64,000 bases of DNA, taken from assembly GCA_965247115.1 (NCBI GenBank), contig CBDFGR010000003.1:1856001-1920000 (forward strand), in the 5' to 3' direction. Source of the stretch: Myxococcota bacterium. GTDB taxonomy: Bacteria; Myxococcota_A; UBA9160; SZUA-336. Within the stretch, counting starts at the first letter, position 1. Each line of letters opens with the position of its first letter. The position numbers and the translations under genes are program-made. This document shows, piece by piece, positions 1 through 64,000 of the stretch. The notes beneath the pieces were generated by a model that saw only the letters and a list, made by a program, of their open reading frames with translations, did no database searches and had not been told where the DNA came from.

Positions 1-2
1 TG

Positions 3-254
3 GTACTCCTTGCGAACCCTGCCGGGGCTTGCGCTGTCTGTGTCGGGGGCGACCCGAGCGCCGAGCTGAACCAGGGGCTCGATGCTGGCGTGATCGTCCT
101 GCTGGGCGTGATTGGCGTCGTCCTCTTGGGATTCGCCTCGTTGTTTCTCTTCTGGATGCGAAGGGCTGCCGTCCTGGAGGCCCAGGTCGCGCAGGTCGAT
201 CGAGCACTACAGAAGGACACGAGCTCGCCACGAGCCTCGCTGTCGACCACGTAG
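3..254 (+). CDS. 5'-truncated small membrane protein with CxxC (ACAVC) motif; paralogue of 6620..6892
   Basis: Manual translation from position 3 gives VLLANPAGACAVCVGGDPSAELNQGLDAGVIVLLGVIGVVLLGFASLFLFWMRR...STT, stop TAG at 252-254. Not in the ORF track. Confidence 0.7.
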   Translation, partial: VLLANPAGACAVCVGGDPSAELNQGLDAGVIVLLGVIGVVLLGFASLFLFWMRRAAVLEAQVAQVDRALQKDTSSPRASLSTT

Positions 255-263
255 GTTGCGCGA

Positions 264-1730
264 TTAGGCGAGACGCGCGGCCTGCTTGATCCTCTCCCAG
301 GCGTCCTCGCGGTGTGAGACCACGAAGAAGAACGCCATCGAAGCTGCGGCCAGCAGGTTCGCAACGCCCACCCGGACAATCCCCAGTTTCGCGATCACGC
401 CGGGCATCACCAGCGAGCCCACGAGTAAGAAGACGGCTTCGAGGATCGCGAAGAGCACGACGAGCACCGCCGCGGGGTGTCGCGAGTGCAGCTCTATCTC
501 GTGGACCAGCCACGTAACCACCGTTCCCACCACAGCGCACGCGCCGAAGTGCACGATGCTGAAGTAGGCGACGGCGCCGAGGTGCACCTCCGTGACCTCC
601 TCTGCCGGGACGCCTAGGAAGAGCACGCTGCCCATGAGCGACGGCGTGAAGAGCGACTGCCCGTCCAGCACGTCGGCGGCCAGGAAGAAGAGGGCCACCG
701 TGGAGCCGCCGATCGCGCCAGCGTAAAACGAGTCGAACAGGAAGTCGGCTAGGTTGTGCTTGAGACTGTCCTTCGCCGCCGAGCCATGGGCGAGCATGAA
801 GAAGAGAGCCATTGAACCTGCCGCAAGCAGGTTCGCGATCCCGACCCGGGCGATTCCGAGCCTCGCGATCACGCCGGGCATCGCCAGCGGGGCCATGGCG
901 AAGAAGCCTACTTCGATGATCGCAAAAAGAACGACGAGCACCTGGATGGGATGCCGCGAGTGCAGCTCGACCTCGTGAACCACCAGCGAGAGCCCCGCTC
1001 CAAGCGCAGCGAAGGCGGCAATGTGCACCACGCTGAAGTAAGCGACCGCGCCGAGGTGCACCTCCGTCACCTCTTCTGCCGCGGCACCGAGGAAGAGCAC
1101 GCTGCCCATGAGCGACGGTGTGAAGAGCGGCTGCCCGTCCAGGAGGTCAGCTACGAGGAAGAACGCCGCAACCGCTGAGCCGCCGAGCACACTCAGGCTG
1201 AGGGAGTCGAGAATGAGCTCGCGCGTGGTGCGCTTGAGCTTGTTCCAGGCCTCTGTGCGGTGGGAAAGCATGAAGAAGAGCGCCATCGTCCCGGCTGCCA
1301 GCAGGTTTGCGGCGGCGACCCGCGCCATTCCCAGGCGCGCGATCACCCCGGGCATCGCCAGGGGGGCCACCACGAAGAACGCCGCTTCGATCACCGCGAA
1401 GAGCACCACCAACACCACCACGGGATGGCGCGAGCGCAGCTCTACCTCGCGGACCAGCAAGGAGATTGCTCCACCAAGCGCGGTGAACGCGGCGATGTGC
1501 ACAATGCTGAAGTAGGCGACCGTGTCGAGCCGCACCTTCGCCACATCTTCTGCGGCAACGCCGTGGAACATCACGCTGCCTATCAGCGATGGCGTGAAGA
1601 ACGGCTGCGCGTCCAGGAGGTCGGCGATCAGGAAGAACAGGGCCACCGCCGAGCCACCGAGCACACCCACGTAGAGAGATTCGAAGAGGAACTCACCGCG
1701 GGTGGCGGGGATCGGGGCTCTGTCAGCCAT
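264..1730 (-). CDS. Polytopic membrane protein of three tandem 158-aa repeats, function unknown
   Basis: GGSxVAxFFL, PxFTPSLxGSV, YFSxVH, SRHP and ANLLAA each occur three times at a 474-nt period. Probable start MADRAP at 1730. Confidence 0.8.
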   Translation of the reverse strand: MADRAPIPATRGEFLFESLYVGVLGGSAVALFFLIADLLDAQPFFTPSLIGSVMFHGVAAEDVAKVRLDTVAYFSIVHIAAFTALGGAISLLVREVELRSRHPVVVLVVLFAVIEAAFFVVAPLAMPGVIARLGMARVAAANLLAAGTMALFFMLSHRTEAWNKLKRTTRELILDSLSLSVLGGSAVAAFFLVADLLDGQPLFTPSLMGSVLFLGAAAEEVTEVHLGAVAYFSVVHIAAFAALGAGLSLVVHEVELHSRHPIQVLVVLFAIIEVGFFAMAPLAMPGVIARLGIARVGIANLLAAGSMALFFMLAHGSAAKDSLKHNLADFLFDSFYAGAIGGSTVALFFLAADVLDGQSLFTPSLMGSVLFLGVPAEEVTEVHLGAVAYFSIVHFGACAVVGTVVTWLVHEIELHSRHPAAVLVVLFAILEAVFLLVGSLVMPGVIAKLGIVRVGVANLLAAASMAFFFVVSHREDAWERIKQAARLA

Positions 1731-1839
1731 GACGATCCTCCTTGCCCTGCCAGAGGTTACGTCCAACCTACAGCGCGCCCTGCGTCGGGTCAACCGCGAG
1801 AGTACCTGGTTCGGGCGCTCTCGCGTCGGAGCTAACTGC

Positions 1840-1867
1840 TTGACATCCCATCGGAATCAGCTATGTG
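1840..1867 (+). promoter_or_regulatory. Possible sigma70-type promoter of the oxidase operon
   Basis: Perfect TTGACA at 1840-1845; only a weak -10 (TATGTG) 16 nt downstream. Confidence 0.3.
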
Positions 1868-1891
1868 ACGACCACCTCGCGCGTGGGAGCG

Positions 1892-2530
1892 ATGGCATTG
1901 CGTAAGAGTCTGCTCGGCTTCATCCTGATCCTTGCCGCCCTCGCGTTCGCGAAAGGTTCAGCGCGTGCGCAGGGCACGGCCCGAGGCGAGACGCTCTTCG
2001 AAATCTGCGCTACCTGCCACGGCGAGTACGGAGAGGGCATCCGGCTGTTCGCCGCACCTGCAATCGCGGGCATGGGCCAGTGGTACATCCAGGCACAGCT
2101 GGAGAAGTTCAGGACGGGCGCGCGCGGTGCGCATCCCGACGACGTCGAGGGGCTGCGCATGCGCCCGATGTCGCGAACCCTGCGGACCGAGGAGGACGTG
2201 GCGGAGGTCGCCGCGTACGTGGCGAGCCTCAGCGCCGTCTCGCTTCCGCGCTCTCTCGAGGGCGACCCCCAGAAGGGCAAGGTCCTCTACACCACATGTG
2301 CGACCTGCCATGGTGCGAACGGCGAGGGCAACCGGCAGCTCTTCGGTCCCTCGGTGAACCGCACCAGCGACTGGTACCTGCTCGAACAGCTCAAGAAATA
2401 CAAGTCTGGCGTGAGGGGCGGGAACCCCAAGGACACGACGGGCATCATGATGCGACCAATGGCCCTGGTGCTGCCCGACGAGCAGGCGATGCAGGACGTC
2501 GTCGCCTACATGATGACCCTCGCCGACTAG
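1892..2530 (+). CDS. Diheme cytochrome c (c4/c553-like)
   Basis: Signal peptide; two CATCH heme motifs; Met-containing distal motifs (MRPM twice). Confidence 0.9.
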   Translation: MALRKSLLGFILILAALAFAKGSARAQGTARGETLFEICATCHGEYGEGIRLFAAPAIAGMGQWYIQAQLEKFRTGARGAHPDDVEGLRMRPMSRTLRTEEDVAEVAAYVASLSAVSLPRSLEGDPQKGKVLYTTCATCHGANGEGNRQLFGPSVNRTSDWYLLEQLKKYKSGVRGGNPKDTTGIMMRPMALVLPDEQAMQDVVAYMMTLAD

Positions 2531-2542
2531 GATTCGAGTCAG

Positions 2543-2647
2543 ATGGCAAAGGAATACTCGGCGGATCAGATGGCAATCAGGTGGTTCATCGTCACGATCT
2601 TCGGAGCGGCCCTGTACATCGGGGCCGTGTTCTTCTTCGTGCTCTAG
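2543..2647 (+). CDS. 34-aa single-TM protein, putative small oxidase subunit
   Basis: MAKEYSADQMAIRWFIVTIFGAALYIGAVFFFVL*; fills the gap between the cytochrome c and coxII; below the ORF-track length cutoff. Confidence 0.7.
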   Translation: MAKEYSADQMAIRWFIVTIFGAALYIGAVFFFVL

Positions 2648-2657
2648 GTGAGGCGAG

Positions 2658-3350
2658 ATGATTGAGCGCTACGTCGAAGCAGCCTCTACATATGCCAGCG
2701 ACATCGACGACCTCGTCCTGCTCATCACTGTCCTCGTTGGCTTCTGGTTCCTCGTCTGCGAACTCCTCTTCTTTGGGTTGATCTTCCGCTTCCGAGCCAG
2801 GGAGGGAAGGCGAACCGAGTACGTGACCGGTGAGGAGAAGGAGCTCAAGCGCTGGATCACGATCCCCCACGCACTCGTTCTGATATGCGATGTCTTCATC
2901 ATCATCGCCGCGCTGCGGGTCTGGTACGAGGTCAAGCAGGCATTGCCGCCAGCTGACGAGACCGTGCGCGTGATCGCGCAGCAATGGGCGTGGACCTTCG
3001 TCCACCCGGGCCCCGACCGAGAGCTCGGTACAGCGGACGACATCGCAACGATCGACGAGCTCCACGTCAAGACGAACACGACCTATCACTACAAGCTCGA
3101 GGCTCGAGACGTGGTGCACAGCTTCTCCGTCCCGGTCTTCCGGCTCAAACAAGATGCCGTTCCAGGGCGGATCATCACTGGCTGGTTCGAGGCGACGAAG
3201 ACGGGCAGCTTTGACATCCAGTGCGCGGAGATTTGCGGGATCGGACACGCCCTCATGGGTGCTCGTATCTTCATCGAGACGCCCGAGCAACACGCGGCCT
3301 GGATGGAGGGACGACCCCTCGCGACTGTCGCCGCCCTGGCGGACAGGTAG
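2658..3350 (+). CDS. coxB: Cytochrome c oxidase subunit II (CuA)
   Basis: Two TM helices, QQWAW, DVVHSF and CuA motif CAEICGIGHALM. Confidence 0.93.
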   Translation: MIERYVEAASTYASDIDDLVLLITVLVGFWFLVCELLFFGLIFRFRAREGRRTEYVTGEEKELKRWITIPHALVLICDVFIIIAALRVWYEVKQALPPADETVRVIAQQWAWTFVHPGPDRELGTADDIATIDELHVKTNTTYHYKLEARDVVHSFSVPVFRLKQDAVPGRIITGWFEATKTGSFDIQCAEICGIGHALMGARIFIETPEQHAAWMEGRPLATVAALADR

Positions 3351-3371
3351 CGGGAGACCAGAAGGGGCGGC

Positions 3372-5075
3372 ATGACCGAGTCAGCTGACACTTCGACGGT
3401 CGCACACGAAACTCAGCACGAAGAGCTCGGCTTCGCGAGGACGTACATCTTCCCCACCGATCACAAGATGATCGGCATGCAGTACCTGTTCACCGGCATG
3501 ATCATGGCGCTGATTGGCGGCTTCATGTCCTACGTGTTTCGCATGCAGCTCGCCTTCCCTGGCATGGAGGTTCCGCTCTACGGGAACGTCACCGCGGCCA
3601 CCTACAACTTCCTGGTGACGAACCACGGCACCATCATGATCTTCTGGGTGGCCATGCCGGTGCTCCTGGCCTTCTTTGGGAATTTCTTGATCCCGCTGAT
3701 GATCGGCTGTGACGACATGGTGTTCCCGCGCATCAACCGGCTGTCCTACCAGGTCTTCTTCGTCAGTACGGTCGTTCTCATCACCTCCTTCTTTGTGCCG
3801 GGTGGTGGCTTCGGAGGCGGCTGGACGGCCTACCCACCTCTCTCTGCGCAGGCTGAGTACAGCCACACGCCGCTGGGATCCACGCTGTGGCTCGTAGCGG
3901 TCGCGTTGGAGTTTGTGGCCTTCCTGCTCGGCGGCATCAACTTCGTGACGACGGCCATGAACTCGCGCGCACCGGGGATGAAGTTCACGGATATTCCCAT
4001 GGTGGTCTGGACGATCGTGATCGGCAGCGTCCTCTTCATGGCGTCGATCGGCCCGCTGATCGCGGGCGCGATCATGTTGTTCATGGACCAGAATATCGGA
4101 ACGGGTTTCTACGACCCGACGGGCGTCGGCGATCCTTTGCTCTGGCAGCACCTGTTCTGGTTCTTCGGGCATCCCGAAGTGTATGTCGTCCTGCTCCCGG
4201 CCCTTGGCATCACGGCGGAGGTAATGTGCGTGTTTGCGCGCAAGAAGCTCTTTGCCTACCGCGTGGTTCTCCTCACCCTCTTTGGTACGGCTATCCTGAG
4301 CTTCTTCGTCTGGGCGCATCACCAGTTCATAGCGGGCATCGACCCGCGCATGGCCAATATCTTTACCGTCACCACGGTGCTGATCTCCATCCCGCTCGCC
4401 GAGCTCTGCTTCGTCTACATTGCGACCCTCTACGGCGGGTCGATCACCCTCACGACCCCCATGCTGTGGGCGCTGGCTTTCATTGCGGAATTCCTGATTG
4501 GGGGGGTGACCGGCATCTACCTCGGCGCGAGCGGCACCGACATCTACTTCCACGACACCTACTTCGTGCTTGCCCACTTCCACTACACGTTCTTCCCGAT
4601 CGCGATCATCGGTGTCTTTGCCGGGATTACGTTCTGGTACCCCAAGATGTTCGGCCGGATGATGAACGACCTGGTGGGCAGGATTCACTTCTGGGGCACG
4701 ATCATCCCCTTCAACTTCATCTTCATTCCCCTCTTTGTCCTGGGCGCCGCGGGCCAGCACCGGCGGATCTACGACTACACGCACTTCCCGGACCTGGCGA
4801 CTCCCGCGTTTCAGGACATGCGAGTGTTCGCCACGCTGTCGCTGGTCGTGATGCTGTTCTTCCAGGGCGTGTTCCTGCTGAACTTCTTCGTCAGCTTGTG
4901 GAGAGGTGCGCCGGCCCCGCGGAACCCCTGGAGGTCGAATACGCTCGAGTGGACAGCTCCTTCGCCGCCGCCGCACGGGAACTTCGCGGAGCTCCCGAAC
5001 GTCTATCGCGGACCGTACGAGTACGGCGTCCCCGGTCGCGAGGATGACTACTTTCCGCAAGACGTTCCGGCTTGA
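3372..5075 (+). CDS. coxA: Heme-copper oxidase subunit I, A-family-like with atypical K-channel helix
   Basis: TDHKMIG, NHGTIM, DMVFPRIN, WFFGHPEVY, WAHHQF, HDTYFVLAHFHY, RR and NPW..TLEW motifs. Confidence 0.95.
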   Translation: MTESADTSTVAHETQHEELGFARTYIFPTDHKMIGMQYLFTGMIMALIGGFMSYVFRMQLAFPGMEVPLYGNVTAATYNFLVTNHGTIMIFWVAMPVLLAFFGNFLIPLMIGCDDMVFPRINRLSYQVFFVSTVVLITSFFVPGGGFGGGWTAYPPLSAQAEYSHTPLGSTLWLVAVALEFVAFLLGGINFVTTAMNSRAPGMKFTDIPMVVWTIVIGSVLFMASIGPLIAGAIMLFMDQNIGTGFYDPTGVGDPLLWQHLFWFFGHPEVYVVLLPALGITAEVMCVFARKKLFAYRVVLLTLFGTAILSFFVWAHHQFIAGIDPRMANIFTVTTVLISIPLAELCFVYIATLYGGSITLTTPMLWALAFIAEFLIGGVTGIYLGASGTDIYFHDTYFVLAHFHYTFFPIAIIGVFAGITFWYPKMFGRMMNDLVGRIHFWGTIIPFNFIFIPLFVLGAAGQHRRIYDYTHFPDLATPAFQDMRVFATLSLVVMLFFQGVFLLNFFVSLWRGAPAPRNPWRSNTLEWTAPSPPPHGNFAELPNVYRGPYEYGVPGREDDYFPQDVPA

Positions 5076-5096
5076 TGCGCAGGTGCCGATGAGAGA

Positions 5097-5666
5097 ATGA
5101 GACCGATTGCAACGACACGGAGCGCGGCCGGGATCCCCACGGGTCGTCTCGCAGTCTGGTGGGTCCTCGCGTCGGAGATCGTCATCTTCGGCGGCTTGCT
5201 CGCGTCCTACATCATGTACCGCCTGGCGCACGACGCCTGGGCCGACCACGCAGCACACACGAACCTGGTCGCAGGGAGCTTCAACACGCTGGTCCTCCTC
5301 ACGTCCAGCTTGACGGCCGTGCTCGCTCACAAGGCGGCAGACGAGAGCGACGGGCCGCGAGCTGCGCGTCTACTGACCTTCACGATGCTTGGCGGCGCGA
5401 CCTTCGTCATCGTGAAGGCCTTCGAGTGGACGGCCGAGATCCAGGCCGGCTACACGATCACGGCGAACACGTTCTGGTCGTTCTACTACACCGCGGCGGG
5501 CCTCCATGGCTTACACGTGATCGTGGGTGTGATCATCATGGGCTTCGTCGCCTGGGATGCGAGAAAGGGCAGGGAGCTTCACCGCGTCGAGCTGATCGGC
5601 ATCTACTGGCACTTCGTCGACATCGTGTGGATCTTCCTATTCCCACTGCTCTACATCGCGAGGTAG
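5097..5666 (+). CDS. coxC: Cytochrome c oxidase subunit III family (short form)
   Basis: LASEIVIFGGL, NTLVLLTSS, GLHGLHV, YWHFVDIVWIFLFPLLY. Confidence 0.9.
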   Translation: MRPIATTRSAAGIPTGRLAVWWVLASEIVIFGGLLASYIMYRLAHDAWADHAAHTNLVAGSFNTLVLLTSSLTAVLAHKAADESDGPRAARLLTFTMLGGATFVIVKAFEWTAEIQAGYTITANTFWSFYYTAAGLHGLHVIVGVIIMGFVAWDARKGRELHRVELIGIYWHFVDIVWIFLFPLLYIAR

Positions 5667-5674
5667 CCCGAACC

Positions 5675-6004
5675 ATGTCCGAGATGCATCACCCTAGCTA
5701 CGTAAAGATCTGGGTAGCGCTCGTCATTCTGCTGGCGATCAGCGTTGCGGGTCCCTTCCTCGGGATCCGGATCGTGACGCTGATCACGGCATTCGGCATA
5801 GCCATCGTCAAGGCCTACCTCGTGGCGAGAAACTTCATGCACCTGAACATCGAGAAACGGTACGTGGTGTACCTGCTCTCGACGGTCCTCGCCTTCATGC
5901 TGCTCTTCTTCTTCGGCGTCGCGCCAGACGTGATGAAACAAGAGGGCCAGGGCTGGATCAAGCCACCCGTCGAGTCCGCAAGCGCGGGGGAAACGGGCCA
6001 CTAG
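5675..6004 (+). CDS. Cytochrome c oxidase subunit IV family (prokaryotic)
   Basis: MSEMHHPSYVKIW...KAYLVARNFMHL; three TM segments; ATG at 5675. Confidence 0.85.
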   Translation: MSEMHHPSYVKIWVALVILLAISVAGPFLGIRIVTLITAFGIAIVKAYLVARNFMHLNIEKRYVVYLLSTVLAFMLLFFFGVAPDVMKQEGQGWIKPPVESASAGETGH

Positions 6005-6021
6005 CTCCGCAGAGGCTACGC

Positions 6022-6609
6022 ATGTACGAGAAGACCCTGGAGACCCTTACTGGTGCGCCGCGGCACCCCCAGCTCGTCTCCAACGCCGTTCTCGGAATGC
6101 TGATGTTCGTCATCGTGGAGGCGATGCTGTTTGCCGGGCTGATCAGCGCCTTCATGATCGTCAAGACGTCGTCGCTAGGCGCGTGGCCCCCGCCGGGCCA
6201 GGCCCGTCTTCCCGTCGAGGAGACGGCCCTCAATACCGTCGCGTTGCTCATCAGCGGGCTCATGCTCTTCGTTGCGCACCGAGCCTTCAGACGCGCGCCG
6301 GAGAGCGCGAGAGTGCCGCTCATGGTCTCCATCCTGCTCGGCGCGATCTTCGTCATCTTTCAGGGCGTCGAGTGGGCTGCCCTCATCCGCGAGGGTCTGA
6401 CCTTGACCTCGAGCACACATGGCGGATTCTTCTACCTGATCGTCGGGCTGCATGCCCTGCACGTCGTCGCCGCGCTGATCGTCCTGACGTACGCATGGCT
6501 TCTGTTGCGCCAGGCCCGGCTCGCTCCCGCCACGTTCCACGCGACCCAGGTCTTCTGGTATTTTGTAGTCGGCCTCTGGCCGATCCTGTACGTTCAGGTG
6601 TACCTGTGA
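6022..6609 (+). CDS. Second cytochrome c oxidase subunit III family protein
   Basis: EAMLFAGLISA, NTVALLISG, GLHALHV, FWYFVVGLWPILY. Confidence 0.88.
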   Translation: MYEKTLETLTGAPRHPQLVSNAVLGMLMFVIVEAMLFAGLISAFMIVKTSSLGAWPPPGQARLPVEETALNTVALLISGLMLFVAHRAFRRAPESARVPLMVSILLGAIFVIFQGVEWAALIREGLTLTSSTHGGFFYLIVGLHALHVVAALIVLTYAWLLLRQARLAPATFHATQVFWYFVVGLWPILYVQVYL

Positions 6610-6619
6610 GGCTCCGTTC

Positions 6620-6892
6620 GTGAAGTGGTGGTCGGCTGCCCTGGTAGCAAGCGCTCTCCTGTGGGCCCCGCGGCTGGCTGAGGCCTGCGCGGTCTGCTTC
6701 TCCGGGACCGACGAGGTTCGCGACGCCTTCATCGTCACGACCGCCCTGCTGACCGCCCTCCCTCTCCTACTGATCGGCTCCCTCATCCTCTGGCTCCGCC
6801 ACCGCTTCCTCCGCCAAACGACCCAATCCACCCCCAGCCCGGCGCAGCGACGCCCGTCCCCAACTTCAGATTCCCAAGTTCAAATTCCGTAG
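6620..6892 (+). CDS. Small exported/membrane protein with ACAVC CxxC motif, last gene of the oxidase operon
   Basis: Signal peptide ending AEA, then CAVC, one TM helix and a basic stretch. Confidence 0.75.
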   Translation: MKWWSAALVASALLWAPRLAEACAVCFSGTDEVRDAFIVTTALLTALPLLLIGSLILWLRHRFLRQTTQSTPSPAQRRPSPTSDSQVQIP

Positions 6893-7018
6893 AGAACGGG
6901 CAACCCCCTACGAGGCTTGGCACCCATGCAAGCGCCGCGGAACGCGGCGCGCGCAGCGAAGGCCGTAGGCCTGAGCGGAGGTGGGTGGCCGCGGCCGCCC
7001 GCGGCCGGGTCCCACAAG
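6861..7018 (+). repeat. REP/MITE-like multi-hairpin element, copy A
   Basis: GCAAGCGCCGCG...GCGCGCAGCGAAGG...GGTGGGTGG-hairpin-GGGTCCCACAAG core shared with the other copies. Confidence 0.85.
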
Positions 7019-7019
7019 A

Positions 7020-7793
7020 CTAGATTCCGGAGCCGTCTCTCTCGTAGCCGACGTGGATGCCGCACTCTCGAGAGCTATCCCGCTCCCACCACCAGCGTCC
7101 AGCACGTTCATCCTCGCCAGGCTTGATGGCGCGCGAGCAGGGCGCGCAACCGACCGACGGGTAGCCACGAGCGTGCAGCGCATTCACCGGGAGGCCGCGG
7201 TCGTGCACGTACTGCTCCACGTCATCCCTGCTCCAGCTCGCGAGCGGGTTGAGCTTGATGCGTCCGCCGTGGATATGGTCGACCTCTACGGATCGCACGT
7301 CTGCTCGGGCCTTGCTGTGCTCCGGACGTAGGCCCGCGACCCAGGCATCCAGGCCGGCGAGGGCGCGGTCCAGCGCTGCCACCTTGCGGACTCCGCAACA
7401 GAGCTCGCGCTTTTCCTTGGACTCGAAGAACAGGTTGTGTCCGTGCTTGCGCACCATTGCCTCGACACGTTCGTGCTCTGGAAAGTGGATCTCGACCTCG
7501 ATCCCGTAGCGGTCCCGGACCCGATCCATCAGGTCGTAGGTCTCCTGGGGAAGACGTCCTGTGTCGATCGAAAAGACCCGCGTCCGCTCTGGGTCAATCC
7601 GGTGCATCAGGTCGAGGATGACCATGCCTTCCGGGGATCCGAAGCTGGCGGACAGGGCGATACGTGGAGCGAAGTTCTCGAATCCCCACGCCAGCAGGCG
7701 CTCCGCTGGCCACTCGTTCATCCCGCCGGAGCGAACCTGGGCGAGGGTCCGCTCCGGAAGGAGCTCCGTCCTTACGAGCTCGAGCTGCGGCAC
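7020..7793 (-). CDS. cysH: APS/PAPS reductase, 4Fe-4S (APS-type)
   Basis: SASFG, IDTG, CC (ELCCGVRK), SVGCAPCS, RECGIH; GTG at 7793 preceded by GGAGG. Confidence 0.9.
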   Translation of the reverse strand: MPQLELVRTELLPERTLAQVRSGGMNEWPAERLLAWGFENFAPRIALSASFGSPEGMVILDLMHRIDPERTRVFSIDTGRLPQETYDLMDRVRDRYGIEVEIHFPEHERVEAMVRKHGHNLFFESKEKRELCCGVRKVAALDRALAGLDAWVAGLRPEHSKARADVRSVEVDHIHGGRIKLNPLASWSRDDVEQYVHDRGLPVNALHARGYPSVGCAPCSRAIKPGEDERAGRWWWERDSSRECGIHVGYERDGSGI

Positions 7794-7978
7794 GTGGTGG
7801 ACCTCCGAAGGCACATTGCGAGAATGAGAAATATGCGGGACATGCAACTCTATGACACTCGGGGATTTGGCGGCAAGTGGCGCCATATCACCGATTTTTT
7901 CGATGTGGTTTAGGTCGCTCAGGTTTCACAGAAGCAGAGCCGTTCGAAGTTGTTGTGAAATACCCCCGTTTCACGCGG

Positions 7979-9304
7979 ATGGGCCTGTCCATGACTTCGA
8001 GCGCGGTCCTTGTCCTGTGGGCCTCTCTGTCTGGCGCTGGCAACCCTGCCGTCTGGGAGCCGGCGGTCAGCCTCGAAGACAGGTACCGGGCCGATGTGCT
8101 CGAGCCCGTCCGCCTGGATCAGGGCCCGGAAGACGTCCAGATTCTGCGAGAACCCGGGACGGCTAAATGGCCGGCCGGAACTCACGCCCTCCTGGAGCAG
8201 CGCATCCGCAGCGGCTGGGACCCGAATCAGCTCTACGGTCCCGTGTATTCCTCGGTCGGACTCTGGCTGCGGTACCCGCTGGTGACGGCGCGGATCGGTG
8301 GCCGGGTCCTCATCCCCGTCCTGGACCACGGGGCGCTCGGCGTTCGCGGGATCCTGGAGCCCCCCGGAAGCGGGCGCGGTCGCCGCGTGGTGATTCTCGT
8401 CGACACCTCGGAGAGCGCGAACGCCGCGGTTCCCCTGGCGGTCGGCTCAGTTGCGGGGCCGCTGTCGCTGCTCGAAGCGCAGCGCCGCGCGCTGGCCAAC
8501 CTGGTGTCGGGCGTTGCTGGACAGGACACCGAGTTCGGGATCATTGCGTTCGGCGAGGGAACCTGGACGGTTGTCGATCTCGGCGCACCGGAGGAGGAGA
8601 GGCGGCGGGGTCTGGCGCGCTTCGAGCAGGAGCATCCGAGAGGCGAGGGCCGCAGCGACGCCGTGTGTGCATTGTGGACTGCCGCCGACTGGTTGCGTCA
8701 GTCCCCGGACGGCGTGGACCGCGAGATCGTGCTCCTGACAGGTACGGACCTGCCCCACTCCGGGCGCTTCCTGCGCTGCTCGGACTCGCTCTGCGAGTCC
8801 GCCAAACGGACCTGCGATGCTGCACGAAACAGGACAGCCTGCCCGGCCAGTCACGAGTTCAGTCGGCTCGACGGTATCTCGGACATCACGCAGCTCGCGA
8901 GCTTCGGACGCGAGGTCCGGGGTGAGCTCGTCGTGACGCCCGTGATCTTCGGAGGCGATCGCAACCAGCGGCTCTACACCGAGGTGGCGCGCCGCACGGG
9001 CGGCCGTCTCGTACGTGTACCTTCCGCCCGTGGGCTCGAGGAGCTGCTCCCTGCCCTGGTCACGCGCAGCATCAGCGGCGTCTTCGCAACCAACCGGCAG
9101 AGCGGTATCCGGTCCGACGATCTGCTTGGCCCCGACGGCCGGCTCCTAGAGGGCCAGATCCCCCTGGTTCCCGGCGGTAACGACATCGAGCTCCGGATCG
9201 CCACCAACGGCGGCACCGCCGCGCTGTTCCGCTTCCACGTCTACTCCACCCCCGGACCCCACCCCCTAACCCCAATCGGCTCCGCATCCCCCCTCTCCCC
9301 CTAG
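7979..9304 (+). CDS. Putative exported vWA-domain protein
   Basis: RRVVILVDTSES MIDAS-like motif, FGIIAFG, REIVLLT; Cys-rich insert; start uncertain (7979 or 7991). Confidence 0.65.
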   Translation: MGLSMTSSAVLVLWASLSGAGNPAVWEPAVSLEDRYRADVLEPVRLDQGPEDVQILREPGTAKWPAGTHALLEQRIRSGWDPNQLYGPVYSSVGLWLRYPLVTARIGGRVLIPVLDHGALGVRGILEPPGSGRGRRVVILVDTSESANAAVPLAVGSVAGPLSLLEAQRRALANLVSGVAGQDTEFGIIAFGEGTWTVVDLGAPEEERRRGLARFEQEHPRGEGRSDAVCALWTAADWLRQSPDGVDREIVLLTGTDLPHSGRFLRCSDSLCESAKRTCDAARNRTACPASHEFSRLDGISDITQLASFGREVRGELVVTPVIFGGDRNQRLYTEVARRTGGRLVRVPSARGLEELLPALVTRSISGVFATNRQSGIRSDDLLGPDGRLLEGQIPLVPGGNDIELRIATNGGTAALFRFHVYSTPGPHPLTPIGSASPLSP

Positions 9305-9342
9305 CCCCTCCCCCAGCTCAAAGCCCCCCAAAAAGAAGTCAA

Positions 9343-9537
9343 GATTAAGGACCGTCCCCAAGTTCAGATTCCCATCGCCAAGTTCAGATTCCGCCCAGTC
9401 CAGATTCCGTACAGAACCGGCAACTCCTACGAGGCTTGGCACCCATGCAAGCGGCGCGAAGCGGCGCGCGCAGCGAAGGCCGCAGGCCTGAGCGGAGGTG
9501 GGTAGCGCGCGACCGCTCGCGCGCTGGGTCCCACAAG
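9343..9537 (+). repeat. REP/MITE-like element, copy B
   Basis: AAGGACCGTCCCCAAGTT...CTACGAGGCTTGGCACCCATGCAAG...GGGTCCCACAAG. Confidence 0.85.
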
Positions 9538-9552
9538 GACTAAGATCCCCTC

Positions 9553-10509
9553 GTGGCACCGAAGGTCTACATCGACGGTCACGTCGGTACGACAGGGCTC
9601 CGGATCCGGGAGTGGCTCGTCGGTCGGGAGGACCTCGAGCTCCTGACGCTCGAGGAGGTACACCGCAAGGTCCCCGAGCGGCGGCGCGAGATGTTGAAGC
9701 GGGCGGACCTCGTGGTCCTGTGCCTCCCGGACGCTGCGGCTCGCGAGACCGTGTCCTGGCTCGAAGGGTCCCAGACTCGGATCATCGACGCGAGCACAGC
9801 CCATCGCACGGCCGCGGGCTGGGTGTACGGCCTGCCGGAGCTCGAGCCCGCGCAGCGCAATGCCATCGCCGGCGCGCGGCGCGTCTCGAATCCCGGCTGC
9901 TATCCAACGGCCGTGATCCTGGCGATCCGGCCGCTCCTCGAGGCTGGCCTGGTGGCTTCGGACCTGCCGCTTCAGGTGCACGCTCTCTCGGGCTATTCGG
10001 GCGGGGGCAGGGCCATGATCGAGCGCTGGGAAGACTCCAGCACGGAGCTCTCGACCCTCCCCTATGAAGCGCCCTACGCGCTCGACGCCATGCACAAGCA
10101 CATCCCGGAGATGCAGCACCACGCAAGGCTGACTCGGGAGCCGCAGTTCGTTCCGGCCGTGGGACCGTTTCGCTGTGGAATGCGCGTGCAGCTTCCATTG
10201 CACCGCCACCTCCTGTCGGCGGGCGCGACGGGCAAGACGCTCTGGGACGCCTTGAACGAGCGCTATCGCGACGAGCCCTTCGTGCGCGTCCAGCCGATCG
10301 CCGAGCCGCTCGACTCGGACGAGGGGAGCTTCGATCCCCGAGCCTGCAACGACACGAATCGCCTCGACCTACGTGTGCTGCCGCATCCCTCCGGTCACGT
10401 GCTGCTGCTGGCTACGCTCGACAACCTGGGAAAGGGCGCCGCAGGCGCCGCCATCCAGAACCTGAACCTCATGTTGGGACTCGCCGAGACGGAGGGTCTG
10501 CAGGCCTAG
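9553..10509 (+). CDS. argC: N-acetyl-gamma-glutamyl-phosphate reductase (type 2)
   Basis: KVYIDGHVGTTGL, IDASTAHR, NPGCYPT, SGYSGGG, DNLGKGA. Confidence 0.93.
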   Translation: MAPKVYIDGHVGTTGLRIREWLVGREDLELLTLEEVHRKVPERRREMLKRADLVVLCLPDAAARETVSWLEGSQTRIIDASTAHRTAAGWVYGLPELEPAQRNAIAGARRVSNPGCYPTAVILAIRPLLEAGLVASDLPLQVHALSGYSGGGRAMIERWEDSSTELSTLPYEAPYALDAMHKHIPEMQHHARLTREPQFVPAVGPFRCGMRVQLPLHRHLLSAGATGKTLWDALNERYRDEPFVRVQPIAEPLDSDEGSFDPRACNDTNRLDLRVLPHPSGHVLLLATLDNLGKGAAGAAIQNLNLMLGLAETEGLQA

Positions 10510-10522
10510 GCTTGGGAGGCCG

Positions 10523-13500
10523 ATGACAGCAGCGCGCACAGATCTCTGTCCTCCTGTCAGGGCCTGGTTCGACGGCCGCTTCCGCGAGGCGACCGCGCCG
10601 CAAAAGCAGGGCTGGCCGCCCATCGCGCGCGGCGAGGACACGCTCATCGCTGCTCCGACCGGATCCGGCAAGACGCTGGCCGCGTTCCTGATGATCCTCG
10701 ACCGGCTATTTCGCCGCGCCATCGAAGGCGAGCTCGGGGATCACCTGGAGGCCGTGTACATCTCCCCGCTCCGGGCGCTCTCTCACGACATCCAGCGCAA
10801 CCTCGAGACCCCACTGCAGGAGATTCACGCCGAGGCGGAGCGGATGGGCTACCGGCTGCCCCTCATTCGCGCGGCGGTCCGCACGGGCGATACGCCGCAG
10901 TCCGAGCGGCAGGCGATGTTGCGGCGCCCCCCGCACATCCTGGTGACGACCCCCGAGTCGCTGTACCTGATGCTGACCGCGGAGCGTAGCCGCGAGATCC
11001 TGAAGTCCACCCGCACGGTGATCGTCGACGAAATCCACGCGCTGGCACGCGACAAGCGCGGCTCGCACCTCGCGCTGTCGCTGGAACGCCTCCAGACTCT
11101 CGCCGAGACGCGCCCCGCTCGCGTGGGCCTGTCGGCGACGCAGCGTCCCATGGATCTGATCGCGCGCTTCCTGGTGGGCAGCGAGCGCGGCGCTGACGAT
11201 CGTCCGCCCGGCTGCACGGTGATCGACCTGGGACACCAGCGGGACATCGATCTGGCGATCGAGGTGCCGCCAAGCGAGGATCTGCAGGGGGTCGCCTCGA
11301 AGGAGCAGTGGGATGATCTGCTCGACGTCATCTCGGGCCATATCGGCGAGCACCGCACGACACTGATCTTCACGAACACGCGGCGCCTCGCCGAGCGTCT
11401 CGCGCACCGCCTGGGCGAGAAGGTGGGTGCAGAGAATGTCGCAGCCCACCACGGCAGCCTGGCGCGGGAACGACGCCTGAAGGTGGAGCAGCGCCTCAAG
11501 GACGGCGACCTGCGCGCGCTGGTTGCCACAGCCTCGCTGGAGCTGGGCATCGACATCGGCAGCGTGGAGCTCGTGTGCCAGATCGGCTCGCCGCGCAGCA
11601 TTGCCACCCTGCTGCAGCGCATCGGCCGTTCCGGGCACGCCCTGGGACTGCGGCCCATGGGTCGGCTGTTTCCGACCACGCGCGACGAGATGGTGGAGTG
11701 CGCCGCACTCGTGCGCGCAGCGAAGTCCGGGCGCCTCGACCGGATCCATCCGTCGGAAGCCCCCCTGGACATCCTGGCGCAGCAGATCGTAGCCGCGTGC
11801 GCTTGCGAGGAGTGGGAAGAGGACAAGCTCTTCGAGCTCGTGCGCGGCGCCTATCCGTATCGGTCGCTCCAGCGGGCGGACTTCGAGGCCGTGCTCGACA
11901 TGCTCTCTCGAGGCTTCGAGACGCCAAAGGGTCGCCGCGCCGCGTACGTACATCGGGATCGCTTGCAGCGTCGACTGCGGGGCCGACGCGGCGCGCGCAT
12001 GGCCGCGATCATGTCGGGCGGCGCGATCCCTGAGACCGGAGACTATCGCGTCGTGCTCGATCCCGAAGAGACGACGATCGGTACGGTGAACGAGGACTGG
12101 GCGATCGAGAGCATGGCCGGCGACGTGTTCTTGCTGGGGACGCACAGCTGGAGGATTCGCCGGGTCGAGTCCGCTGTGGTGCGCGTCGTCGACGCCCAGG
12201 GGGCGCCGCCCACGATTCCATTCTGGCTCGGTGAGGCACCAGCGCGCACGGAGGAGCTCTCGCAGGAGGTCTCGGTGCTCCGCGAAGAGGTGGCGCTGCG
12301 GATCCAGGACGACTTCGAGGCGGCCGTCGCATGGCTCCAGGCGGAGTGCGCGCTGCCGCGCGAGGGTGCCCTTCAGATTGCCCACTACGTGCGCGTTCAG
12401 GTGGACTCGGTGGGCCGCGTACCCACCTGCGAGGATCTGGTCGCTGAGCGTTTCTTCGACGAGGCGGGCGGGATGCAGCTCGTCATCCACAGCCCCTGGG
12501 GCGCGCGGATCAATCGCGGCTTTGGTCTGGCACTGCGAAAACGCTTCTGCGCCTCGTTCAACATGGAGCTGCAAGCAGCCGCGACTGACGATGCCCTGGT
12601 GCTCTCGCTCGGGAATCCCCAGACCTTCCCGCTCGAGTCGGTCGCTCGCTTCCTGTCGCCGAAGACGGTGGACGAGGTGCTGGGCCAGGCGCTGCTCGCC
12701 TCGCCGTTGTTCGCCGCGCGCTGGCGCTGGAACGCCACTCGCTCTCTGGCCGTTCCGCGTGCGCGCTCGCGCGGACGCGTGCCGTTCCCGGTCCAACGCA
12801 TGCAGGCGGATGATCTGCTCGGCTGCGTCTTTCCGGAGCAGGTGGCGTGTCAGGAGAACGTCGAGTACCCGATCGCGATCCCCGACCATCCGCTTGTCAA
12901 GCAGACGATGCACGACTGCAAGACCGAAGCTTCGGACATCGAGGGCCTGATCCGGTTGCTCGAACGCGTCGAGTCCCAGGAGGTACGCATTCACTGCATC
13001 GACACCGTGGAGCCCTCTCCCTTTACTCACGAGATTCTGAACGCGCGCCCCTACGCTTTCCTCGACGACGCGCCGCTCGAGGAACGCCGCACACGTGCAG
13101 TTGCCCTGCGACACATGCTCCCCGACCAGGCGCAGAACCTTGCGCGCCTGGATGCCGATGCCATCAAACGCGTGCGCACCGAGGCGACTCCCGACGTGCG
13201 CAATGCAGACGAGCTCCTGGATCTGCTTGACGACCTCGTGGTGACGCGGGACGAGGACCTGCCCGTCGCTTCGGACCTGGTGCAAGAGCTCGTGCAGGCG
13301 GCCCGCGCCGCTCGGATTTGGGGAGGGACTGCTGGTCGGCTCTTCGCCGTGGAGCGTATCGGCCTGGCATCGGCTCTGTTCCCTGAAGCGCTGGTGGAGC
13401 CGGCGGTCCAGCTCCCTACACACCTCGGCGTCGAGACCGTCGAACCCGAGACGGCGCTCGATGCCGCCGTGCGCGGACACCTGTCGCTGCTCGGCCCGAC

Positions 13501-14785
13501 GGATTCCCAGGCGCTCGCGCAGCGCATCGGTGTGCCCGCGGGCTCCGTCGAGGCGGCGCTCGCCCGGCTCGAGGGGGCGGGCGTGGCCGTGCGCGGACGC
13601 TTCGAGCCAGATGCACAGGTCGAGCAGTTCTGCGACCGGGGCCTGCTGGCACGGATCCACCGCTACACGCTCGCGCGGCTGCGCAAGGAGATTGAGCCGG
13701 TCAGTGCCGGCGATTACCTGAGCTTCCTGTTGCGCTGGCAGCACGTACACCCGCGGGAGCGCCTCTACGGCGAGGGAGGTCTCCTGAAGGCGATCGAGCA
13801 GCTCTCGGGCTTCGAGGCCGCGCTGGCCGCCTGGGAGTCCGGAGTTCTCTCTGCGCGTGTGGAGGGCTACAAGTCGGAGCTCCTCGACTCGCTCTGCATG
13901 AGCGGCTCCGTCGCGTGGGGCCGGCTCAGCTCGCGTCCGCTCGAAGCCGGAGCGCAGCCTTCTCGAGCCACGCCGATTGCGCTCTTTGTTCGAGACGAGA
14001 TGGAGTCCCTCCTGCACGCCGTCGGCGAACGCACGGGCGCCGGGTTGCGCGGTCCGGGCGAGAGGATCATGGAGCTCCTGCACGAGCGCGGCGCGCTCTT
14101 TGCCCGCGAGCTCGGGCCGACGACTGGTCTATTGCCAGTCCAGGTCGAGGAGGGCCTGAAGGAGCTGGTGGCGCAGGGACTCGTGACCTGTGACGGCTTC
14201 GCCCCGTTGCGTCGCCTGCTCGGCGGCCGCCAGCAGGCCTCGCGGCGCCGGCGCGGTCCGGGCCGGGTTCTGGCGGGAAGCATGCCCGGTCCCGAGGGCC
14301 GCTGGGGACTGCTGCGCTCTCTCGGAGAACCTCCAGAGTCAGAGGAGCGGGCTGAGCGCAGCGCCTGGAGGCTGCTACGGCGGTACGGCGTGGTATTTCG
14401 GGATCTCCTCGGGCGTGAGTGGGTGCCCGAAGGCTGGCGTGAGGTCCACCGTGCCTTGCGCACGCTGGAGGCCCGCGGACTCGTGCGGGGCGGCCGCTTC
14501 GTCTCGGGCTTCACCGGGGAGCAGTTTGCTCTCCCCGAGGCGGTGCCGCTCCTGCGCAAGGAGCGCAACCGATCGCGCGACGGGGAGGAGATCCGCGTCT
14601 CCGCCGCAGATCCACTGAATCTTGCCGGCATTCTCACCCCCGGGCACCGCGTCCCGGCGGGCCACGCCCGCTGGCTCATCTTCCGTGACGGCCTCCCCGT
14701 CTCGACCATCGAGCGAGGCCATCGCGCGGAGCTCACTGAGTCTCGTGGGACCCGGCGCGCGAGCGGTCCACCCGCGGGCCGCTGA
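10523..14785 (+). CDS. lhr: Lhr-family DEAH-box helicase (long form)
   Basis: APTGSGKT, TTPESL, DEIH, SAT, HHGSL, SLELGID, QRIGRSGH; C-terminal GGRFVSGFTGEQFA. Confidence 0.92.
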   Translation: MTAARTDLCPPVRAWFDGRFREATAPQKQGWPPIARGEDTLIAAPTGSGKTLAAFLMILDRLFRRAIEGELGDHLEAVYISPLRALSHDIQRNLETPLQEIHAEAERMGYRLPLIRAAVRTGDTPQSERQAMLRRPPHILVTTPESLYLMLTAERSREILKSTRTVIVDEIHALARDKRGSHLALSLERLQTLAETRPARVGLSATQRPMDLIARFLVGSERGADDRPPGCTVIDLGHQRDIDLAIEVPPSEDLQGVASKEQWDDLLDVISGHIGEHRTTLIFTNTRRLAERLAHRLGEKVGAENVAAHHGSLARERRLKVEQRLKDGDLRALVATASLELGIDIGSVELVCQIGSPRSIATLLQRIGRSGHALGLRPMGRLFPTTRDEMVECAALVRAAKSGRLDRIHPSEAPLDILAQQIVAACACEEWEEDKLFELVRGAYPYRSLQRADFEAVLDMLSRGFETPKGRRAAYVHRDRLQRRLRGRRGARMAAIMSGGAIPETGDYRVVLDPEETTIGTVNEDWAIESMAGDVFLLGTHSWRIRRVESAVVRVVDAQGAPPTIPFWLGEAPARTEELSQEVSVLREEVALRIQDDFEAAVAWLQAECALPREGALQIAHYVRVQVDSVGRVPTCEDLVAERFFDEAGGMQLVIHSPWGARINRGFGLALRKRFCASFNMELQAAATDDALVLSLGNPQTFPLESVARFLSPKTVDEVLGQALLASPLFAARWRWNATRSLAVPRARSRGRVPFPVQRMQADDLLGCVFPEQVACQENVEYPIAIPDHPLVKQTMHDCKTEASDIEGLIRLLERVESQEVRIHCIDTVEPSPFTHEILNARPYAFLDDAPLEERRTRAVALRHMLPDQAQNLARLDADAIKRVRTEATPDVRNADELLDLLDDLVVTRDEDLPVASDLVQELVQAARAARIWGGTAGRLFAVERIGLASALFPEALVEPAVQLPTHLGVETVEPETALDAAVRGHLSLLGPTDSQALAQRIGVPAGSVEAALARLEGAGVAVRGRFEPDAQVEQFCDRGLLARIHRYTLARLRKEIEPVSAGDYLSFLLRWQHVHPRERLYGEGGLLKAIEQLSGFEAALAAWESGVLSARVEGYKSELLDSLCMSGSVAWGRLSSRPLEAGAQPSRATPIALFVRDEMESLLHAVGERTGAGLRGPGERIMELLHERGALFARELGPTTGLLPVQVEEGLKELVAQGLVTCDGFAPLRRLLGGRQQASRRRRGPGRVLAGSMPGPEGRWGLLRSLGEPPESEERAERSAWRLLRRYGVVFRDLLGREWVPEGWREVHRALRTLEARGLVRGGRFVSGFTGEQFALPEAVPLLRKERNRSRDGEEIRVSAADPLNLAGILTPGHRVPAGHARWLIFRDGLPVSTIERGHRAELTESRGTRRASGPPAGR

Positions 14786-15254
14786 CGGCCACCCACCTCC
14801 GCTCAGGCCCAGGGCCTTCGCTGCGCGCGCTTGCCTTGTGGGACCCGGCCGCGGGCGTCCGCGGCCACCCACCTTCGCTCGGGCCCAGGGCCTTCGCTGC
14901 GCGCGCTTGCCTTGTGGGACCCGGCCGCGGGCGTCCGCGGCCACCCACCTTCGCTCGGGCCCAGGGCCTTCGCTGCGCGCGCTTGCCTTGTGGGACCCGG
15001 CCGCGGGCGTCCGCGGCCACCCACCTTCGCTCAGGCCGAGGGCCTTCGCTGCGCGCGCTTGCCTTGTGGGACCCGGCCGCGGGCGTCCGCGGCCACCCAC
15101 CTTCGCTCAGGCCCAGGGCCTTCGCTGTGTGCGCTTGCCTTGTGGGACCCGGCCGCGGGCGTCCGCGGCCACCCACCTTCGCTCAGGCCGAGGGCCTTCG
15201 CTGCGCGCGCCGCTCCCGCGGCGCTTGCATGGCCACGGCGCTTGCATGGGCGCC
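14744..15254 (-). repeat. Tandem array of the REP-like element: five 76-bp units (14831-15210), a degenerate lead unit and a terminal segment
   Basis: Units start at 14831, 14907, 14983, 15059 and 15135; near-identical; no spacers. Confidence 0.95.
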
Positions 15255-15387
15255 CTGACTCCCTTGGACCGCGCAATCTCCGGGTGCCGTTTGCTCGCAA
15301 GCGTGACCGTCAGCGGACCTGGACGCCGAGACGATTGATACGCCCGGCAAGCGCCTCGGAGTGGCGCCTCCTACAGCGAGACCTTGC

Positions 15388-16344
15388 TCAGGGCCAGAGG
15401 TAGTAGAAGCCTGGTGCGAGCCTTGCCTCCTCGGGGAGGAGGTTCAGGTCGACGACGTTGACGCTGGGCAGGTCCCGCCTGCTGTAGATGTTCTGGCGGT
15501 ACGCGCCGGCGGGGCGATAGATGACGACTCGCGACTCCGAGATTCCTGCGAGGCGCTCCGCCGCTGCAGCTGCGTCTTCCAGGTGGCCGATCGCGTCGAT
15601 CAGGCCCACGTCGAGGGCCTGGGAAGCCGTGTAGATCCGGCCGTCGGAGAGCTCGACGATTCTGCTGCGATCGAGCTTCGGGCGTCCTGCCTCGACGACG
15701 TCGAGAAAGCGCGCTTGCAGTTCGTCGACCACACCCTGCAGCTGCTCGGCTTCTTCCGGCGACATGTCTCTCAGGGTGGAACCGGCATCCTTGTAAGGTC
15801 CGCTCGTGAACGATTGGTCGGCGACGCCGACCCGCTCCAGCAGTCCGGAGAAGTTCAGGCCCCTCATCAGGACGCCGATCGAGCCGGTAACAGCGGCGGG
15901 CTGGGCGATGATCTCGTCCGCAGCCATGGCGATGTAATAGCCGCCGGATGTGGCGAGCCCGTTCATGTAGGCGATCACCGGGCGTTGGGTCCGGGTCTTC
16001 CAGCGCAGGAGCTCGTGGTGAATGGTCTCCGTGGCCCCGACGGTGCCTCCTGGGCTGCGGATGCGGAGCAAGAGCGCCGCGACGTCGCGATCCGCGGCAG
16101 CCAGGTCGAGAGCTTCTCGCAGTCGTGCTGCGTGGCCAGGGCCGCTCGGAAAGCCAGGAAAGCGCGAGCGTGTCGCCTCGGTGATCAAGCCCGAGACGTC
16201 GACCATGGCGAGCTTCGGCCCGTCTTCCCCGAGCACGGTTGTCTCCTGTAGGGGGCGGGCCGACCCCAAGCCGCCAACGTCAAGATTCACACAGGCCGAC
16301 AGGCCGCAAACGAAAACAAGCAGTGCGCAGAGTGCGAATTGCAT
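15388..16344 (-). CDS. sppA: Signal peptide peptidase SppA (S49), lipoprotein
   Basis: Lipobox LSAC, LRIRSPGG, ATSGGYYIA, TGSIGV, GRIYTA. Confidence 0.9.
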   Translation of the reverse strand: MQFALCALLVFVCGLSACVNLDVGGLGSARPLQETTVLGEDGPKLAMVDVSGLITEATRSRFPGFPSGPGHAARLREALDLAAADRDVAALLLRIRSPGGTVGATETIHHELLRWKTRTQRPVIAYMNGLATSGGYYIAMAADEIIAQPAAVTGSIGVLMRGLNFSGLLERVGVADQSFTSGPYKDAGSTLRDMSPEEAEQLQGVVDELQARFLDVVEAGRPKLDRSRIVELSDGRIYTASQALDVGLIDAIGHLEDAAAAAERLAGISESRVVIYRPAGAYRQNIYSRRDLPSVNVVDLNLLPEEARLAPGFYYLWP

Positions 16345-16494
16345 CCTCTCTCCCCCGCGTGATCGAGTTCGACTCTGCCCGACAGTCTACGAGATCGGCA
16401 CGGAACGTCACGCAAGTACACGAACGGCGCTCGCGCTGGGACCGCAAAACGTCACTCATGCACCCGCAGCGCCCCAAGAAAGTCACGCCTCCCC

Positions 16495-16583
16495 GCAAGC
16501 GCCGCGGAGCGGCGCGCGCAGTGAGGCGATAGCCGAACGAAGAGCGGGAGGCGCGCGACCGCTCGCGCGCAGGGCCCCGCAAG
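16495..16583 (+). repeat. Degenerate REP-like element copy
   Basis: GCAAGCGCCGCGGAGCGGCGCGCGCAG...GCGCGCGACCGCTCGCGCGC AGGGCCCCGCAAG. Confidence 0.7.
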
Positions 16584-16639
16584 ACAGGCCCCGCAAGACG
16601 GGGTTTACACCTCGAGCACCCGAAGCTACACAGGAGCGG

Positions 16640-18118
16640 GTGAGCACCCGGTACGACCGGCTCAGCGAGGCAGCGACCTTCTCTCTCGCACAGGATAGCG
16701 CTGCGACCCACACCCACGTGGGCGCGGTGCTGGTGTTCGATGCGAGTACGCTGCGCACGCTGGAGGGCGGCATCGACATCGAGCGGATTCGGGCGCACGC
16801 GGCTTCGCAACTCCATCGAGCGCCGCGCTATCGCCAGCGACTCGCGCGCGTGCCCTTTGAAAACTCGCCAGTGTGGGTCGACGATGATCATTTCAGCCTC
16901 GACCACCACGTCCGGCATACGAGCCTGCCGCGTCCGGGGGACGAGTCGCAGCTGAAGCGTCTCGCCGCGCGCATCATGTCGCAAGAGCTCGATCGCGAGA
17001 AGCCGCTCTGGGAGCTCTGGATCGTGGAGGGAGTGGACGGGGATCGCTTTGCGATCGTGTCCAAGACTCACGCCTGCGTTGTCGATGGGCCGCACGGCGT
17101 CGACCTGCTGACGCTCCTCCTTGCAGCGGAGCCGACGGAAGAGAGCGACAAGCCGCGGGAGTTCGAGCCGCGCCTCGCGCCGAGCCAGCTGCACCTGCTG
17201 CGCGACGAGATCCTGCGCCGCGTGCGCTCTCCCCTCGAGCTGGCGCGCGACGTCGGTGGTGTGCTGACGCGTCCCCAGGAGTTCGCGTCGAGCGTCGAGG
17301 CGCGAGCCAGGACCTGGGTCGATACGTTTGTAAGATTCGGGCGCGAGCCAACCGAAACGCTGCTCAACGGTCAGATCGGACCGCACCGGCAGAGCGACTG
17401 GGTCGGCATGGAGCTGGCCGACGTCCGTGCCGTGAAGCGGCGGTTGGGCTGCACGGTTCACGAGCTGGTGCTCGCCACCGCAACGGGAGCCATGCGCCGT
17501 TTCCTGGAGCGGAGGGGCGTCGGTTTGAGGTCGTTCGAGTTGACGGCATCTACACCGATCAGCGTATATTCGAGTCCGGGCACTTCGCCGGAACGCATCG
17601 CCATCCACGCCGTGCGACTCCCGGTGGGGGAGCCGGAGCCGCTCGATCAGCTGGAGCTGGTGCGCCGAGCCACGCGTGGGCTCACGCCTGCAGGCGGGGC
17701 GGTCCCGGCCGCCGATCTTGCCGGCGTCACGCGCTGGACTGGCTCGTCGCTGCTCTCGCGAGGCGCCCTTGCCCTCTACGGGGCCGACGCCTGCAACCTG
17801 GTCGTGACGAACGTCCCTGGGCCGCAGGTGCCGCTCTACTTCCTGCCCTCGAGGCTACTGGTCTGCCATCCGCAGGCGCCGCTCGCACCGAATCACGCGC
17901 TCTCGATCGCGCTGTGGAGCTATGCCGGACGCCTCACTTGGGGACTCGTCGCGGATCGCGAGCGCCTGCCTGACCTGCCGCTGCTGACGGACGAGATCGT
18001 CGCGTCCTTCTCCGAGCTCCGCGTCGCAGCGGGACTCGAGTGGAGTAGGCGCGCGCTCGGGCGGCGGTCGCGAGCGAGGCGTAGGCTCGACTCGAGCGGC
18101 GCGCGTGCGGAGCTCTGA
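16640..18118 (+). CDS. Wax ester synthase/DGAT family protein with altered catalytic motif
   Basis: HVGAVLVF, PRYRQRL, WVDDDHF, LDREKPLWE, NLVVTNVPGP; motif reads KTHACVVDG; GTG at 16640 after AGGAG. Confidence 0.85.
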   Translation: MSTRYDRLSEAATFSLAQDSAATHTHVGAVLVFDASTLRTLEGGIDIERIRAHAASQLHRAPRYRQRLARVPFENSPVWVDDDHFSLDHHVRHTSLPRPGDESQLKRLAARIMSQELDREKPLWELWIVEGVDGDRFAIVSKTHACVVDGPHGVDLLTLLLAAEPTEESDKPREFEPRLAPSQLHLLRDEILRRVRSPLELARDVGGVLTRPQEFASSVEARARTWVDTFVRFGREPTETLLNGQIGPHRQSDWVGMELADVRAVKRRLGCTVHELVLATATGAMRRFLERRGVGLRSFELTASTPISVYSSPGTSPERIAIHAVRLPVGEPEPLDQLELVRRATRGLTPAGGAVPAADLAGVTRWTGSSLLSRGALALYGADACNLVVTNVPGPQVPLYFLPSRLLVCHPQAPLAPNHALSIALWSYAGRLTWGLVADRERLPDLPLLTDEIVASFSELRVAAGLEWSRRALGRRSRARRRLDSSGARAEL

Positions 18119-18126
18119 GGGAGGCC

Positions 18127-19530
18127 ATGGGAGGTCGGTTCTGGCATTGCGTGGTCGCGATCGTCGCGGGCCTGTTGTGGCTGATCTCGGGCGCTGGAGC
18201 GGGTGTTGCTGGCTTCGTCCTCGGTGCGATTCCGGGTTCGCTCTTGCTCGCCGGGGGCGTCTCGCAGCTGTGGCTGCAGCGCGACGTGCGGCCCCTGCAG
18301 ATGAGCGCGCTCGGTGGGGCGCTCGGAGCTGTACTGGCGCTTCCCATGCTCTTCGTGGTGGGCCCCTCGGGGGCTCTCTGGCTGCTCATCCTAGCGGGCG
18401 GGAGCTTTCTGGCTGCTGGCTGGGTGAGTCAGCGGCGACAGGCCGTGGTGCCGGGCGTGCCGGAGCCGACGCTGGATCTGAAGCTCGCTGCAAAGATCGG
18501 ACTCGACGAGGCCATCATCGCGACCGTGCCCCTGGCCCGGCGCGGCTTCGTCAGCCTGGATACTGCACGGGTGGTCGAGGAGATCCGTGGAGCGCACGAG
18601 CTCTTCACGGAGCAAGGCTGGCTGGAGAAGCCCGCCAGCTTCCACGCGGAGCCGCCTGCTCTCGAGTCGCCGAGCATCGACCGGAAGGAGATGCGCGGGC
18701 TGCGCTACGAACACCTGAGCTTCGAGAGCGGCTATGAGCCGCCAGCCGCGGCTCCCGGTCGCGAACGCTGGCTGAGCTATGCGAAGAATCGGCGCGGACA
18801 CGCCTGGGTGCTGCGCGACGGCGCGGAGCCACGCCCGTGGCTCGTCTGCATCCACGGCCTGGGCATGGGCTTCCCCCTGCTGGACTTCCCGGCCTTCGAG
18901 GCCGAACGGCTGCACCGCGAGCTCGGCCACAATTTGCTCTTTCCCGTGCTCCCGCTGCACGGGCCGCGGAAGGTGGGACTCCGCAGTGGTGACCGCTTCG
19001 TCGGTGGCGAGCTTCTGGACACTGTTTTTGCCGAGGCCCAGGCGATGTGGGATATCCGTCGGCTCCTGAGCTGGGCGCGCGCCGACGCCGCCGAGTCCGT
19101 CGGGATCTACGGCATCTCACTGGGCGGATACTCGGCCGCGCTGCTTGCTGGACTCGACGACGACCTGGCGTGCGTGATCGCCGGCGTTCCGGTCGTCGAC
19201 TTCCTGCGTGGCGAGAGCAGACTCTCGGTACCCGAGACGCGCAGGGAGCTGGAGCGTCGGGGTCTGGAGTGGGGCCAGGTCGAAGAGCTCATGCGTTCGA
19301 TCTCGCCTCTCGCGCTCCAGCCGCTCCTGCCCAGGGAGCGCTGCTTCATCTACGCCGGAACCGTCGATCGGCTGGTCACCGCCGACCAGCCGCGTGATTT
19401 GTGGACCCACTGGGGCGAGCCGCAGCTGGCCTGGTACCACGGCAGCCACCTGTCGTTCCGGCGCGAGCCAGCAGTTCGAAAGCTCGTTGACCGGGCCCTC
19501 CGCGAGTGGCGCCTGGGCCCGATGTGCTGA
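18127..19530 (+). CDS. Membrane-anchored alpha/beta hydrolase
   Basis: N-terminal TM helices, CIHGLGMG, nucleophile elbow GISLGG, DRLV, GSH. Confidence 0.8.
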   Translation: MGGRFWHCVVAIVAGLLWLISGAGAGVAGFVLGAIPGSLLLAGGVSQLWLQRDVRPLQMSALGGALGAVLALPMLFVVGPSGALWLLILAGGSFLAAGWVSQRRQAVVPGVPEPTLDLKLAAKIGLDEAIIATVPLARRGFVSLDTARVVEEIRGAHELFTEQGWLEKPASFHAEPPALESPSIDRKEMRGLRYEHLSFESGYEPPAAAPGRERWLSYAKNRRGHAWVLRDGAEPRPWLVCIHGLGMGFPLLDFPAFEAERLHRELGHNLLFPVLPLHGPRKVGLRSGDRFVGGELLDTVFAEAQAMWDIRRLLSWARADAAESVGIYGISLGGYSAALLAGLDDDLACVIAGVPVVDFLRGESRLSVPETRRELERRGLEWGQVEELMRSISPLALQPLLPRERCFIYAGTVDRLVTADQPRDLWTHWGEPQLAWYHGSHLSFRREPAVRKLVDRALREWRLGPMC

Positions 19531-19543
19531 GCGTGCAAGCCGG

Positions 19544-22348
19544 TCAGGGGCTGCGCTCGCGGGAACCCCTGGCGAAGGCCTCGCGCACGAACTCCGCCTC
19601 CTCCTGCTCGTGAATGGAGTACGAGCCTGTCGCCGGGCTCGCGGCTTCGTGTCGACCCACGTAGCGTAGGCCGACCTCGGGGCCGAGCACCCGTCGCATT
19701 CGCTCCTGGACGTAGGACCAGGCTCCCATGTTCCACGGCTCCTCCTGACACCAGACGATGTCGCGTGCAGGATACGCCGCAAGCAGGTCATGCAGGAGCT
19801 CGAACGGGAAGGGGTGCAGCTGCTCCAGGCGAACCAGAGCGACGTCGTTGAAGTTCGAGTCCTCACGCGCGGCTAGCAGCGTGTAGTAGACCTTTCCCGA
19901 GCACACGATGACCCGCCGTACCTGAGGCCGGTCCAGGTCTCCCGAAACGAACGCGGGGTCGTCGATGGCGCAGTGGAAGGCCCCCTCCGTAAACTCCTCG
20001 ACGGAGGATACGGCGAGCGGGTGGCGTAGCAGGCTCTTGGGGGACATGAGGACCAGCGGCTTGCGATAGTTGCGGCGGATCTGGCGGCGTAGCGCGTGGA
20101 AGTACTGCGCGGGTGTCGTCAGATTACAGACCTGGATGTTGTCCTCTGCACAGAGCTGGAGGAAGCGCTCGAGGCGAGCGCTCGAGTGCTCGGGGCCCTG
20201 TCCCTCGTATCCATGCGGCAGCAGCATCACGAGCCCGCTGGAACGCCTCCACTTGGTCTCCGCGCTGGCGATGAACTGGTCGATGATGACCTGGGCGGTA
20301 TTGGAGAAGTCCCCGAACTGCGCCTCCCAGATCGCCAGGCGATCGGGATCGACAGAGCTGTAGCCGTACTCGAAGCCAAGCACTGCGGCCTCGGAGAGGT
20401 TGCTGTTGCTGATGATCAGACGCGAGCCCAAGCTGCCGAGGGTGTCGAGGGGGATCGCGCGTGCAGCGGTCTCGACGTCGTGAAGAACGGCGTGGCGCGA
20501 GCTGAAGGTGCCGCGCTCGACGTCCTGGCCCGTCAGCCGGATTGTGGTTCCCTCGAGCAGCATGGTCCCCAGCGCCACGCACTCCGCGGTTCCCCAGTCG
20601 ATCCCGCGTCCCTCGGCAATAGAGCGAGCGCGCTGCCCCATGAGTCGCGCGATCTTCGGGTGAGCGGCGAAGCCTTCCGGCAGGTCGAGTAGGGCGTCTG
20701 CGACTCGCCCGAGTTGCTCCCGGGGGACCGCCGTTGGGAGCTCGACGCGCGCGCGCGCTTCCAGCCCGCTCCACAGACCGTGGTAGCCCTCGGTGCCGGC
20801 GTCGCGCTGCTGCTCGCTGCTGCGCTCGAGCGCCTCTTCCAGGCGCTGGTTCTGCTCGCGTTCGGTCTTTTCGACGGCAACCTCGTCGATCACGCCTTCC
20901 TGTAGCAGCCGCTCGGTGTAGATGGTGCCCACGCGCGGGTGGGTGCGGACCTGCTTGTAGAGCTGCGGCTGGGTGAAGGTCGGATCGTCGCCCTCGTTGT
21001 GTCCGTGGCGCCGATAGCAGACCAGGTCGATGATCACATCCTCCTTCCAGCGCTGTCGGAACTCGATCGCGAGCCGCGCGGCGTTGACGCAGGCCTCGGG
21101 GTCGTCCGCGTTTACGTGGAAGATGGGCGCCTGGATCACCTTGGCCATGTCGCTCGGATGCTGGGTAAAGAGGTAGTCCTTCGGCTCCGTCGTGAAGCCG
21201 ATCTGATTGTTCACAATTATGTGTATAGTTCCGCCGGTCCAGTAGATGTCGAGTTCCGACATGGCAAGGGTCTCCGGCACGATTCCCTGTCCGATGAAGG
21301 CGGAGTCGCCATGGATCATGACGGGGATCACCTGGGCGCGTTCGACGTCGCCGCGGAAGTTCTGCTTGGCTCGCACGATCCCCTCCGCGACGGGGTTCAC
21401 CCACTCCAGATGGCTCGGGTTCGGCTGCAGGGAGAGATGGATCGTCCTGCCCGCGCGCGTCTTGCGGTCCGAGGAGTAGCCTCGGTGGTACTTGACGTCG
21501 CCGGAGCCCTGCGCGTCGAGTGGCACGAGCGCCGTTTGAAAGCCGGCCATCACCGCCACGTAGGGCATTCCCATCGTGTGCGCCATCACGTTGAGGCGAC
21601 CACGATGCGCCATGGCGATCACCACCTCATGGGCACCGAGCTGCGATGCATCCTCGACGAGCGAGTCCATGAGCGGGAGCAGCGACTCGGCCCCTTCTAT
21701 CGAGAAGCGCTTCTGCCCGATGAAGCGCTTGTGCAGGAACTGCTCGAAGCGCTCTGCTGCGATCACCTGGGTCAAGACTCTCCGGCGGCCTTCTGCCGGG
21801 AGCTCTGGCTGGTTCTGGACGGGCTCCATGCGCTCGAGCAGCCAGTCGCGGCGCTCCTTGTCGCGCATCTCCATGAACTCGACGGCGAAGGATCTGCAGT
21901 ACGTCGCCCGCAGGCTCTCGATCAGCTCGCGCGGGGTGGCCTCGCGCAGGCCGAGGAAGTTCCCGCAGGAGCCCTTCACGTCGAGGTGCTCCTCCTCGAG
22001 TCCGAACTCACGCGGGTCCAGCAGAGCGTGCTCGCTTGCGCCCCCTCTCAGCGGATCGAGCTCTGCGATCAGGTGACCGTGGGTCCGGTACGCGTTCACG
22101 AGCGCGAAGATTCCGAGGCCGGAGAGGCTCCCCGCCTCGCGCATCGGCCCCGAGGTGACCGGAGGTTGCTCGCCAGCGTCGCGCACGTGGATCGCGTCGA
22201 AGACCTCGCGCCAGTGGTCCGGCAGGCCGGCCCGCCCGAGCACGTAGTCCTCGTAGAGAGACTCGACCCAGGCACCGTTCTCGCCGCTGAGCAGCGCAGC
22301 GAGCTCGAGCTTCCCTGCGGCCGTCGGCTGCGGGAGATTCGTGTTCAC
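19544..22348 (-). CDS. sucA: 2-oxoglutarate dehydrogenase E1
   Basis: QKRFSIEG, MAHRGRLN, GDVKYH, NPSHLE, HGDSAF, WEAQFGDF, GPEHSSAR, QEEPWNMG. Confidence 0.96.
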   Translation of the reverse strand: MNTNLPQPTAAGKLELAALLSGENGAWVESLYEDYVLGRAGLPDHWREVFDAIHVRDAGEQPPVTSGPMREAGSLSGLGIFALVNAYRTHGHLIAELDPLRGGASEHALLDPREFGLEEEHLDVKGSCGNFLGLREATPRELIESLRATYCRSFAVEFMEMRDKERRDWLLERMEPVQNQPELPAEGRRRVLTQVIAAERFEQFLHKRFIGQKRFSIEGAESLLPLMDSLVEDASQLGAHEVVIAMAHRGRLNVMAHTMGMPYVAVMAGFQTALVPLDAQGSGDVKYHRGYSSDRKTRAGRTIHLSLQPNPSHLEWVNPVAEGIVRAKQNFRGDVERAQVIPVMIHGDSAFIGQGIVPETLAMSELDIYWTGGTIHIIVNNQIGFTTEPKDYLFTQHPSDMAKVIQAPIFHVNADDPEACVNAARLAIEFRQRWKEDVIIDLVCYRRHGHNEGDDPTFTQPQLYKQVRTHPRVGTIYTERLLQEGVIDEVAVEKTEREQNQRLEEALERSSEQQRDAGTEGYHGLWSGLEARARVELPTAVPREQLGRVADALLDLPEGFAAHPKIARLMGQRARSIAEGRGIDWGTAECVALGTMLLEGTTIRLTGQDVERGTFSSRHAVLHDVETAARAIPLDTLGSLGSRLIISNSNLSEAAVLGFEYGYSSVDPDRLAIWEAQFGDFSNTAQVIIDQFIASAETKWRRSSGLVMLLPHGYEGQGPEHSSARLERFLQLCAEDNIQVCNLTTPAQYFHALRRQIRRNYRKPLVLMSPKSLLRHPLAVSSVEEFTEGAFHCAIDDPAFVSGDLDRPQVRRVIVCSGKVYYTLLAAREDSNFNDVALVRLEQLHPFPFELLHDLLAAYPARDIVWCQEEPWNMGAWSYVQERMRRVLGPEVGLRYVGRHEAASPATGSYSIHEQEEAEFVREAFARGSRERSP

Positions 22349-22539
22349 GCCGCGAAGCCTCCGTGTTTCGAGGCGTCGCGCCCCGTTTGCGGAAAATAAC
22401 GCTCCGCCGGGAGGCCGTCATTTGCTGCCCGTCTCGGGCTGAGACGCTCCATCCTGCTCTTCATCGTCTCGTCTGCGACTCGGGTGAAGGTCTCTCGGTC
22501 GACTGACGCCCGGGCACGGCTCCGCTAGGATGCCGCGCT

Positions 22540-23760
22540 ATGAAGTTCAAGGTCCTCCCCGGCTTTCGCGACTTCTTGCCCGCGGAGCTCGCCACCAGGC
22601 GCGCGATCGAGTCCGCCTGGCGCGAGGCCTCTGTGGGCGCCGGCTTCGAGGAGATCGACGGGCCCGTCCTCGAGCCACTCGAGCTCTTCACGACAAAGTC
22701 GGGCGAGGAGATCGTGTCGCAGCTCTACGCCTTTGAGGACAAGGGCGGACGCAAAGTGGCGTTGCGGCCAGAGATGACGCCGAGCATTGCGCGCATGGTG
22801 GCAGGTCGCGCCGCCGGGCTCCCGAAGCCTATCAAGTGGTTCTGCGTGCCGGAGTTCTATCGCTACGAGAAGCCTCAGCGCGGTCGGACACGGGCGTTTC
22901 GGCAGTGGAACGTCGATGTGTTCGGGAGCGACGACGCGGCGGCCGATGCGGAGGCGATCTCCGTTGCCGTCGAAGGGCTGCGCAGTCTCGGCCTCGGCTC
23001 AGACGACGTCATCGTGCGCATCAACGATCGCCGCCTGCTGCGCAGGCAGCTCCGCAAGATCGATGTGGGCGACGCGGACGAGCCAGAGGTGCTGGCCCTG
23101 ATCGACAGGCTCGAGAGGGACGACAGGGCTGCGGGTCGGCTCGAGGCGCTGCTGGGGACGAGTCGCGCACAGGAGCTCGCGGGCTGGTGCGAGCGCATGC
23201 CCGTCGAAGCCGGGGATGAGCTAGGCGCCGTGCTCGAGGCCTGCGAGGACTTCGGCATCGGCGATTTCCTGGAGCCCGACTTTCGCATCGTTCGGGGGCT
23301 CGACTACTACACGGGACCCGTCTGGGAGATCTTCGATCGCACCCGCTCACTGCGCTCGGTCGCGGGTGGCGGCCGCTACGACGAGCTCATCGAGCTGCTC
23401 GGAGGTCCCAAGCTCCCGGCACTCGGCTTCGGTATGGGAGACGCCGTGCTCGGCGAGCTCCTGCAGGAACGAGGCCTGCTGCCGACGTCCGCCCCCCGTG
23501 TAGACGTCGTAGTGGTAGCGATCGGTGCCGAGATGCGCTCCGCCGCCCGTCGCGTCGTCGCAAAGCTCCGTGCGGAAGGCGTCCGCGCCGACGCCCCCTA
23601 CGGCTCCCCCCGTCTCTCAAAGGCCCTAAAGTCCGCCGACGGCATGGGCGCCACCCGAGTCGTCCTGGTCGGCCCCGACGAATGGCAAACCGACTCGGTA
23701 AAAGTCAAAGATCTCGCAACCGGCCGCGAAACCATAGTCCGCCTAGAAAACCTCTCGTAG
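22540..23760 (+). CDS. hisS: Histidyl-tRNA synthetase
   Basis: LRPEMTPS, YRYEKPQRGR, IVRGLDYYTG, GGGRYD, GFGMG; anticodon-binding domain present. Confidence 0.93.
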   Translation: MKFKVLPGFRDFLPAELATRRAIESAWREASVGAGFEEIDGPVLEPLELFTTKSGEEIVSQLYAFEDKGGRKVALRPEMTPSIARMVAGRAAGLPKPIKWFCVPEFYRYEKPQRGRTRAFRQWNVDVFGSDDAAADAEAISVAVEGLRSLGLGSDDVIVRINDRRLLRRQLRKIDVGDADEPEVLALIDRLERDDRAAGRLEALLGTSRAQELAGWCERMPVEAGDELGAVLEACEDFGIGDFLEPDFRIVRGLDYYTGPVWEIFDRTRSLRSVAGGGRYDELIELLGGPKLPALGFGMGDAVLGELLQERGLLPTSAPRVDVVVVAIGAEMRSAARRVVAKLRAEGVRADAPYGSPRLSKALKSADGMGATRVVLVGPDEWQTDSVKVKDLATGRETIVRLENLS

Positions 23761-23823
23761 CTCGAGACACGTCCATGCCAGGATCCAGGCCGCCGACGGT
23801 GTACGCATCAGCGCGCCTGGCTG

Positions 23824-24711
23824 CTACTCCACCGCCATGCCCATCGCATGGAACCCCTTGTCGACGTAGAGGGTGGTTCCGGTAACACCCGACGCCAGGG
23901 GGCTCGCGAGGAAGGTGGCGGCAGCACCCACCTCTGACGCGTGAATGGGTTCGGGCAGCGGTGAGTTCTTGCTGACGTAGTCGATCATCGTTCCGATGAA
24001 TCCGATCGCGCTCGCTGCGCGCGAGGCCAGAGGGCCCGCCGAGATGCAATTGACGCGCGCACCCCAGCGGCGCCCGGCCTCGAACGCGAGGGTGCGCGTG
24101 TCGGACTCGAGAGCCGCCTTGGCCGAGGACATGCCGCCCCCGTAGCCGGGGATCACCCGTTCGGACGCCATGAAGCTGAGGGTGAGGAAGGAGCCGTGCT
24201 CTCGCAGCAGGGGACCGAAGCGCTGCACGAGTGCTACGAACGAGTAGCTGCTTGCGCTCAGCGCGTCCAGGTAGCCCTCGCGGCTCGTATCCAGAAGCGG
24301 GTTCTTGACCTCTGATCCGTTCGCCAGGCTGTGCACGACGATGTCGAGTGGCTTCTCGCCGAACTCGGCCACGAGCTGATCCGCTACACCCTGCAGCGTG
24401 AAGTCGGGGTGTGCCTTGTAGCGGCGATGCTCGCGGACCTCCATGGGCACTCGGTCGAGCTCGTCGTACGCGGCGTCTAGCGCGTAGATGCGCTCGAACT
24501 CGAGCTTCCTCCCGTCCTGGAGCTGCAGAGAGTCGGCAATCTTGTCGCGCTCGAGCAGCTTTGTGAAGATCCCGTAGGCAGGGGGCCAGGTCCCGACGCA
24601 GACGGAGGCTCCGGCCTCGGCCAGCTTCTTCGCGATCGCGAAGCCGAAGCCAGCATCGTCGGCCACGCCCGCCACGAAGGCTCGCTTGGCGTGCAGGTCG
24701 ATTCCGAGCAT
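23824..24711 (-). CDS. fabI: Enoyl-ACP reductase (plant/chlamydial-like FabI)
   Basis: AGVADDAGFG, VGTWPP, HSLANG, PGYGGGMSSAKAALESD, ISAGPLASRAA. Confidence 0.9.
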   Translation of the reverse strand: MLGIDLHAKRAFVAGVADDAGFGFAIAKKLAEAGASVCVGTWPPAYGIFTKLLERDKIADSLQLQDGRKLEFERIYALDAAYDELDRVPMEVREHRRYKAHPDFTLQGVADQLVAEFGEKPLDIVVHSLANGSEVKNPLLDTSREGYLDALSASSYSFVALVQRFGPLLREHGSFLTLSFMASERVIPGYGGGMSSAKAALESDTRTLAFEAGRRWGARVNCISAGPLASRAASAIGFIGTMIDYVSKNSPLPEPIHASEVGAAATFLASPLASGVTGTTLYVDKGFHAMGMAVE

Positions 24712-24712
24712 C

Positions 24713-24820
24713 TCAGCGGCCTCTGAAGACCGGCTCGCGCTTCTCCAGGAACGAGCGCATGCCCTCCTCGATCCGGGCGACGTGGCTCCGCACTTTGTGG
24801 TGAACGAGCGTGTAGTCCAT
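24713..24820 (-). pseudogene. Internally deleted enoyl-CoA hydratase-like remnant (35 aa)
   Basis: MDYTLVHHKVRSHVARI joined to EEGMRSFLEKREPVFRGR, resembling crotonase N- and C-termini; strong RBS upstream. Confidence 0.65.
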
Positions 24821-24855
24821 GGCTCCCTCCTCTGTCGCGTCGGGGAGCGCGCCCC

Positions 24856-25830
24856 TCAGTTGCGATGAAGATACTGGATACTGAAGAGCGAGCGATCGTC
24901 CAGCCAGACCCGTTCGACGGAGAAATCTGCCGCCGCGGCGAAACGACCGAAGCTCTCCAGTGTGTACTTCTGTGCGCATTCCATCAGGATCCGTTCCGAC
25001 TTTGCAAAGGCGATCTCTCCTCCAGCGACCCGTACGTGCTGGTTCTCGAGGCTCTCCAGATACATCTCGATGCGCTGCAGCTCCGTGTGGTACCAGGAGC
25101 GGTACGCGAAGCGCTCCGTCTCGAAGTTCGCGCCGAACTCGCGATTGATGTGGTTGAGCGCGTTGAGCTCGAACTCCGCCGTGATCCCATCGGCGTCGTT
25201 GTAGGCTCGCTCGAGCGTGTCGACGTCCTTGTGCAGGTCGACGCCCACGAGCAGCCTGCCTCCTTTTTTAACGTCGCTCGCGATGTGGCGCATGAAGCTC
25301 TCCGCGTCCTCCAGCTCGAAGTTGCCGATGGTCGAGCCTGGAAAGAACGCGACGCGTCTGGCCGGCTCGCTAGGTGGTTGCGGCAGCTCGTAGTGCGACG
25401 TGTAGTCGGCCACCACGGGCAGCACGTGCAGCCCCGGGTAGCGGACGTGGAGCGCCTCCGTGGACTTCTGCAGAGCTTCGCGCGAGATCTCGATGGGGAC
25501 GTAGGCAACGGGCGTCTGCAGGTGATCGAGCAGCACACGGGTCTTCAGTCCCGAGCCGCTGCCGTACTCGATGAGCAGACTGCGCGGCCCGATCAGTTCG
25601 GTCATCTCGCGAACGTTCTCACGCAGGATCCCGAGCTCGGTCCGCGTCAGGTAGTACTCCTCGGTCTCGCAGATCGCTTCGAAGAGCTCGACTCCTCTGG
25701 CGTCGTAGAGCAATCTGCTCGGGATCGACTTCTCGGGCGCCTGGAGCGAAGCCAGCAGTTCCGCGGCCGCACGGGCGGGTTTCGGCGCGAAGTCGCGAAG
25801 TGTCGCACGACGCTGGACGACTTCGGGCAT
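24856..25830 (-). CDS. egtD: L-histidine N-alpha-methyltransferase
   Basis: KSIPSRLLYDARG, EYYLTRTE, EYGSGSGLKT, FPGSTIGN, AYNDADGITAEF. Confidence 0.9.
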   Translation of the reverse strand: MPEVVQRRATLRDFAPKPARAAAELLASLQAPEKSIPSRLLYDARGVELFEAICETEEYYLTRTELGILRENVREMTELIGPRSLLIEYGSGSGLKTRVLLDHLQTPVAYVPIEISREALQKSTEALHVRYPGLHVLPVVADYTSHYELPQPPSEPARRVAFFPGSTIGNFELEDAESFMRHIASDVKKGGRLLVGVDLHKDVDTLERAYNDADGITAEFELNALNHINREFGANFETERFAYRSWYHTELQRIEMYLESLENQHVRVAGGEIAFAKSERILMECAQKYTLESFGRFAAAADFSVERVWLDDRSLFSIQYLHRN

Positions 25831-25896
25831 CTCCTCCCCACCTGAAACACGCGCATCCTGCCCGACGCAGAGAGGGGGTGTCAAACCAGCTTCGAT

Positions 25897-26760
25897 TCAG
25901 CCCGCGCCGTTCGACTCCGCGTCGAGCTCGATGGTCGCGATGACCGGCAGATGATCGGAGCCCCGTCGTGCCAGACGACTCTTGTGGGTTCGGACCTGCT
26001 TGACTTGCGCGCCCCGAGCGTACACGCGATCGAGTGCCAGGACCGGCCGCGTCGAAGGGAAGGTGGGCGGCCAGCTCTTGTTGTGGTGTCGCTCCGTGAA
26101 CTCGCGGTCGAGCCGTCGAGTGGCCGCACAGCGTCGCCAGGCGTTCATGTCTCCCAACAATATGGTGGGACCCTGAAGCTGTGGGTGTGAGAGCAAGGAG
26201 CGCACCTGTCGCTCCCGCGTGCGGTCGACCAGCCCGAGGTGAGTCGCAACGACCGCGACCGAGCGCAGGTCCCCTCTGAACTGGGCCGCGATCGCGGAGC
26301 GTCGTTCCAGTCGACCCTGACTCAGGTCCAGGGTGAAGACTCCAGTCATTGGCCAGCGAGACAGGATCGCGTTTCCCAGCTCGCCAAGGCGATGGGCTCG
26401 CGTGGAGACGAAAGCCAGGTACAGCTGCAGCTCGTCGGCGATTCGCTCCAGAGGGTCCTCGGCCCCGATGGGGCGCAAGCACTCCTGGAGCGCGATCACG
26501 TCGCTGCCCAGCTCGACGATCACGTCGCTCGCCAGCTCTGGCATCCACCTGCGCCCGCCCGTTACTCCCGACCAGCGATGAACGTTGTAGGTCGCGACCT
26601 CGAACCAGTCGCCGAAGGCCGGTACGGGGCCGGGAACCGCAGGAGGGCGCACGCTGGCTAGATACGGCAAACGCTCGGCAAGGAGCGCCCGTCGCTCGGG
26701 AGTGCGCCTGGCAGACCTGCGCCGATCCCTCCCTGACCTGACCCGCATCCCGTCTTTCAT
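25897..26760 (-). CDS. Endonuclease/exonuclease/phosphatase family protein
   Basis: ATYNVH, DVIALQE, GNAILSR, THL, GDMN, LDRVY, SDHLP. Confidence 0.88.
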   Translation of the reverse strand: MKDGMRVRSGRDRRRSARRTPERRALLAERLPYLASVRPPAVPGPVPAFGDWFEVATYNVHRWSGVTGGRRWMPELASDVIVELGSDVIALQECLRPIGAEDPLERIADELQLYLAFVSTRAHRLGELGNAILSRWPMTGVFTLDLSQGRLERRSAIAAQFRGDLRSVAVVATHLGLVDRTRERQVRSLLSHPQLQGPTILLGDMNAWRRCAATRRLDREFTERHHNKSWPPTFPSTRPVLALDRVYARGAQVKQVRTHKSRLARRGSDHLPVIATIELDAESNGAG

Positions 26761-26795
26761 CGTCTACCCGCAGACAATAGTGAAGCAGAGAGAGT

Positions 26796-27314
26796 CTTGT
26801 GGGACCCGGGCCGCGGGCGGCCGCGGCCCACCCACCTACGCTCGGCTCCGCCTCGCTGCGCGCGCCGCTTTGCGGCGCTTGCGGGTGCCCTCCGCGTACT
26901 TGCGAGACCCACCGCGGTCTTGTGGGGACCCGGTTAACCTAGGGACGGTCCTTAATCTGAACTTATTCCGCGTGAGACGACCGCAGCGGTGCCTAGATGA
27001 ACGAATGTGCCAAAGAGTCCCGCCGCTGTGAGCAGAAGTTCCGACTTCGGCCAAACAAGTTCGGATTAAGGACCGTCCCCAAGTTCGGATTCCGGTGGAG
27101 ACCCGGCAACCGCCCACGGGGCTTGGCAACCTGCAAGCGCCGCGGAACGCGGCGCGCGCAGCGAAGGGCGAAGCCCTGAGCGGAGGTGGGTGGCCCGCGG
27201 CCGCTCGCGCGCCGGGTCCCACAACGGCAAGCGCCGCGATAGCGGCGCGCGCAGCGAGGCGTAGCCGAGCGAAGGTGGGTGGCGCGCGACCGCTCGCGCG
27301 CCGGGTCCCACAAG
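26796..27314. repeat. Cluster of REP-like elements: one minus copy (26796-26889) and two plus copies (~26996-27224, 27227-27314)
   Basis: CTTGTGGGACCC at left; GGGACGGTCCTTAATC and GATTAAGGACCGTCCC as an inverted pair; GGGTCCCACAA twice at right. Confidence 0.88.
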
Positions 27315-27335
27315 AAAGGCTAGAGTACGCCGCCG

Positions 27336-28787
27336 ATGAACGTGCGGACCATCCTCTGGCTGGTCGGCGTGGTGCTGGGGGTGGTGGCACTGGCGCAGAC
27401 TGCCAGCCTGGTCACGGCCGTCGTGCTCGGGGAGCCATGGCAGCCTTTTGCCGTTGCGGTGTGCCTCGGGGCTGGACTCGGAGCCCTGTGTCTCGTACCG
27501 GCGCGTGGCGCCGAGATGTCGCTCGACCATCGCTCGGCGTTCATGGCGGTTACGCTGGCCTGGGTTTCCGCCTGTCTCCTGGGGGCGGTTCCCCTGCTGA
27601 ACAACGAGAGCCTGCAGATCTCCGCCGTGAACGCCCTGTTCGAGGCCACCTCCGGCTTCACGACGACCGGCGCCACGGTCCTGTCCGGGGTCGACGCGCT
27701 GCCCCGGTCCGTCCTGCTCTGGCGGAGTCTCTCGCAGTGGATGGGTGGGCTCGGCATGGTGCTGCTCGGCATCGCTGTGTTCCCGATTCTGGGGCTGGGT
27801 GGCATGCAGCTCTTCAAGGCGGAGGGACCGGGACCCACGAAGGACAAGCTCACCCCGCGCATCGCCGAGACCGCAAAGCTGCTCTGGGTGCTCTACCTCG
27901 GGCTCACCGTCGTGGATGGCGGCCTGCTCTACCTCGGGGGAATGGGCCCTTTCGACGCCGTTTGCCACGCGATGACGACGATCTCCACCGGGGGCTTCTC
28001 GACGCACGACGCGTCTCTCGGCTTCTACAACTCCGGCTACATCAACGTCGTGACGTCGATCTTCATGCTGCTTGGAGGCACGAGCTTCGCGATCCTGCAC
28101 GCCTCGCTCACGCGTGGGATTCCGTGGGCCGATCATCCGGAGCTGCGGCTCTACTTCGGCATCTGCCTGCTCGTCGTGCTGCTGATCACGCTCGACCTGC
28201 GCTTCGGCAGCGGAGGCGCATACCCGGACACTCCGGAGGCACTGGAGCACGCGGCCTTCCAGACGGCCTCGATCCTCTCGACGACCGGGTTCTCCACGCA
28301 GGACTTCGATGTCTGGCCACCTCTCTCGCACGCCGCGATCCTCTTCCTCTGGTTCGTCGGAGGCATGGCCGGCTCCACGGCCGGGGGGGTCAAGGTGATT
28401 CGCGTGCTCGTGCTGATGCGACTCGCCTTCTCCCAGTTCTTTCGCCTGGTACATCCCCATGGCTACGGGACGATCAAGCTGAGAGGCACCACCGTCGACG
28501 ACGAGGTGCTGCTGAGCGTGCTCGGCTTCCTCGGCATGTGGGTCGTCGTTCTCGGTCTCGGAACCGCCACGCTCTGTGTGCTGGGCTCCGACCTGTATAC
28601 GGGCTTCTCGGCAGCTGCAGTCACGCTGGGGAACATCGGGCCGGGCTTCGGCGGTGCCGGCCCGGCCACGACCTTCGACCACTTCGAGCCAGCGGCAAAG
28701 CTCGTCACGAGCGGCCTCATGATCCTGGGACGGCTCGAGATCTACACGGCGCTCGTCATCCTCACACCCGGCTTCTGGCGGCGCTGA
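27336..28787 (+). CDS. trkH: Trk potassium uptake membrane protein
   Basis: FEATSGFTTTG, QWMGGLG, ISTGGFS, STTGF, GSTAGGVK, GNIGPG, GRLE. Confidence 0.93.
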   Translation: MNVRTILWLVGVVLGVVALAQTASLVTAVVLGEPWQPFAVAVCLGAGLGALCLVPARGAEMSLDHRSAFMAVTLAWVSACLLGAVPLLNNESLQISAVNALFEATSGFTTTGATVLSGVDALPRSVLLWRSLSQWMGGLGMVLLGIAVFPILGLGGMQLFKAEGPGPTKDKLTPRIAETAKLLWVLYLGLTVVDGGLLYLGGMGPFDAVCHAMTTISTGGFSTHDASLGFYNSGYINVVTSIFMLLGGTSFAILHASLTRGIPWADHPELRLYFGICLLVVLLITLDLRFGSGGAYPDTPEALEHAAFQTASILSTTGFSTQDFDVWPPLSHAAILFLWFVGGMAGSTAGGVKVIRVLVLMRLAFSQFFRLVHPHGYGTIKLRGTTVDDEVLLSVLGFLGMWVVVLGLGTATLCVLGSDLYTGFSAAAVTLGNIGPGFGGAGPATTFDHFEPAAKLVTSGLMILGRLEIYTALVILTPGFWRR

Positions 28788-28828
28788 TACCATTCGAACG
28801 TGTCCTCAAACAAGAGAAAGGCGCTTTC

Positions 28829-29881
28829 GTGACCGATATCCGTCTGACGCAGCTCGTGCCCGCAGGGGGGTGAGCCCGAAAACTGGGTGCTGAGGACCTG
28901 GTCCAGGTCCTGAACGCGATCGCACCTTTCGATCACCCGTGGGTCGACGCCGACGTGGGTCCCATGGAGGATGCGGCCCTCCTGCGCTCCGGAGACGGCC
29001 CTCCGCTCGCGTTCAGTGTCGACTTCATCACGCCCATCGTGGATGATCCCGAGACCTTCGGGGCCATCGCTGCGGCGAACTCCCTGTCCGATATCTACGC
29101 CATGGGAGGCGAGCCGCAGGTAGCGCTGGCCATCTGCGGCTTTCCGGAGGGAGACGTGCCTCGCGACGTGCTTGTGCAAATCTTCCGCGGAGGACGGGAC
29201 AAGGCGGCCGAGGCGGGCTGTGCAATCGTCGGCGGCCACACGGTAATCGACCCGGAGCTCAAGTACGGACTTTGCGTGCTGGGCTCGGTCGGCACCGCAG
29301 GCCTCTCTCAGAAGGGGACTCGCGTGGGCGATCGGCTGGTGCTCACGAAACCGATCGGAACGGGGATCGCCGCCCAGGCGATCAAGGGCCAGAGTCTGAG
29401 CGACGCAGAGCTTGCGCAGGTGGTGGCGGTCATGACCCGGCTCAACCGCGATGCGAAGGACGCGGCACTGGCGGCGCGAGCGAACGCCGCGACCGACGTG
29501 ACCGGGTTCGGTCTGCTCGGCCACCTGCACCATCTGCTCCTGGGTGGGGGCGTGGCCGCCCGCGTGTACGCGGACGCCGTCCCCGTCCTCGAGTTCGTCC
29601 GTCGGCTTGCGAGCGAGGGCATCACCCCCGGGGGGACCGTGCGGAATCTGGCCTACGTGGAGCCGCGGGCGAGCTTCGCCAGCGATCTGCCTGAGAGCGA
29701 GCGCCTGGTCCTGTGTGATGCGCAAACGTCCGGTGGGCTGCTGATCTCCGTGCCGCCCGAGCGTGAGTCCGAGCTGGTGTCGGCGCTTACGGAGCGTCAG
29801 TCGCTCGCAGCCGCCGTGATCGGAGAGGTGACCGAGGGCCCAGCGGGTTGGCTCGAGGTCGTCGCGGGGGGCATGCGATAG
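28829..29881 (+). CDS. selD: Selenophosphate synthetase, selenocysteine-containing (UGA at codon 15)
   Basis: VTDIRLTQLVPAGG-TGA(28871-28873)-ARKLG is in frame with VDFITP, AANSLSDIYAMGG, GGHT, LTKPIGTG, TDVTGFGLLGH and DAQTSGGLL. Confidence 0.92.
28893..28911 (+). promoter_or_regulatory. Candidate bacterial SECIS hairpin
   Basis: AGGACCTG-GTC-CAGGTCCT, a perfect 8-bp stem; the loop begins with G 27 nt after the UGA. Confidence 0.7.
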
Positions 29882-29903
29882 AATCCCCGCGGAGGCTCCC
29901 CCC

Positions 29904-30914
29904 ATGGCCGCGAGGAAGAAGGCCACCCGGAAGAAGTCGAGGCGAAAGGCGTCTTCCGCGCGAAAGCGCCTGATCCCGGCCAAGCAGAAGCGCGGTCTGC
30001 AGGGCGCCGAGGTCCTGATGGAGGTCTCGGCGCGCGAGATCGAGCCGCTGGCACAACAGGTCTCCGCCCTTGGAGGCGCTGCGATCGGCGCGTATCGGGA
30101 GCCCCTCTCCGGCAAGCCCCTGCTGCTCGCGGTGCTGCCGCTCGATGCTATCGCGCCGACGCCGTTCCAGCGTGACCTGTCGCCCACGCACACCAAGCGT
30201 TTAGCAAAGAAGATCGAGGAGAGCGGATCGTTCCTCGACCCGCTGATCGCCGTCCGAGGCGCGGACGGCATGTTGTGGACGCCGAACGGTCGACACCGAC
30301 TTGCAGCCGCCAAGCACCTCGGTCTGCGGTCGGTGACGGCGCTCGTCTCGCCCGACGAGAATCTGGCGTTCCGGATCCTCGCCCTCAACACAGAGAAGGC
30401 GCACAACCTCAAGGACCGCAGCCTGGAGGTGATCCGGATGGCGCGTGAGCTGGCGGTGCGGCGCAAGCGCGCGAAGGAGAGCGACTTCGAGGAGGAGTTC
30501 GAAGCGCCGTCACTCCTGACTCTCGGCATCGTGTACGAGCAGAACGGACGCTTTGCCGGCGGCGCCTACAGTCCGTTCCTGCGAAAGGTGGATCGCTTTG
30601 GCTCCAAGACGCTCGCGAAGTGCTTGCAGGAGCGCGAGGGCTGGTCCGCTCGACTGCTCGGCATCGATGAGCAGGTTACCCGGATCATCGGCGAGCTGCG
30701 CGAGCGAGGTTTTCGCTCGCCCTACCTTCGCAATCTCGTGGTGGCGCGCATCAACCCGGTGCGCTGGCACCGCGCGAAGAAGGGCGAGACCAAGCCACCG
30801 ATGGCGCTCGGAGCCGCTCTCACGCGCATGTCTGCGTCGGCTAGGAAGTTCGACGCGGGCACCGTTCGGGAGAGCGACCTGGCCCTAGTGGCAGCCGTCG
30901 CGGACTCCGATTGA
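29904..30914 (+). CDS. ParB/Srx N-terminal domain protein
   Basis: PTPFQRDL, DPLIAVR, TPNGRHRLAAA, LALNTE; Lys/Arg-rich N-terminal tail. Confidence 0.75.
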   Translation: MAARKKATRKKSRRKASSARKRLIPAKQKRGLQGAEVLMEVSAREIEPLAQQVSALGGAAIGAYREPLSGKPLLLAVLPLDAIAPTPFQRDLSPTHTKRLAKKIEESGSFLDPLIAVRGADGMLWTPNGRHRLAAAKHLGLRSVTALVSPDENLAFRILALNTEKAHNLKDRSLEVIRMARELAVRRKRAKESDFEEEFEAPSLLTLGIVYEQNGRFAGGAYSPFLRKVDRFGSKTLAKCLQEREGWSARLLGIDEQVTRIIGELRERGFRSPYLRNLVVARINPVRWHRAKKGETKPPMALGAALTRMSASARKFDAGTVRESDLALVAAVADSD

Positions 30915-31189
30915 CGCAAAGGCGCGTACACGTAGTCGTGTCGGGTCGGGTACAGGGAGTCTTCTACCGCGATACCCTGTGCCGCCGCGCGAACGAGCTC
31001 GGCGTGTCCGGCTGGGTGCGGAACACGGCAGACGGTCGGGTCGAGGCCGTCTTCGAGGGCGACGACGCCGCCGTAACCAATGCGATCGGTTACGCGCGCG
31101 AGGGCCCGCCCTTCGCGCGTGTCTCAGACATCGAGCTCGTGGAAGAGCCCGTGACCGGCGAGCACGGTCGCTTCGAGATTCGTCATTGA
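30911..31189 (+). CDS. acyP: Acylphosphatase
   Basis: SGRVQGVFYR, GWVRN, GRVE, GPP. Confidence 0.92.
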   Translation: MTQRRVHVVVSGRVQGVFYRDTLCRRANELGVSGWVRNTADGRVEAVFEGDDAAVTNAIGYAREGPPFARVSDIELVEEPVTGEHGRFEIRH

Positions 31190-32157
31190 GCCGGCGTATC
31201 GCGATCACAGGGGCCTCCGGACTGATCGGGCGATGTCTCCAGACCGCGCTTGCGAAGGCCGGGGAGCAGGTCGTGTGCCTCGTACGGGGTGGCACGCAGC
31301 TCGCTCCGCATGAGCGCGTCTGGAACCCGGCCGCGGGTGAGCTCGACCCGGCGCAGCTCGACGGAATCGACGCGGTCGTCCATCTGGCGGGCGAGCCGAT
31401 CGCGCCGGGGCGCTGGACGGCGCGCAGGAAGCGCGAGATTCTCGAGAGTCGGACCGGCAGCACACGCCTGCTCAGCGAGGTCCTCGCGCGTCTGACGACG
31501 CCCCCCTCCGTTCTGATCTCCGCGTCTGCAATCGGCTACTACGGGAACCGAGGCGATGCCCGCCTCGACGAGGAGAGCGGCCCGGGCAGCGGCTTCCTGG
31601 CCGAGGTATGCCTCGCATGGGAGCAGGCGGTCGAGCCGGCTCGACGCGCGGGCATCCGCGTCGCCATTCCCCGGATCGGCGTGGTGCTCGCGCGCCACGG
31701 AGGCGCGCTGGCGCCGCTACTGCTGCCGTTCCGACTCGGGCTGGGTGGCCGCCTTGGGCACGGCCGTCAGTACATGAGCTGGATCCACATCGACGACCTC
31801 GTCGCCGCCTTCCAGCACGCGCTCGACCAACCCGATCTCGAGGGTCCCTTCAACGCCGTCGCTCCGAACCCCGTCCCCAACACCGAGTTCACCAAGACCC
31901 TCGCCCGAGTCCTCCACCGCCCCGCTTTCCTGCCCATCCCCGTCCCAATCCTCCGTCTCGCCCTGGGCGAGCTCGCAGAACCCCTCCTCCTCGACAGCAC
32001 CCGTCTCACCCCCTCTCGCCTCGAGTCCACCGACTTCCGCTTCACCCACCCCAAGCTGGAAGAAGCCCTGAGCTCCCTACTGACCCCACCCCGCCCACCC
32101 CCCCCCCGCACTCGACTCGCGACTAGAATAGAAAGCTCGACTAAGCACTGTCGTTGA
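31186..32157 (+). CDS. TIGR01777-like (YfcH/SDR39U1) NAD-dependent epimerase family
   Basis: ITGASGLIG, VHLAGE, SASAIGYYG, RIGVVL, MSWIH, NAVAP; TTG start at 31186; 3' end uncertain near a C10 tract. Confidence 0.88.
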   Translation: MSRRIAITGASGLIGRCLQTALAKAGEQVVCLVRGGTQLAPHERVWNPAAGELDPAQLDGIDAVVHLAGEPIAPGRWTARRKREILESRTGSTRLLSEVLARLTTPPSVLISASAIGYYGNRGDARLDEESGPGSGFLAEVCLAWEQAVEPARRAGIRVAIPRIGVVLARHGGALAPLLLPFRLGLGGRLGHGRQYMSWIHIDDLVAAFQHALDQPDLEGPFNAVAPNPVPNTEFTKTLARVLHRPAFLPIPVPILRLALGELAEPLLLDSTRLTPSRLESTDFRFTHPKLEEALSSLLTPPRPPPPRTRLATRIESSTKHCR

Positions 32158-32194
32158 GTTCGGTCCGCCTTGTCCGATGCCGGCCAGGCAAGGA

Positions 32195-32306
32195 GTCGGA
32201 GGCCGGGCACGTCCCCCGACGGACTGTGGTAGCGGTACCCGAGGCGAGCAGGCCCTCTGTGCACGCAAGGAGCGGAGTCCGCCGGGGGACGTGCCCGGCC
32301 TCCGAC
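32195..32306. repeat. 31-bp inverted repeat with 50-nt spacer between convergent genes
   Basis: Arms 32195-32225 and 32276-32306 match at 30 of 31 positions. Confidence 0.85.
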
Positions 32307-32328
32307 GGCGTGGCGCCGGGCCCTGGCT

Positions 32329-32889
32329 CTAATGAACCCCGCTAGCTGGAACGAGGGCGCTCGGGTCGATATTGAGCCTGCGGAGTGCGGCCTCCCACAT
32401 CTCGTCGTGCGGCGTGGCAAAGATCAAGTCGGCAGAGGCATCCGACAGCAGCCAGGAGCCCTCTGCGAGCTCGCCCTCGAGCTGGCCCGCCTCCCAACCC
32501 GCGTAGCCCAGCATGAAGCGGATTCGTTCGGGCGGCTGCTCGGCCAGCTGACCCAGAACTTTGGCGGAGGTAGAGATCGCCAGGCCGGGGGTCAGTCGGA
32601 GCGTGTCCTTGGCATCGGTCCCACTCACAGGCTCATGCAGCAGCCAGCCCGTCTCCGGCCGTACGGGTCCGCCGCAGAAGACGAGGGCGTCCGGGTCCCC
32701 GTTCCAGCCGATCTCGAGGTGATGCATCACCGTGCTGACGCGCGTGTCTACTGGCCGGTTGACCACCACACCGAACGAGCCCAACCCGTTCTGGTGCTCG
32801 ATCATCAGCACCACAGTGCGATGGAAGTTCGGATCTACCAGCTGAGGCATGGCGAGCAGCAGCCCCGGGGCGATGGTCTGGTGGCTCAT
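32329..32889 (-). CDS. YqgE/AlgH family protein
   Basis: LLLAMP, DPNFHRTV, GVVVNRP, GGPV, LGYAGWEAGQLE. Confidence 0.92.
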   Translation of the reverse strand: MSHQTIAPGLLLAMPQLVDPNFHRTVVLMIEHQNGLGSFGVVVNRPVDTRVSTVMHHLEIGWNGDPDALVFCGGPVRPETGWLLHEPVSGTDAKDTLRLTPGLAISTSAKVLGQLAEQPPERIRFMLGYAGWEAGQLEGELAEGSWLLSDASADLIFATPHDEMWEAALRRLNIDPSALVPASGVH

Positions 32890-33001
32890 CCCGTGGTCCT
32901 TCCAGGGCGAGTTTATCGCGAGCGGTCCGGCACTGCCCGGGCCCTGGACGGTCGAGGATCGGCGCCTGACGCGAGGCCCGTGCGCCGCTACTCTGGCCGG
33001 C

Positions 33002-34315
33002 ATGTCGGAGCTCGTGCGCGACTTGATCGCGTTCATCGATGCGTCCCCCACGCCCTACCACGCGGTGGCGGAGTCTGCGCGGCGTTTGCAGGCTGCAGGC
33101 TATCGGCTCATGGGGGAAGACGAGGTCTGGGATCTGTCGCCGGGAGATCGCCGCTTCGCGATTCGGGGAGGAGGCAGTCTGATCGCCTTCGAGGTAGGCT
33201 CGGAGTCCCCCGCGAGCGGTGGCTTCCGGATCATCGGGGCGCACACGGACTCGCCGAACCTGCGGCTCAAGCCGCTTGCCGACGTCTCTGCGCACGGCTA
33301 CCGCCAGCTCGCGGTCGAGACCTACGGTGGTCTCTTGCTCCACACCTGGCTCGATCGGGATCTCTCGATCGCGGGCCGGGTCACGCTGCGGGACGGCCCC
33401 GCACCCAGGACGGAGCTGCTCGACTTCGCGCGGCCCCTGCTTCGAATACCCAACCTCGCCATCCATCTATATCGAGAGGTGAAGAGCGAAGGACTCAAGC
33501 TGAACGCGCAGCAGCACGGGGTTCCGGTTGCCGGGCTGGATGACGCGCCTGTCCTGGATGAGCTGGTCGCGCGGGAGCTTCGCGCACAGGACATCGCGAG
33601 TGTGGAGCCGGCCGAGATCCTCGCCTTCGATCTCATGCTGTACGATGCACAGCCCTCAGCTCTCGTAGGCATCGACGGCGCCTTCATCAGCGCGCCGCGT
33701 CTCGACAACCTTGCGTCGTGCCATGCCGGCATCTGCTCGCTCGTGAGCTGCGAGCCAGGCGCGCTGCCGCCCTTCACACGCGCGCTCGTTCTCTACGACC
33801 ACGAAGAGGTCGGCAGTCGCAGCGCGCAGGGCGCGGGAGGCACGCTGCTCCACGATGGGCTCGAGCGCATGGTCTCCGGCTTCAAGGGTGGCGAGCCGCA
33901 AGGTCTGCCGCGCGCGCTCTCGCGCTCGTTGCTGATCTCCGCCGACATGGCGCACGCGGTCCACCCGAACTACGCAGACAAGCACGAGGCTGGGCATCGT
34001 CCCGTGCTGGGCCGCGGCCCCGTGATCAAGATCAACGCGGACCAGGCCTATGCCAGCGATGGTCTCAGCGCTGGCATCTTTGCGTCGCTGTGCAGCGAGG
34101 CCGGCGTCGAGCCCCAGCACTTTGTCAGCCGCAACGACCTGCCCTGCGGGTCGACCATAGGGCCGATCAGCGCGGCCCGCGTGGGGATCTCGGCCGTCGA
34201 CGTAGGCAATCCCATGCTCTCGATGCACTCCTGCCGCGAGCTGGCGGGCAGCGCAGATGTCGAGCCCATGATCTCCGTGTTGCAGGGGTTCTACCAAGGG
34301 GGAGGTGTTCGGTGA
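33002..34315 (+). CDS. apeB: M18 family aminopeptidase
   Basis: SPTPYH, GAHTDSP, WLDRDL, RLDNL, DHEEVGS, SADMAHA, CGSTIGP, SMHS. Confidence 0.92.
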   Translation: MSELVRDLIAFIDASPTPYHAVAESARRLQAAGYRLMGEDEVWDLSPGDRRFAIRGGGSLIAFEVGSESPASGGFRIIGAHTDSPNLRLKPLADVSAHGYRQLAVETYGGLLLHTWLDRDLSIAGRVTLRDGPAPRTELLDFARPLLRIPNLAIHLYREVKSEGLKLNAQQHGVPVAGLDDAPVLDELVARELRAQDIASVEPAEILAFDLMLYDAQPSALVGIDGAFISAPRLDNLASCHAGICSLVSCEPGALPPFTRALVLYDHEEVGSRSAQGAGGTLLHDGLERMVSGFKGGEPQGLPRALSRSLLISADMAHAVHPNYADKHEAGHRPVLGRGPVIKINADQAYASDGLSAGIFASLCSEAGVEPQHFVSRNDLPCGSTIGPISAARVGISAVDVGNPMLSMHSCRELAGSADVEPMISVLQGFYQGGGVR

Positions 34316-35205
34316 AGCACTGGCATGTTGCACTCGCGCTCGTCGCATTCGGAGCGCTACTCGGCTGTACGGGTGCGGAGACTGCGCAGCAAGGCGTGAA
34401 CGAGGCCGCGGAGGAGACGAGGGAGGCCCGGGTCGCCGACGCCAAGGAAAACCTCGAGATCCTGCGCGAGGACTACCCAGACGACCTCGAAGTCCGCGTT
34501 CAGCTCGCGGATGTGTACTATCAGGAGGCCCGCCTCGCGCTCGAGGCGGGCGATCAGGCCGAGTACCTGCGTCTCCTGGGAGCTGCGCAGGACGAGCTCA
34601 TCGCGGCGGTAGCCATCGATCCCGCGGCCGCGGCGCCGCACACGTGGATGGGGATCGTAGCCGCCTACAGGGGGGATCTGGACACGGCCGTGGAGAGCTT
34701 CCAGAACGCGAGCCGCCTCGCCCCCGTACAGGGCGTCAGCTACACGAACCTCGCGCACGTCTGGGTCTACAAGGGCAGGCTCTCCCGGGCGCGTACGCTG
34801 CTCGACAAGGGCCGCAAGCTGCGCGGCCCGCCGGACGAGATCGATCGCATCGAGATCCTGGCCGCGTGGCGCGGCGGAGACTTCATCGAGGCGCGGGACG
34901 TCTTCGACATGGCGCTCGACAACCCAGGCTTCGCGGACAGCTGGGACGGCGCGGCGCTGCCGAAGCGGATGGAGTCCTTCGACGACTTCGCGAACGTCTG
35001 CTGCGCGAATCCGTCGTGCGGTCCAAACATGGGCAGCGCGTGTCGTCTAGCGCAGATCGAGGTGGCGAAGCGCGAGCTCGAGGAGGAGACCGTCCGCCAG
35101 GAGCTCCAGCTGGAGATGGAACGCAGGCGCAAGCTCCGAGAGATCTACGAGCGCCGTCGTGACCTGGAGATCACCATCGAGGCGCCCGAAGAGGACACCG
35201 AATAG
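34312..35205 (+). CDS. TPR-repeat lipoprotein
   Basis: Lipobox LLGC; TPR-like helices; CC-x4-C-x7-C cluster; charged C-terminal coil. Confidence 0.75.
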   Translation: MKHWHVALALVAFGALLGCTGAETAQQGVNEAAEETREARVADAKENLEILREDYPDDLEVRVQLADVYYQEARLALEAGDQAEYLRLLGAAQDELIAAVAIDPAAAAPHTWMGIVAAYRGDLDTAVESFQNASRLAPVQGVSYTNLAHVWVYKGRLSRARTLLDKGRKLRGPPDEIDRIEILAAWRGGDFIEARDVFDMALDNPGFADSWDGAALPKRMESFDDFANVCCANPSCGPNMGSACRLAQIEVAKRELEEETVRQELQLEMERRRKLREIYERRRDLEITIEAPEEDTE

Positions 35206-35217
35206 CGGCGCGACCTG

Positions 35218-36612
35218 CTAGAGCTCTCGGAGCGACACGAGCACGGATTCGATGGTCGCTTTCGCGTCGCCAAAGAGCATCATCGTCTGCGCTTTGGTGT
35301 AGAGCGGGTTGTCGATTCCGGCAAAGCCAGGGTTCATGCTGCGCTTGCACACCATGACTGTCTTGGCGCGCTCAACGTCCAGAATGGGCATGCCGTAGAT
35401 GGGGCTCGCTGGGTTCTCGTGTGCGTCGGGATTGGTCACATCGTTCGCCCCGATGACGAGGGCCACGTCGGTGTGAGGAAAGGAGCTGTTGATCTCGTCC
35501 ATCTCCACGAGCTGCTCGTACGGGACGTCCGCCTCCGCAAGCAGGACGTTCATGTGTCCTGGCATCCTTCCCGCCACGGGGTGGATCGCGTAGCGAACCT
35601 CGACGTTCCGTTCCAGCAGCAGGTCGGCGAGCTCGCGCACTACGTGCTGGGCTTGCGCGACCGCCAGCCCGTAGCCCGGCACGATGATGACGAAGCGCGC
35701 AGCGTCCAGAATGGCGGCCGCGTCGTCCGCGGAGCCGCTCTTCACCGGGCCCGACGATCCCGCCACAAGCGCGGCCGCTTCGACGGTCTCGGCTCCAAAG
35801 GCGCCAAAGATCACGTTCGTGAGCGACCGGTTCATGGCCTTGCACATGATCCACGTCAGGATGATCCCGGAGGCGCCGACGAGCGAGCCGCTGATGATCA
35901 GCACCTGGTTCTCCAGGATGAACCCGGTCGCGCACGCGGCGAGACCGGAAGCCGAGTTCAAGAGCGAGATCACAACGGGCATGTCCGCGCCGCCGATCGG
36001 AATCACCAGCATGACTCCCAGCAGCGCGGAGACCGCGAACAGTCCCCAATAGAACTCGAGGCCCTGTGGCTGTACCGTCACCGTCACCGCGAGGACGAGC
36101 ATCCCCAGACCGAGCACCGCGTTCAGAAGCTGCTGCCCGGTGAACACCAGCGGTCGTCCTGTCATGATCTCCTGCAGCTTCGCGAAGGCCACCAGACTCC
36201 CGGTGAGGGTGACCGCTCCGATCAGCGTTCCCAGCACGATCGGGATCGAGACGATGAGAGGTGGCGCTGCGCCGGCTCCCACCTGGCGAACAAGCTCCGC
36301 CGCCGCGACCAGGGCAGAGGCGGCCCCGCCGAGCCCGTTGAATACCGCCACCATCTGAGGCATGGCGGTCATGCGCACGCGTGCTGCCGCGATGGCACCG
36401 ATCGTGCCACCGATGACGACGCCGGCCACGATTCCCCGGAAGTCCACGATCTCGTGATGGGAGAGGGTGGCGACAATCGCCACGCCCATACCCACGGCGG
36501 AGAGCAGATTCCCGCTCCGCGCGGTGCGAGGCGAGCTCAGGCGCTTGATCCCGAGGACGAACAGCACAGAAGCGACGAGGTACGCGGAGGCGATCAGAGT
36601 CTGGCCCGTCAC
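35218..36612 (-). CDS. pntB: NAD(P) transhydrogenase beta subunit
   Basis: MTAMPQMVA, IGGADMPV, CKAMNRS, PGYGLAVAQAQH, HPVAGRMPGHMN. Confidence 0.96.
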   Translation of the reverse strand: MTGQTLIASAYLVASVLFVLGIKRLSSPRTARSGNLLSAVGMGVAIVATLSHHEIVDFRGIVAGVVIGGTIGAIAAARVRMTAMPQMVAVFNGLGGAASALVAAAELVRQVGAGAAPPLIVSIPIVLGTLIGAVTLTGSLVAFAKLQEIMTGRPLVFTGQQLLNAVLGLGMLVLAVTVTVQPQGLEFYWGLFAVSALLGVMLVIPIGGADMPVVISLLNSASGLAACATGFILENQVLIISGSLVGASGIILTWIMCKAMNRSLTNVIFGAFGAETVEAAALVAGSSGPVKSGSADDAAAILDAARFVIIVPGYGLAVAQAQHVVRELADLLLERNVEVRYAIHPVAGRMPGHMNVLLAEADVPYEQLVEMDEINSSFPHTDVALVIGANDVTNPDAHENPASPIYGMPILDVERAKTVMVCKRSMNPGFAGIDNPLYTKAQTMMLFGDAKATIESVLVSLREL

Positions 36613-36905
36613 CGGTGTCTCTCATCCTTGCTCTTGAACATCCCCAGCATGCGGTTCGTGACCAGGAATCCACCGACCACATTCACGGTCGCCAGCGTCA
36701 CCGCGAGGGTTCCCAGCGCGGTGGCGAGGGCGGTGTCGCGTGCTCCGGACGCGATCAGTGCGCCGATGATCGCGATGCCGGAGATCGCGTTCGAGCCGGA
36801 CATCAACGGCGTATGCAGCGTGGGCGGCACCTTGGTGATCAGCTCGAAGCCCACGAACAGCGCGAGCACGAAGATCGTGACCACGAGGATGAAGTTGGTG
36901 TCCAT
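36609..36905 (-). CDS. pntA: NAD(P) transhydrogenase alpha subunit part 2
   Basis: VPPTLHTPLMSGSNAISG, NVVGGFLVTNRML. Confidence 0.93.
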   Translation of the reverse strand: MDTNFILVVTIFVLALFVGFELITKVPPTLHTPLMSGSNAISGIAIIGALIASGARDTALATALGTLAVTLATVNVVGGFLVTNRMLGMFKSKDERHR

Positions 36906-38053
36906 CAATCCTCCAGCGCGGCCCGCACGCCATCGTGGACGATCTTGCCTTCGCACGTGACGAGCGGGCCCCGTGTCAGCTCGTCGTCGAGGTCGAGCTC
37001 GAGCGACTCGCCCGAGAATAGGTGCAGCACGTAGTTCTGCACGTTGCGGGCAAACATGCGGCTCGAGTCCACAGGCACGGAGCTGGCGGCGTTCTCAATG
37101 CCGTGCACACGAACGCCTGCGTGTTCGATGACCTGGCCGGCCTCCGTGAGCTCGCAGTTCCCGCCATGGTCTGCCGCCAGGTCGATGATCACGGAGCCGC
37201 GGCGCATCTTCTCGACCTGGTCCCGGCTGACGAGGACGGGCGCCTGGCGACCTGGTACGAGCGCGCTGCAGATGACGACGTCCGAGTCGGCGATGTGCTT
37301 TGTCAGGAGCTCGTGCTGTCGCTGCCCCTCGGCGGCCGTCTGCCCCCGCGCGTACCCGCTTGCCTGCTCGGCATCCTGCGCAATGGCCTCCTCCGCGACG
37401 AAGCGCGCGCCCAGGCTCGCAACCTGCTCCCTGACGGCGGGGCGGATGTCGAAGGCGGCGACCACGGCCCCCAGGCGTCGTGCCGTCGCGATCGCCTGCA
37501 GACCCGCCACGCCGACCCCGATCACGAGCACGCGAGCCGGCTTCACCGTTCCGGCTGCCGTCATCAGCATCGGCATGAGCCTTGGGAGGTCGTTCGCCGC
37601 GAGCAGCACGGCCTTGTAGCCGGCGATGGTGCTCATGGAGCTCAGGACGTCCTTGTCCTGTGCCAGCGTGGTGCGCGGCATCAGATCCAGCGCAAAGCTC
37701 GTGACCCCCTTCGCCGCCAAGCGCCTCACGAGATCGTGGCGCAGGTAGGGCTCGAGGATTGCGATCAGCCGGCTCCCTTCTCGGAGCATGTCGACTTCGT
37801 GTTTGCCCGTTCCCGGGTGCTCCATCGGGGCCCGCACCTTGACGACCAGATCCGCACCTTCGTAGAGCTGCTGGACTTCGTGGACGATGCGCGCGCCGGC
37901 CTCCTCGAATTCGCCATCCGGGAAGTCCGACCCGGGAGCGCCTGCCTCCACCCAGACCGTGTGACCGGCGCCAACGAGTCGTATCACCGCCTCGGGGACG
38001 AGAGCGATGCGCCGCTCTCCGGCTGCCGCCTCCCGAGGTACAGCGATGATCAC
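36905..38053 (-). CDS. pntA: NAD(P) transhydrogenase alpha subunit part 1
   Basis: ERRIALVP, DVLSSM, GVGVAGLQA, DLAADHGGNC; GTG at 38053 after GGAGG. Confidence 0.93.
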   Translation of the reverse strand: MIIAVPREAAAGERRIALVPEAVIRLVGAGHTVWVEAGAPGSDFPDGEFEEAGARIVHEVQQLYEGADLVVKVRAPMEHPGTGKHEVDMLREGSRLIAILEPYLRHDLVRRLAAKGVTSFALDLMPRTTLAQDKDVLSSMSTIAGYKAVLLAANDLPRLMPMLMTAAGTVKPARVLVIGVGVAGLQAIATARRLGAVVAAFDIRPAVREQVASLGARFVAEEAIAQDAEQASGYARGQTAAEGQRQHELLTKHIADSDVVICSALVPGRQAPVLVSRDQVEKMRRGSVIIDLAADHGGNCELTEAGQVIEHAGVRVHGIENAASSVPVDSSRMFARNVQNYVLHLFSGESLELDLDDELTRGPLVTCEGKIVHDGVRAALED

Positions 38054-38202
38054 TCGAGTCGTTTCCTCCGCGAGGGCGGCCCGCTCGACACCAGCGGATG
38101 AGATGCTTCGCCCGCGCGTCGTGTGCGTCAAAACGCGCTGACCGAGGGTGCGACTACCCTAGCGACACGACTTCAGCCGCGCCATGCTTATTGTCGCCTT
38201 GT

Positions 38203-38384
38203 CTTGTGGGACCCGGCCGCGGGCGTCCGCGGCCACCCACCTCCGCTCAGGCCTGCGGCCTTCGCTGCGCGCGCCGCTCCGCGGCGCTTGCATGGGTGCC
38301 AAGCCCCGTAGGAAGTTGCCCGGTCTCCTCGGAGTCATAACTTGGGGACGGTCCTTAGTCATTACTTCTTTGGCCGAAGTCGGA
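38203..38384 (-). repeat. REP/MITE-like element, long copy
   Basis: CTTGTGGGACCCGGCCGCGG...CTTGCATGGGTGCCAAGCC...GGGGACGGTCCTT...GGCCGAAGTCGGA. Confidence 0.88.
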
Positions 38385-38404
38385 GCTGCGGTTGCTTTGC
38401 GGAG

Positions 38405-39388
38405 TCAGTAGTAGGTCGTGCGTGTCCGGTGTCGGGGGTGGGACTTGTAGCGAGCGGCTGCGCCGCGGGACCAGAGCCAGTCGTCGAGGTGCGCGGCTGT
38501 CAACGCGCTGCCGCGGTCTCGCAGACGCGCGACCAAGAGCTCGACGGCGTGGACTGCACAGGCTCGGATTTCGATCTCTTCCGGGGATCCTGCCGGGATC
38601 TGCTCGGAGCGCTCGATGCGGGCGAGTAGGTCGTCCCGGTACTCCAGCACGCCGTCTACACGCAGCACGTGGGGCACCAGGTTGTCGGCAAAGAGTGTGA
38701 GGCGGTCCAGGTCCCTGAAGCGACCCAGACCGTCCGGCAGGGCTGTGGCCAGGTCTGCGACGCTGAGCTGTGCGCGCTTGAGGAAGGGTACGTCGAGAGC
38801 GTCGTAGCGCGCGACGTCGCGGTAGAGCGGCATCCGGAGCAACGTTCGCACCAGAGCTTCTGCGGAGCCGCTGGCGGAGGCGACAAGCTCGCCAAAGGAT
38901 CCATGGCTCTCGAGCGTGATGAGGACGCCCAGGTCCCGCCACGACTCCGCGTACAGGCGCATCAGCTCGGCGATGGGCTCGGAGGCGGGGTGCTGTCCGA
39001 GCAGGCGGGCCACGCTGCCGGCGTCCACGACGGAGAGCTCGGCTGCGGAGAGGGGTCCCAGCGACTCGAAGCGCTCACACAGGGCGGCCTCGATGGTGCG
39101 GTAGCCCGAGAGCCCGGGGCGCTTGCGCAGCGCAGGGAAGTAGCCGGAGCCGTAGTTGATCGCATCGAGGGCGAGCACATATGCCGCCAGAATCTCAGGG
39201 TCCCCGCCGACGTCGGGAAGGACTGTCACGGGATCGGCATCGAGCTCGAGCGGGAGCGCCTCCGCGTAGGCGTCCAGCCGCTCGGCCACGATGCGGACTT
39301 CGCGGGCGTACGAGGCGACCTCAGCACAGGCGCTGCGCACGGCCTCGAGTGGGTGCCTCTCTAGGTCTGCAGGTAGAGCGCGTCGCAC
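38405..39388 (-). CDS. Queuosine salvage glycosylase/hydrolase (DUF2419/Qng1-like)
   Basis: DAINYGSG, FLKRAQL, LTLFADNLVP, EIEIRA, LDDWLW, HRTRTTYY. Confidence 0.85.
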   Translation of the reverse strand: MRRALPADLERHPLEAVRSACAEVASYAREVRIVAERLDAYAEALPLELDADPVTVLPDVGGDPEILAAYVLALDAINYGSGYFPALRKRPGLSGYRTIEAALCERFESLGPLSAAELSVVDAGSVARLLGQHPASEPIAELMRLYAESWRDLGVLITLESHGSFGELVASASGSAEALVRTLLRMPLYRDVARYDALDVPFLKRAQLSVADLATALPDGLGRFRDLDRLTLFADNLVPHVLRVDGVLEYRDDLLARIERSEQIPAGSPEEIEIRACAVHAVELLVARLRDRGSALTAAHLDDWLWSRGAAARYKSHPRHRTRTTYY

Positions 39389-39448
39389 TTCGCCGCGAAC
39401 ACGAGGTCCGCTTCGTGCAGGGTAGACATGGCCCGTCCTCTCCTCGAT

Positions 39449-42010
39449 CTAGGTCAGCGCGCGCAGCCAGCCTCTCAGCTCAGGGACGGCGCGTTGGCGC
39501 AGCTCGGCGTCGAGCTCGAAGCGCTCCAGCGCCTGCTTGAGCGCGCGTGCTGCTGTGGGAATGGGGTGGATCCGGAAGAAGGCACCGACCTGGCGACGGT
39601 AGAGTGGCCGCTGCAGGGCGGGCAGTGCCAGGATTAGCCGCGGTGCCAGGCCAGGGGAGACCCGAGGCGAAAGGTCTTGCCAGCGCGCCCGGATGAACTC
39701 CCAGCTCCGTTCGCGCGCCGCGGGGTTGGCGAACAGGCGTCCGAGTAAGATCACCACGTCCTGTGTCGGGATGTCTTCCGACAGGCTGAGGGCCAGGGTC
39801 CGGTCGATCAGAGCGGGGTCGCGAAAGGCAGCGAGCGCCTGCTGAAAGCGCGTCTTCTCTTGCGGCGTGTTCGCGCGCTTCATCGCGCGCAGGTAGGCGT
39901 CGTAGCGACCCTTGTGTCCATGGCGGGCCGCGAGCTCGACCACCGGTCCGGCGAGGTTCGCGTCGAGCGAGGAGCGATCCTTCAGATATTCGCGGACGCG
40001 GGCCTCCGCTTCGGCGAGCACGTCTGGCTGCTCGGCCAGCCCGCCGAGGATTCGAATCAGCGTCGCACGGCGCTGGCGTTGTGCGTCGGGCTCGCTCCGC
40101 GCGGGGACCCAGCCAAGCTCGGCCAACGAGGGGGCAAAGAGCTCCGACAGCCAGGCGCGGAAGCGGGCGGCGAGGGACGCTCGCAGGCGGGGCAGGACCT
40201 GGTCCTCGAGCCAGCTCAGGGGTGCGATGAGGCGCTCGAGCACTTCGGGCTCGGGTTCCCGGGAGAGACTCGACACCAGGTCCAGCAGATCGGCCAGCTC
40301 GGCCCTGGCCGCTCGATAGCCCGCCCACTGGTGCCCGAGCAGGCCCATCCGTTCTACCGCGGAGAGCCGGTTTGTGTCCTGTCCCAGCGAGCGGAGCAGG
40401 ACGCTCGTGTGCAGCGGTCGATAAAAGCCCGACTCGTCGGCGTTGGCGTAGACCCAGCGCACGTCTTCGGCGGGGTCCAGGTCGAACCGCGAGCTCTTGC
40501 CTTCGAGCAGTACGCGCTCGAGTCGGCTGCGCCCCCGCGCCGGCTGCACACGCAGCACCGCAGGGATGGGCCAGTGCCCGGGGGCGTCGGCTGCACGCTG
40601 CCGCGGGCTCGAGCGGAAGCGTTCCTGACGGAACTCGAGCCGGGGCTGCCCCTTCCCTGAGCTCATTCGAACCACAAGCAGAGGAAAGCCCGGGCGCTCG
40701 ATCCAGGGTCGGACCACGGACTGGATGGGGCGTCCGGAGGCCGCTTCCAGGGCGTTCCATAGGTCGGCCGCGCGCGCGTTCCCCTCCCTGTGCTTTCGGA
40801 TGTAGGCACGCACGCCCTTGCGGAATGTGCGGGCGCCGAGCCAGCGCTCGACCATCCGCACCACGGAAGCGCCCTTCTCGTAAGTGATGGCGTCGAAGTT
40901 CTCGGTCGCCTCGTCGGGCGTTCCGACTTCCGCGTAGATCGGGTGGGTGTTTTCGAGCCCGTCGAGCGCATAGGCGGCCGCGCGGTGCTGATCGAAGTCG
41001 AGCCACATGCGCCACTCCGGCTTCCACTGATCGACGACAGTGAACGCCATCCATGTGGCGAAGGCCTCGTTGAGCCAGAGGTCGTCCCACCACTCCATGG
41101 TGACGAGATCGCCGTACCACATGTGCGCAAGCTCGTGCGCGATGACCTCTGCGACCCGCTTCTGCTCCGCGAGCGTGACCGTCCTGGGATCGAGCAGGAG
41201 CAGACTCTCGCGAAAGGTGACCGCCCCGGCATTCTCCATGGCACCGAACTCGAAGTCCGGCACGGCGATGAGGTCGAGCTTGCCGTAGGGGTAGGGCAGT
41301 CCGAAATACTTCTCCAGCCGTCCGAGGGACTCCACAGCGGCCTCGAGCGCGAAGCCCGCGAGATGTTTCTTGCCGGGCACGGACCAGACACGAATCGGTG
41401 TAGGGCCGAGACGGCGCGTGCGAGAGGCCTCCAGCTCGCCCACGATCAGCGCGATCAGGTAGGTCGAGAGCGGGGGTGTCTCTGCGAAGCTGACGGTCTT
41501 GCTCCGGCCCCGCTTTCGCGTGCGAATGAGCGCCCCGTTAGAGACGACAGAGTTGCGCTCCGGCGTTGTGACCTGCAGGTGGAAGCGCGCCTTCATGTCC
41601 GGCTCGTCGAAGCAGGGAAAGAAGCGCCGTGCGTCCGCGGCCTCGAGCTGCGTTGCGGCGTAGCGTCGCCGGCCCGAGCGGGCCAGGTAGAGGCCGCGCA
41701 GGTCCGAGCGCAACGGCCCCTCGAACTCGAGCCGCAGCTGAGCTTGCCCAGGGCGGAGCCTGCGGGCGAGGTCGATGCGGAGGGTCTCGCGCTTGTCGTC
41801 AAGGCGACTGCCGCGGACCTCGATCGGTCCATCGGTATCGCCAACTACGATTGTCCGGATTGTGAGCTCGACTGCGTGAAGCTCGATCTCGGCCGTTCCC
41901 CTGTGAACGGCAAGCTCGATCTCCACCTCGCCCCGATATTCGTCCGCTCGGGGGTCGACCGTGAGGTGGAGATTGTAGGAGCAGGGCAGCGTGGAGCGGG
42001 AGAGGCGCAT
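39449..42010 (-). CDS. M1 family aminopeptidase with ERAP1-like C-terminal domain
   Basis: ARRFFPCFDEP, GAMEN, HELAH-x18-E (WLNE), ITYEKG. Confidence 0.93.
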   Translation of the reverse strand: MRLSRSTLPCSYNLHLTVDPRADEYRGEVEIELAVHRGTAEIELHAVELTIRTIVVGDTDGPIEVRGSRLDDKRETLRIDLARRLRPGQAQLRLEFEGPLRSDLRGLYLARSGRRRYAATQLEAADARRFFPCFDEPDMKARFHLQVTTPERNSVVSNGALIRTRKRGRSKTVSFAETPPLSTYLIALIVGELEASRTRRLGPTPIRVWSVPGKKHLAGFALEAAVESLGRLEKYFGLPYPYGKLDLIAVPDFEFGAMENAGAVTFRESLLLLDPRTVTLAEQKRVAEVIAHELAHMWYGDLVTMEWWDDLWLNEAFATWMAFTVVDQWKPEWRMWLDFDQHRAAAYALDGLENTHPIYAEVGTPDEATENFDAITYEKGASVVRMVERWLGARTFRKGVRAYIRKHREGNARAADLWNALEAASGRPIQSVVRPWIERPGFPLLVVRMSSGKGQPRLEFRQERFRSSPRQRAADAPGHWPIPAVLRVQPARGRSRLERVLLEGKSSRFDLDPAEDVRWVYANADESGFYRPLHTSVLLRSLGQDTNRLSAVERMGLLGHQWAGYRAARAELADLLDLVSSLSREPEPEVLERLIAPLSWLEDQVLPRLRASLAARFRAWLSELFAPSLAELGWVPARSEPDAQRQRRATLIRILGGLAEQPDVLAEAEARVREYLKDRSSLDANLAGPVVELAARHGHKGRYDAYLRAMKRANTPQEKTRFQQALAAFRDPALIDRTLALSLSEDIPTQDVVILLGRLFANPAARERSWEFIRARWQDLSPRVSPGLAPRLILALPALQRPLYRRQVGAFFRIHPIPTAARALKQALERFELDAELRQRAVPELRGWLRALT

Positions 42011-42100
42011 CGCCAGCGCGGATCTTAGTCTGCCCCCAGGGGCACCGAAAGCCCCGCAGCACTTGAACTCCCATCGAGTCCCCGCTTAGGTCTTTTCAGC

Positions 42101-43564
42101 ATGCCCGTGACACCAGGCTACGTCCTTGCTCTCGATCTGGGCTCGACGAGTGTGCGTGCCCTCCTTGTGGCTGCGAGCGGCAGCATCTGTGCGCGCGCCC
42201 AACGTCCGCTGTCGGCCGCGTTTCCCCGGCGCGGCTGGGTCGAGCAGGACCCGAACGAGATGTGGCGGCTCGGGGTCGAGGCGTTGCGCGAGGTGATGTC
42301 ACGGACCAGTGTCGATCCTCACGAGGTTGCTGCTCTGGGTGTGGTCACCCAGCGCGCCACGGCACACTGCTGGGACGCGGTGACCGGAGAGCCGCTTGCT
42401 CCCGCGATCAGCTGGCAGGACACACGCACGGCGGAGCGGGTACGCGCGCTGCGCGACCTCGGGCTTCCGATCAACACGCTGGCAACCGCGACCAAGTTCG
42501 AGTGGCTGCTCCGGAACGAGTCGCGCGTGGGCGAGGCAGCCCGGGAGGGTCGACTGCGGCTGGGCACTCCAGACGCCTGGCTCACGTCCAGGCTCACGAG
42601 CTCCGGCGCGCACGTGACGGATCCCGGAAGTGCGTCGTGCACGGCGCTCCTCGACTCCACAGCAGGGGACTGGGCGCCCGGGCTGCTGGAGCTCTTTCAT
42701 GTTCCGCACGAGGTGCTGCCCGAGGTCGTAGCAACGAGCCAGGTGGTGGGTACGACTCATCGCGACCTGCTGGGCGCTCCCATTGCGGTGGCCGCTCGAG
42801 CAGGGGATCAGCAGGCGGCCGCGTTCGCCCAGGGCGTTCACGCCAAAGGGCAGGCCAAGCTCACGCTCGGGACGTCGGCGATGCTCGATCTGCACGTGGG
42901 TAGCGCCCCCGTCGTGCCAGAGCCCGGGAGCTACCCGCTCGTGCTCTGGGGTCTCGGCGACTCGGAGCTGGCTCATTGCCTGGAGGCGAGTGTGATCACC
43001 GCGGGGGCCGCCCTCGACTGGTTGGCCGAGCTCGGCGTCGGCGCGGACGCGGGCGAAGTGGATCGGTTGGCCCGCGAAGCGGACTCGACTGGGGGAGTGC
43101 TCTTCGTGCCGGCCCTTCAAGGACTGGGCTCGCCCTTCCTCGACGAGAGCGCGACGGCCATGTTCGCCGGTCTGACACGTGGCTCAGGGAGATCCGAGCT
43201 CGCACGCGCGGTCCTGGAGGGCGTCGCGCACCGCTGCGTCGACCTGTGCGAGACCCTGAAGCCCGCGGGAGAGCTGCCTGCGGACGGCGGGCTCGCGCGA
43301 AGCGACTTCCTGCTGCAGGCTATCGCCGACCTCGGCGGCGTAGAGATCCTCCGCGCGGCCGAGCCAGAGACCACGGGGTTGGGCGCTGCCTTCCTCGCCG
43401 GCCTCGCCACCGAGGTCTTTGCGAGCCCCGCCGACTGCCGAGCCCGCCTCCCCGCGCCCACTCGCTTCGCCCCCCGCACCGACGCTCACCACCGGAGCGC
43501 TGAGCGTAGCCGCTGGCGCACCCTCCTCGAGCGGAACGTGGGGACGGTCCTCAATGGGACCTAG
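42101..43564 (+). CDS. FGGY carbohydrate kinase (glycerol kinase-like)
   Basis: LDLGSTSVR, WVEQDP, QRAT, WQD, GDQQAA, TLGT, DGG, ETTGLGAA. Confidence 0.88.
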   Translation: MPVTPGYVLALDLGSTSVRALLVAASGSICARAQRPLSAAFPRRGWVEQDPNEMWRLGVEALREVMSRTSVDPHEVAALGVVTQRATAHCWDAVTGEPLAPAISWQDTRTAERVRALRDLGLPINTLATATKFEWLLRNESRVGEAAREGRLRLGTPDAWLTSRLTSSGAHVTDPGSASCTALLDSTAGDWAPGLLELFHVPHEVLPEVVATSQVVGTTHRDLLGAPIAVAARAGDQQAAAFAQGVHAKGQAKLTLGTSAMLDLHVGSAPVVPEPGSYPLVLWGLGDSELAHCLEASVITAGAALDWLAELGVGADAGEVDRLAREADSTGGVLFVPALQGLGSPFLDESATAMFAGLTRGSGRSELARAVLEGVAHRCVDLCETLKPAGELPADGGLARSDFLLQAIADLGGVEILRAAEPETTGLGAAFLAGLATEVFASPADCRARLPAPTRFAPRTDAHHRSAERSRWRTLLERNVGTVLNGT

Positions 43565-43611
43565 CTCCGCTGCTGGGCCACGCGGAAGAATTCGGTAGAG
43601 AACCGTCCCCA
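43540..43611. repeat. Partial REP-like element (GGGGACGGT / ACCGTCCCC inverted pair)
   Basis: Same terminal motif as the longer copies; overlaps the last codons of the kinase. Confidence 0.5.
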
Positions 43612-43642
43612 GGTTCCGGTTCTCGGCGTGTAGAATTGCGGG

Positions 43643-43993
43643 ATGCGTATTACACGGCTCTATACGGGGGACGACGGCGAGACTCATTTCGAGGATGTGG
43701 AGCCGAAGCTCGAGGCCGGGGGGGGTGTGGGACGGATGTCAGAGCTCGAGGGGGCGACGGGCATCGTGTTTCGCGAGACCGACGGCGGCTACGACCTCGA
43801 CTTCCACAACGCGCCGCGCCGGCAGTACGTCATCAACCTGGAAGGCTCGGTGGAGATAGAGACGGGCGACGGCACGAAGCGCGTCTTTGGCCCGGGCGAC
43901 ATCCTCCTTGCGGAGGACCTGACAGGACGCGGCCACATCAGCCGGGCCGTTGGCGGGCAGGCTCGCCGCAGCATTTTCGTCACGTTGGACTGA
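43643..43993 (+). CDS. Cupin-like protein
   Basis: RLYTGDDGETHF, FHNAPRRQY, GDILLAEDLTGRGH. Confidence 0.8.
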   Translation: MRITRLYTGDDGETHFEDVEPKLEAGGGVGRMSELEGATGIVFRETDGGYDLDFHNAPRRQYVINLEGSVEIETGDGTKRVFGPGDILLAEDLTGRGHISRAVGGQARRSIFVTLD

Positions 43994-44010
43994 AGACGAC
44001 GGGAGGGAGC

Positions 44011-44889
44011 GTGAGTATCTCCGCGGCCGAGCGCTACGAGAAGAAAACGCTCGACGTGCTCGGCAAGCGAATGGCGTACGTCGACGTGGGGAGCGGCGAT
44101 CCGATCGTCTTTCTCCACGGGAACCCGACCTCGTCTTATCTGTGGCGCAACATCATTCCCCATGTAGAGGGACAGGCACGCTGCATAGCGCCCGACCTGA
44201 TCGGGATGGGCGACTCCGAGAAGCTCGAGCCAAGCGGGCCGGAAAGCTACACGTTCCTGGAACACAGCCGCTATCTGGACGCTTTCTTCGCGGGCTTGAA
44301 CCTCGACCGCAACGTTGTGCTCGTCATACACGACTGGGGCTCCGCGCTCGGCTTCTACTGGGCGGAGCGCAATCCGACAGCAGTCCGCGGGATCGCGTAC
44401 ATGGAGAGCATCGTCCAGCCTCTGACCTGGGATACGTGGCCGCCGCCCGCCAGGGACGTCTTCAAGGCGCTTCGCTCCGAGCACGGCGAGGCGCTGATTC
44501 TCGAGCAGAACATCTTCGTCGAGCAGATCCTACCTGGCGCGATCCAGAGGGAGCTCAGCCCTGCGGAGCTCGAGGTCTACCGCAGGCCATATCTGGAGGC
44601 CGGCGAGAGCCGCCGGCCGACCCTGACCTGGCCCCGCCAGATCCCGCTCGAGGGCGAGCCGAAGGACGTCGTTCGTGTCGTCGACGCCTACGGCCGCTGG
44701 CTCGCAGAGAGCGACGTGCCAAAGCTCTTCGTAAACGGCGAGCCTGGAGCAATCCTGCGCGGACCCCAGCGCGACTTCTGTCGCGGCTGGCCCAACCAGA
44801 CCGAGATAACCGTCCCCGGCTCGCACTTCATCCAGGAAGACTCCCCCCACGAGATCGGCGAAGCCCTCTCCCGCTGGTACGACGCCTAG
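44011..44889 (+). CDS. Haloalkane dehalogenase (LinB/DhaA-like)
   Basis: HGNPTSSYLWRN, APDLIGMG, HDWGS, WPRQIP, HFIQED. Confidence 0.92.
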   Translation: MSISAAERYEKKTLDVLGKRMAYVDVGSGDPIVFLHGNPTSSYLWRNIIPHVEGQARCIAPDLIGMGDSEKLEPSGPESYTFLEHSRYLDAFFAGLNLDRNVVLVIHDWGSALGFYWAERNPTAVRGIAYMESIVQPLTWDTWPPPARDVFKALRSEHGEALILEQNIFVEQILPGAIQRELSPAELEVYRRPYLEAGESRRPTLTWPRQIPLEGEPKDVVRVVDAYGRWLAESDVPKLFVNGEPGAILRGPQRDFCRGWPNQTEITVPGSHFIQEDSPHEIGEALSRWYDA

Positions 44890-44890
44890 C

Positions 44891-45116
44891 TGAACGAATG
44901 TCCCCAAAGTCCCACCTCAGTGACCAGAGGTTCCGACTTCGGCCAAGCAACTTATGATCAAGGACCGTCCCCAAGTTATAATTCCGTGGAGAACGGGCAA
45001 CGTCCTACGAGGCTTGGCAACCCTGCAAGCGCCGCGAACGCGGCGCGCGCAGCGAAGGCCTCTGGCCTGAGCGAAGGTGGGTGGCCCGCGGCCGCCCGCG
45101 GGCCGGGTCCCACAAG
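44891..45116 (+). repeat. REP/MITE-like element, apparently full-length (~225 bp)
   Basis: TGAACGAATG...TTCCGACTTCGGCC...AAGGACCGTCCCCAAG...GGGTCCCACAAG; collinear with ~26996-27224. Confidence 0.88.
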
Positions 45117-45121
45117 GCGGG

Positions 45122-46600
45122 CTAGACGCTCGCGAGGCGCGTCCGGTAACGCGCGTAGTGCAGCATGTGCGCCAGGGCGTTCACCGCGCGATGGCCGGAC
45201 GGGAAGGGCAAGCGTCCGGATTCCTTGACACCGAGCGGGCCCGGGTTGCCGTACGCACGATCCGTGTAGACCAGGTCGGAGGCGACGAGGATCGGCTTTG
45301 CGTGGTGCTCGCTCGCCTCGGCAGCGGCCCGAGCATAGCGCCCGTCCTGTGACTGGTGGAACTTGACCATGCGGTCCAGGCCGAAGTCTGGATGGAACGG
45401 CCCGCTTTGGAAGACGTTCGCCTGCGCTGCCTGAATGCCGATGCCCAGATAGATGATCGCGTCGACGTCGGGATGCGCGGCCATCAGCTCCAGCACCTCC
45501 GGCACGGTGTCACGCGTCTCTCCCCCGGCCAGGTCGATCGGGTTGCCACGGCTCCAGCGCGAAGGCACCAGGCCGTCGATCTGCTCGCGCAAATCCTCGG
45601 GAAGCGGGATGAGCTCGAGGCCAGCCCGCGCGCAGGCGTCGGCCGTCAACACTCCCCAGCCGCCGGCCACGGTAAACACCAGTGTCCTTGGCCCGCGCGG
45701 CAGGGGCTGGCACGCAAAGCTGGCCGCGGTGTCGTATGCCTCTTCGACGGTGGGGGCGCGGGTGATGCCCGCCTGCCTGCAGACACCTGCAAAGACGCGC
45801 TCGTCGGATGCCAGCGCGCCGGTGTGGCTCGCGGCGGCTTGCTTGCCCCCGCGCGAGACGCCGCCCCGCACGACGACCAGCGGCTTGCGCTTCGTGTGGG
45901 ATCGCGCCACCTCGAGGAAGCGCCTGCCGTCCTGCAGGCCCTCCACGTACGCCAGGCTCACGGCGGTGTCGGGATCTTCGGCGTAGTACTCCAGGTAATC
46001 CGCCAGCTCGAGCTGTGCGCTGTTGCCGATGGAGATTCCCTTGGAAAAGCCCACCCCCGTGAGGCTCCCGTAGTTCATGAAGCTCGAGCCCAGGTTCCCG
46101 CTCTGGCTCACCATCGAGATCGGCCCGGGGGGTGGATACGGCGCCACGATCTGCGCGAACATCGACACGGGCGTGGAGATCAGTCCCTGCCCGTTGGGGC
46201 CTGCGATCACGATGCCGAGCTTCTTCCCGAGCTCCACGAGACGTCGTTCGAGCTCGCGACCTCGCTCGTCCGCTTCGGCGTAGCCGGCAGAGGCGACGAA
46301 GGCCGCACTCACGCCGACCTGCGCGCACTCGCGCAGGAGCTCCTCGTTCACCTGATTGGGTGTACAAACGAACACGAGATCCGCCTCGCCCTTTGGCACC
46401 TCGAGCACGCTCTTGTACGTGCGGTGCCCCAGGATCTCGGTGCCCTCGCGGTTGATGCCGAAGACGCGGCCTTTGTAGCCCATGGACAGCAGGTTGTGAT
46501 ACGCGACCGTCCCGAACTTGCCAGGATGGGCGGACACGCCGGTCACGATCACCCCCTGGGGGAGAAAGAGCGGCCGCAGTCGGTCCAGCACCTGGTTCAC
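45122..46600 (-). CDS. Acyl-CoA synthetase (NDP-forming) alpha subunit
   Basis: CoA-binding fold, GPNGQG, VSQSG, YVEG, phospho-His motif AASHTGALA, NPIDL. Confidence 0.88.
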   Translation of the reverse strand: MNQVLDRLRPLFLPQGVIVTGVSAHPGKFGTVAYHNLLSMGYKGRVFGINREGTEILGHRTYKSVLEVPKGEADLVFVCTPNQVNEELLRECAQVGVSAAFVASAGYAEADERGRELERRLVELGKKLGIVIAGPNGQGLISTPVSMFAQIVAPYPPPGPISMVSQSGNLGSSFMNYGSLTGVGFSKGISIGNSAQLELADYLEYYAEDPDTAVSLAYVEGLQDGRRFLEVARSHTKRKPLVVVRGGVSRGGKQAAASHTGALASDERVFAGVCRQAGITRAPTVEEAYDTAASFACQPLPRGPRTLVFTVAGGWGVLTADACARAGLELIPLPEDLREQIDGLVPSRWSRGNPIDLAGGETRDTVPEVLELMAAHPDVDAIIYLGIGIQAAQANVFQSGPFHPDFGLDRMVKFHQSQDGRYARAAAEASEHHAKPILVASDLVYTDRAYGNPGPLGVKESGRLPFPSGHRAVNALAHMLHYARYRTRLASV

Positions 46601-47247
46601 GCCGGATCCACTTCGACCAGGGCGTCGACGATCACGGGCTCCGCACCGGAGATGATGAGCGGGTTGAGATCGATGGAGTGGATCTCCGGTCGTTCGAGAC
46701 CGATGCGCCCCAGGCCCTCGAGAACAAAGCCAAGTTTCTCTCGGTCGACTGGGGGCTCACCCCGAAACGCGTCGAGGATCTCGCGGTGCTCCAGCGCATC
46801 GATCAGATCGCCTGCGTCCCAGCGTTCCAGCGGAGCGACCGCGAACGCAACATCGTTCAGCGCCTCCGCGAAGATCCCGCCCAGGCCAAGCATCACGCAG
46901 GGTCCGAACTGCGCGTCGTGCAGCAGCCCCGCAATCAGCTCGCGCCGGCCGTTTACCATGCGTGCGACCAGCAGGCCGGCCTTGCTCTCTTCGGGTCCCC
47001 GCAACCCAAGCAGCGCCTCCGCCTCGGCCGCGACGCGAGTCGGCGTGTCCAGCCCCAGGCGCACGAGGTCGCGTTCGCTCTTGTGCGCGACGCCGCGCCC
47101 GCACAGCTTGAGCGCAACGGGATAACCGAGCCCTTCAGCGGCGCAGATCGCCAGCTCGGCGTCCTCGACCAGGTACTCGGGCGGGACCGGGATGCCGAAC
47201 GTCTCGAGGAGTCGCTTCGACTCGAACTCTGAGAGGGTCGTGGCCAC
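46597..47247 (-). CDS. Acyl-CoA synthetase (NDP-forming) beta/ATP-grasp subunit
   Basis: LSEFESK, GYPVALK, HKSE, FGPCVMLGLGG, DLNP. Confidence 0.88.
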   Translation of the reverse strand: MATTLSEFESKRLLETFGIPVPPEYLVEDAELAICAAEGLGYPVALKLCGRGVAHKSERDLVRLGLDTPTRVAAEAEALLGLRGPEESKAGLLVARMVNGRRELIAGLLHDAQFGPCVMLGLGGIFAEALNDVAFAVAPLERWDAGDLIDALEHREILDAFRGEPPVDREKLGFVLEGLGRIGLERPEIHSIDLNPLIISGAEPVIVDALVEVDPA

Positions 47248-47278
47248 GCGCCCGGCAGTCTAGCACCGCACCCGTGCG

Positions 47279-50047
47279 TCAGGATTCCTGGGCCGCCACC
47301 TGCTCGGCGAGATCGCGCACCTGCACGGTGGTGTCGGAGACGAGACCTGCCAGCTGCGCGCCGAGGTTTCGGAGCAACACTGAGGCGATGGCGGGCCTGC
47401 GCCGAGCCAGCTCCGCCATGTTCTTCGGCGTCAGCCGCAGAAGGCGAGCGTCCTCCAGCACGTCGACGTTGATGGAGCGACGTCGGCCGAAGACGCCCAC
47501 GATCCCCGTCACTTCGCCGCGTGCGGAGGTCGAGAGGTCGCGAGAGCCTTGGTCCGTGTCGATGTAGTTCCGCAGCATTCCGTCGATCACCACGTACATC
47601 TCTCCGCCTGGATCCCCGGTTCGAAAAACCGGCTCGCCCGCGGGGATGTTGCGCACGCTCGCCGTCAGCGCCAGAATCCGGCACTGCCTCTTCGTGAGTC
47701 CTTCGAAGAGCGGGATCGATTGCTCCGGCGACTGGCCCAGGTCCAGGGTGAGCGTGTCCCACAAGGTGACCACGCGGAGGTTCGCGCAGAGCGCGGGCGT
47801 GACCGTGAAGTCCACCACCCACGCGAAGCCCAGCGTGAAGGCGGCCATCACGCCCAGGTGCATCTGGTTTACGAGCTCGCTCGACGTCAGGACCAGGAAT
47901 CCGAGACACAGGGTGAGCGTGGTGTAGGTCATCGGACGCCCGACCGTGCGAAGGGCTCGCACCGTGGCCAGACGCTCGTTGGCCAGACGCTTTGCGTCCT
48001 CCTGGAAGCGGGTGAAGTAGTGGAGTGTGTCGTCGATCGCGATGCCGAGCGCCATCGGCGCGATCAGGCTCGTGGTGGTGCTGAGAGGAATCCCGAACAG
48101 GCCCATCCCGCCAAAGAAGGCCGCGACCGGTAGCACGTTCGGAAGCAGGGCCCGCAGGCCCGTGTTCCAGTTCGTGAAGAGGGCCCACAGGATCAGAAAG
48201 ATCAGGCCGAGGGCCGCGAGCACGCTCTGCACCTGGCCGCGGATGATCTGGTCGACCATGCGCTGAATCACGATCGGGTTGCCGGTCACCGTTCCCTTTA
48301 GATGAGGTGGCAGCTCGGCGAGGCGCTCGTAGATGCGCCCCTCGAGCGCCTGGATGTCCGAGGAGCGCTGCAGCGTGGTCCGCACCACGACGTTCACCAT
48401 CTGGTAACGCCCGTCGATGAAGCTGTCCAGATCGTCGTTGCCGCCGAAGAACAAGAGCGAGGCCACATGCTTGCGCGAGTCCGGGATCACCTCGTAGGCC
48501 GGGTCGTCGGCGTGGAAGGCGCGGTTCATGATCGCGATGAAGTCGACGATGGAGGTAGCGTCACCGATCTCCGGCTGAGTCCGGAGCCAGCTCTGCAGCG
48601 CCTCGAGCTCGCGCAGGTTCTCGGGCTCCTTGAACGCGTCGCGGTAGCTGGCCTCGACGATGACGTTGAAACCGTTCGCCCCGCCAAGGCTTGTGTTGAC
48701 CGCCTCGAAGTCGATGCGAACCGGACTGCTCGGCGAGAAGCTGCGGATGCCGTCTGTAGTGACCTCCACCTGTGTTGCAGCGGCGCCGAAGAGCACGAGC
48801 ACCGCTGCCGTCGAGGCGAACACCAGGCGGCGCCGGTTCAGGACGAAGCCGCCGATCCGTTCCGCGAAGCGGCTGAACAGGTCGCGGCCCTCGGGGTCCG
48901 CGCTCGCAGCGAGTCGGCGCGGCTTCGGCAGCTTGGTAAGTAGCGCCGGGAGTACCGAGAGTGAGGCCACCACGGCGAAGCCGATCCCGATCATCAGCAG
49001 CTGACCGACCTCGCGGATGGCTCCGAGGGGATGCAGCGTCATCGCGAAGAAACCCACACCGGTGGTAATGCCGGTGAGGGCAACGGGGAGCCAGACCTTG
49101 CGCAGACCCGCGTACATGAGCTCCTGAGGGCTCCCCTCGGGCTCCTCCCGCAGCTCGTCGTAGAACTCCGAGACTATGTGGACGGCATACGAGAGGCCGA
49201 GGATCAGGAGCACCAGCGGGAAGAGGACGGTAACCGGATTGAGCGGGCGCCCGATCCATGCCGCTGTGCCGGCCGTCCAGAGCAGCGAGAGCACGACGGA
49301 GAGCAGTGGGAGCACGACTCCGCGGACGGTGCGAAAGGAGGCCCCCAGGACCACGGCAAAGATGAGCAGGATCAGCGGGATGTTGCGCCTGAGCTCGCCG
49401 ATCTGCGCGCGGTACTGTGCGACCTTGACGTGCGGCTGCCCCGTGATCCAGACCTCACCGGAGCCGCGCTCTTCGGCCGCGATCTTCACGATCTCGTCGT
49501 CGAGCGTCTGCTGGTCCGCGTCCCCCGTGTAGTCGCGCAGGTAGACGAGCAAGACGCCAGTCTTGGCGTCCTTGGAGAGGAACTTTCCAGAAAAGATCGA
49601 GCTCGCGAGTGCGGTCTCGCGCACCCGCGCGAGCTCTTCGGGATCCGTCGGGATCTCCTTGAAGAGCGGCTCGATCGACAGGCCCCCCTGGTCGCCCGAG
49701 ATGTTCCTGGCGTTCACCAGCGAGGTGACGTGGTGTACGCCGTCCACCTCTCCGATGCGCTGGGTCATCCTCTGGATGTTGCCGAGATGTTCCGGCGTGA
49801 AGAGATCGTCGGCGTGATACGCGATCAGAATGGTCTCGTCGCTGCCGAAGACGAGTCGCACGTGGTCGTAGAACCTCTTCCCCTCGTCATCCTCCGGCAG
49901 CAGGCGGTTCAGGGACTGGTCGAAGTCGAGCTGCCAGCTCCCGGTCCGCAGGTCCACGATGCGCGACGCGGCGACGAGGCTGACGACCAGCGCGAGGCCC
50001 AGCACCCACCAGGCGTGCTCTGTGATGAAGCGGAGGACCCTGTCCAC
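47279..50047 (-). CDS. MMPL/RND-family transporter with C-terminal cNMP-binding domain
   Basis: Two RND halves (LTGITTGVGF; GIAIDDTLHY); C-terminal GEPVFRTGDPGGEMYVVIDG...RRS. Confidence 0.88.
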   Translation of the reverse strand: MDRVLRFITEHAWWVLGLALVVSLVAASRIVDLRTGSWQLDFDQSLNRLLPEDDEGKRFYDHVRLVFGSDETILIAYHADDLFTPEHLGNIQRMTQRIGEVDGVHHVTSLVNARNISGDQGGLSIEPLFKEIPTDPEELARVRETALASSIFSGKFLSKDAKTGVLLVYLRDYTGDADQQTLDDEIVKIAAEERGSGEVWITGQPHVKVAQYRAQIGELRRNIPLILLIFAVVLGASFRTVRGVVLPLLSVVLSLLWTAGTAAWIGRPLNPVTVLFPLVLLILGLSYAVHIVSEFYDELREEPEGSPQELMYAGLRKVWLPVALTGITTGVGFFAMTLHPLGAIREVGQLLMIGIGFAVVASLSVLPALLTKLPKPRRLAASADPEGRDLFSRFAERIGGFVLNRRRLVFASTAAVLVLFGAAATQVEVTTDGIRSFSPSSPVRIDFEAVNTSLGGANGFNVIVEASYRDAFKEPENLRELEALQSWLRTQPEIGDATSIVDFIAIMNRAFHADDPAYEVIPDSRKHVASLLFFGGNDDLDSFIDGRYQMVNVVVRTTLQRSSDIQALEGRIYERLAELPPHLKGTVTGNPIVIQRMVDQIIRGQVQSVLAALGLIFLILWALFTNWNTGLRALLPNVLPVAAFFGGMGLFGIPLSTTTSLIAPMALGIAIDDTLHYFTRFQEDAKRLANERLATVRALRTVGRPMTYTTLTLCLGFLVLTSSELVNQMHLGVMAAFTLGFAWVVDFTVTPALCANLRVVTLWDTLTLDLGQSPEQSIPLFEGLTKRQCRILALTASVRNIPAGEPVFRTGDPGGEMYVVIDGMLRNYIDTDQGSRDLSTSARGEVTGIVGVFGRRRSINVDVLEDARLLRLTPKNMAELARRRPAIASVLLRNLGAQLAGLVSDTTVQVRDLAEQVAAQES

Positions 50048-50059
50048 GCGCGAAGGCCT

Positions 50060-50908
50060 CTAGCGAGCCCGTTCCAGTACTTCGCCGAGCTCCGTGATGC
50101 GCCCCAGGATCGACTCGCGGTTGCGAGCGAGCCCCAGGGGGATCAGCCTCTCGACCCCGAGGTCCGCGTAGCGTCGCACGGTATCGGCGTCGATGCGGCC
50201 CGGAGGTGTGACGCTGAGCTCGATGGGACCGAGCCCTGCAGGCCGGTCGCAGCTCCGCTCCGCTTCACGCAGCGCGGCGATGCTCCGCTCGGTCGCTTCG
50301 ACATCGAGCGCGAACCCGTACCAGCCGTTGCCCTGCAGTACCGTACGGCGGATCGCGGGCGGGCTCGTGGCCCCCATCACGATCGGGGGGTGGGGCTTCT
50401 GAACCGGGCGCGGCTGCGCCTGAATGCCCGCGAACTGTACGAGCTCCCCCTTGTACTCGGGCTTTGGCTGCGTCCAGAGCGCCCGGATCGCCTCGATGTA
50501 CTCGGTCGTCCGCTGACCGCGATCGTGAAACGGGATGCCCAGCGCTTGGAACTCGGGTCTGAGGTAGCCGACACCGACTCCAAAGATGAGCCTCCCTCCC
50601 GAGAGGACGTCCACGCTCGCGAGCTCCTTCGCGAGCACGAGCGGGTTGCGCTGGGGCAGGATGATGATGCCCGTGCCGAGCCGGAGCGTGCTTGTCTGCG
50701 CGGCCACGAAGGCGAGGGCCACGGCCGGATCGAGGAAGGGGTTGTCCGGAGGGACCGGCGAGGGAGGGGCCTGCGGGTCGGGAAGGACGACGTGCTCGCC
50801 GGTCCAGACCGACTCGAAGCCGGCCTGCTCGGCCGCGATGGCCACCTCCAGAGCCGTCTCGGGCTCCGCGCACACCCCTACGTTGATGCCGTACAGTCCT
50901 AGCTTCAT
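50060..50908 (-). CDS. LLM-class (putative F420-dependent) oxidoreductase
   Basis: GFESVWTGEH, LRLGTG, QRNP, SGGRLIFGVGVG, PRPVQKPHPP; ATG at 50908. Confidence 0.9.
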   Translation of the reverse strand: MKLGLYGINVGVCAEPETALEVAIAAEQAGFESVWTGEHVVLPDPQAPPSPVPPDNPFLDPAVALAFVAAQTSTLRLGTGIIILPQRNPLVLAKELASVDVLSGGRLIFGVGVGYLRPEFQALGIPFHDRGQRTTEYIEAIRALWTQPKPEYKGELVQFAGIQAQPRPVQKPHPPIVMGATSPPAIRRTVLQGNGWYGFALDVEATERSIAALREAERSCDRPAGLGPIELSVTPPGRIDADTVRRYADLGVERLIPLGLARNRESILGRITELGEVLERAR

Positions 50909-51732
50909 TCTGCTGCTCCCATGCCAGGTCGGATCTTTGTCGCGATCAGGTCGACCGCGTTCAGAAAGCCGCGCAGGTCGGCGTAGCCCGTGGCCACGAT
51001 CAGCCGCGTGGCGCCTACCTCCTCCAGTGCCGCCACGAGGTCCTTCGCCCGTTCTGGATCTTCGAGCGATAGCGGGCAGAGCACGACGATCTCCGGCGCC
51101 TCGCGCCCGGCCCGGGCGAACTGCTCGCGGAGCTCTCGGATCGGCTCCCGGAGCGTCTCTGGATTTCTCGCCATCGGCATCCAGCCGTCCCCGTAGCGAA
51201 CCGCTCGGCGGAGCGCGTGCGGCGGCGCGCCGCCGATGTAGATCGGCGGCTTGGCCGGCCGTGGCCGGAAGAGAAACGCCTGGCCGTTCTCCTCGACCAG
51301 ATCGGACGCGAATGCGCGCTCGAACAGGTCGAGGGTCTCGTCCGTGATTCGCCCGCGCCGTCGGGAGTCGACACCGAGCGCGCGGAACTCGGGCTTCATC
51401 CAGCCCACGCCGATCCCGAGCCGCAGCCGCTCCCCGGACATCTCCTGGAGCGTGGCGATCACCTTGGCCGTCGGCAGTGCGGGACGGTAGGGGAGGATCA
51501 GGACGCTCGTCCCGAGCCCGATGCGCTCGGTGCATCCCGCCAGATACGTCAGCACGGCGAGCGGATCGAGGTAGCGACCGTCCGAACCCTCGGCGTCGTC
51601 GGGAGGGATGGCGATGTGATCGACGACGAAGAGGTCGTCGAAACCCGCAGCTTCCGCGGCCCGCGCACAACCGAGGATGGTGTCTCGCGTGGATTGCGGA
51701 CCCATGATCCGGATCGAAACGCCCAGCTTCAT
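50905..51732 (-). CDS. LLM-class (putative F420-dependent) oxidoreductase
   Basis: GFDDLFVVDH, LGTSVLILPYR, LGIGVGW, GDGWMP. Confidence 0.9.
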   Translation of the reverse strand: MKLGVSIRIMGPQSTRDTILGCARAAEAAGFDDLFVVDHIAIPPDDAEGSDGRYLDPLAVLTYLAGCTERIGLGTSVLILPYRPALPTAKVIATLQEMSGERLRLGIGVGWMKPEFRALGVDSRRRGRITDETLDLFERAFASDLVEENGQAFLFRPRPAKPPIYIGGAPPHALRRAVRYGDGWMPMARNPETLREPIRELREQFARAGREAPEIVVLCPLSLEDPERAKDLVAALEEVGATRLIVATGYADLRGFLNAVDLIATKIRPGMGAAE

Positions 51733-51738
51733 CCCGAG

Positions 51739-51746
51739 ACTATACT
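51739..51746. promoter_or_regulatory. Overlapping bidirectional -10 boxes (TATAGT minus, TATACT plus)
   Basis: Each box is exactly 6 nt from its start codon (51732 minus, 51753 plus). Confidence 0.7.
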
Positions 51747-51752
51747 ACGGAC

Positions 51753-54700
51753 GTGAGCTCGGCCTTGTGGCGCTTCTTCGGGGTGCGGGAGCGGGAACGG
51801 GGCCGGGTGCTGTTCTTCGTGACTCTCTCCTCTCTGGTGAGCCTGGCGCTTACGCTTGGCCTCGTTGCCACCGAGGCCCTCTTCCTGGCGAGGAGCGGTA
51901 TCGAGGCACTGCCGGCGATGTTCGTCATCGCCTCAGCCTTCACCGTCCTGGGTAGTCTTCTGTACGGCCTCGGTGTCGGGACGTATCGGAACGATTCGTT
52001 CTTCTGCTGGATGCTGATCGGCGCGGCCGGTTTGCTGTGCGCCGGGGGTGGTATCAGCGACGTGGACCCAGGCCTGGCCGCGAGCGTGCTCTTCTGCTTC
52101 TACTTCGTGACCCAGGCGATCTTCCTGAATCACTACTGGACGTTCGCTGGCGACTACTTCGACACTCTGACCACAAAGCGGCTCTTCCCGCTGTTCGCTG
52201 CCGGCAACAGCGTGGGTGGCGTGCTGGGTGGCTGCATCGCACTAGGTGTGAGCCTGGTCGCATCCGCCGAGGCACTCATCTATGTATGGGCGTTCTTCCT
52301 GGCGCTGAGTGCGGGCCTGCTGCGGCTCGAGCGGCGTCGGCTGCGCCGCTGGGGTCCTCTGGAGCTAGAGGAGGCGGACGAAACCTCCGTCTCGGGGCTC
52401 CGGGATGCACTGCGCTACATCCGCCGCTCGCCGCTCGCACAGTGGCTCGTCGTCTCCATCCTCGGGATGACTCTCTGCTTGTTCGTGGCGCAATACCTCT
52501 ACCTGGGCGCGATCGCGCGCGAGTTTCCCGAGGCCGCGCAGCTCGCTGCCTTTCTCGGCCTCTACCTGGCGGCGAGCAATCTGGTCGAGATCGTGCTCGA
52601 GGTCTGGCCTGTGCCCCGTCTGATTCAGCGGCTCGGTGTGGCCCGGGCGAACCTGGTGCATCCCTGGCTGACGCTGAGCTCGTTCGCCGCGCTGGCCCTC
52701 GACCCGCGCCTGCTCACCGCCTTGCTTGCACGCGCGAACCGGGAGCTCCTGAGCTCCGCGCTGGCCGAGCCGGTGCGCAACCTCGTCTACAATGCCCTGC
52801 CGTTTCGGTTTCGCGGCAGGATCCGCGCCTTCCTGGAGGGAATCGCGGCACACGCGGGAATGACCCTGGCTGGAGGGCTGCTGCTTCTCATCCCAACGGG
52901 GATTGCTCCACTCTGGCTCTCCGTCCTGGGCGCCGCCACAGCACTGCTCTATGTCCTGTCGAACCTCGCCGTGCGCCGGGAGTACGTCCGGGCACTGGCC
53001 GAGAGCCTGCGCGCCGGTCGCCTCGACTTCTCCGACGTGGGAGAGCTCGGGCGCTGGGAGGCCTCGGGTCTTGCAGAGCTCTGGCCGAGCATGCTGGCGG
53101 AGCACGGCGCCCGGCCGACACGGCTCGACCTCGAGGTGGCGCCGCTTCTCGCCCGCCGGGGCATCTTCGAGCCCCTGATTGGGGCGGCAGAGCACGGGGC
53201 GGTCGAGGTGCGGCGGGCTGCCGTGGCGGCGCTCAGCCTTGCTCCTCCTCCCGTCGCCGGGCCCGCGCTGCGCCGTGCGCTGGAAGACCAGGACGCCGGT
53301 GTCCGACTCGCCGCGGTCGCTGCGCACGGCGCGGACGGCGCTGCGGCGGTTTCGCTGCTCGAGGCGCGGCTAGGCGACCCTGCCCCTGCAGTCCGCGCCG
53401 AGGCGGCGCTCAAGCTGGGACAGCCGGGGCGGGCGGTGCTGGAGCAGATGGCCGGCTCGCGGGATGCCGCCTGTTGTCTGCCCGCGCTCGAGCGCCTTCC
53501 GGCTGATCTTCTCTTTGCTGCGCTCGCGCGCATCGACGACCAGGAGCCGGGCACGCGCGCTGCGGCGCTCGATTCTGTCGCGCGTCTCGCGCGGCCCGTG
53601 CCCGTGGATCCAACGCGGTTTGGGGGAGGAGCTCTCCCACGGCGATCTGCGCGTGCGGAAGGCCGCCGTACGTGGGCTGGCCACTCTCGACAGCCAGCCG
53701 GCCCGGAGACTGCTGGTGAGCGCCTTCGACGATCGGGACCGCTCCGTCGTCGACCTGGCCCAGCAGGCCCTCGGCGCGATGGGCGACTCCGCCATCGAGG
53801 CGGTGCGCCCCAGGCTCGGCGGGGAGCCCGGCCGCAGCAGCGAAGCCGCAGTGCGGACTCTGGGTAAGGTGGATACGGTGCGCTCCCGAGCACTGCTCCG
53901 CGGCGAGCTCACCGAACGGGTTCGGGACGGCTGGAGGGCACGCGTCATGCTCCACGGGCTGGAGAGCTTCGGCGCGACCGGCGTCGACTCCCTGTGCGCG
54001 GCCTGGCAGAACTCCGCACAGGGGAGCCTGCGCCTCGCCTTCGCCATCCTGGAGGAGACCGAGGATCCCGCCATCATGCGCGCGGTCGACCGGGTGCTGC
54101 GCTTCGCGTCGCCGCGGGCGAGAGGCGATGCGCTGGAGGTGGTCGCGAACCTCGGCGACCAGGAGACCGCTCGGCTGCTCGTGCTATCGCTGGAGGATCT
54201 TCCGATGAGCGAGCGACTCGCGCTGGCCCCGGGCGGCGGCGAGCCGCCCCGGAGCCTGGCCGCCGCGCTCAACCTCTCGCGGGCCTCGACGGACCCGTGG
54301 ATTCGCCGGGCCGCCCTGGCGTACGATGCTGCCCGGCGGGGCGACGGCGCCGAGGAGGAGGCCATGAACCGGCTGTTGCTGCTGCGCAGGGTGCCGCTCT
54401 TCTCGCAGCTCTCGCTAGCCCAGGTCGAGGAGATCGACCGGATCCTGGTTGAGGAGCGCTACCTCCCGAACGAGGTGATCTACCGCGAAGGTGACCCGGG
54501 AGACCGCCTGTACGTGCTGGCGGAGGGCGGAATCGAGGTGTGGAAGAATTACGGCTCGCCCAACCAGGTCAGGCTCGCGGCGCAGGATGACGTGAGCTGC
54601 TTCGGCGAGATCGGGGTGCTTGACGAGTCGCCGCGCAGCGCGACCATCGTTGCGGCCGAGGACACGCGGCTGCTCTCGCTCGACGGCACGCAGCTCAAGG

Positions 54701-54825
54701 AGCTGATCATGCACCGTCCGGAGATCGCGTTCGACTTCTTCAGCGTGCTCGCGACCCGTGTGCGTCACGCCGACCAGCGCTTCGAGGACGCCGTGCTGGC
54801 GGACGGGACGCAGGTGCGGGCGTGA
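51753..54825 (+). CDS. NTT/MFS-like transporter + HEAT repeats + cNMP-binding domain; frameshifted near 53619-53626
   Basis: TM domain (KRLFPLF, RGRIRAFLEG); HEAT motifs continue in a second frame; cNMP domain (LLLRRVPLFS, FGEIGVLDESPRSAT). Removing one base restores a 1023-aa ORF. Confidence 0.8.
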
Positions 54826-55052
54826 GCCGCGAGCTGCGCAGAAGGCTCCGTCTCGCACTGCTTGCCCTGATCGTGCTCCTCTACGTGTTCTCCGTGCCGT
54901 GGTACCGCGAGGCCGGCTCGACCCCCGAGCTATGGCTGGGACTGCCGGATTGGGTGACGGTGGCGCTGGTCTGCTACGTGTGCGTAGCGATCCTGAACTC
55001 GGCGGCCTGGCTACTGACAGAGCTGCGCGACCCGGACGAGGACGCGTCGTGA
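54822..55052 (+). CDS. Small 2-TM partner of a sodium:solute symporter (DUF3311-like)
   Basis: SVPWY, WLGLPDW; directly upstream of the SSS gene. Confidence 0.75.
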   Translation: MSRELRRRLRLALLALIVLLYVFSVPWYREAGSTPELWLGLPDWVTVALVCYVCVAILNSAAWLLTELRDPDEDAS

Positions 55053-55094
55053 GCGACGAGGACGCGTCGTGACCGACGGGAACGCGTCGTGAGC
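55035..55094 (+). repeat. Three tandem 20-bp units, each containing a GTGA start/stop overlap
   Basis: GACGAGGACGCGTCGTGAGC, GACGAGGACGCGTCGTGACC, GACGGGAACGCGTCGTGAGC. Confidence 0.9.
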
Positions 55095-56561
55095 TTCCCG
55101 GCTCTCGGAGTGACGGCTCTCACGCTCTACCTGGTCGTGCTGTTCGTTGTGGCCGAGATCTCGCGGCGCGCGCGGCGGGACATGAGCCCCTCCGACCACT
55201 TTCTGGCGGCCAGGGATCTCGGCGTGTTCGTGCTCTTCCTCACGCTCTACGCGACCGCGTACAGCGGCAATTCGCTGCTCGGCTACCCCGGTGAAGCCTA
55301 CCGGCGCGGCTTTAGCTGGATCATGGCGGTCGGCTTCATGACCTCCATCATCGTTGCCTTCCACCTGCTCGTCCCGAAGCTCCGACCCGTCGCGGTGCAG
55401 CACGGCTTCGTGTCGCCTGGCGATTGGGTGCGACACCGCTTTGGCGACGATCCCGGCGCGCGAAAGCTCGTGTTGGGAGTTGCACTGCTCATGTCGTTGG
55501 CGCTCGCAAACTTCCTGTTCGCCCAGCTCAAGGCGATGGGGGAGCTCGGCGCGGAGGTCACAGGCGGGATCGTGCCCTATGAGGCTGGCGTGATCGGATT
55601 CGCCGCAGTCGTGCTCTTCTACGAGACGCGTGGCGGGATGCGTGCTGTTGCCTGGACGGATACCGCTCAGGGCTTGCTCATGTTGTTTGGTCTGATGGCG
55701 CTGCTCTCCTGGCTGCTCGCGGGAGCGGGGGGCCTGGGAGAGATCACCAGACAGATCGCCACGCTCCGACCGGAGGCCGTCGTCGTTCCCGATGCTGACG
55801 AGGTGCGGAACTGGATCAGCAGCATCGTGCTACTCGGTCTGGCGAGCGTCGTCTACCCACAGGCGATCCAGCGCATCTATGCGGCGAGGAGCGGCAGGAC
55901 GCTCAAGCGAGCGTTCTCGCTGATGACCTTCATGCCCCTCACCACGACGCTCGTGGTGACGCTGATCGGTGTCGCGGCCATCCCGCGCTACATCGATCTC
56001 GGAGGGGCAGAGGCGGACCGCGTGATGCCGCTGCTGCTCGGAGAGTGGGCCGCCTCCGGACCCCTGGCAGCGCTGGCCGCGGTGACCGTCTTTGTCGGCG
56101 CGCTGGCCGCAATCATGTCGACGGCCGACTCGGTGCTGCTCTCGCTGGGCTCCGTGGTGGCCGAGGACCTACTCGGCCGCGAGCGAACCGATCCCGCGAC
56201 GACTCGACTCGGAAAGCGCATTGCCGCCGTCGTCCTCATCGCGATGATCGTGCTGGCCATGGACCGTTCGATCTCGTTGTGGCGGCTGATCGAGCTGAAG
56301 ATGGAGCTCCTGGTCCAGTGCGTACCCGCGTTCATGCTCGCGATTCACTGGGGCGGGCTGCGCGCGCGGCCCACGCTCTGGGGTCTTGTCGCGGGCACGG
56401 TAATCGCCGTCGCCGCGGTCCTGCTTGGCGCCCCTCGGATCTACGGCTTTCACACCGGGGTGTTGAGTCTGGCCGTGAACGTGGTGGTGGCGGTCGTGGG
56501 CTCGTGCTTTGTCTCGCGGGCTTCGGTGAGACTGGAGCTGCGGGCCGACTCCCCCGCGTAG
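55089..56561 (+). CDS. Sodium:solute symporter family
   Basis: FLAARDLG, ATAYSG, GGMRAVAWTD, QRIYAA, AAIMSTADS. Confidence 0.92.
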   Translation: MSFPALGVTALTLYLVVLFVVAEISRRARRDMSPSDHFLAARDLGVFVLFLTLYATAYSGNSLLGYPGEAYRRGFSWIMAVGFMTSIIVAFHLLVPKLRPVAVQHGFVSPGDWVRHRFGDDPGARKLVLGVALLMSLALANFLFAQLKAMGELGAEVTGGIVPYEAGVIGFAAVVLFYETRGGMRAVAWTDTAQGLLMLFGLMALLSWLLAGAGGLGEITRQIATLRPEAVVVPDADEVRNWISSIVLLGLASVVYPQAIQRIYAARSGRTLKRAFSLMTFMPLTTTLVVTLIGVAAIPRYIDLGGAEADRVMPLLLGEWAASGPLAALAAVTVFVGALAAIMSTADSVLLSLGSVVAEDLLGRERTDPATTRLGKRIAAVVLIAMIVLAMDRSISLWRLIELKMELLVQCVPAFMLAIHWGGLRARPTLWGLVAGTVIAVAAVLLGAPRIYGFHTGVLSLAVNVVVAVVGSCFVSRASVRLELRADSPA

Positions 56562-56563
56562 CC

Positions 56564-57484
56564 TCAGTCGTCGCGAGCGAACTCCAGGTTCCTGAGCAGC
56601 TCGTACTGCTCCCGTGCCGACGCTCGCTTCAGGCGGCGGCGGTGTGGATAGAAGGCCTGCTCTGGCTCGAGCTCGGGAAGGCGCGCGTCCACGAGATCGC
56701 GGCGAACGTAGAAGGCGTTCACGCCGGCGGAGTCACAGCCTACCAGGGCGTACCCCCGTCGCCGTCCCAGCCGCGTCAGCGCCCCGAGCGCTGCGCCGTG
56801 ATACCAGCCGCTGGGATGAACGCTGCGCGCGTCAAAGTCGGGACGGTAGACGCAGATCAGAGGCTCGCTGGCTCCGAACGAGGCGTTGTACTCGATCGCG
56901 ACGACCCGCGGCTCCACCACCTGGATGGCCTTCCAGACCCAGTAGTCGTTCCCGTCGATGTCGATGGAGAGCAGATCGATCTCGCCCTTCATCCCGTACT
57001 TGTCGAGCAGCTCGTTGATGTTCTCCGCGGTGACGCGTTCCGCCTCGATACGAAGCCGTGTGTCCGGAATCTCTCGCTCCTCGCGGTAGAGACGCCGGGC
57101 CCGTTCGATGTCCCGCGTGGAGCAGTCCATCAGGAGACCACCCCAGCCGAAGTTCAGGATGAGGTTCGCACTATTGCACTCGCTGCCATCGCCAGTACCG
57201 AACTCGACACTGCGCCGGTTCGTGGTGCCGACGAGCGAGAAGATGTAGAGCAGGAGCCCATCCTCTCCGTTCTGGGAGGTGACCTTGAACTCGCGGCTGC
57301 GCAGCTCCTCGCGGGGGTCTGATGGGCGCAACTTCTGGTAGCTCGAGAGCAGGGCGTTCTCGGCGTTCCGTTCGAGCGCGTCGACCCGCTTCAGTAGCCT
57401 GCGATAGTCGGGGGGGCGCAGCGAGCGGCGCAACGCGCGAGAGAGCGGCCGAAACCGGTTTCGGACTGATTTCCAGATGGTCAT
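56564..57484 (-). CDS. FkbM-like methyltransferase-fold protein
   Basis: SQNGEDG, EFGTGDG, DLLSIDIDGNDYWVW, IEYN, NAFYV. Confidence 0.75.
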   Translation of the reverse strand: MTIWKSVRNRFRPLSRALRRSLRPPDYRRLLKRVDALERNAENALLSSYQKLRPSDPREELRSREFKVTSQNGEDGLLLYIFSLVGTTNRRSVEFGTGDGSECNSANLILNFGWGGLLMDCSTRDIERARRLYREEREIPDTRLRIEAERVTAENINELLDKYGMKGEIDLLSIDIDGNDYWVWKAIQVVEPRVVAIEYNASFGASEPLICVYRPDFDARSVHPSGWYHGAALGALTRLGRRRGYALVGCDSAGVNAFYVRRDLVDARLPELEPEQAFYPHRRRLKRASAREQYELLRNLEFARDD

Positions 57485-57501
57485 CCGTGGAGAGGATAAG
57501 C

Positions 57502-57631
57502 CTTGTGGGGACCCGGCGCGCGAGCGGTCCTCCCGCGGGTCATCGACCTGCGGGCCGCTGACGGCCACCCACCTTCGCTCAGGCCTACGGCCTTCGCTGC
57601 ACGCGCCGCTTTGCGGCGCTTACAGGATGCC
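57502..57631 (-). repeat. REP-like element copy with insertion
   Basis: CTTGTGGGGACCCGGCGCGCGAGCGG...CCACCCACCTTCGCTCAGGCCTACGGCCTTCGCTGC. Confidence 0.8.
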
Positions 57632-57688
57632 TTCTCGTTGCGGGGATTCCGGGGATCTGCGCAGAATGATGGGGAGAAGGAGGTCACG

Positions 57689-58276
57689 ATGCAGCGCATT
57701 TCTGCTCTCGAGCGCGAAGAGCTTGCGGAGTTTGAGTCCTATTTTGAGCTCGTGGAAGGGACTATGGGGTTCGTGCCGAACAGCATGTTCACCATGGGCC
57801 GTCGACCGGAAATCCTGCGCGGCTTCGTGGAGCTGGCGGGCAGCGTGCTCGGTCCTGGCCAGATCGGTGGCGAGCTCAAGCAGCTCGTGGCGTTCGTCGC
57901 CAGCAACGCGGCGGGCTGCCGCTACTGCCAGGCGCACACCTCACACAACGCCGTCCGCCAGGGGGCTTCCGTGGAGAAGCTGCTCGCGGCCTTTGATTTC
58001 GCCACGAACGACCTGTTCAGTGAGGCCGAACGCGCCGCACTGCGTCTCGCGAACGACGCCGCGATCGTCCCGAACGCGGTTTCGGGCGCGCACTTCGAGG
58101 GCCTGCAGAAGCACTTTACGCCGGAGCAGATCGTCGAGCTCGTCGCCGTCGTGAGCCTGTTCGGCTTCCTCAACCGCTGGAACGACACCATCGCGACGAC
58201 CTTAGAGCAACCGGCTCTGTCCTTCGCGAGTGGCACCCTCTCTGAAAAGGGCTGGCGGCCAGACAAGCACGTCTAG
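57689..58276 (+). CDS. Carboxymuconolactone decarboxylase/AhpD family protein
   Basis: GFVPNS, ELKQLVA, CRYCQAH, ERAAL, FLNRWND; AAGGAGG RBS. Confidence 0.88.
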   Translation: MQRISALEREELAEFESYFELVEGTMGFVPNSMFTMGRRPEILRGFVELAGSVLGPGQIGGELKQLVAFVASNAAGCRYCQAHTSHNAVRQGASVEKLLAAFDFATNDLFSEAERAALRLANDAAIVPNAVSGAHFEGLQKHFTPEQIVELVAVVSLFGFLNRWNDTIATTLEQPALSFASGTLSEKGWRPDKHV

Positions 58277-58282
58277 AGCTGC

Positions 58283-58744
58283 CTAGCCTGCCTCGCGTTC
58301 GGCTTTGGCGTCGGGGTCGGGGCGCACCGGATGCCGGAACGGAATGTCGGGGTCGTCGAGGATCATCTGCTGCGCGCGCCGGTTCTCCACGTTGACGACC
58401 ACCGGCGCGCGCAGGTTCGCGCTCAGGTTCGAGCCCTCTACGGTGAGGATCACGAACACAATCACGTCCCGCGGGTCGCCGGTCTCCTTCTGCCAGCCTA
58501 GAAAGGCCAGCACAGGCTCGGGAATTTCCAGCCCGTAGGACAGCAGGATCTGCTCCGGCTCGACAACAAGGAAGGCGACCTCTGGCCGGTCGACGCACTG
58601 GAGCCACTTCAACGGGGTAACCGTATCGTGGTCCATCACGACGAACTCCGTGCACTCCGGGAACCCTGGCAGCCCTCTCGGAAAGTGGATGATCCTGGCC
58701 TCGTCCACTTCGACCTCGCCGAATCGAGGCGACTCGAATCTCAT
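58283..58744 (-). CDS. fliW: Flagellar assembly factor FliW
   Basis: RFGEVEV, FPRGLPGF, WLQ, ANLRAPVVVN; adjacent to csrA. Confidence 0.92.
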   Translation of the reverse strand: MRFESPRFGEVEVDEARIIHFPRGLPGFPECTEFVVMDHDTVTPLKWLQCVDRPEVAFLVVEPEQILLSYGLEIPEPVLAFLGWQKETGDPRDVIVFVILTVEGSNLSANLRAPVVVNVENRRAQQMILDDPDIPFRHPVRPDPDAKAEREAG

Positions 58745-58992
58745 CACTTCCCCTTCCGTCTGCGCCCGCTCGAGGTGCTCCACAGCTCGGCGGGATCACC
58801 CTCGGTGTGCTGGAGAGCGGCCTTTCGGTTCTCCCGCTGGACGAGCTCGTAGACCTCTTCGCGATGCACCGGGACCTCCCGCGGCGCGTCGATGGCGATC
58901 TTGACCTGGCCGCGCTGGATCTCGATTACGAGCACGGAGATCTCGTCGCCGATGCGGATCGACTCCCCGGGTCTCCGCGTGAGAACGAGCAC
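58744..58992 (-). CDS. csrA: Carbon storage regulator
   Basis: MLVLTRRPGESIRIG...IDAPREVPVHREE. Confidence 0.95.
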   Translation of the reverse strand: MLVLTRRPGESIRIGDEISVLVIEIQRGQVKIAIDAPREVPVHREEVYELVQRENRKAALQHTEGDPAELWSTSSGRRRKGK

Positions 58993-58995
58993 GGC

Positions 58996-59962
58996 CTAGC
59001 GGAGGAAGTCGAGGAGGCTCGGTTGGAGGACGCGTGCGGTCACGGCGAGCGATGCCTGATAGATGTTCTCCTGCTGCGCCAGCTCGGTGGACGCGGCGAT
59101 GAGATCGATGTCTTCGAGACTCGAGCGCTCCGCTTCATGGATGATCTCCAGCGACTGGAGCTGGGAGTCGGTGATGTCGAGCCGATTCAGGTTGGCCCCG
59201 ATCCGTCCCCGAAGCTGCAGCACCTGGTTCAGCGCTAGGTCGAAGTCGTCGATGACCTCGGCGACGCCGGGCACCGCAAATGCCGGGTTCGTCGGATCCT
59301 CGAGCCGGTTCCGGAACTCGCGCACCAGGTCGAAGAGGTTGACGCGGCCCGGGTCGGTCCCGGCGGGGGCAGCGAAGTCGCCTTCGAAGATCGCTGCACC
59401 CGGCACGCTGACGTCGATGGTGGTGGCCTCGCCGATCTGAACCCGTACCACGCCTGAGTCCCCGGAGTACACGACGTTGGGATCGGGCGTCACCTCGTCC
59501 ACCACGCCGTCCACGAAATTCCCGACCTTCGTAAAGGGTGAGGAGTCCGTCGTGAAGCCGCCGAACAGGAAGCCGTGCGTTGTCCGCGTGTTCGCGAGCT
59601 GCAGCAGCTCGTCGTAGAGCTGCTCGACCTCTGGCTTGATCAGATCGAACTGCGGCTCCTCGATATCGGCGCTCACTGCGAGCTCGCGCAGCCGCGTGAG
59701 GACGTCGCTCACGGATGCGAGCACGGACTCCGTGGGCTCGAGGCGCGCGCGCGGACTCGATGTTGCGGCGGAACTGCTCCACACGCGCGCTCGCGCTCCG
59801 CAGGTCGAGTACCCGCGCTGCATCGCTGGGAGCATCTGCCACCGAGAGGATTCGTTTTCCCGAGCCGATCTCCGCCTGGATCTGCGCCAGAGAGAAGCGG
59901 TTCAGGCGCGCATTGCGGACCGCGCTGTGGAATAAGGTGGCGTCGCTGATTCGGAAGGGCAT
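58996..59962 (-). CDS. flgL: Hook-associated protein 3, frameshifted at a (GC)5 tract (59743-59752)
   Basis: N-terminus (GSGKRI...DAPSDAA) and C-terminus (FLFGG...QPSLLDFLR) lie in different frames; (GC)6 restores a 322-aa ORF. Confidence 0.85.
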
Positions 59963-59971
59963 AAGGGCTCT

Positions 59972-61516
59972 CTAGACCATGTTGATCAGGAACTCGAGCA
60001 GAGTGTTTGTTTCCTGGATGATCCGGGCTGACGCCTGGTAGGCGCGCTCGAAGCGAATCAGGTTCGCGATCTCCTCGTCTAGCGAAACGCCAGAGACGGA
60101 GGCGCGGCGCTGCTCCAGCTCGGCGACCACGAGCTCTTCTTGGACGAGCGCCCGACGAGCGCCCTGGAGATCGCTCCCGAGCCTTCCGGAGATCGAAGTG
60201 AAGAAGCTGTCCAGCGTCTGGGCGCTCCCCCCCGGCACAATGCCGGGCGGGATCTCGAGCCCCGTCGCCGGATCCCGCGTGAGCTGAAAGAAGCCCGAGC
60301 TGTCCAGCTCGACGGCCGCCAGATCGAGCGCGTTCTGGTTGTCCCCCGCGGCCGCTCCCGCTCCCCCGACGCTCACCGCGCCCGCTGCGATGTGACGAGT
60401 GTCGGCCAGGATGTCCGCGTGGATCGCTATGGTGGCCGCGGCGCCACCGATCAGCACAAAGTCGGCACCTTCCGGTGTCGCAACCTGGGTCCTGTCGATG
60501 AAGAAGCGTCGGGACTGGTTGTCGACAAGGCCGAAGGCGTCGCCGGGAGGTGGCGCCGGCAGCGGGCCGAAGTGCTCGTCGTTGATGCGGCGGGCGAGGG
60601 TGAAAGTGAACTCGTCGAGCGAGTCGCGGTAGGACTGAATACGGTTGTCGCGGAGGTCGATGGCCCCACCCATCGTCCCTCCGAGAATCCGGGACGTGAT
60701 GGGCCCGCCGACCGATCCTGCGAGATCGTAGAATATGTCGAAGAAGACCGGGTTTCCGGGAGCTCCTGGCTGCACCTGGAGCTTCGCCGACACGTCGTCG
60801 TCGACCAGCACCGCGCCGCTTCCCACGAAGACCGAGACCTGACCATCTGTCTTCTCAAAGAGCGTGAAGTCGACGTGTTCGGCCAGCTTGGCAAGAAGTG
60901 CAGCACGCCGATCTCGAAGCGCGCTCGCTTCAGTTCCGTTCTGGCTGTTCTCGAGGCGGAAGATCTGGCCGTTCAGCTGTGCGAGATCCGCCGCAATGCC
61001 ATTCACCTCGGTGGCCGATTGCTGCAGCTGATTGTTGGCGTCGATCTGTCGTTGAGCGAGGCGCCTGTCGGCGTCCTGGATGAGACCGATCAGGTTCTGG
61101 CCGGCCTGCAGCACGGACTCGCGGGCAGTCGAGTCTGCGGGGTTGTTCGCCAGATCGCCAAGGCTTGCGAAGAGCTCGCTCAACGCGGCGCTGATGCCAG
61201 TGCCCCCCAGCTCCTCGAAGATTCCCTCGATGCTGGTGAGACCGCGCTCGATCTCCGTGTCGTAGGAGAGCTCCTGCCGTTCTCGTTGGAGCTGCAGGTC
61301 GATCGTCGCGTCCACCACGCGCTGGATCGATTCGATGCTGGCGCCGCCACCAACGGGAAGTCCTCCGGAGGTGGACGGGATCGGCGTGAAGATGGGGCGC
61401 AGGCGTGTGTAGCCAGGGGTGTTGACGTTCCCGATGTTGTTGCTGGTGACGGCCAGCGCTTTCGACTGAGCGAGCAGGCTCGACCGCGCGCTGTTGAAGG
61501 CGGAGAGGATAGACAC
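59972..61516 (-). CDS. flgK: Hook-associated protein 1
   Basis: SNNIGNVNTPGYTR, LRDRR, SGVSLDEE, AYQASAR. Confidence 0.93.
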   Translation of the reverse strand: MSILSAFNSARSSLLAQSKALAVTSNNIGNVNTPGYTRLRPIFTPIPSTSGGLPVGGGASIESIQRVVDATIDLQLQRERQELSYDTEIERGLTSIEGIFEELGGTGISAALSELFASLGDLANNPADSTARESVLQAGQNLIGLIQDADRRLAQRQIDANNQLQQSATEVNGIAADLAQLNGQIFRLENSQNGTEASALRDRRAALLAKLAEHVDFTLFEKTDGQVSVFVGSGAVLVDDDVSAKLQVQPGAPGNPVFFDIFYDLAGSVGGPITSRILGGTMGGAIDLRDNRIQSYRDSLDEFTFTLARRINDEHFGPLPAPPPGDAFGLVDNQSRRFFIDRTQVATPEGADFVLIGGAAATIAIHADILADTRHIAAGAVSVGGAGAAAGDNQNALDLAAVELDSSGFFQLTRDPATGLEIPPGIVPGGSAQTLDSFFTSISGRLGSDLQGARRALVQEELVVAELEQRRASVSGVSLDEEIANLIRFERAYQASARIIQETNTLLEFLINMV

Positions 61517-61517
61517 C

Positions 61518-62036
61518 CTACACCTCCTTGCGGATGCTCATCGCCTCGGTGCGAGCACTCTGTTCGAAGCGACCGGCGGCGTTGTACGTGCCAGGATCCG
61601 GAGTGCGCATGGACTGGATGAGGGAGAGCAGACCCCGAATGCCCAGGATGGACTGCTCCAGAAAGCCCTTGCTCACCGCGACGAGCTCTCCCAGGCTCGC
61701 TACGACGGCGCGCAACTTGTCAGCGGCCTCGTCGAGTCCCACGGCGTCCTCGCCCAGCAGGGGCGAGATCCGCGCTACGCGCAGCTCGTCCGGCTGCAGC
61801 CCGAGGCGCTGACCGATCCGCTCGGTCAGGCTCTGGCGCACCTGCTCCAGAGCCTGAAAGCGCACCACGCGCTCCTCCTTGTGACGGTTGCTCTCTTCGA
61901 GCCCCTCGACGTCTTGCTTGATGATGCGCTCCTGGTCCTCCTGGAGCGCCAGCACGAGCTGTTTCACGAGCAGCGTCTCCTGCTCGAGCACGTCGATCAG
62001 CTCGATGACGCTGGCCCTCACTGCGACGTCTCCCAC
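61518..62036 (-). CDS. flgN: Flagellar export chaperone FlgN
   Basis: Helical protein upstream of flgK with a C-terminal TYNAAG motif. Confidence 0.75.
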   Translation of the reverse strand: MGDVAVRASVIELIDVLEQETLLVKQLVLALQEDQERIIKQDVEGLEESNRHKEERVVRFQALEQVRQSLTERIGQRLGLQPDELRVARISPLLGEDAVGLDEAADKLRAVVASLGELVAVSKGFLEQSILGIRGLLSLIQSMRTPDPGTYNAAGRFEQSARTEAMSIRKEV

Positions 62037-62317
62037 TGACGCAGCAGCTGCTTCGCGAGGCCGAAGCTCCCTGCCTCTGCGGCGCGCCGAGCGAGCGCAT
62101 CATCCAGAATGGCTTCATAGCTCTTCGCGGTGGAGCTCGTGAAGAGCCCGCCCGAGCTGATGCCCTTTCGCATCTCGGTGAGGAGCATCTTCAGCATGTA
62201 GGACTCGAACTCCTTTGCCGCGGCGGCGTCGCGCAGACGAGGATCGGGCTGTGAGGCGAGCCCCGGCCTCGCGGCCGCGAGATCGAGGGCGTTCAGGCTC
62301 TCAAGCAACTGGTCCAA
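62018..62317 (-). CDS. flgJ: Short FlgJ-like rod-binding protein (no muramidase domain)
   Basis: AAKEFESYML...EMRK...GLF...GLAKQLLRQ. Confidence 0.8.
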   Translation of the reverse strand: MDQLLESLNALDLAAARPGLASQPDPRLRDAAAAKEFESYMLKMLLTEMRKGISSGGLFTSSTAKSYEAILDDALARRAAEAGSFGLAKQLLRQWETSQ

Positions 62318-62336
62318 GGTATACGCTCCCGCAGAT

Positions 62337-62364
62337 TCATCGGCCCGGCCTGCCGGAATCTTGA
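62337..62364 (-). promoter_or_regulatory. Candidate sigma28 (FliA) promoter
   Basis: Minus strand TCAAG-N15-GCCGATGA, similar to the TAAA-N15-GCCGATAA consensus. Confidence 0.65.
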
Positions 62365-62377
62365 CGTGGACTTCTGC

Positions 62378-63478
62378 TCAGATGATCCGCAGCTCAGCCA
62401 GCAGAACGCCTGCTGCCCTCATTGCCTGCAGAATTGCGATCAGGTCGCGTGGGCTGGCGCCAAGCGAGTTCAGCGTACGCACCAGCTCTCCGATGGCTGC
62501 TCCCTGAACGAGCATCAGGTTCGACCCCCGCTCCTGCACCACGATCTCGTCGTTCTCGAACTCGACCGTAGTCCCCGTCTCCGAGAAGGGAGTGGGCTGC
62601 GAGACGTTCGTGCGCGCCGAGATCTGGACGGAGAGGTTCCCGTGAGAGATCGCGACGGCTGAGATGCGAACGTCTGCGCCGATGACCACAGTCCCCGTTC
62701 GCTCGTTGAGCACGACCCGGGCGATGCGACCGGGCTCGACCTCAATTTCCTCGACCTGCGCGAGAAACGGTACGGCGTGCTTCTGGTAGCGCTCAGGGAC
62801 CTTGATCTGGACGGAGCCCGCGTCCGTAGCGTGTGCCGTCTCCTCGCCGAACCTCTCGTTGAGGGACACGGCAATGCGCGCCGCGGTCGTGAAGTCCTTC
62901 TCGTGTAGCAGCAGGCGAATCTCTTGACGATCATCGAACGGAACCACGAGCTCCCGCTCGACGATGGCGGCATGGGGGATGCGGCCGACGGTGGGGTGGT
63001 TCTGCTGGACTCGATCGCCCTGATTGCTAGAAACCGAGAAGCCCCCGATCGAGATGGCCCCCTGCGCGAGCGCGTACACCTCTCCGTCCACGCCGAGCAG
63101 GGTCGTTGCGAGCAGCGTTCCCCCCTGCAGATTCGACGAGTCCCCAATCGACGACACGGTCACGTCCACGGTCTCCCCGATACGCGCAAACGGCGGGAGA
63201 TCCGCGGTTACCATGACCGCGGCTACGTTCGTGACGCTGACCTCGTCGGGATCGACGACGATGCCGAGCTTTGCCAGGAAGCCGGCGAGGGTCTGGTTCG
63301 CGAACAAGCTGGCGCTGCTGTCGCCGGTTCCCTGCAGCCCGACGACGAGCCCGTATCCGATCAGCGGGTTCGAGCGGACTCCCTGCACCTCGGCCAGGTT
63401 CTTGATCTGGATGGCGTTTGCACTCCCGCAGAGGCCGAGAGCCAGGAGAAGCGCCAGGGCGGACAGCGGGAAGCGCAT
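62378..63478 (-). CDS. flgI: Flagellar P-ring protein
   Basis: GVRSNPLIGYGLVVGLQGTGD, NVAAVMVTA, NERTGTVV, LIAILQA. Confidence 0.96.
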   Translation of the reverse strand: MRFPLSALALLLALGLCGSANAIQIKNLAEVQGVRSNPLIGYGLVVGLQGTGDSSASLFANQTLAGFLAKLGIVVDPDEVSVTNVAAVMVTADLPPFARIGETVDVTVSSIGDSSNLQGGTLLATTLLGVDGEVYALAQGAISIGGFSVSSNQGDRVQQNHPTVGRIPHAAIVERELVVPFDDRQEIRLLLHEKDFTTAARIAVSLNERFGEETAHATDAGSVQIKVPERYQKHAVPFLAQVEEIEVEPGRIARVVLNERTGTVVIGADVRISAVAISHGNLSVQISARTNVSQPTPFSETGTTVEFENDEIVVQERGSNLMLVQGAAIGELVRTLNSLGASPRDLIAILQAMRAAGVLLAELRII

Positions 63479-63999
63479 CAGAACGGCAGGATCGCCTGGA
63501 AGAAACGCATCAGCCAGGGCACGCGCTGGTGCTCGCTGACCACGCCCTCACCGCCGTAGTGAATGTCGGCGCTTGCGATCAGGGTGGAGGGGATGGTGTT
63601 GTCGATCCGCACATCTTCTGCCCGGACGTAGCCGGACAGGCGGATGATCTGGGTCTCCCGATTGATCGTCAGGTGGCGCTCGCCCTCGATTCGGAGCAAG
63701 CCCGAATCCGTGACCTCCGTCACCATGCAGGCCACCAGCGTCTCGAAGGAGGCCTCGCGTTTGACGGTTCCCTCGCCCTCGTACTCGGAGCGCGTCTCCG
63801 CGTTGACGATCTCCAGCTCGGTGGTTGGATTCTTGTCGTTGCGTTGATCCGTGAACCCGAGGAAGTTCAGCAGGTTCAAGATCGGTCGCGCGACGATCGT
63901 CTGTAGCGAGATCCCGCTGTCGAGCGTCGCCTCGTAGGACGAGTCGCGCGCGAGCTCCGTGGAGGCTTTATCCTCCGCAACGGCTTGCTCGAGGATCTG
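63478..63999 (-). CDS. flgH: Flagellar L-ring protein (5' end outside window)
   Basis: GLLRIEGER, LSGYVRAEDV, NTIPSTLIASADIHYGG; frame open to the window edge. Confidence 0.9.
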   Translation of the reverse strand, partial: QILEQAVAEDKASTELARDSSYEATLDSGISLQTIVARPILNLLNFLGFTDQRNDKNPTTELEIVNAETRSEYEGEGTVKREASFETLVACMVTEVTDSGLLRIEGERHLTINRETQIIRLSGYVRAEDVRIDNTIPSTLIASADIHYGGEGVVSEHQRVPWLMRFFQAILPF

Positions 64000-64000
64000 G

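Follow-up and report, generated by a model that had tools for sequence, protein, structure and literature searches.

An A1-type cytochrome oxidase operon whose subunit I lacks the K-channel lysine and may take up protons through a lysine-free path

It is a long-standing question why two proton channels are needed in A-family oxidases and whether the role of K362 is to carry protons or to compensate charge. For the laboratory enzyme, the accessible text of PMC7601700 reports that K362M abolishes oxidase activity and that peroxidase activity is retained. Lysine-less A1 groups have already been tabulated: a "KC channel" set (Elusimicrobia, Ca. Calescamantes HR19, and Methylacidiphilaceae) and Oligoflexia, with the A1 motif, a nonpolar residue at K354, and polar residues at cbb3-type positions (PMC8239418). 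Acidophilic iron oxidizers have lysine-less oxidases that are classed as A2 and reported to be deep-branching and that have lost K354 and E78 and kept the D channel, as far as the accessible parts of the two sources describe them (10.1101/2020.03.01.968255; PMC8239418). A COX3 doublet in one operon defines A1 subtype a-III, which is tabulated with a K channel (PMC8239418). The oxidase operon that we describe here belongs to a clade of 167 close CoxI homologs. Like the tabulated A1 groups, the clade has the A1 motif with a nonpolar residue at K354 and some polar residues at cbb3-type positions. Like the iron-oxidizer enzymes, it has lost K354 and E78 and kept the D channel, but those enzymes keep T351 (PMC8239418). 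Like a-III, the operon has two COX3 homologs, but the clade has no canonical K channel. Lysine-less A1 oxidases are thus already in print, but the residue pattern of the clade is not. That pattern (A at S291, M/L at K354, I/L at T351, V/I at S357, and Thr at H247) matches no row of the published table, whose columns do not cover E344, E180, or E373 and which does not place Myxococcota among the lysine-less (PMC8239418). Nature here combines the equivalent of K362M with T359I, S365V, and S299A and has dropped E101 as well, and the enzyme is apparently the only heme-copper oxidase that several near-complete genomes encode. The operon would let biochemists probe the need for two proton channels in a textbook enzyme.

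The window, which is the whole 64-kb stretch of DNA that we analyzed, carries at 1892 to 6892 eight ORFs on the plus strand, 8 to 21 nt apart, in this order:

1892..2530, plus strand: diheme c-type cytochrome, 212 aa, with two CxxCH motifs, an N-terminal signal-like segment, and two PF00034 stretches
2543..2647, plus strand: 34-aa single-helix membrane protein, with a hydrophobic ORF in the same gap of clade loci
2658..3350, plus strand: CoxII with a complete CuA site, the ligands aligned in 46 clade loci
3372..5075, plus strand: CoxI, A1 type, 567 aa, 12 helices, from alignment, profile matches, and an AlphaFold2 model
5097..5666, plus strand: short CoxIII, 189 aa (PF00510)
5675..6004, plus strand: CoxIV, 109 aa (PF03626 [COX4_pro] and TIGR02229, over the cutoff)
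6022..6609, plus strand: second short CoxIII, 195 aa (PF00510)
6620..6892, plus strand: 90-aa protein with a signal-like segment, a CxxC right behind it, and one membrane helix; a CxxC ORF recurs at this position

The ORFs and the Pfam/NCBIfam profiles agree with the preliminary description of this DNA, which had reported an eight-gene operon with a diheme cytochrome c, two short coxIII genes, and two microproteins. It had also called the operon unusual; with the coxIII doublet already defining subtype a-III, it is less odd than claimed. The eight-gene arrangement is kept in several phyla. The two CoxIII copies are about 31% identical to each other. Their doubling and shortness, and a diheme cytochrome c that is a protein of its own, set the operon off from canonical aa3. 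In each of the 46 clade loci that cover both genes, the diheme cytochrome c gene lies immediately 5' of CoxII, and its product is the likely electron donor to CuA. The gap before CoxII holds a hydrophobic ORF of 24 to 60 aa in 46/46 loci, and 23 of these ORFs could be aligned (mean identity, 41%). The 34-aa protein had zero matches in Pfam/NCBIfam, and its atlas matches fell below 0.9 and were annotated as hypothetical; it is probably a small oxidase subunit. A promoter scan gave no signal above chance.

We compared CoxI with the R. sphaeroides (Rs) enzyme 1M56 by a phmmer alignment, which is gap-free from helix VI to helix X at an offset of +17. The AlphaFold2 model (pLDDT, 89; pTM, 0.90) had its best fold matches in the aa3 oxidases of R. 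sphaeroides and P. denitrificans (1AR1), with TM scores of 0.86 to 0.87 and 38 to 39% identity; ba3 chains matched CoxI at only 1e-8. Like these canonical enzymes, CoxI keeps the six His, E269 (E286), and Y271 (Y288), together with the Mg-site D407/H411 and R481/R482 (Rs numbering). The active-site residues are invariant in the 167 clade sequences, the Tyr cofactor and the three CuB His without exception. Unlike the canonical enzymes, the clade replaces the K side. In CoxI we found S299 as A282, T359 as L342, K362 as L345, and S365 as V348, and nearby H300 as E283, M335 as Q318, and I361 as E344. The helix VIII part of these changes is as follows:

4383..4427, plus strand: helix VIII segment with S339 (A356), L342 (T359), E344 (I361), L345 (K362), V348 (S365), and Y349 (W366), from the alignment to Rs

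The by-eye reading of L, L, and V at the T359, K362, and S365 equivalents therefore holds in a proper alignment, which put no Lys or Thr at the K-channel positions. Misalignment is ruled out because the region aligns without gaps, and a pseudogene or sequencing error is ruled out by the 167 intact homologs (one frameshifted locus, L041, was excluded from residue counts). Homologs share both the substitutions and the operon. The K362 position is Lys in 0/167 clade sequences (Met in 134, Leu in 33) and Lys in 55 of 60 more distant A1 sequences, and bulky nonpolar residues (I/L342, M/L345, V/I348) occupy the old K path across the clade. The change of WAHHMF to WAHHQF is likewise borne out, as M335 aligns with Q318, a residue beside the CuB His pair that is present in 167/167. 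The helix VI sequence GITAEV is real in both of its changes, but Glu at the E283 position is common in ordinary oxidases: E or D stands there in 22 of 60 outgroup rows, and E in E. coli bo3, which rules out E283 as a novelty.

The entry Glu of subunit II had been reported as replaced, and we agree: E101 aligns with CoxII L63, a position that is Glu in 11 of 46 clade sequences versus 54 of 57 in the outgroup. Within the K-channel set of K362, T359, S299, Y288, and E101(II), Y288 is thus the sole survivor. The CuA ligands H154, C189, E191, C193, H197, and M200 are present in 46/46 CoxII sequences, again as in canonical aa3. CoxII also has new polar residues in TM2, H71 (45/46) and D78 (46/46). 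The new Glu beside the Lys position, E344, does exist and occurs in 165/167 clade CoxI sequences. However, on an ideal helix it points about 100 degrees away from the lysine face, and it is found in 0 of 120 sequences of an equally lysine-less sister clade. Thus, E344 does not account for the tolerance of lysine loss. E344 and H71 co-occur in 44 of 46 operons, and the sole CoxII without the His has Asp there, opposite Gln344. From this one double change and the expected geometry, E344 may pair with subunit II H71.

These residues raise an interface reading in which protons would enter between subunits I and II, from CoxII K64/R65 and H71 through E344, S339, and E373 to the heme a3 farnesyl hydroxyl and the Tyr. 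E373 was not listed in the preliminary description:

4488..4490, plus strand: E373 (Rs L390), helix IX carboxylate; E in 154, T in 12, and D in 1 of 167; Thr/Ser in 119 of 120 sister sequences

Near-invariance of E344, H71, D78, and E373 speaks for such an entry, as does the Q/D double change. But the lysine-less sister clade has neither E344 nor H71 (0/3); one clade locus (L007, from Puniceicoccaceae bacterium K14, which does not bear a MAG label) has Ile at 344, 12 clade sequences have Thr at 373, and the contact depends on that single double change and the expected geometry. We regard this route as improbable.

We scanned the 12 helices for polar gains and losses relative to 55 Lys-bearing sequences. 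Helix VII showed four polar gains and no losses, helix VIII showed four gains and four losses, and helix III showed five polar gains. The helix VII gains form a stripe at i+4 spacing:

4263..4301, plus strand: helix VII hydroxyl stripe at positions 298, T302, T306, and S310 (Rs P315, A319, I323, and G327)

Position 298 is Val in the window protein and Thr in 144 of 167 clade sequences. On helix VIII, S339 and Y349 are among the gains. Ser, Thr, or Tyr fills five or six of six cavity positions in 164/167 clade sequences and at most two in all 55 Lys-bearing ones, a count in which the positions were chosen after the alignment had been inspected and the relatives are not independent, so that the helix-wide scan is the sole unbiased test. 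P315, A319, and G327 are K-cavity positions, and they and A356 and W366 count among the residues that set the width or boundary of the K channel, in the accessible text of PMC10341450. By our own mapping of Rs numbers, A319 and G327 (T302 and S310 here) fall at H247 and Y255, which are tabulated as cbb3 channel residues; of the seven "KC channel" cbb3-type positions, three are polar in the window protein (E283, T302, and S310) (PMC8239418). Side chains were placed by alignment, an ideal helical wheel, and the published residue list. The helix VIII losses are accompanied by a Thr-Thr-Thr-Ser stripe that is new to helix VII and faces the same cavity by this placement. A row of Thr/Ser spaced i+4 may, however, also be a helix-packing motif. 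We take S339 to be at the ba3 S309 position.

We propose, at a probability of roughly 0.5, that this A1 oxidase reduces O2 and draws the protons for its chemistry along hydroxyl groups in the K cavity, with no lysine on the way; given O2 reduction, the helix VII route is somewhat favored. Electrons would pass from an ACIII-like complex to the diheme cytochrome c, CuA, heme a, and heme a3-CuB. Protons would enter by the helix VI acid (E/D283), ascend the helix VII stripe, and arrive at Y271 through S339/S310, much as the B and C families manage without the lysine. The protons to be pumped would keep to a D channel retuned by E180, the E344-H71 pair would be structural or electrostatic, and the product would be water, with the enzyme acting as an aa3-type cytochrome c oxidase. 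A lysine-free Ser/Thr/Tyr path for O2 reduction would be a likeness to B-family ba3 and C-family cbb3; unlike these, the enzyme retains the D channel, E286, the helix VI Tyr, and subunit III. B-type and C-type subunits and the C-type helix VII Tyr were not found, which sets it apart from both families. Of the different ion route suggested earlier, then, the concerted loss of canonical residues and the conserved new polar residues argue for a changed proton route.

The D channel had been described as kept, which is correct for its lower part, where D115, N104, N122, and N190 correspond to D132, N121, N139, and N207; these and the E286 equivalent are invariant across the clade. The upper part is altered, with F109 as W92, S197 as E180, S200 as A183, and S201 as F184, and W144Q and N140R (Rs numbering) are further D-side changes. 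The five polar gains of helix III also point to the D side. E180 is a second D-channel Glu:

3909..3911, plus strand: E180 (Rs S197); 167/167 clade and 120/120 sister sequences

S197 is among the D-channel boundary residues listed in the accessible text of PMC10341450. A literature search on an S197 acid variant or on the clade itself located nothing specific. E180 is thus present in 287/287 clade and sister sequences, and it is on their joint branch that neither T359 nor K362 remains. This fits a K side that is shut and one rebuilt D channel that would carry chemical and pumped protons over an E180/E269 two-carboxylate relay, and so do the reworked D side and the bulky residues in the K path. 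The sister clade packs the path further (F342, L282, and M349) and has only three to four hydroxyls, which would suit closure too. A 2020 preprint, in its accessible part, takes other lysine-less oxidases as D-channel only (10.1101/2020.03.01.968255). Yet five other lysine-less sequences lack E180, the CoxI of a neighboring operon among them, and the near-invariant hydroxyls at K-cavity positions would be left unexplained. We hold this account to be rather unlikely. Under it the enzyme would be a widespread A1 oxidase, the main respiratory terminus of many bacteria, and a natural single-channel A-family pump that runs the full O2 cycle on a two-Glu D channel, a possibility that we raise tentatively.

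The three near-invariant membrane carboxylates E344, E373, and E180 could also suggest O2 reduction coupled to Na+ rather than H+, and a Na+-pumping cbb3 oxidase has reportedly been described. The proton-type D-channel entry (D115, N104, N122, N190, and E269) is invariant, however, and Na+ coupling is very unlikely. The earlier idea of another coupling ion thus gained no support.

Carrier genomes speak to the substrate. In 9 of the 40 related genomes that carry the operon, no PF00115 gene was found besides this CoxI, and three of the nine are 100% complete. None of the nine has a bd oxidase, two (G035 and G017) match the AOX family weakly, at an E value of about 1e-9, and in the other seven neither was detected. 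ctaA is present in 39/40 carriers and ctaB in 40/40, with both in all nine. In G035 an ActA/ActB/ActC-like (ACIII-like) operon leads straight into the oxidase operon, and an ActC-like linkage recurs at a second locus (L016). The genome from which the window comes encodes a further oxidase, as well as a bd-like gene. From the sole-oxidase genomes, the missing bd oxidase, heme A synthase, and the ACIII-like linkage, the enzyme is most likely an O2 reductase rather than an NO reductase, with aerobic growth of the carriers as an assumption; on these sequence grounds it very probably reduces O2. The earlier suggestion of a different substrate is not supported: neither the Tyr nor any of the three CuB His varies, no other heme-copper oxidase was found in 9/40 genomes, and a source of NO was found in 1 of 10 genomes.

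A natural K362M enzyme could instead be a cytochrome c peroxidase, reducing H2O2 to water with protons from the D channel, or a slow oxidase. Met is the commonest residue at the K362 position, and K362M keeps peroxidase and loses oxidase activity (PMC7601700, accessible text). Under this reading, however, the seven genomes with neither bd nor AOX would have no O2 reductase, and the ACIII-like linkage also argues against it; we consider it highly unlikely. The new helix VIII Glu and the invariant Q318 beside the CuB His pair might point to an A-family-derived NO reductase. But Y271 is present in 167/167, unlike in the NO reductases described without a Tyr cofactor in the accessible text of PMC11214002, and none of the definitions of cNOR, qNOR, eNOR, bNOR, sNOR, gNOR, or nNOR applies. 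Of 10 genomes searched, one had nirK over the cutoff and none had nirS. An NO reductase is extremely unlikely. Replacement of the farnesylated heme by heme b3 is not supported, given ctaA and ctaB in all nine sole-oxidase genomes. That idea arose from the loss of T359 together with Q471L; few outgroup sequences have Gln at 471 either.

In a midpoint-rooted tree of 37 rows, which holds no B- or C-family outgroup, the clade grouped with Lys-bearing A1 sequences at 100/100. Its neighbors there are A1 enzymes with the Lys from Gemmatimonadota, Acidobacteriota, and Binatia, a placement unlike the deep branching reported for the iron-oxidizer enzymes. The joint branch of clade and sister also had 100/100 support. 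An ancestral absence of the K channel is not supported: the 37 rows call for at least four state changes, and relatives with the Lys fall to either side of the midpoint root. The second cox operon lies just upstream of the window, and its CoxI likewise lacks the lysine. Compared with the Elusimicrobia GWA2_38_7 row of the PMC8239418 table, this CoxI agrees in 9 of the 10 columns for subunit I; it joins the clade at only 94/75, in trees from which the named Elusimicrobia, HR19, and Methylacidiphilum sequences are absent. Clade, sister, and neighboring paralog would form a graded series of natural suppressors and point to a few residues that could be transplanted or removed.

Assembly genes had been reported as missing, which is correct within the operon, but ctaA, ctaB, and SCO lie 20 to 29 kb upstream of it, beyond the 64-kb window. 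Cox11 and Caa3_CtaG are absent from 5/5 genomes tested. The 90-aa CxxC protein is a candidate copper-delivery factor, and the microprotein offers a separate lead on copper delivery in bacteria without Cox11 and Caa3_CtaG. Of the 18 clade loci whose flank is long enough, 16 have a CxxC ORF 3' of the second coxIII, and the second cox operon ends in one too:

3..254, plus strand: 3' part of a homologous CxxC gene that ends the second cox operon, from homology to the 90-aa gene

The window CoxI is encoded within a cox operon whose coordinates are as follows.

1892 to 6892, plus strand: cox operon, 8 ORFs on the same strand with gaps of 8 to 21 nt, in the order diheme cytochrome c, 34-aa protein, CoxII, CoxI, CoxIII, CoxIV, second CoxIII, 90-aa protein
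3372 to 5075, plus strand: CoxI
6620 to 6892, plus strand: 90-aa CxxC protein, last gene of the operon

We aligned this CoxI by phmmer with R. sphaeroides subunit I (1M56), and the alignment was free of gaps across helices VI to X. In R. sphaeroides numbering, the six His, E286, Y288, D132, N121, N139, N207, D407, H411, and R481/R482 are kept. The replacements are S299 to Ala282, T359 to Leu342, K362 to Leu345, S365 to Val348, I361 to Glu344, and M335 to Gln318, while the position of the K-entry Glu of CoxII (E101) is Leu63. Thus, the individual residue calls of the preliminary description, which had proposed loss of the K channel, were correct. An AlphaFold2 model of CoxI has 12 long helices (pLDDT 89); in a fold comparison, it matched best with the aa3 enzymes of R. 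sphaeroides and P. denitrificans (TM 0.86 to 0.87). Judged by its sequences, the family belongs to A1 by motif and tree but fails the canonical K-channel test (K path as described in excerpts of PMC8361435). The helix VI acid, E283 (R. sphaeroides H300), had been presented as new, but an acid stands here in 22 of 60 outgroup rows (E or D) and also in E. coli bo3 (E), and thus it is no novelty. Its column is headed E292 in a published table (PMC8239418, excerpt). A third carboxylate, Glu373 in helix IX, was absent from the earlier list. The D channel, said to keep its residues, does so only in part: D132, N121, N139, N207, and E286 remain, but S197 is Glu180 in 167/167 clade rows listed, with further changes of S200 to Ala, S201 to Phe, and F109 to Trp, all at positions used to bound the D channel in the available part of PMC10341450.

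The CoxI pool consisted of the query, 119 other top protein-search matches (best 120 of 7994), and CoxI from locus searches, leaving out matches shorter than 380 aa (the frameshifted locus L041) and three duplicates from the window's own genome. Groups were defined by overall identity, not by feature: 167 rows at ≥64% (the clade, two rows of which are identical proteins), 3 at 50 to 64%, and 60 below. Of the 167 clade rows listed, 134 have Met and 33 have Leu at position 362; the T359 position is I, L, V, or M and the S299 position A, I, or V in every one. Proper alignment therefore bears out the absence of the K-channel Lys and Thr (0/167 at 362/359), with Lys in 55/60 distant rows. Among 150 further genomes sampled from the phylum of the window, 40 had a match at ≥68% identity, and residues were read in 29 of these carriers. 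A tree of 37 rows gives the clade 100/100 support and joins to it, also at 100/100, a sister clade, largely labeled Binatia, which has no Lys in 120/120 (matches P0121 to P0240), has Phe at T359, lacks Glu344, and keeps E180. A1 enzymes that bear Lys occur on either side of the midpoint root, and within this sample there are at least four changes between the Lys and non-Lys states. Thus, as read from the tree, the lysine loss is derived and recurrent.

Several side observations concern these relatives. The sister clade (loci L033, L040, and L017; P0121 to P0240) has an extra acid or amide in helix V (position 215, E in 96 and Q in 24), and its D412 is replaced by Gly in 111/120. In four loci (L021, L038, L043, and L066), A1 oxidases from Acidobacteriota and one proteobacterial MAG have also lost the lysine, in further separate events, and do not have E180; in L021, two CuB His ligands are replaced by Gln. 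The operon occurs at 69% identity in a record labeled Klebsiella pneumoniae MAG (L015), where label or bin may be wrong.

Lysine loss in A-family oxidases is already known as a theme. Excerpts of published work report lysine-less enzymes, as sequence observations, from acidophilic iron oxidizers (10.1101/2020.03.01.968255) and lysine-less A1 oxidases from Elusimicrobia, HR19, Methylacidiphilum, and Bacteriovorax (PMC8239418). However, the residue pattern of the clade matches no row in the available parts of the latter's supplementary Tables 1 and 3 and Data Sheet 2. A literature search, largely outside subscription journals, found neither a paper on this clade nor biochemical work on any lysine-less A1 enzyme. 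The clade is a genuine and widespread A1 oxidase variant, apparently uncharacterized. Many members (P0007, P0010, and others) bear the NCBI name "cbb3-type cytochrome c oxidase subunit I"; this misnaming may have kept the clade from notice.

Window-type CoxI is the sole PF00115 gene in 9 of the 40 carriers (G051, G147, G112, G087, G035, G017, G150, G106, and G141). These genomes are 90 to 100% complete; residues were read in six, and three were assigned by identity. A bd oxidase had no match in any of the nine. An alternative oxidase (AOX-family) had a weak match in two and none in seven, in a search with no positive among its control genomes. We found ctaA in 39/40 and ctaB in 40/40 carriers, and both in all nine sole-oxidase genomes. 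Heme A serves heme-copper oxidases, so this oxidase would probably carry heme A. In G035 (L118:2478-10347), an ActA/ActB/ActC-like operon of ACIII layout (multiheme cytochrome c, molybdopterin-like/FeS fusion, NrfD-family protein) lies directly upstream and runs into the oxidase operon; such an operon is also present in the window's own genome (L119:5131-12355). An NrfD-family gene was found in 5/5 genomes tested and bc1 cytochrome b in one of the five, with none in the other four, the window's own included. We consider the enzyme to be an aa3-like O2 reductase, with a probability of about 0.88; this estimate assumes that these organisms respire O2, a gene missing from a draft genome may still exist in the organism, and relatives are not independent. 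The suggestion of another substrate or ion fares less well. Reduction of NO is unlikely, as an NO source is rare (nirK above the cutoff in 1/10 genomes tested, nirS in 0/10) and the Tyr cofactor missing from NORs (PMC11214002, excerpt) is invariant in the clade. A peroxidase-only function is also improbable, although K362M retains peroxidase activity (PMC7601700, excerpt), and Na+ coupling likewise has low odds. With the sole-oxidase genomes and the few replacement residues listed here, a mechanistic question of long standing can be tested directly.

Each of the 12 helices was scanned for positions at which the clade has gained or lost a polar residue relative to 55 Lys-bearing sequences. Helix VIII has four losses (342, 345, 346, and 348) and four gains (329, S339, E344, and Y349). 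Helix VII has four gains and no losses, the gains being spaced four apart on one face: T298 (144/167 clade rows listed; Val in the window), T302 (165), T306 (165), and S310 (166). Window positions 298, 302, 310, 339, and 349 correspond to R. sphaeroides P315, A319, G327, A356, and W366, which the available part of PMC10341450 lists among the residues that set the width or boundary of the K channel; by our mapping, cbb3 channel residues H247 and Y255 fall at A319 and G327 (PMC8239418 table, excerpt). At six cavity positions, picked after the alignment had been viewed, 164/167 clade rows have five or six hydroxyl residues; sister rows have three or four, apart from one with five, and Lys-bearing rows no more than two. 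Our best reading is that the path of the chemical protons has shifted from helix VIII to helix VII within the same cavity. Protons would enter near E/D283 and follow helix VII to Y271 via S310/S339. The main alternative is that the K side is closed and all protons take the D channel: the old K path is filled by bulky side chains, helix III has five polar gains, and E180 is common to 287/287 clade and sister rows listed. However, E180 is missing from five other lysine-less sequences. Besides the helix VII path that we prefer, E344 deserves mention: an ideal helix puts it ~100 degrees around from the site of the Lys, on the side that we take to face subunit II. CoxII TM2 has a new His71 in 45/46; in the remaining one, Asp replaces this His and position 344 is Gln. 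This one double change hints at a buried E344-His71 ion pair, no more; one other clade member combines Ile344 with His71.

The order cytochrome c-microprotein-coxII-coxI-coxIII-coxIV-coxIII is kept across clade loci as far as each extends, in records labeled Myxococcota, Gemmatimonadota, Bdellovibrionota, Verrucomicrobiota, and Eisenbacteria; thus, homologues share both the substitutions and the operon. Two points make this operon more ordinary than had been supposed. A COX3 doublet already defines A1 subtype a-III (PMC6431628, excerpt), and assembly genes, of which the operon was said to have no recognizable ones, sit upstream of it (ctaA and ctaB at ~28 to 29 kb, SCO at ~20 kb). The 34-aa ORF has a counterpart in 46/46 loci containing both flanking genes (a raw count, with no shuffled baseline); 23 of these align, at 41% mean identity, and the protein is probably a single-helix subunit. 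The 90-aa protein has a signal-like segment, a CxxC immediately after it (at the predicted mature N terminus), and one membrane helix. A CxxC-type ORF follows the second coxIII in 16/18 clade loci with sufficient flank and in 5/8 nonclade loci, and the protein also terminates Lys-bearing cox operons (L051, L061, L065, and L076). Neither of the known CuB factors Cox11 and Caa3_CtaG (PMC9145763, excerpt) was found in 5/5 genomes tested, from which we infer that the CxxC protein is a candidate copper donor to CuB. A GC-rich intergenic element lies behind the operon (6895-7020), and a related one occurs on the opposite strand near 9400 (9300-9550); the two were detected solely because their spurious ORF translations are alike.

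Immediately upstream, another cox operon (coxII, coxI, coxIII, coxIV, and CxxC gene; L082:15789-19755, about 1852300-1856250 of G000:C3) ends at window position 254, with the 3' part of its CxxC gene at 3-254 (plus strand). The CoxI of this second operon is 42% identical to window CoxI, with K362 replaced by Ile, S299 lost, and Ser at 359; the CoxII Glu is kept. It agrees with the Elusimicrobia GWA2_38_7 row in 9/10 subunit I columns of the PMC8239418 table (excerpt). These two lysine-less CoxI genes are the only PF00115 genes in the window's 98% complete genome. Between the two operons, a very hydrophobic 488-aa protein with three internal repeats (264-1730, minus strand) has no match in Pfam or NCBIfam and has weak homologues close to cox operons in L050 and L053. 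Farther upstream, L082:9884-14839 (minus strand) holds a gene whose 584-aa product resembles bd-oxidase subunit I (PF01654, E 4e-18), clustered with genes for three membrane cytochromes c, one of which carries a fused ethylbenzene-dehydrogenase heme b domain; the cluster presumably resembles the bd-like clusters of Nitrospira. At L082:7773-9887 (minus strand), among heme-biosynthesis and radical SAM genes, one protein combines two Usp stretches with repeats of a small PCP_red domain and a CxxC...CxxC motif.
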